Shown: one piece after another, positions 1 to 15,440 of the stretch
Position numbering within the stretch: the first letter of the stretch is position 1
How the letters are laid out: every line of letters starts with the position of its first letter
Origin: Armatimonadota bacterium
GTDB lineage: Bacteria > Sysuimicrobiota > Sysuimicrobiia > Sysuimicrobiales > Humicultoraceae
Length of the DNA: 15,440 bases
Direction of reading: 5' to 3'
Assembly: GCA_037446215.1 (NCBI GenBank)
Contig: JBBIJB010000035.1
Span: forward strand, 1 to 15,440
Position numbers and translations under genes: made by a program
Notes under the pieces: generated by a model
What the model saw: the letters and a program-made list of their open reading frames with translations, nothing else
Told to the model about the DNA's origin: nothing
Databases searched by the model: none

Positions 1-616
1 CCGGCAGGTGCTCTATGAACCTGTACGGGCCGGTCCCTATGAACCTCCGTATCATCGAGGTCCCTGCCTCGTCCGCGATCTCCTTTGGGTAGATGACGGC
101 GCCCTGGCCGGGCATGCCGAGTATCAGGGGAACCAGGACGTTGGGCTCGCTCACCTTGAGCTCGACAGTGTGTCGGTCGACGGCCGTGAGCGCGGTGACG
201 ATCCGGAACAGCTCACGGCCGCGGGCCGCGAGCCGCGACCAGCGCGTCAGGGATGCCACCACGTCGTCGGCGGTCATCTCGCGCCCGTGGTGGAACATGA
301 CGTTGCGCCGCAGGTGGAAGGTGTAGACAAGCCGGCTCGGGCTGAGCGTCCAGCGGTCTATCAGCAGCGGGCGCGGCTCGAAGGTCGCGCTCAGCGCGAA
401 CAGCCCCTCGTAGATGTGGTTGCCGATGTCCTGCGTGATTGTGGCGGTGGTCCAGTGAAGATCGAGCGAAGGGGGCTCGCCGATGTGCGCGTGGCGGAGG
501 ACGCCCCCGCGGACGGGACGCGGCTCCGCGGGCGCGGGCGCCGCGGGCTGCACGGCCAGGGCCGCGACGAGCACGGCACCTAGAACGAGGATCGCCATCT
601 TGGTGGGTCTCACCAT
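1..616 (-). CDS. ABC transporter substrate-binding protein, family 5 (DppA/OppA-like); 5' part only, runs off the left edge
   Basis: Absent from the ORF track because there is no stop in the window. Read by hand from ATG at 616 (GGAGG RBS upstream): MVRPTKMAILVLGAVLVAALAVQPAAPAPAEPRPVRGGVLRHAHIGEPPSLDLHW...IYEGLF...YTFHLRRNVMFHHGREMTADDVVASL...FIGTGPYRFIEHLP. It has a signal peptide and family-5 motifs (YTFHLR, FHHG..MTADDV, GTGPY) and is collinear with the 695-2263 gene. Confidence 0.93.
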   Translation of the reverse strand, partial: MVRPTKMAILVLGAVLVAALAVQPAAPAPAEPRPVRGGVLRHAHIGEPPSLDLHWTTATITQDIGNHIYEGLFALSATFEPRPLLIDRWTLSPSRLVYTFHLRRNVMFHHGREMTADDVVASLTRWSRLAARGRELFRIVTALTAVDRHTVELKVSEPNVLVPLILGMPGQGAVIYPKEIADEAGTSMIRRFIGTGPYRFIEHLP

Positions 617-694
617 GGTCGCTCTCCTCCCTGCTATCCGCGCGAGGTATTACGGAGAATGTGCCATATTCCGAAGCGCCTGGCTAGCCCCCTC

Positions 695-2263
695 CTACCT
701 CGGCTCTATCCAGACGTTCCAGTGGTAGGTCGCGGGGACGCCCGTGTAACCCCGTACATCCTCCCGCAGCAGATGGAGCTGGAACCAGTCGCCCACCTTC
801 ACGGCGGCCGCGTCTTCATAGATGAGGCGCTGCGCGCGCCGCCAGATCTCCTTGCGCACCCTCGGGTCGCCGTGGCGCGCCAGCAGGCGCACGAGCGCGG
901 CCATCTCCCTGTTCTCGTACCATCCGGGCGAAGCGGGGGCCAGGAACACGAGCTGGGTCGGGTCCGGCACCAGCATGTACCGGGTGATGTGGAGGTCGTA
1001 GAGCTCGGGGCGCGCCCGCCTCGCCACCACCGTCGCCCAGTCGGTCACCTGGAGGTCGATCACGAACCCGGCGCGCTCGAGCTGGGACTTGGCGATGTTC
1101 GCCGACGCGAAGTGGGGGTAGATCTCGGTTGTGGCGAGCCAGCGGACGGGCTGCCCCTGGTATCCGGCCTCGGCCAGCAGCCTGCGGGCGCGCTCCGGAT
1201 CCTTCTGGTTGTAGAGCTCCTTGCCCGCGTCGGTCCACATCGGGTGCTCGCGGGCCACGTGTCCCGGATCCAGGCGCCAGAACTCCCGCGGCCCGTAGAC
1301 CCCGCGCATTATCGCCTCCATGTCCAGCGCCGCAAGGAAGGCGTGGCGGATCCGCCTGTCCCGCATCAGCGGAGAGCGGTGGTTGAAGAAGAAACCGTGC
1401 TGGTTCGCCTTGGGGATCACCATCGGGGTGATGCCCCTGATGCCCCGCAGCCGTCCATAGTCGTCGTGGGGGATCGTGTCCGCCATGTGGTACTCGCCCC
1501 GGATCACCCCTGCCACGCGCACCGCCGGGTCCGGGATGGGAACGAAGTAGATCGTATCGAGGTAGGCGACGCGCCGGCCCGCCATGCCGCTGGGCTCCTC
1601 GGTCACCGCGGTGTACTGCTCGAAGCGGTCGAGGCGGATGTGACGGTCGGGCAGGTGCTCTATGAACCTGTACGGGCCGGTCCCGATGAACCGCCTCACC
1701 ATCCCACCCCCGGCCTCGTCTATCACCTCCCGGGGATAGACGACCGCGCCCTGGCCGGGCATCGCCAGCGTCAGAGGCACCAGGGCGTTGGGCTCGCTCA
1801 GCCTGAGCTCCACCGTGTAGCGGTCGGTGGCCGCCAGCGCCGCGACATCACGGAACACCTCTCGGCCGCGGGCCGACAACCGCGACCAGCGCGCGAGTGA
1901 GGCCACCACATCGTCGGCGGTCATCTCGCGCCCGTGGTGGAACATCACGCCGCGCCGCAGGTGGAAGGTGTAGACGAGCCGGCTCGGGCTGAGCGTCCAG
2001 CGCTCGACCAGCAGCGGGCGCGGCTCGAAGGCCGCGCTCGGCGCGAACAGCCCCTCGTAGATGTGCACGCCGATGTCCTGCGTGATGGTAGCGGTGGTCC
2101 AGTGCAGGTCGAGCGAAGGGGGCTCGCCGTAGTGCGCGTAGCGGAAGACGCCGCCGCGGACCGGCCGCGGCTCCGCGGGCGCGGTGGCGGCGGGCTGGGC
2201 AGCGGTGGCGGCTGCGATCAGGACGGCGATGATGAGGATCGGTGCCTTGGCGGCGCCTGCCAT
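695..2263 (-). CDS. ABC transporter substrate-binding protein, family 5 (peptide/nickel/opine-like), 522 aa
   Basis: 522-aa ORF with a hydrophobic signal peptide lacking a lipobox Cys. Motifs GGVFRYA..GEPPSLD, IYEGLF, YTFHLRRGVMFHHG, MTADDVVASL, GTGPY, D.RIR.A, RARRLLAEAGY. GGAG RBS upstream of ATG 2263. Confidence 0.95.
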   Translation of the reverse strand: MAGAAKAPILIIAVLIAAATAAQPAATAPAEPRPVRGGVFRYAHYGEPPSLDLHWTTATITQDIGVHIYEGLFAPSAAFEPRPLLVERWTLSPSRLVYTFHLRRGVMFHHGREMTADDVVASLARWSRLSARGREVFRDVAALAATDRYTVELRLSEPNALVPLTLAMPGQGAVVYPREVIDEAGGGMVRRFIGTGPYRFIEHLPDRHIRLDRFEQYTAVTEEPSGMAGRRVAYLDTIYFVPIPDPAVRVAGVIRGEYHMADTIPHDDYGRLRGIRGITPMVIPKANQHGFFFNHRSPLMRDRRIRHAFLAALDMEAIMRGVYGPREFWRLDPGHVAREHPMWTDAGKELYNQKDPERARRLLAEAGYQGQPVRWLATTEIYPHFASANIAKSQLERAGFVIDLQVTDWATVVARRARPELYDLHITRYMLVPDPTQLVFLAPASPGWYENREMAALVRLLARHGDPRVRKEIWRRAQRLIYEDAAAVKVGDWFQLHLLREDVRGYTGVPATYHWNVWIEPR

Positions 2264-2388
2264 GCTCGCTCTCCAGGGTCTGACCGGCGGCGCGGAAGGT
2301 GCTGCGTCGCATCGATCGGCCGATGTGCTTCTATTCTGCGCACCGGCTCCACTTCCATTCGCGCTGTGCGCCGGCGAGCCCGATTCGA

Positions 2389-2394
2389 TACAAT
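2389..2394 (+). promoter_or_regulatory. Putative sigma70 -10 element (TACAAT) upstream of mfd
   Basis: TACAAT (5/6 match to TATAAT) in the divergent intergenic region, 36 nt before the mfd GTG. No convincing -35. Confidence 0.4.
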
Positions 2395-2430
2395 GGAGGT
2401 TACGGGTAGTCGTGGCGCGGGTGAAGGTCT

Positions 2431-5400
2431 GTGACGAGCGAGATCCTGGCGCTCCTTAGGGGGACGCCGGCCTACAGCGAGGTCAGGGAGGCCCTGCTCC
2501 GTGGGGCCTCGCCCCCGCTCGTCCTCGGGCCGGGGGGCAGCGCCGCCTCCCTCGTGGTCGCGGCCGCGGCCACGGATCCCGCGATCGCCGGGGGCATCCG
2601 TCGTGTGCTGGCAATCGCGCCGGATCGGGGCTCGGCCGTCCGGCTGGCCTCGGATCTCACGGCCCTCCTGGCCGAGGAGGGCTGGCGGGTCGTCGCCTAC
2701 ACAGGACCCGAGGTCCAGCCCGCGGAGGTCGAGCACACCCGGGAGCAGCTCGCCGCGCTCGCCGCGCTTCGGGGGCAAGAGGCCACGGCGGTCGTGGCGC
2801 CGGCCGCGGCGCTCGCCGAACCCCTCCCCTCACCGGAGTCGCTGGAGCTCGCCACCATCCGTGTGCGGGCAGGCCAGATCCTCCCCCGCGGCCACCTGGT
2901 CCGCGTGATCGAGGCCGGGGGCTACCAGCGCACCGGGCTGGTGGCCGGCCGCGGCGAGTTCGCGGTCCGCGGCGGGATAGTGGACCTCTTCCCCCCGGAC
3001 GCCGAGGCCCCGGTCCGAGTCGACCTGTGGGGCGACGAGGTGGATTCGGTCAGGACCTTCGACCCCCTCTCGCAGCGGGGGCTCGACCTGCTGGACGAGG
3101 CGGTGGTGAGGCCGGCGCTCCTCGACCCGGAGCGGGTCGGGCCCGCGTGGGTCTCTCTCGCCGACTACCTCCCGCCGGGAGGGATGCTGGCTCTCCTCGA
3201 GCCGGCCGAGTGCGAGACGGCCGTCCAGTCGCAGACGCGGAGGGAGGCGTCCCTGGAGGCACCCCAGGGCAGGATGACCCTCGCCGTCTCCGCCGCCCGC
3301 ACCCCGCGGGGGCGCTGGCAGGAGACGAGGATGGCCGCCGCCGGGGTCGAGGCCCACGGGGGGCAGACCCACCTGCTGGCGCAGATGCTGACCTCGCTCG
3401 CCGGTGAGGGACTGCACGTGGTGGTCGCGTCGGCCCAGGCGGAGCGGATGGCAGGGGTCCTGCGCGGCGCCGGGGTAGAGATAGGCCTCGCCGAGCCGGG
3501 CGCGGCAGGGGCGTTCCTCCCCGGCACGATCACCGCCGTCCAGGCCCCCCTGTGGAGGGGGTTCCGCCTGGACTGGGCAGGGCTCGCCGTAGTCACCGAC
3601 GCCGAGATCGTCGGTTGGCGGAGGCGCCGCCCGCGCATGCGCTTCCTCCGCGAGGGGGAGCGGATCACCTCCTTCGCCGACCTCTCGCCGGGCGACCTCG
3701 TGGTCCACCTCCACCACGGGATAAGCCGCTACCGGGGGCTCGTCCGCATGGGCGCCGACGGCGCCGAGCGCGAGTACATGCTGCTCGAGTACGCGGCCGA
3801 GGACCGGCTCTACGTTCCCACCGACCAGGTCGGGCTGGTGAACCGGTACATCGGCTCCGAGGGCGAGCAGGTGCGGATCCACCGCCTGGGCGGAGCCGAC
3901 TGGGAGCGCGAGAAGCGGCGGGTCAAGGAGGCGGCGCGCGAGATGGCCGCCTCGCTCCTCTCGCTCTACGCCGCGCGGGCCTCCGCGCCGGGCCACACCT
4001 TCGGGCCCGACACCCACTGGCAGCGCGAGATGGAGGAGGCGTTTCCCCACCGGGAGACGCCCGATCAGCGCGCGGCGATCGAGCAGGTCAAGCGCGACAT
4101 GGAGTCGCCCAGGCCGATGGACCGGCTGGTCGCGGGCGATGTCGGCTACGGCAAGACCGAGGTCGCGATGCGCGCCGCGTTCAAGGCGGTGATGGAGGGC
4201 AAGCAGGTCGCGGTGGTGGTGCCGACCACGGTGCTCGCGCAGCAGCACTACAACGTCTTCAGCGAGCGCTTCGCCCGCTTCCCCGTGACCGTCGAGATGA
4301 TCAGCAGGTTCCGCTCGCCCTCCGAGCAGCAGGAGATACTGCGGCGGACCGCCTCCGGGGGCGTGGACGTCCTGATCGGCACCCACAGGATCCTCGCGAA
4401 GGACGTGCGGTTCAGAGACCTCGGCCTGGTCGTCATAGACGAGGAGCAGCGGTTCGGCGTCGCGCACAAGGAGCGGCTCAAGGCGCTGCGGCGGAGCGTG
4501 GACGTGCTGACGCTGACCGCGACCCCGATCCCCCGCACGCTGCACATGTCGCTCTCCGGCCTGCGCGACATGACCGTGATGGAGACGCCGCCCGAGGCGC
4601 GCCTGCCCGTCCACACCGAGATCCGGCCGCAGTCGGACGAGACCATCCGGTACGCGATCGAGCGGGAGATCGCGCGGGGCGGTCAGGTCTACGTCGTCCA
4701 CAACAGGGTGATGTCGATCGAGCGCGCGGCCAGGCGGATCCGCGCGCTGGTACCGGAGGCGCGCGTGGCGGTGGCGCACGGGCAGATGGGCGAGGAGCGG
4801 CTGGAGGCGGTGATGCTCGACTTCCTGGGCGGCCACACCGACGTGCTGGTCTGCACCACGATAGTCGAGATCGGCCTCGACATCGCCCAGGTCAACACGG
4901 TAGTCATCGAGGACGCCCACCTGATGGGGCTGGCGCAGCTCTACCAGCTGCGCGGCCGTGTGGGGCGCGCGGACCGCCAGGCCTACTGCTACCTGCTCTA
5001 CCCGCAGAACGTGCCGCTCACCCCCGAGGCGGAGCAGCGGCTGCGGGCGATGGCCGAGTTCGTGGAGCTGGGATCCGGGCTGGGGCTGGCGATGCGCGAC
5101 CTCGAGATCCGCGGTGCCGGCAACATCCTGGGGCCTGAGCAGCACGGCCACGTGGCCGCGGTCGGATTCGACCTCTACTGCCGCCTGCTGGACGAGGCGA
5201 TAAGGGAGGCCCGCGGCGAGATCGTCGAGGAGCCGCGCGATCCCACGCTGGAGCTGGGGGTCAGCGCCCACCTGCCGCTGTCCTACGTCCCGTCCGAGGC
5301 CGATCGGATCGTGTTTTACAGGGGGCTCGGCGCCGCGCGCACCGCCGAGGAGGTCGAGGAGGCCGCCGCTCAGATGCAGGAGCGGTGGGGCCCTGCTCCG

Positions 5401-5694
5401 GATCCGGCGCTCGCCCTCCTGGACGCGGCGCGGCTGCGCGTCGCGGCCCGCGACGCCGGCGTCGCCTCGATAGCGCGCCAGGGCGGCGCCTTCGTGGTGC
5501 GCTTCTCCGAGGGCGGCCACATGGACGACGAGGCGCAGCGGCAACTGCGCGCGGCTCTGGGCAGGCGGGCACAGATCACCGCGAACGGCGTGACGGTGCC
5601 GGCCTCGGGCCGGACCTTCGGCGAGCAGGCCGCCTCCCTGGCCGACCTGATACGGCTGGCCGGGCGGCTGTCGTTGAGGGCAGCGGCAGGATAA
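2431..5694 (+). CDS. mfd: Transcription-repair coupling factor Mfd, 1087 aa
   Basis: UvrB-like N-terminal motif (GEFAVRGGIVDLFP), CarD-like RID (GDLVVHLHHGISRYRG...LYVP), Walker A GDVGYGKT, DEEQRFG, TATPIPRT, QLRGRVGR, TRG motif AMRDLEIRGAGN, C-terminal TRCF region. The GTG start is approximate. Confidence 0.98.
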   Translation: MTSEILALLRGTPAYSEVREALLRGASPPLVLGPGGSAASLVVAAAATDPAIAGGIRRVLAIAPDRGSAVRLASDLTALLAEEGWRVVAYTGPEVQPAEVEHTREQLAALAALRGQEATAVVAPAAALAEPLPSPESLELATIRVRAGQILPRGHLVRVIEAGGYQRTGLVAGRGEFAVRGGIVDLFPPDAEAPVRVDLWGDEVDSVRTFDPLSQRGLDLLDEAVVRPALLDPERVGPAWVSLADYLPPGGMLALLEPAECETAVQSQTRREASLEAPQGRMTLAVSAARTPRGRWQETRMAAAGVEAHGGQTHLLAQMLTSLAGEGLHVVVASAQAERMAGVLRGAGVEIGLAEPGAAGAFLPGTITAVQAPLWRGFRLDWAGLAVVTDAEIVGWRRRRPRMRFLREGERITSFADLSPGDLVVHLHHGISRYRGLVRMGADGAEREYMLLEYAAEDRLYVPTDQVGLVNRYIGSEGEQVRIHRLGGADWEREKRRVKEAAREMAASLLSLYAARASAPGHTFGPDTHWQREMEEAFPHRETPDQRAAIEQVKRDMESPRPMDRLVAGDVGYGKTEVAMRAAFKAVMEGKQVAVVVPTTVLAQQHYNVFSERFARFPVTVEMISRFRSPSEQQEILRRTASGGVDVLIGTHRILAKDVRFRDLGLVVIDEEQRFGVAHKERLKALRRSVDVLTLTATPIPRTLHMSLSGLRDMTVMETPPEARLPVHTEIRPQSDETIRYAIEREIARGGQVYVVHNRVMSIERAARRIRALVPEARVAVAHGQMGEERLEAVMLDFLGGHTDVLVCTTIVEIGLDIAQVNTVVIEDAHLMGLAQLYQLRGRVGRADRQAYCYLLYPQNVPLTPEAEQRLRAMAEFVELGSGLGLAMRDLEIRGAGNILGPEQHGHVAAVGFDLYCRLLDEAIREARGEIVEEPRDPTLELGVSAHLPLSYVPSEADRIVFYRGLGAARTAEEVEEAAAQMQERWGPAPDPALALLDAARLRVAARDAGVASIARQGGAFVVRFSEGGHMDDEAQRQLRAALGRRAQITANGVTVPASGRTFGEQAASLADLIRLAGRLSLRAAAG

Positions 5695-5710
5695 CCCGCG
5701 GCGATGCCGA

Positions 5711-5735
5711 ATTGTGCGCAAGATTGTGCACAATC
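5711..5735. promoter_or_regulatory. Tandem palindromic operator, likely the binding site of the adjacent GntR regulator
   Basis: Perfect 14-bp palindrome GATTGTGCACAATC at 5722-5735, preceded by a near copy ATTGTGCGCAA at 5711-5721 (12-bp period). It is an AT-rich island in GC-rich DNA and fits the GntR-family GT-Nx-AC palindrome pattern. Confidence 0.75.
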
Positions 5736-5765
5736 CCGATAGGCTTCGGTGGTCCGGGAGCGAAG

Positions 5766-6461
5766 ATGCCGCGGCAGGGAAGGGCGACCAACACGTCGGC
5801 CACCCTCAAGGAGCGCGCCCACTCGCGCCTTCGAACAGAGATCCTCGAGGGCAAGATCCCCCAGGGCGCGGACCTGCGCGAGGCCGACCTGAGCCGGCGG
5901 CTGGGGATCAGCCGCACCCCGCTGCGCGAGGCCCTAAGCCGGCTCGCAGAGGAGGGTCTGGTCGAGGTCCTCCCCTACAGAGGCGCGCGCGTCGTGCTCC
6001 TGAACGGCTCCCACCTCGCGGAGATCTTCGAGGTTCGCGAGGCGATCGAAGGGCTGGCCGCGCGCCTGGCCGCCGAGCGCATGTCGGAGAAGCACATCGC
6101 GGAGTGCAGGCAGAAGTTCAGTGCGCGCCTGCGCGAGGTAGGCCGGAGGCCCAACGCCTACCACGCCCCCACCAGGGACTTCCACCGTGAGATCCTCCAC
6201 GCGTCGGGGAACGCGGTGCTTCTCGACATCTCCCACCGTCTCCACGCGCGCATGACCCTGGCCCGCGCGGTCTCGGGCGCGTTCCACCAGCGGTCGGCCG
6301 AGGCGGCGCGCGAGCACCTGGCGATCCTCGCCGCGGTCGAGGAGCGCGACGGCTGCGCGGCGGAGCGGCTGATGCGCCGACACATAAGGCAGTCCCGCGA
6401 CAACCTCCTGGAGTACTTCGAGGATGTGGGTCGGGAGCAGGAGCGCATATGGACAGGCTAG
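5766..6461 (+). CDS. GntR-family transcriptional regulator (wHTH + FCD domain), 231 aa
   Basis: ATG 5766 after a GGGAG RBS, within track ORF 5385-6461. wHTH LREADLSRRLGISRTPLREALSRL..EGLV...PYRGARV. FCD motifs E.FEVREAIEG, DFH..I..ASGN, EHLAIL.A, MRRHI. Confidence 0.95.
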   Translation: MPRQGRATNTSATLKERAHSRLRTEILEGKIPQGADLREADLSRRLGISRTPLREALSRLAEEGLVEVLPYRGARVVLLNGSHLAEIFEVREAIEGLAARLAAERMSEKHIAECRQKFSARLREVGRRPNAYHAPTRDFHREILHASGNAVLLDISHRLHARMTLARAVSGAFHQRSAEAAREHLAILAAVEERDGCAAERLMRRHIRQSRDNLLEYFEDVGREQERIWTG

Positions 6462-7663
6462 CGGACTACCTCAGCCCCCACGTCCGGAGGCCCGAGGTCA
6501 GGGACGAGTCGCGCCTGCCGGACGAGATCGTCGTCTGCGACTGCACCGCGCGCGAGGGAGACCAGGCCGCCTCGGCCGAGTTCGGGGTGGAGGCGAAGGT
6601 GGCGCTGATCCGACTGCTGGACGAGATCGGTGTCCCGCAGGCGCAGGCGGGCTACCCGGGCAAGGCGCGGACGGACGCGGAGACGGTCCTCCGGGTCAAG
6701 AGGCTCGGCCTCCGGATCAAGGTCGAGGCGATCACCCAGGTCTTCGATCCCGACTGGCGCGACGAGGTGGATGCGGCGATCGAGTGCGGGCCCGACATCA
6801 TAGACATCCAGCTGCCCTGCTCCGACCAGCGGCTGCGGCTGCTGCTGAAGATGACGCGCGAGGAGATGCTCGAGCGGGCGGTCGAGGCGATCGGCCGGGC
6901 CCGGGGCCGCGTGCCGATCGTCCGCTTCGCGCCCACCGACACCACCCGCGCCGACCTCGACTTCGTTCGAACCCTGTTCGGGGCGGCGCTGGACGCGGGC
7001 GCGGACCGGCTCTCGGTGGCGGACACCGCTGGCGCGATGTTCCCGCCGGCGATGCGCTGGATGGTGGGCGCGCTGACGCGCGAGTTCGACGTGCCTCTCC
7101 AGGTGCACTGCCACAACGACTTCGGCCTGGCGCTGGCCAACACCCTCGCCGCGGCCGAGGGCGGCGCCTCGATCCTCGACGTGACCGTGAACGGACTGGG
7201 CGAGCGGGCGGGCAGCGCCTGCATGGACGAGACGGTGCTGGCGCTGGAGGCGTTCTACGGGGTCCGGACCGGGATCGCGACCGAGGACCTCTTCAAGCTC
7301 TCCCATCTGGTGGCCGAGTGGACCGGCATCCCGATCCCCGTCCACAAGCCGCTGGTGGGCGAGAGCGCCTTCTCGCACAAGCTCGAGGGCCACGTGCGCG
7401 GAGTACTCACCTCCCCCCCTCTCTACGAGCCCCTCCCGCCCGAGCTCGTAGGCAACAGGAGGCGCATCCTGATCGGCAAGTACAGCGGCATGAACGCGGT
7501 GCGCTACCGCCTCGGGCAGGCGGGCATCGAGGTGAGCGACGAGCAGGCCCGCAGGGTGGTGGGCGCGCTGCGGAAGGTCTGGGATCGCGGGGAGACAGGC
7601 ACCCTGTCGGACGACGCCTTCCTCGCGCTCGCCGAGGAGGCGCTACGCCAGTGGCCGCGCTGA
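6449..7663 (+). CDS. DRE-TIM metallolyase, LeuA/homocitrate synthase/citramalate synthase-like, atypical and lacking a regulatory domain, 404 aa
   Basis: DCTAREGDQ (cf. DTTLR[D/E]GEQ), ADTAG, HCHNDFGLALANTLAA (metal-binding HxH), TVNGLGERAG, KPLVG, YEPLPPELVG, GKYSG. AGGAG RBS. Overlaps the gntR stop by 13 nt. Confidence 0.9.
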   Translation: MDRLADYLSPHVRRPEVRDESRLPDEIVVCDCTAREGDQAASAEFGVEAKVALIRLLDEIGVPQAQAGYPGKARTDAETVLRVKRLGLRIKVEAITQVFDPDWRDEVDAAIECGPDIIDIQLPCSDQRLRLLLKMTREEMLERAVEAIGRARGRVPIVRFAPTDTTRADLDFVRTLFGAALDAGADRLSVADTAGAMFPPAMRWMVGALTREFDVPLQVHCHNDFGLALANTLAAAEGGASILDVTVNGLGERAGSACMDETVLALEAFYGVRTGIATEDLFKLSHLVAEWTGIPIPVHKPLVGESAFSHKLEGHVRGVLTSPPLYEPLPPELVGNRRRILIGKYSGMNAVRYRLGQAGIEVSDEQARRVVGALRKVWDRGETGTLSDDAFLALAEEALRQWPR

Positions 7664-8907
7664 CGATAGCCGAGAGGATCCTGTCGCGGCGCTGCGGCAG
7701 GGAGGCGCACGCCGGAGAGTTCGTCGTCGCCGAGGTAGACGTGATGATGGCGCACGACGGCAACCGGCCGCTGGTGATAGACACCCTCCGCGAGCTCGGG
7801 TTCGCAAAGCCGCGCCGGCCCGCGCAGCTGTTCCTGGTGCTGGACCACGCGGTCCCGCCGCCGACCGCGGTGGTGGCGAACATCCACGACCGGATGAGGG
7901 CGTTCGCCGAGGAGCACGGCTCCAACCTGCTCGAGGAGGGCGAGGGCGTCTGCCACATCGCGCTGCCCGAGCTGGGCCACGTCAGGCCCGGGGACCTGGT
8001 CGTGGGATCGGACTCCCACACCACCACGCTCGGCGCCGTCAACTGCCTGGCGACGGGCATGGGCTCATCGGACATGGCGCTCGCCGCGGCCAAGGGCGAG
8101 GTGTGGTTCAGGGTGCCGGAGACGCTGCGCATCGTGCTCGGCGGCGCGCCCGGGCCGGGGGTCGACGCGAAGGACGTGGCGCAGTACCTGATCCGCCGCC
8201 TCGGGCTGCACCGGTCCAACTACCGCTCGCTGGAGTTCCAGGGCCCGGCGGTGGCACAGATGAGCATGGACGGGCGCTTCACGCTGGCGAACGCCGCGGT
8301 CGAGCTGGGCGCCAAGTGCGGGATCTTCCCTGGCGACGCCGTGCTCCGATCGTGGCTGGAGGGGCGGATCGAGGGGAGATTCGAGTTCGTCGCGCCCGAT
8401 CCGGGCGCCGTCTACGAGGAGAGCTTCGAGTTCGATCTCGGCGGCCTGGCCCCGCAGGTGGCGCGCCCCCACTCGCCGGGCGACGTCGTGGACGTCGGCG
8501 AGGTCGAGGGGACGCCGGTGCAGATGGTGTTCATCGGCACCTGCAGCGCGGGCCGCCTGGACGACCTGCGGGCGGCGGCGCGGGTGCTGGAAGGCCGCAG
8601 CCTGTCGCCCGGCGTCAGGATGGTGGTCGCCCCGGGCTCGGCCGAGGTCTACCACTCGGCGCTGCGCGAGGGCGTGATCGAGACGCTTGTCACGGCAGGG
8701 GCCTGCATCGTCCCGCCCGGCTGCGGCCCGTGCGCGGGAATAGCCCAGGGCATCCCGGCCGACGGCGAGAACGTGGTCTCCTCCGGCCCGCGCAACTTCC
8801 GCGGACGGATGGGCAACCCCGAGGCGAACATCTTTCTCGCGTCGGCCGCCACGGCCGCCGCCTCTGCGTATGTCGGCGCCATCACCGATCCCAGGCGCCT
8901 GCTGTGA
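7651..8907 (+). CDS. Aconitase-family hydro-lyase large subunit (3-isopropylmalate dehydratase LeuC/HacA/DmdA-like), 418 aa
   Basis: GTG 7651 after GAGGAGG, in the frame of track ORF 6424-8907. Motifs TIAERIL, DHAVP, GVCH, GSDSHT, three Fe-S Cys (GTCSAGR, GCGPC), RNFRGRMG, LASAATAAASA..G.ITDPR. Confidence 0.93.
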   Translation: MAALTIAERILSRRCGREAHAGEFVVAEVDVMMAHDGNRPLVIDTLRELGFAKPRRPAQLFLVLDHAVPPPTAVVANIHDRMRAFAEEHGSNLLEEGEGVCHIALPELGHVRPGDLVVGSDSHTTTLGAVNCLATGMGSSDMALAAAKGEVWFRVPETLRIVLGGAPGPGVDAKDVAQYLIRRLGLHRSNYRSLEFQGPAVAQMSMDGRFTLANAAVELGAKCGIFPGDAVLRSWLEGRIEGRFEFVAPDPGAVYEESFEFDLGGLAPQVARPHSPGDVVDVGEVEGTPVQMVFIGTCSAGRLDDLRAAARVLEGRSLSPGVRMVVAPGSAEVYHSALREGVIETLVTAGACIVPPGCGPCAGIAQGIPADGENVVSSGPRNFRGRMGNPEANIFLASAATAAASAYVGAITDPRRLL

Positions 8908-8917
8908 GGAGGAGCCC

Positions 8918-9442
8918 GTGATCATAGAGGGACGCGCGCACCGCGTCGGCGACGACGTCAACACCGACTACATCATCCCGGCCCGGCACAAGAGCCGCAC
9001 AGAGGACATCGCATCGCTGGTGCCGGTGCTGTTCGAGGACCTCGATCCCACGCTGGCCTCGCGGATCAGGCCGGGCGACCTGGTCGCGGCGGGCCACAAC
9101 TTCGGCATGGGCTCGTCGCGCGAGACCGCCCCGCGCCTGCTGCGCGCGGCCGGCATCTCGGCTGTGCTCGCCGCCTCGTTCGCCAGGATCTTCTTCCGGA
9201 ACGCGGTCAACGTCGGGCTGCCCGTGGTCGAGTGCGACACCTCGCAGATAGCCGACGGCGACGTGGTGCTGGTGGACCTGGAGGCGGGATCGGCCAGGAT
9301 CCCCGCGCGCGGGGTCGAGATCAAGGCCCATCCCCTGCCCCCGCTCATGCTCGAGATCCTGCGCTCCGGCGGCATCAAGGGCTACCTGGAGGCCCAGGGC
9401 AGGAGCGTCCGAAGGCCCAGGAAGGGAGAGGACAGGGTGTGA
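8918..9442 (+). CDS. Aconitase-family hydro-lyase small subunit (LeuD/HacB/DmdB-like), 174 aa
   Basis: GTG 8918 after GAGGAGG. Motifs GDDVNTDYIIP, NFGMGSSRE.A, ASFARIFFRNAVNVGLP, GG near the C-terminus. Confidence 0.93.
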   Translation: MIIEGRAHRVGDDVNTDYIIPARHKSRTEDIASLVPVLFEDLDPTLASRIRPGDLVAAGHNFGMGSSRETAPRLLRAAGISAVLAASFARIFFRNAVNVGLPVVECDTSQIADGDVVLVDLEAGSARIPARGVEIKAHPLPPLMLEILRSGGIKGYLEAQGRSVRRPRKGEDRV

Positions 9443-9467
9443 GCGGCTACGGAGGGAGGCGAGGCCG

Positions 9468-10337
9468 GTGAACGGACGGGAGTGGCTGCGCCGGCGGTTG
9501 GCCGAGGGCCCGATCCTCTTGGCCCCTGGCACGTTCGACGCGCTGAGCGCCAGGATCGTCGAGTACTGCGGCTTCGAGGCGGTCTACGTCAGCGGCGGGG
9601 CGATCTCGCGCAGCATGGGCTTCCCGGATGTGGGCCTCGCGACCATGGACGAGATGGTGGGGCGGATCGCGACGATCTGTGAGGCCACCTCTCTCCCTGT
9701 GATCGCCGACGCCGACACCGGCTACGGCAACCCCCTCAACGTCCGGCGGACCGTGCGCGAGTGGGAGCGCGCCGGCGTCGCCGCCCTCCACCTCGAGGAT
9801 CAGGTCACCCCGAAGCGCTGCGGCCACTACGAGGGTAAGGTGCTGATCTCCACGGAGGAGATGGTCTCGAAGCTCCGGGCCGCGGTCGAGGCGCGCCGCG
9901 AGGAGACCGTGATCATAGCGCGCACCGACGCGCGCGCGGTGGAAGGGTTGGAGGGGGCGCTGACGCGGGCGCGCGCCTACAGCGAGGCCGGCGCCGACGT
10001 CCTGTTCGTCGAGGCACCCCAGTCCGTGGAGGAGATAAGGAGGATCGCCCGCTCCCTGGCCGGCCCCCTGATGATCAACATCTTCGTCGGCGGCAAGACG
10101 CCGGTGGTGCCCTCGGGCGAGCTCGACCGGATGGGCTACCGGCTGGCGATCTATCCCAGCGACCTGCAGAGGGCTGCGATCTTCGCGATGATCGGATGCG
10201 GTCGCCACCTGCGCGACTCGGGGACGGTCGAGGGGTTCGCGCCTGTGGTCTCGTTCCAGGACCGCGAGGTCCTGATCAACGCGGCCCTGTGGGCCGGGCT
10301 GTCGGAGCGCTACGGAACGCCGCCCTCAGGGGCGTAG
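9468..10337 (+). CDS. Isocitrate lyase/PEP mutase superfamily C-C lyase (2,3-dimethylmalate lyase / 2-methylisocitrate lyase-like), 289 aa
   Basis: APGTFDALSA, G.PDVG, DADTGYG, HLEDQVTPKRCGH, IARTDA, AGADVLFVEA, GGKTP. GGAGG RBS. Confidence 0.93.
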   Translation: MNGREWLRRRLAEGPILLAPGTFDALSARIVEYCGFEAVYVSGGAISRSMGFPDVGLATMDEMVGRIATICEATSLPVIADADTGYGNPLNVRRTVREWERAGVAALHLEDQVTPKRCGHYEGKVLISTEEMVSKLRAAVEARREETVIIARTDARAVEGLEGALTRARAYSEAGADVLFVEAPQSVEEIRRIARSLAGPLMINIFVGGKTPVVPSGELDRMGYRLAIYPSDLQRAAIFAMIGCGRHLRDSGTVEGFAPVVSFQDREVLINAALWAGLSERYGTPPSGA

Positions 10338-10364
10338 GCGGCGGGGAGCAGGAGGCTGATCGGG

Positions 10365-11786
10365 GTGGCACACGCGCAGGGTAGGACGACGGCGGAGATC
10401 ACCGGACCCCTGGCGGAGTGGGTGGCAGGGCTGCGCCTCGAGGAGGTACCGGCCGAGGTCGTGGGCTACGCCAAGCTGGCGCTGCTGGACACGCTGGGCT
10501 GCGGGCTGTTCGGCAGCACCCTGCCGTGGGGACAGACGGTGGTCAGGTTCGCGCGGCGGCTGGGGCGTGGCGGAGAGGCCACGGTCTGGGGAGACGGGTG
10601 CCTGCTGCCGGCGGCCAACGCGGCGCTGGCCAACGGCACGCTGGTCCACGCGTTCGAGATGGACGACCTCCACGCCCGCGGCGTGCTCCACCCCGGCTCG
10701 GTGACCGCGACGGCGGCGTTCGCTCTGGCGGAGCGGCGGGAGCGCGGGCGCAAGGCGCCGGTGGAGGGGAGACGCGTGCTGGAGGCGATCGTCGCCGGCT
10801 ACGAGGTCGGCGCGCGCGTCGGGCTGGCGTGCGGCTACGCCAAGCTGAAGAAGGGGTTCCACCCGGCCGCCACCACCGGCGTCTTCTGCGCGGCCGCGGC
10901 GGCGAGCCGCATCCTCAACCTGAACGCCGAGGCGACCCATGACGCGCTCGGCACCGCGGGCACCCAGGCGGCCGGGCTGATGGCGTCGCAGTACGGCTCG
11001 ATGGTCAAGAGGATGCACATGGGGCTGGCGGCCCAGAGCGGCATCTACGGCGCGGACCTGGCCGCGATGGGGTTCCGCGGGGTCAGGGGCGTGCTGGAGG
11101 CGCCCTACGGCGGCTTCCTGGGCACGCTGGTCGGGGAGGCGGCCGAGCCCGCGGCGATACTGGATGGGCTCGGCGAGCGCTACGAGATGCTCGGGGTCGG
11201 CTTCAAGATCTACCCGTCGTGCGGCAGCTCGCACACAACGATAGACGCGCTGCTGGCGATCCGCGAGCGCTGCCCGGACCTGAGCCCGGACGCGGTGGAG
11301 TCGGTCGAGATCCACACCACCACGGCCGTGCGGGACCACGTGGGTTGGCCCTACGTCCCCGACACCGTGACCTCGGCCCAGATGAACCTGCCGTTCACCG
11401 CGGCGACGCTGCTGCGCGACGGCGCGCTCACCGTGGAGTCGTTCGCCGACCACCGGCTGCGCGACCCCGAGCTGGTCTCGCTCGCGGGCCGGGTGACCGT
11501 CCTGGCCGACCCCGAGCTCGACGCCATGGGACGCGACCGCCGCCACACCGTCCGGGTGGCCGTCCTCCTCAACGACGGCCGGCGGTTCGAGGAGAGCCGC
11601 ACCCACGGCAAGGGGACCGCGAAGAACCCGGTCTCGCCCGAGGAGCTGCGGGCGAAGTTCGCCGACCTCGCCGGCCGCGTGGTCGGCGACGGCCGGGCGG
11701 CGGCGATCAGGGAGATGGTGGAGGATCTGGAGCAGCTGCCCGCGATCACGCCTCTGGCGGACGCGATGGTGGGCCCCGAAGAGTAG
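10365..11786 (+). CDS. MmgE/PrpD family protein, 473 aa
   Basis: LLDTLGC, AALANGT..HAFEMDD.H, HPG, GYEV, GFH, ALG.AGTQAAGL, KRMH.G.AA..G, FKIYPSC..SH, KG...NP...EEL..KF. GGAGG RBS. Confidence 0.95.
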   Translation: MAHAQGRTTAEITGPLAEWVAGLRLEEVPAEVVGYAKLALLDTLGCGLFGSTLPWGQTVVRFARRLGRGGEATVWGDGCLLPAANAALANGTLVHAFEMDDLHARGVLHPGSVTATAAFALAERRERGRKAPVEGRRVLEAIVAGYEVGARVGLACGYAKLKKGFHPAATTGVFCAAAAASRILNLNAEATHDALGTAGTQAAGLMASQYGSMVKRMHMGLAAQSGIYGADLAAMGFRGVRGVLEAPYGGFLGTLVGEAAEPAAILDGLGERYEMLGVGFKIYPSCGSSHTTIDALLAIRERCPDLSPDAVESVEIHTTTAVRDHVGWPYVPDTVTSAQMNLPFTAATLLRDGALTVESFADHRLRDPELVSLAGRVTVLADPELDAMGRDRRHTVRVAVLLNDGRRFEESRTHGKGTAKNPVSPEELRAKFADLAGRVVGDGRAAAIREMVEDLEQLPAITPLADAMVGPEE

Positions 11787-11808
11787 GACTACGGGGAGGT
11801 GCACTGAG

Positions 11809-12795
11809 ATGAAGCCGGAAAGAGTGGCAGTCGTGGTGCTTGTCGTCCTGGCGCTGGCCCTGGGCGGGGCGGCCGTCGCGGGTCCGGCGTGGCAGCCGAG
11901 CGGCACGGTCGAGCTGGTGCCGGCGGGCGATCCCGGGGGCGGGCTCGACCTCCACGCGCGCATCGTCTCGGAGGTCTTCCGCAAGGAGAAGATCCCTCCG
12001 CAGCGGTTCATAATAAACAACATGGGCGGCGCCGGCGGCAACACCGCCCGCTCCTACCTGAACACCAAGCGCGGCGACGGGAACGTGGTCGTGCTCGAGA
12101 GCAACCGCGCCTACCTGGCCGAGCTGCTCGGCACGACCAGGCTGCGCGTCAACAAGGACTTCACGGCGATCGCTCGCCTGACCGCCGATTACATAGTCTG
12201 GGCCGTGCGCAAGGACTCCAAGTTCAAGACCGCCAAGGAGGTCCTCGACGCGATCAAGCAGGACCCGGCGTCGGTCAGCTTCGGCGTCGGCACGGTGCCG
12301 AGCAACGACCAGTTCCACATCATCAGGGCCGCCCGCGCCGCCGGGGCCAGGGCCGCGGCGGTCCGCATCACGGCGTTTAGGGCCGGCGGCGACCTGATGG
12401 CGCAGCTTCTGGGCGGCCACGTGCAGGTGATCTCCACCGGGCTCTCAGAGGCGATCACCCAGCAGGAGGCCGGCGAGATCCGCATCCTGGTGGTGACCGC
12501 GCCGAGGCGGCTGGGCGGCGCGCTGGCCTCGATCCCGACCTGGCGCGACCAGGGGATCGACCTCGTCATCGAGCACTGGCGCGGCGCGTTCGGCGCGCCC
12601 GACCTCCCTCCGGCGGCGGTCTCGTTCTGGGTCGAGGCGTTCGCGGCGATGCGCCAGGCGGAGTACTGGGACGGGCTGATCCGCCGCTACAACCTCTTCG
12701 ACTCGTTCCTCCCTTCGGATCGGTTCGCGCAGTCCCTCGAGCGGGAGCGCGAGCTGACCTCGGAGCTGCTGAAAGAGCTGGGATTCATCAAGTAG
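11809..12795 (+). CDS. tctC: Tripartite tricarboxylate transporter substrate-binding protein (TctC/Bug family), 328 aa
   Basis: Signal peptide, VPAGDPGGGLDLHAR and NMGGAGG carboxylate-pincer-type motifs, LLGGHV, IPT..DQGID, WRG.FG. GGGGAGGT RBS. Confidence 0.93.
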   Translation: MKPERVAVVVLVVLALALGGAAVAGPAWQPSGTVELVPAGDPGGGLDLHARIVSEVFRKEKIPPQRFIINNMGGAGGNTARSYLNTKRGDGNVVVLESNRAYLAELLGTTRLRVNKDFTAIARLTADYIVWAVRKDSKFKTAKEVLDAIKQDPASVSFGVGTVPSNDQFHIIRAARAAGARAAAVRITAFRAGGDLMAQLLGGHVQVISTGLSEAITQQEAGEIRILVVTAPRRLGGALASIPTWRDQGIDLVIEHWRGAFGAPDLPPAAVSFWVEAFAAMRQAEYWDGLIRRYNLFDSFLPSDRFAQSLERERELTSELLKELGFIK

Positions 12796-12809
12796 GGCGT
12801 GATGAGATC

Positions 12810-13253
12810 ATGACGATGAGGGCCGACCGCGCCCTGCTGGGGCTGCTGCTGGCGGTCTCGGTGGGCTACACCTTCCTGGGGACGCGGATCTTCGTGCCGC
12901 CGATCGTCGCCGACCCGCTGGGGCCGCGGGCCTTCCCGCTGTTCCTGGGGGTCTTTGGGATCGTGCTGTGCGCGGCGCTGCTGCTGAGCAGGCCGGTCGA
13001 GTCGGGGATTACCGTCACCCCGGCCGTGCTGCGCGGGCTGGCGGCGATCCTGGCCGTGATGGCCGCCTACGCGCTGCTGCTGCCGCGCCTCGGCTTCGTC
13101 ATCGCCACCACCGGGCTGCTGGCCGCCGGGTTCGCGCACGCCGGCGGCCGGCGCCCGCTCATACCGGCGGTCATCTACGCCCTGGCCGTCTACCTGCTGT
13201 TCACCCGGCTGCTCGGGCTGCGGCTGCCCTCGGGGTTGCTGCCGTGGCTGTGA
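12810..13253 (+). CDS. tctB: Tripartite tricarboxylate transporter small membrane subunit TctB, 147 aa
   Basis: About 4-5 hydrophobic segments, DPLGPRAFP, LGFVIAT, C-terminal F..LLG..LP.G. Lies between tctC and tctA. Confidence 0.9.
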   Translation: MTMRADRALLGLLLAVSVGYTFLGTRIFVPPIVADPLGPRAFPLFLGVFGIVLCAALLLSRPVESGITVTPAVLRGLAAILAVMAAYALLLPRLGFVIATTGLLAAGFAHAGGRRPLIPAVIYALAVYLLFTRLLGLRLPSGLLPWL

Positions 13254-14746
13254 TACCCCAGCTCCTGGCCGGCTTCTCGTCGGCGCTCAACCTCGACAAC
13301 CTCTTCTCGGCGGTGCTCGGTTGCTTCCTCGGCACGATCGTCGGGATACTGCCGGGGCTCGGGCCCTCCACCACTGTCGCGCTGCTCATACCGGTCGCGT
13401 TCGCGGTGCGCCCCGACACGATGCTCATAATGATGTGCGGGGTCTACCTCGGCGCGATGTACGGCGGCTCGCTCACCTCGATCCTGCTCAAGGTGCCGGG
13501 CGAGGCCTCCTCGGCGATCACCGCGATAGACGGCTTCGAGATGGCGAAGCAGGGCCGCGCCGGGCAGGCGCTGGCGATCTCGGCGATAGGGTCGTTCATC
13601 GGGGGCACGCTCTCGGTCGTCGCGCTGACGGTCGTGGCGCGCCCCATCTCCCAGGCCGCGCTCAAGTTCGGGCCGTCGGAGTACTTCGCGCTTATGGCCT
13701 TCGCGCTGGTGATGTCGGCGACGCTGATAGGCAGGTCGCTGCCGCGCGGGCTGCTGGCGGTGGTGCTCGGGATCATGCTCTCGATGGTCGGCTCCGACCT
13801 CCAGACCGGCGTGCCCCGCTTCACGCTGGGGATAGGCGAGCTGCTGGACGGCATAGACGTCGTGGTGGTGATAATCGGCGTCTTCGGCGTCGCCGAGGTG
13901 CTCTACTACCTGCTGCACGAGCGCCGGGCCGGCGGCGAGCGGATAGCGCTGCGCGGGCGGCTGTGGCTGTCGCGCGACGACTGGCGGAGGGCGGCGGCGC
14001 CGGTGGGCCGCGGCACCATCGTCGGCTTCTTCGCGGGCGTGATGCCGGGCTCGGGCAGCACGCTCGGATCGCTGCTCGCCTACGCGGTCGAGGGGCGCTT
14101 CGGTGGGGCGAAGCGGCGGCTCGGCGGCGGCGCGATCGAGGGCGTGGCCTCGGTGGAGACCGCCAACAACTCCGCGACCGGCGGCGCGCTGATCCCTATG
14201 TTCACGCTCGGCATCCCGGGCTCGGGCACCACCGCGGTGCTGCTGGCGGTGCTGCTGATGTACGGGGTGCAGCCCGGGCCGCGCCTGATGATCCAGCAGG
14301 CCGACCTGTTCTGGACCGTGGTCGCCTCGCTCTACATAAGCAACGTGATCCTGCTGGTGATGAACCTGCCCATGATCCCGCTCTTCGTCCGGATCCTGGA
14401 CATCCCGGCCAGGTTCCTCATGCCGGCGATCGGCGTCTTCGCGGCCGTGGGCGCCTACTCGATAAACAACATGGTCGCCGACGTCTGGCTGGTCTTCCTG
14501 TTCGGCCTGCTGGGATACGCGATGAGGTGGGCGGGGATGCCGCCGGTGGCGATGGTGCTCGGCATGGTGCTGGGCGACCGGCTGGAGCAGTCGCTGCGCC
14601 AGGCGTTCATCCTCAGCAACCAGTCGTTCGCCTTCCTGCTGCGCCCGATCACCCTCACCCTGCTGCTGCTGACGGCGGCGGTCGTCCTGGCGGACGTCGT
14701 CGCTAAGTCGCGCGAGCGGAGGCAAGGCGCGGAGGGCTCGGGCTAG
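13250..14746 (+). CDS. tctA: Tripartite tricarboxylate transporter large membrane subunit TctA, 498 aa
   Basis: GTG 13250 in a GTGA overlap with the tctB stop. Motifs G..VGILPGLGP, GAMYGGS..SILL.VPG, DGFEMAKQG, FGPSEYF, G.D..TG.PRFT.G, ETANNS, LGIPGS, G..PGP. Confidence 0.95.
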   Translation: MIPQLLAGFSSALNLDNLFSAVLGCFLGTIVGILPGLGPSTTVALLIPVAFAVRPDTMLIMMCGVYLGAMYGGSLTSILLKVPGEASSAITAIDGFEMAKQGRAGQALAISAIGSFIGGTLSVVALTVVARPISQAALKFGPSEYFALMAFALVMSATLIGRSLPRGLLAVVLGIMLSMVGSDLQTGVPRFTLGIGELLDGIDVVVVIIGVFGVAEVLYYLLHERRAGGERIALRGRLWLSRDDWRRAAAPVGRGTIVGFFAGVMPGSGSTLGSLLAYAVEGRFGGAKRRLGGGAIEGVASVETANNSATGGALIPMFTLGIPGSGTTAVLLAVLLMYGVQPGPRLMIQQADLFWTVVASLYISNVILLVMNLPMIPLFVRILDIPARFLMPAIGVFAAVGAYSINNMVADVWLVFLFGLLGYAMRWAGMPPVAMVLGMVLGDRLEQSLRQAFILSNQSFAFLLRPITLTLLLLTAAVVLADVVAKSRERRQGAEGSG

Positions 14747-14761
14747 AGGCGCCCCCCACCC

Positions 14762-14791
14762 CTGGCACCTCCCCCCTCCCTGGGGTATGCT
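14762..14791 (+). promoter_or_regulatory. Putative sigma70 promoter for the foldase gene (CTGGCA/TGGCAC...TATGCT)
   Basis: TATGCT at 14786-14791 (TAnnnT) with a weak -35-like hexamer 17-18 nt upstream. GGGAGG RBS at 14811-14816. Confidence 0.4.
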
Positions 14792-14825
14792 GTACCCGTT
14801 GTCTCAACCTGGGAGGTCTTCACAT

Positions 14826-15440
14826 ATGAACATCCGCAAGATCCTCATCGCCCTCGGGGTCGTCGTGCTCCTGGCGGCCGGGGGAGCGGGCGCCTGGGTG
14901 CTGACCTCGAAGGCCAAGCCGGGCTCGGGGGTCGCGGCCACGGTCAACGGCGAGGCGGTATACTGGTCGCAGGTGGACGCCGAGATAGACCGCGCCGCGG
15001 TGCAGTTCGGCATAGACCCGAAGAGCCCCGAGTTCGACAAGCAGCGGGTCGAGGTCACCAAGGTCATCATAGACCAGATCGTCGCGCAGCGGCTGATCCT
15101 GCAGGAGGCGAAGAACCGCAACCTCACCGCCTCGGACAAGGACATAGAGGAGCAGATCGCCGCGATCAAGCAGCGCTTCCCCAGCGAGTCGGAGTTCAAC
15201 ACCGCGCTCGCCCGCAACGGCCTGACGCTCGCGGGCCTGCGCGACGTGATCACGATGCAGCTCACGCAGCGCCGGCTGCTGGCGGAGGTCGCCAAGCCCG
15301 CCGTCACCGACGACGAGGTGCGCAGGCAGTTCGAGGAGAACCGCACCCTCTACGACAGCCCGGCCCAGATCAAGGCGAGCCACATCCTGCTGCGCGTCGC
15401 CGACAAGGCCGATCTGGCCCTCGCGCTCAAGGGCTCCTCC
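14826..15440 (+). CDS. PrsA/SurA-family peptidyl-prolyl isomerase (foldase); 5' part only, runs off the right edge
   Basis: Absent from the ORF track. Read by hand from ATG 14826: MNIRKILIALGVVVLLAAGGAGAWVL...VAATVNGEAV...IIDQIVAQRLILQEAKNRNLTASDKDIEEQI..IKQRF.SESEFNTAL..NGLT...VTDDEVRRQFEEN...QIKASHIL. This is a SurA N-terminal domain followed by the parvulin start motif ASHIL. Confidence 0.9.
   Translation, partial: MNIRKILIALGVVVLLAAGGAGAWVLTSKAKPGSGVAATVNGEAVYWSQVDAEIDRAAVQFGIDPKSPEFDKQRVEVTKVIIDQIVAQRLILQEAKNRNLTASDKDIEEQIAAIKQRFPSESEFNTALARNGLTLAGLRDVITMQLTQRRLLAEVAKPAVTDDEVRRQFEENRTLYDSPAQIKASHILLRVADKADLALALKGSS

Follow-up and report, generated by a model that had tools for sequence, protein, structure and literature searches.

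A candidate methylcitrate-cycle-like cassette for import and breakdown of a branched tricarboxylate, conserved in a few Sysuimicrobiota

The methylcitrate cycle has four catalytic roles, three of which belong to the MmgE/PrpD, aconitase and PrpB/isocitrate lyase (ICL) superfamilies. Clostridial nicotinate fermentation contains a dimethylmalate module with Mii, DmdAB and Dml steps, and in FR-900098 and phosphinothricin biosynthesis a DRE-TIM synthase works together with an isomerase of the aconitase family and a member of the PEP-mutase superfamily. Citrate was the first substrate described for TctC-type transporters. Here we analyzed a 15,440-nucleotide stretch of an Armatimonadota genome (the window) in which an initial annotation had seen a candidate undescribed pathway of organic-acid uptake and catabolism. 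All four methylcitrate-cycle roles are covered there, three by the canonical superfamilies, and tblastn found no other PrpD or PrpB homologs in the genome; the proposed logic is that of the cycle, but with another synthase fold and non-orthologous members of the three other families. We tentatively read the locus as a methylcitrate-cycle-like tricarboxylate route that is linked to import and uses non-canonical members of the enzyme families, although we hold this to be somewhat short of probable.

Nine plus-strand genes occupy positions 5766-14746 in the order GntR/FCD regulator, short DRE-TIM protein, LeuC paralog, LeuD paralog, PrpB-like lyase, MmgE/PrpD protein, TctC, TctB and TctA. As the initial annotation described, they are co-oriented and closely packed behind one operator: neighboring genes overlap by up to 13 nt or lie at most 27 nt apart, and a consensus scan of low power found no terminator-like sites on the plus strand within the block. 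The operator, a tandem GntR/FadR-type site predicted by reading the sequence at 5710..5735 (no strand assigned), lies about 30 nt 5' of the gntR start and comprises a related site, AATTGTGCGCAA (5710-5721), directly followed by a perfect palindrome, GATTGTGCACAATC (5722-5735). A TTGTnnACAA core is present 5' of gntR in 4/4 orthologous clusters, with a promoter-like TTGACA...TATAC(T/A) stretch overlapping it in G027 and Calidihabitans. Position 5711, first taken as the start of the block, falls in this operator region; the likely gntR start is the ATG at 5766, which has GGGAG upstream and the same context in the G027 ortholog. The regulator (5766-6461, plus strand, 231 amino acids) joins a GntR domain (Pfam, 57 bits) to an FCD effector domain (87 bits), and its orthologs, with 59-64% identity, head the cluster in three other genomes. 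It reached the cut-off of no NCBIfam equivalog, the best match being a phosphonate-utilization regulator at a sub-threshold 96 bits (cut-off 271.5). Among the 13 window ORFs scanned, there were no Iso_dh, CoA-ligase, CoA-transferase, citrate-synthase or PrpF domains, which agrees with the reported lack of LeuB/isocitrate-dehydrogenase-family, CoA ligase or transferase, PrpC and PrpF genes; three upstream ORFs had no family match in this domain scan.

The whole block, in identical order, is present in 4/94 Sysuimicrobiota genomes, and its carriers are a few hot-spring and subsurface bacteria. In the three other carriers the nine genes show 59-89% amino acid identity and the flanking genes differ each time, so the arrangement is more than chance. 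These results bear out the initial view of a catabolic cassette, in that the block is real, co-conserved and looks catabolic. Nor does it hold the genome's only leuA/leuCD: a separate ilv-leuA-leuCD-cimA-leuB-ilvD operon lies on contig C14, and so the block does not represent the genome's leucine genes. In the phylum, 91/94 genomes encode methylmalonyl-CoA mutase, and the four carriers are among them. The block is therefore not required for propionyl-CoA, which this mutase already handles, and this counts against the methylcitrate-like reading.

The second gene (6449-7663, plus strand) encodes a 404-residue DRE-TIM synthase-like protein with HMGL-like and HCS_D2 domains (Pfam) and no LeuA_dimer domain, which is translationally coupled to LeuC and misses every NCBIfam cut-off. 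It belongs to an unnamed clade without the conserved active-site glutamate; its motif VRFAPTDTTRAD has Thr at the position of BjMAMS Glu227. In the BjMAMS study, E227A and E227D have no activity, and E227Q is impaired 22-37-fold (PMC11532901). With this residue missing, synthase activity is putative. However, the protein retains REGEQ, a homocitrate-synthase-like Arg at the TtHCS Arg133 position, the metal ligands and equivalents of His388, Tyr399, Gln93 and Thr257. Arg or Lys occupies the Arg133 position in 71/103 clade proteins compared to 0/22 glutamate-type relatives, and Asp or Glu stands two residues ahead of the catalytic His in 91/103 glutamate-less but 0/22 glutamate-type proteins. 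This acidic residue looks as if it compensates for the missing glutamate. Together with the retained residues, it gives the impression of synthase machinery that has been reshuffled without being lost.

It is improbable, in our view, that the glutamate-less protein is instead an aldolase or lyase that depends on a metal and uses a 2-oxoacid intermediate as substrate, which would make the whole route CoA-free and its chemistry of another, unspecified kind. The inactivity of E227A and E227D is consistent with such a role, as is the inclusion of aldolases and lyases in the DRE-TIM superfamily, stated in the same study (PMC11532901). Distant DRE-TIM relatives (40-48% identity) also fit, having neighbors of the kind seen where nitrogen-containing acids are degraded (amidohydrolases, aminotransferases including class III, peptide or MFS transporters and an ornithine-cyclodeaminase-like gene); LeuCD is adjacent in 0/6 cases. 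By contrast, the His388, Tyr399 and Gln93 equivalents, which are residues of acetyl-CoA chemistry, the HCS_D2 domain and the seemingly compensatory acidic residue all favor a synthase. So does the close pairing with LeuCD, which resembles synthase-isomerase pairs and is found, adjoining or within 4 kb, for 7/7 distinct DRE-TIM genes with at least 51% identity and usable flanks. One Chloroflexi genome has three DRE-TIM-LeuCD sets near tripartite tricarboxylate transporter and lyase genes.

Subfamily models assign the third gene (7651-8907, plus strand, 418 amino acids) to a LeuC-type [4Fe-4S] hydro-lyase large subunit paralog. It passes IPMI_arch (483 bits, cut-off 410) and hacA_fam (472, cut-off 386), falls below the LeuC and HacA equivalog cut-offs, carries the Cys motifs GTCS and GCGPC and is 42% identical to LeuC of the same genome. 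The LeuD/DmdB-type small subunit (8918-9442, plus strand; TIGR02087, 162 bits, cut-off 109) has the GSSRE motif and misses the leuD equivalog cut-off. We compared its substrate-recognition loop with those of solved IPMI and homoaconitase small subunits and of 18 homologs. The loop is unusual and basic (ARHKSRTED), and the Arg of its [Y/H]KSR segment aligns with that of the YL-RT loop in methanogen homoaconitase. A basic loop with one extra residue occurs in 7/8 LeuDs encoded beside DRE-TIM proteins of this clade versus 0/11 other LeuDs, which suggests that the substrate bears an anionic substituent.

The ICL/PEP-mutase-family C-C lyase (9468-10337, plus strand) is PrpB-like but not an equivalog, scoring 286 bits with the prpB model (cut-off 354) against 134 for PEP mutase. 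It contains the catalytic KRCGH loop and has F/I/P at the PrpB specificity triad Phe186/Leu234/Pro236, which, according to a review, stands in place of isocitrate lyase Trp/Phe/Thr (PMC13692135). This triad indicates pyruvate as a product and therefore a methyl-bearing tertiary alcohol as substrate; an acetyl-CoA-derived substrate would not fit. The lyase is about equally close to solved methylisocitrate lyases, dimethylmalate lyase and petal death protein. Thr212 of PrpB is replaced by Phe, Phe214 by Gly, and Arg270 is unaligned; we take these three residues to be part of the PrpB succinate site.

The adjacent MmgE/PrpD-family enzyme (10365-11786, plus strand, 473 amino acids; Pfam) lies on the IRG1/CAD and IDS-epimerase side of the family. 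We rejected its initial identification as PrpD, with 44-48 bits against cut-offs of 458-575; human CAD (141 bits) and IDS epimerase (113) are closer than PrpD structures (only 38-42). Residues were mapped on the basis of PMC6789909, and known functions of the family include two epimerases/isomerases and a decarboxylase protonating C2 (PMC12290011). Homologous lyase and MmgE/PrpD pairs of Brucella daejeonensis and of a Binatia MAG adjoin TcuA, tricarballylate dehydrogenase (553 and 497 bits, respectively; cut-off 369), which points to chemistry of tricarboxylates.

The main rival explanation, which we consider unlikely, is CoA-free breakdown of a C5-C7 dicarboxylate taken up from outside, branched or unsaturated and akin to itaconate, citraconate or dimethylmaleate. 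The MmgE/PrpD protein would isomerize a double bond or act as an epimerase, LeuCD would hydrate the maleate-type product, and the lyase would yield pyruvate and a monocarboxylate, mirroring the Mii-DmdAB-Dml steps and leaving the DRE-TIM protein peripheral. LeuC-LeuD-lyase triads (lyase identity 47-56%) are common in Clostridia, and that of Desulfallas is accompanied by ETF, an OYE-type reductase, isochorismatase and amidohydrolase, resembling a nicotinate-type cluster. Moreover, LeuD passes the 'LeuD/DmdB' model, the MmgE/PrpD protein is nearest to the epimerase/isomerase/decarboxylase side of its family, and an importer with a GntR regulator suits an external substrate. A Petroclostridium cluster has transporter, LeuCD, lyase and MmgE/PrpD genes without any synthase, which keeps alive the import-and-cleave model put forward initially. 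However, clostridial LeuDs have YL[TSNV]-type loops in place of the basic YKSR, and at PrpB positions 210-217 clostridial lyases read NMVEGG[KR]T, unlike NIFVGGKT in the window. Nor does this explanation account for a DRE-TIM protein that is coupled to LeuC and always encoded alongside, and the domain scan of the window found no nicotinate-pathway genes.

The last three genes, all on the plus strand, encode the tripartite tricarboxylate transporter: TctC, the substrate-binding protein (11809-12795; Pfam, 68 bits); TctB, the small membrane subunit (12810-13253; 59 bits); and TctA, the large one (13250-14746; 495 bits), which is 85-89% identical to those of the three orthologous clusters. The best solved TctC relatives score only 84 bits, so they indicate no ligand. 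The first-known substrate of such transporters is in keeping with a citrate/isocitrate shunt, in which TctCBA would import citrate, MmgE/PrpD and LeuCD would form isocitrate, the lyase would release glyoxylate and succinate, and the DRE-TIM protein would be a malate-synthase analog. Malate synthase (PF01274) was not found in this 91%-complete genome, and the block lyase as query found no further ICL-type gene. We nevertheless regard this shunt as very improbable, because the lyase triad is PrpB-type, not ICL-type, the DRE-TIM Arg suits a distal carboxylate that glyoxylate lacks, and the genome already encodes two AcnA-like aconitases and a citrate synthase.

Hardly credible to us is a biosynthetic module that elongates 2-oxoacid chains or follows a phosphonate-type synthase-isomerase route like FrbC/FrbA with a PEP-mutase-family enzyme. 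The enzyme trio does resemble the FR-900098 and phosphinothricin pathways, and the best GntR match hints at phosphonates. By contrast, the window lacks an Iso_dh-family dehydrogenase, phosphonopyruvate decarboxylase and C-P genes, the lyase has the Cys loop and scores far better as PrpB, an uptake transporter with an FCD repressor is typical of catabolism, and canonical leucine and isoleucine genes are located outside the block.

For the methylcitrate-like route, we infer the steps, substrate and effector from gene content, block conservation, the operator and residue patterns. TctCBA would take up a carboxylate, and an acid effector would bind the GntR/FCD repressor and release it from the palindromic operator. 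The DRE-TIM protein would form a tertiary-alcohol tricarboxylate by condensation of a dicarboxylic 2-oxoacid, either oxaloacetate or 2-oxoglutarate, with an acyl-CoA, for which propionyl-CoA is the likeliest choice; the same intermediate might also be supplied externally through the transporter. The MmgE/PrpD protein and the LeuCD-type Fe-S hydro-lyase would jointly shift the hydroxyl by dehydration and rehydration, and cleavage by the PrpB-like lyase would then yield pyruvate together with a dicarboxylate. The Thr in place of Glu227, the distance of the MmgE/PrpD protein from PrpD and the lyase changes at Thr212, Phe214 and Arg270 count against this scheme, as do the distant DRE-TIM relatives without adjacent LeuCD, the synthase-less Petroclostridium set and the lack of a CoA ligase or transferase, alongside an importer and acid-sensing GntR that point to an external substrate. 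Residue evidence, namely the lyase triad, the basic LeuD loop and the homocitrate-synthase-like Arg, leans towards the methylcitrate-like model with a tricarboxylate intermediate. The initial interpretation thus stands for the cassette, its distinction from the leu genes and the missing genes, but not for PrpD. A literature search gave no characterized equivalent of the nine-gene pathway. We propose that the block is an autoregulated catabolic cassette for a branched methylcitrate- or homocitrate-type tricarboxylate, whose combination of genes would specify a pathway apparently uncharacterized so far.

The window spans the whole of contig C35 (15.4 kb, GC ~71%) in a 2.16-Mb assembly of 149 contigs that is 91% complete; the closest public relatives are Candidatus Sysuimicrobiota MAGs. 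Downstream of mfd (2431-5694), nine plus-strand genes encode a regulator with GntR and FCD domains by Pfam (5766-6461), a 404-residue DRE-TIM protein with HMGL-like and HCS_D2 domains and no LeuA_dimer domain (6449-7663), LeuC-like and LeuD-like subunits (7651-8907 and 8918-9442), a PEP-mutase/isocitrate lyase (ICL)-family lyase (9468-10337), an MmgE/PrpD protein (10365-11786), and TctC (11809-12795), TctB (12810-13253) and TctA (13250-14746). Pfam thus recognized all three components of a tripartite tricarboxylate transporter (TTT), at 68, 59 and 495 bits, respectively. Adjacent genes in the block overlap by at most 13 nt or lie at most 27 nt apart, a low-power scan saw no terminator-like site within it on the plus strand, and a SurA/PrsA-like isomerase gene comes next. 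Gene calls, junctions and an upstream palindrome agree with the initial annotation, which had described nine co-oriented, tightly packed genes behind one operator. Its further claim that a dehydrogenase, CoA ligase or transferase, PrpC and PrpF are absent also held, as Pfam and NCBIfam detected no Iso_dh, CoA-ligase, CoA-transferase, citrate-synthase or PrpF domain in any of 13 ORFs scanned across the window. This is clearly an operon for acid uptake and conversion. Upstream of mfd, three plus-strand ORFs (2-583, 659-1900 and 1934-2434) had no Pfam or NCBIfam match.

The 70-nt gap ahead of gntR contains AATTGTGCGCAA at 5710-5721 and a perfect palindrome, GATTGTGCACAATC, at 5722-5735; the putative GntR-binding site in the window is ATTGTGCACAAT. 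All four orthologous clusters have a TTGTnnACAA core ahead of gntR; in two of them the core overlaps a TTGACA...TATAC(T/A) stretch. We take TnGTnnnACnA to be the consensus operator form of GntR/FadR-type repressors, and the winged-helix GntR domain, the FCD domain and a palindrome kept in four orthologs place the regulator in the GntR/FadR subfamily. Conservation of the palindrome and core across the four clusters supports the prediction of a single autoregulated operator for the nine-gene block. A promoter scan of the window found no sigma-70-like site. Among the runs listed, no RNA dataset contained the window stretch, which occurred in DNA runs of subsurface metagenomes only.

As the initial annotation had anticipated, the genome has a separate leuABCD set, found on contig C14, where ilvB, ilvC, leuA (762 bits), leuC (614), leuD, cimA (738), leuB (487) and ilvD are consecutive. 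The LeuCD proteins encoded there pass or nearly pass the equivalog models, and this canonical set rules out the window genes as the sole leu genes of the genome. Window proteins share 32-33% identity with the genome's own LeuA and CimA, 42% with its LeuC and 52% with its LeuD. On C14, ilvB is split into two overlapping ORFs matching acetolactate synthase model positions 1-438 and 449-555 (L001:37-1793), a frameshift or assembly error. The genome also encodes citrate synthase and two AcnA-like aconitases; its PF00285 matches are on contigs C36 and C21, and the window lacks a Citrate_synt domain. Searches with window queries found no second PrpD or PrpB homolog in the genome. Of the 94 genomes of the phylum, 91 encode methylmalonyl-CoA mutase, all four cassette carriers among them, which rules out a cassette distribution complementary to that of the mutase. 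TctA genes number six in this genome, and near one paralog on contig C45 is a PEP-mutase- or phosphonopyruvate-hydrolase-like gene (L002:799-1680; 315 bits, cut-off 374).

Any match to MmgE/PrpD occurs in 63 of the 94 genomes of the phylum, and an ortholog at 68-100% identity in only four (G000, G027, G006 and G039); the tally counts two unpublished genomes, G017 and G025, both with paralog-level matches only. The three other carriers have all nine genes in unchanged order at 59-89% identity, the co-conservation that the initial annotation had set as a requirement. Flanking genes are different in every carrier. Because gene order is kept while flanks differ, the nine-gene block behaves as a cassette. 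In those carriers other than the window's own genome, leuD and the lyase gene are separated by two additional membrane genes of the AbrB family (PF05145), each of half size (L003:7908-9094, L067:10647-11700 and the corresponding position in L004) and both missing from the window. Metagenome contig L264 gave identities equal to those of G027, and the two probably represent one population. The MmgE/PrpD family is strongly expanded in G069 (as many as 13 matches, several in tandem), G070, G059, G079 and other genomes of the phylum.

Beyond the phylum, the window-type DRE-TIM gene occurs in three copies (51-54% identity) in the Chloroflexi MAG UBA6077 (G094), with LeuCD after each copy. On one contig the order is TctC-TctA-lyase-LeuC-LeuD-lyase(broken)-DRE-TIM-transposase; on another it is DRE-TIM-LeuC-LeuD-TctCBA-DRE-TIM-LeuC-LeuD-lyase, with a leuB-type dehydrogenase, a fumarate-reductase-like flavoprotein and a TPR regulator upstream. 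Metagenome contigs L265 and L266, counted as one arrangement, carry GntR-DRE-TIM (66% identity), 3.7 kb including a GcvPB-like gene, LeuCD and a hydantoinase-like gene, with no lyase, MmgE/PrpD or TTT gene within reach. Across seven distinct DRE-TIM genes with at least 51% identity and usable flanks, LeuCD was adjacent or within 4 kb in all seven, the lyase within 10 kb in six, TTT genes present in six and MmgE/PrpD in three. DRE-TIM relatives at 40-48% identity had no adjoining LeuCD (0/6), their neighbors being amidohydrolases, a class-III aminotransferase and MFS or peptide transporters. In 401 sampled Chloroflexota genomes (up to four candidates scored in each), a close DRE-TIM match was found in G094 only. 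A cultured organism, Thermaerobacter sp. FW80, carries a 45% homolog. An Anaerolineae MAG contig begins with a 1031-residue ORF (L070:123-3218) in which DRE-TIM residues 1-273 (74% identity) are fused in frame to alpha-2-macroglobulin domains; we consider it a likely chimera created in assembly, and it does not enter the counts.

The DRE-TIM protein comprises an HMGL-like barrel and subdomain II (Pfam 192 and 63 bits), and its closest solved structure is Sulfolobus homocitrate synthase (223 bits). It fell below the cut-off in all 25 NCBIfam models listed, the best 25 of 28 families matched (top score 364 bits, cut-off 517), and did not reach the curated leuA, cimA, nifV and lysS equivalogs. 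Aligned to solved enzymes, it keeps the Arg, the metal ligands (REGDQ, HCH), Thr257, Gln93, His388 and Tyr399 (BjMAMS numbering), and its SHKLEGH and PLYEP motifs align with those of Claisen-condensing synthases. The position of BjMAMS Glu227 is occupied by Thr, in the motif VRFAPTDTTRAD. In BjMAMS (PMC11532901), E227A and E227D are inactive, E227Q is 22-37-fold lower, and the authors have the Glu227 carboxylate positioning Tyr399 and His388 rather than acting as a base.

To place this substitution we compared 125 relatives, the best 120 database hits and five added sequences. The Glu227 equivalent is missing in 103 (T 79, V 13, A 5, M 4, F 1, P 1), of which 99 form one clade by FastTree with a basal support of only 0.49; the four Met-bearing proteins, of ~500 residues, fall elsewhere in the tree. 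Two positions ahead of the catalytic His, 91 of the 103 glutamate-less proteins have Asp or Glu (mostly HKL[DE]xH) against none of the 22 glutamate-bearing relatives, counts that overstate independence since the sequences are related to one another. Where Thermus homocitrate synthase (HCS) has Arg133, 71 of the 103 and none of the 22 have R or K. These comparisons suggest that in the glutamate-less clade the active-site carboxylate may have moved next to the catalytic His. With the carboxylate read as relocated, not lost, Claisen chemistry would stay possible; that the protein instead acts as an aldolase, an idea that the missing Glu would fit and the conserved synthase-type residues count against, we consider improbable. 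Source databases name clade members only 'LeuA family protein' or 'hypothetical', and the ESM Atlas and cluster names gave only the generic 'LeuA family' or 'homocitrate synthase family'. An alignment-based contig scan for the clade returned at least 80 loci with relatives at 31-42% identity, one pattern catching ordinary LeuA-family genes, and these loci gave no information on the clade.

LeuC passed NF001614 (500 bits, cut-off 385) and the IPMI_arch and hacA_fam subfamily models, and failed the LeuC and HacA equivalogs (LEU2, 392 bits, cut-off 611). Similarly, LeuD passed TIGR02087 'LeuD/DmdB' (162 bits, cut-off 109) and failed the leud equivalog (143 bits, cut-off 246). Cys ligands and the GSSRE motif are present, and by subfamily models and motifs the window LeuCD is a two-subunit aconitase-family hydro-lyase, not isopropylmalate isomerase proper. 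A five-residue substrate-recognition region of the small subunit determines specificity (PMC7308503). This loop is YLVYT in the solved Methanocaldococcus isopropylmalate isomerase, YN-LT in the Pyrococcus enzyme, YL-RT in Methanocaldococcus homoaconitase and HKSRT in the window, where the Arg aligns with the homoaconitase (HacB) Arg. Among 19 LeuDs compared, a basic loop longer by one residue (Y/H-K-[STA]-[RK]) was found in seven of the eight beside a window-type DRE-TIM, the exception being the first G094 C7 set (YIQ), and in none of the 11 others (the genome's own LeuD, YLV; nine clostridial lyase-linked; one alphaproteobacterial). The basic loop suggests that the LeuCD substrate has an anionic substituent.

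Homocitrate synthase and homoaconitase (Sulfolobus and Thermus HCS, Methanocaldococcus HacAB) are among the closest known systems; REGEQ is kept in the DRE-TIM protein, as is an Arg where Thermus HCS has Arg133. Unlike homocitrate synthase, the window DRE-TIM has Thr for the conserved Glu, Gln for His72 and Ala for Ser135; we presume that Arg133, His72 and Ser135 have functional roles in Thermus HCS. The equivalog cut-offs are unmet, homoisocitrate dehydrogenase is absent and a lyase comes after instead. A biosynthetic role has only the slightest probability in our judgment.

The MmgE/PrpD protein is far from PrpD: it scored 38-42 bits against PrpD structures and 47.8, 44.3 and 37 bits against PrpD equivalogs with cut-offs of 575, 458 and 950. 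Its best solved matches were on the non-PrpD side of the family, namely human cis-aconitate decarboxylase (CAD, IRG1/ACOD1; 141 bits), Bacillus 'IRG1' (115) and IDS epimerase (113). Of the eight active-site residues of human CAD (D93, T97, H103, H159, K207, K272, H277 and Y318; PMC6789909), H103, H159, K207 and K272 are identical in the window protein, and the others are changed (D93E, T97L, H277C and Y318H). The kept residues do not name the reaction because they are family-wide. Glu at the Asp93 position is also found in a Pseudomonas isomerase (PMC12290011). The same paper lists methylcitrate dehydratase, cis-aconitate decarboxylase, IDS epimerase and (S)-(R)-methylsuccinate isomerase as characterized functions, describes the characterized enzymes as acting at C2 of a 1,4-dicarboxylate via an enolate, and places family members, mostly without characterization, in about one-fifth of prokaryotic species. 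What marks the epimerases is an additional catalytic base (Tyr145 or Tyr148) four to five positions ahead of the conserved His; by eye, the closest Tyr in the window protein is eight residues ahead. The window context is unrelated to the itaconate or methylsuccinate CoA pathways of IRG1/ACOD1 and methylsuccinate isomerase.

The lyase scored near-equally (190-200 bits) against solved methylisocitrate lyases, dimethylmalate lyase and petal death protein, and reached 286 bits against the prpB equivalog (cut-off 354). It retains D85, D87, the KRCGH loop, R158, E188, N210 and R241 (E. coli PrpB numbering), and the PrpB triad Phe186/Leu234/Pro236 is F/I/P. Phe/Leu/Pro stands in place of the Trp/Phe/Thr of isocitrate lyase and sets specificity, according to a review (PMC13692135). 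Given this PrpB-type triad, the 2-oxoacid released is probably pyruvate, not glyoxylate. No malate synthase was found in the 91% complete assembly, which would fit a citrate-to-glyoxylate shunt, but with such a triad, and with a citrate synthase and two aconitases already in the genome, we regard that shunt as highly improbable. Relative to PrpB, Thr212 is changed to Phe, Phe214 to Gly and Ala216 to Lys, and Arg270 is not aligned; all four are presumably succinate-binding residues. The 210-217 motif NIF[VKA]GGKT is common to 53-57% homologs from Binatia, Stellaceae and others (NMFWGGKT); PrpB has NITEFGAT and clostridial LeuCD-linked lyases have NMVEGG[KR]T.

In the nicotinate fermentation of Eubacterium barkeri, 2,3-dimethylmalate dehydratase DmdAB is coupled to dimethylmalate lyase Dml. 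As in the window, a LeuCD-type hydro-lyase lies directly upstream of a pyruvate-releasing ICL-family lyase, and the main rival to our preferred reading is a CoA-free route in which a branched dicarboxylate is isomerized, hydrated and cleaved by comparable steps. LeuC-LeuD-lyase triads are common in Clostridia, one of them in a nicotinate-type context, and a Petroclostridium set combines a PrpR_N-type activator, a CitMHS/MatC transporter, LeuC, LeuD, lyase, DUF1847 and MmgE/PrpD with no synthase. The window differs from DmdAB/Dml in its basic LeuD loop and distinct lyase motif at PrpB 210-217, adds DRE-TIM, MmgE/PrpD and TTT, and lacks nicotinate-pathway neighbors. On balance we judge the dicarboxylate route unlikely. 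In a Thermoanaerobacteraceae MAG (L147), three lyase genes and two LeuC-LeuD pairs alternate in tandem.

Proteobacteria and Actinomycetota repeatedly have lyase and MmgE/PrpD genes in pairs (41-46% and 42-46% identity). In Brucella daejeonensis (L006:5225-12403), TcuA and a second MmgE/PrpD gene are divergent from GntR/FCD, lyase, MmgE/PrpD and a full-length AbrB membrane protein, and a Binatia locus (L099:8461-13148) reads TcuA-lyase-MmgE/PrpD-enoyl-CoA hydratase; TcuA, which oxidizes tricarballylate to cis-aconitate, scored 553 and 497 bits, respectively (cut-off 369). These clusters place homologs of the window lyase (41-56% identity), MmgE/PrpD (30-43%) and GntR/FCD side by side and share an AbrB-family gene with three of the four Sysuimicrobiota clusters, though not with the window. 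They differ in lacking DRE-TIM and LeuCD and in having an extra tricarballylate-dehydrogenase-type flavoprotein, and may represent an uncharacterized route for tricarballylate-like acids. In Rhodobacterales, AbrB, TctCBA, GntR and a lyase are grouped.

The window shares the four-step logic of the methylcitrate cycle (PrpC-PrpD-AcnB/AcnA-PrpB, with E. coli prpBCDE as reference): a Claisen synthase, an MmgE/PrpD-family enzyme, an aconitase-superfamily hydro-lyase and a PrpB-family lyase, the last with the KRCGH loop and Phe/Leu(Ile)/Pro triad. By contrast, the synthase has the DRE-TIM rather than the citrate-synthase fold of PrpC, the MmgE/PrpD protein and lyase are under the PrpD and PrpB equivalog cut-offs, the hydro-lyase is of two-subunit LeuCD type, prpE is missing, and a TTT importer and GntR/FCD regulator are added. 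Our preferred reading, held tentatively and at somewhat less than an even chance, is that the enzyme set mirrors this cycle stepwise with another synthase fold and non-orthologous family members, acting on a methyl-branched tricarboxylate, as the pyruvate-type triad, basic LeuD loop, basic DRE-TIM pocket residue and TcuA link suggest. Several observations counter the methylcitrate-type reading: nearly all genomes of the phylum encode methylmalonyl-CoA mutase, no CoA-activating gene lies in the operon, the chemistry of the DRE-TIM protein is changed, its MmgE/PrpD neighbor is distant from PrpD and clostridial versions have no synthase. The importer and acid-sensing repressor likewise imply an external substrate.

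In its fullest form, which we consider doubtful, the methylcitrate-type reading would make the cassette a complete, TTT-coupled non-orthologous cycle composed of a new DRE-TIM clade, an IRG1-like MmgE/PrpD, a basic-loop LeuCD and a PrpB-like clade. The DRE-TIM enzyme, with its active-site carboxylate no longer on the barrel but on the helix next to the catalytic His, would form a methylcitrate- or methylhomocitrate-type tricarboxylate; MmgE/PrpD and LeuCD would isomerize it, the lyase of the new PrpB-like clade would cleave the isomerized product, and the TTT would take up acids of the same class. If this is true, these bacteria own a tricarboxylate pathway not recognized before.

The operon is a variation on known pathways, the methylcitrate cycle and the dimethylmalate module. 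We found no description of this gene combination in the literature searched, nor a match there to an already characterized cluster, in keeping with its initial designation as undescribed; the main text of the Sysuimicrobiota description paper does not mention methylcitrate, propionate, tricarboxylate, isocitrate lyase, glyoxylate or organic acid. Clades without a characterized member account for four of the five enzymes (glutamate-less DRE-TIM, basic-loop LeuCD, PrpB-like and IRG1-like MmgE/PrpD), and their joint conserved arrangement offers a handle for assigning function in all four together. The DRE-TIM clade may exemplify relocation of a catalytic-site carboxylate within a well-studied superfamily. 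For the Sysuimicrobiota, an uncultured phylum of hot springs and the subsurface, the cassette would extend metabolism by an organic-acid substrate.
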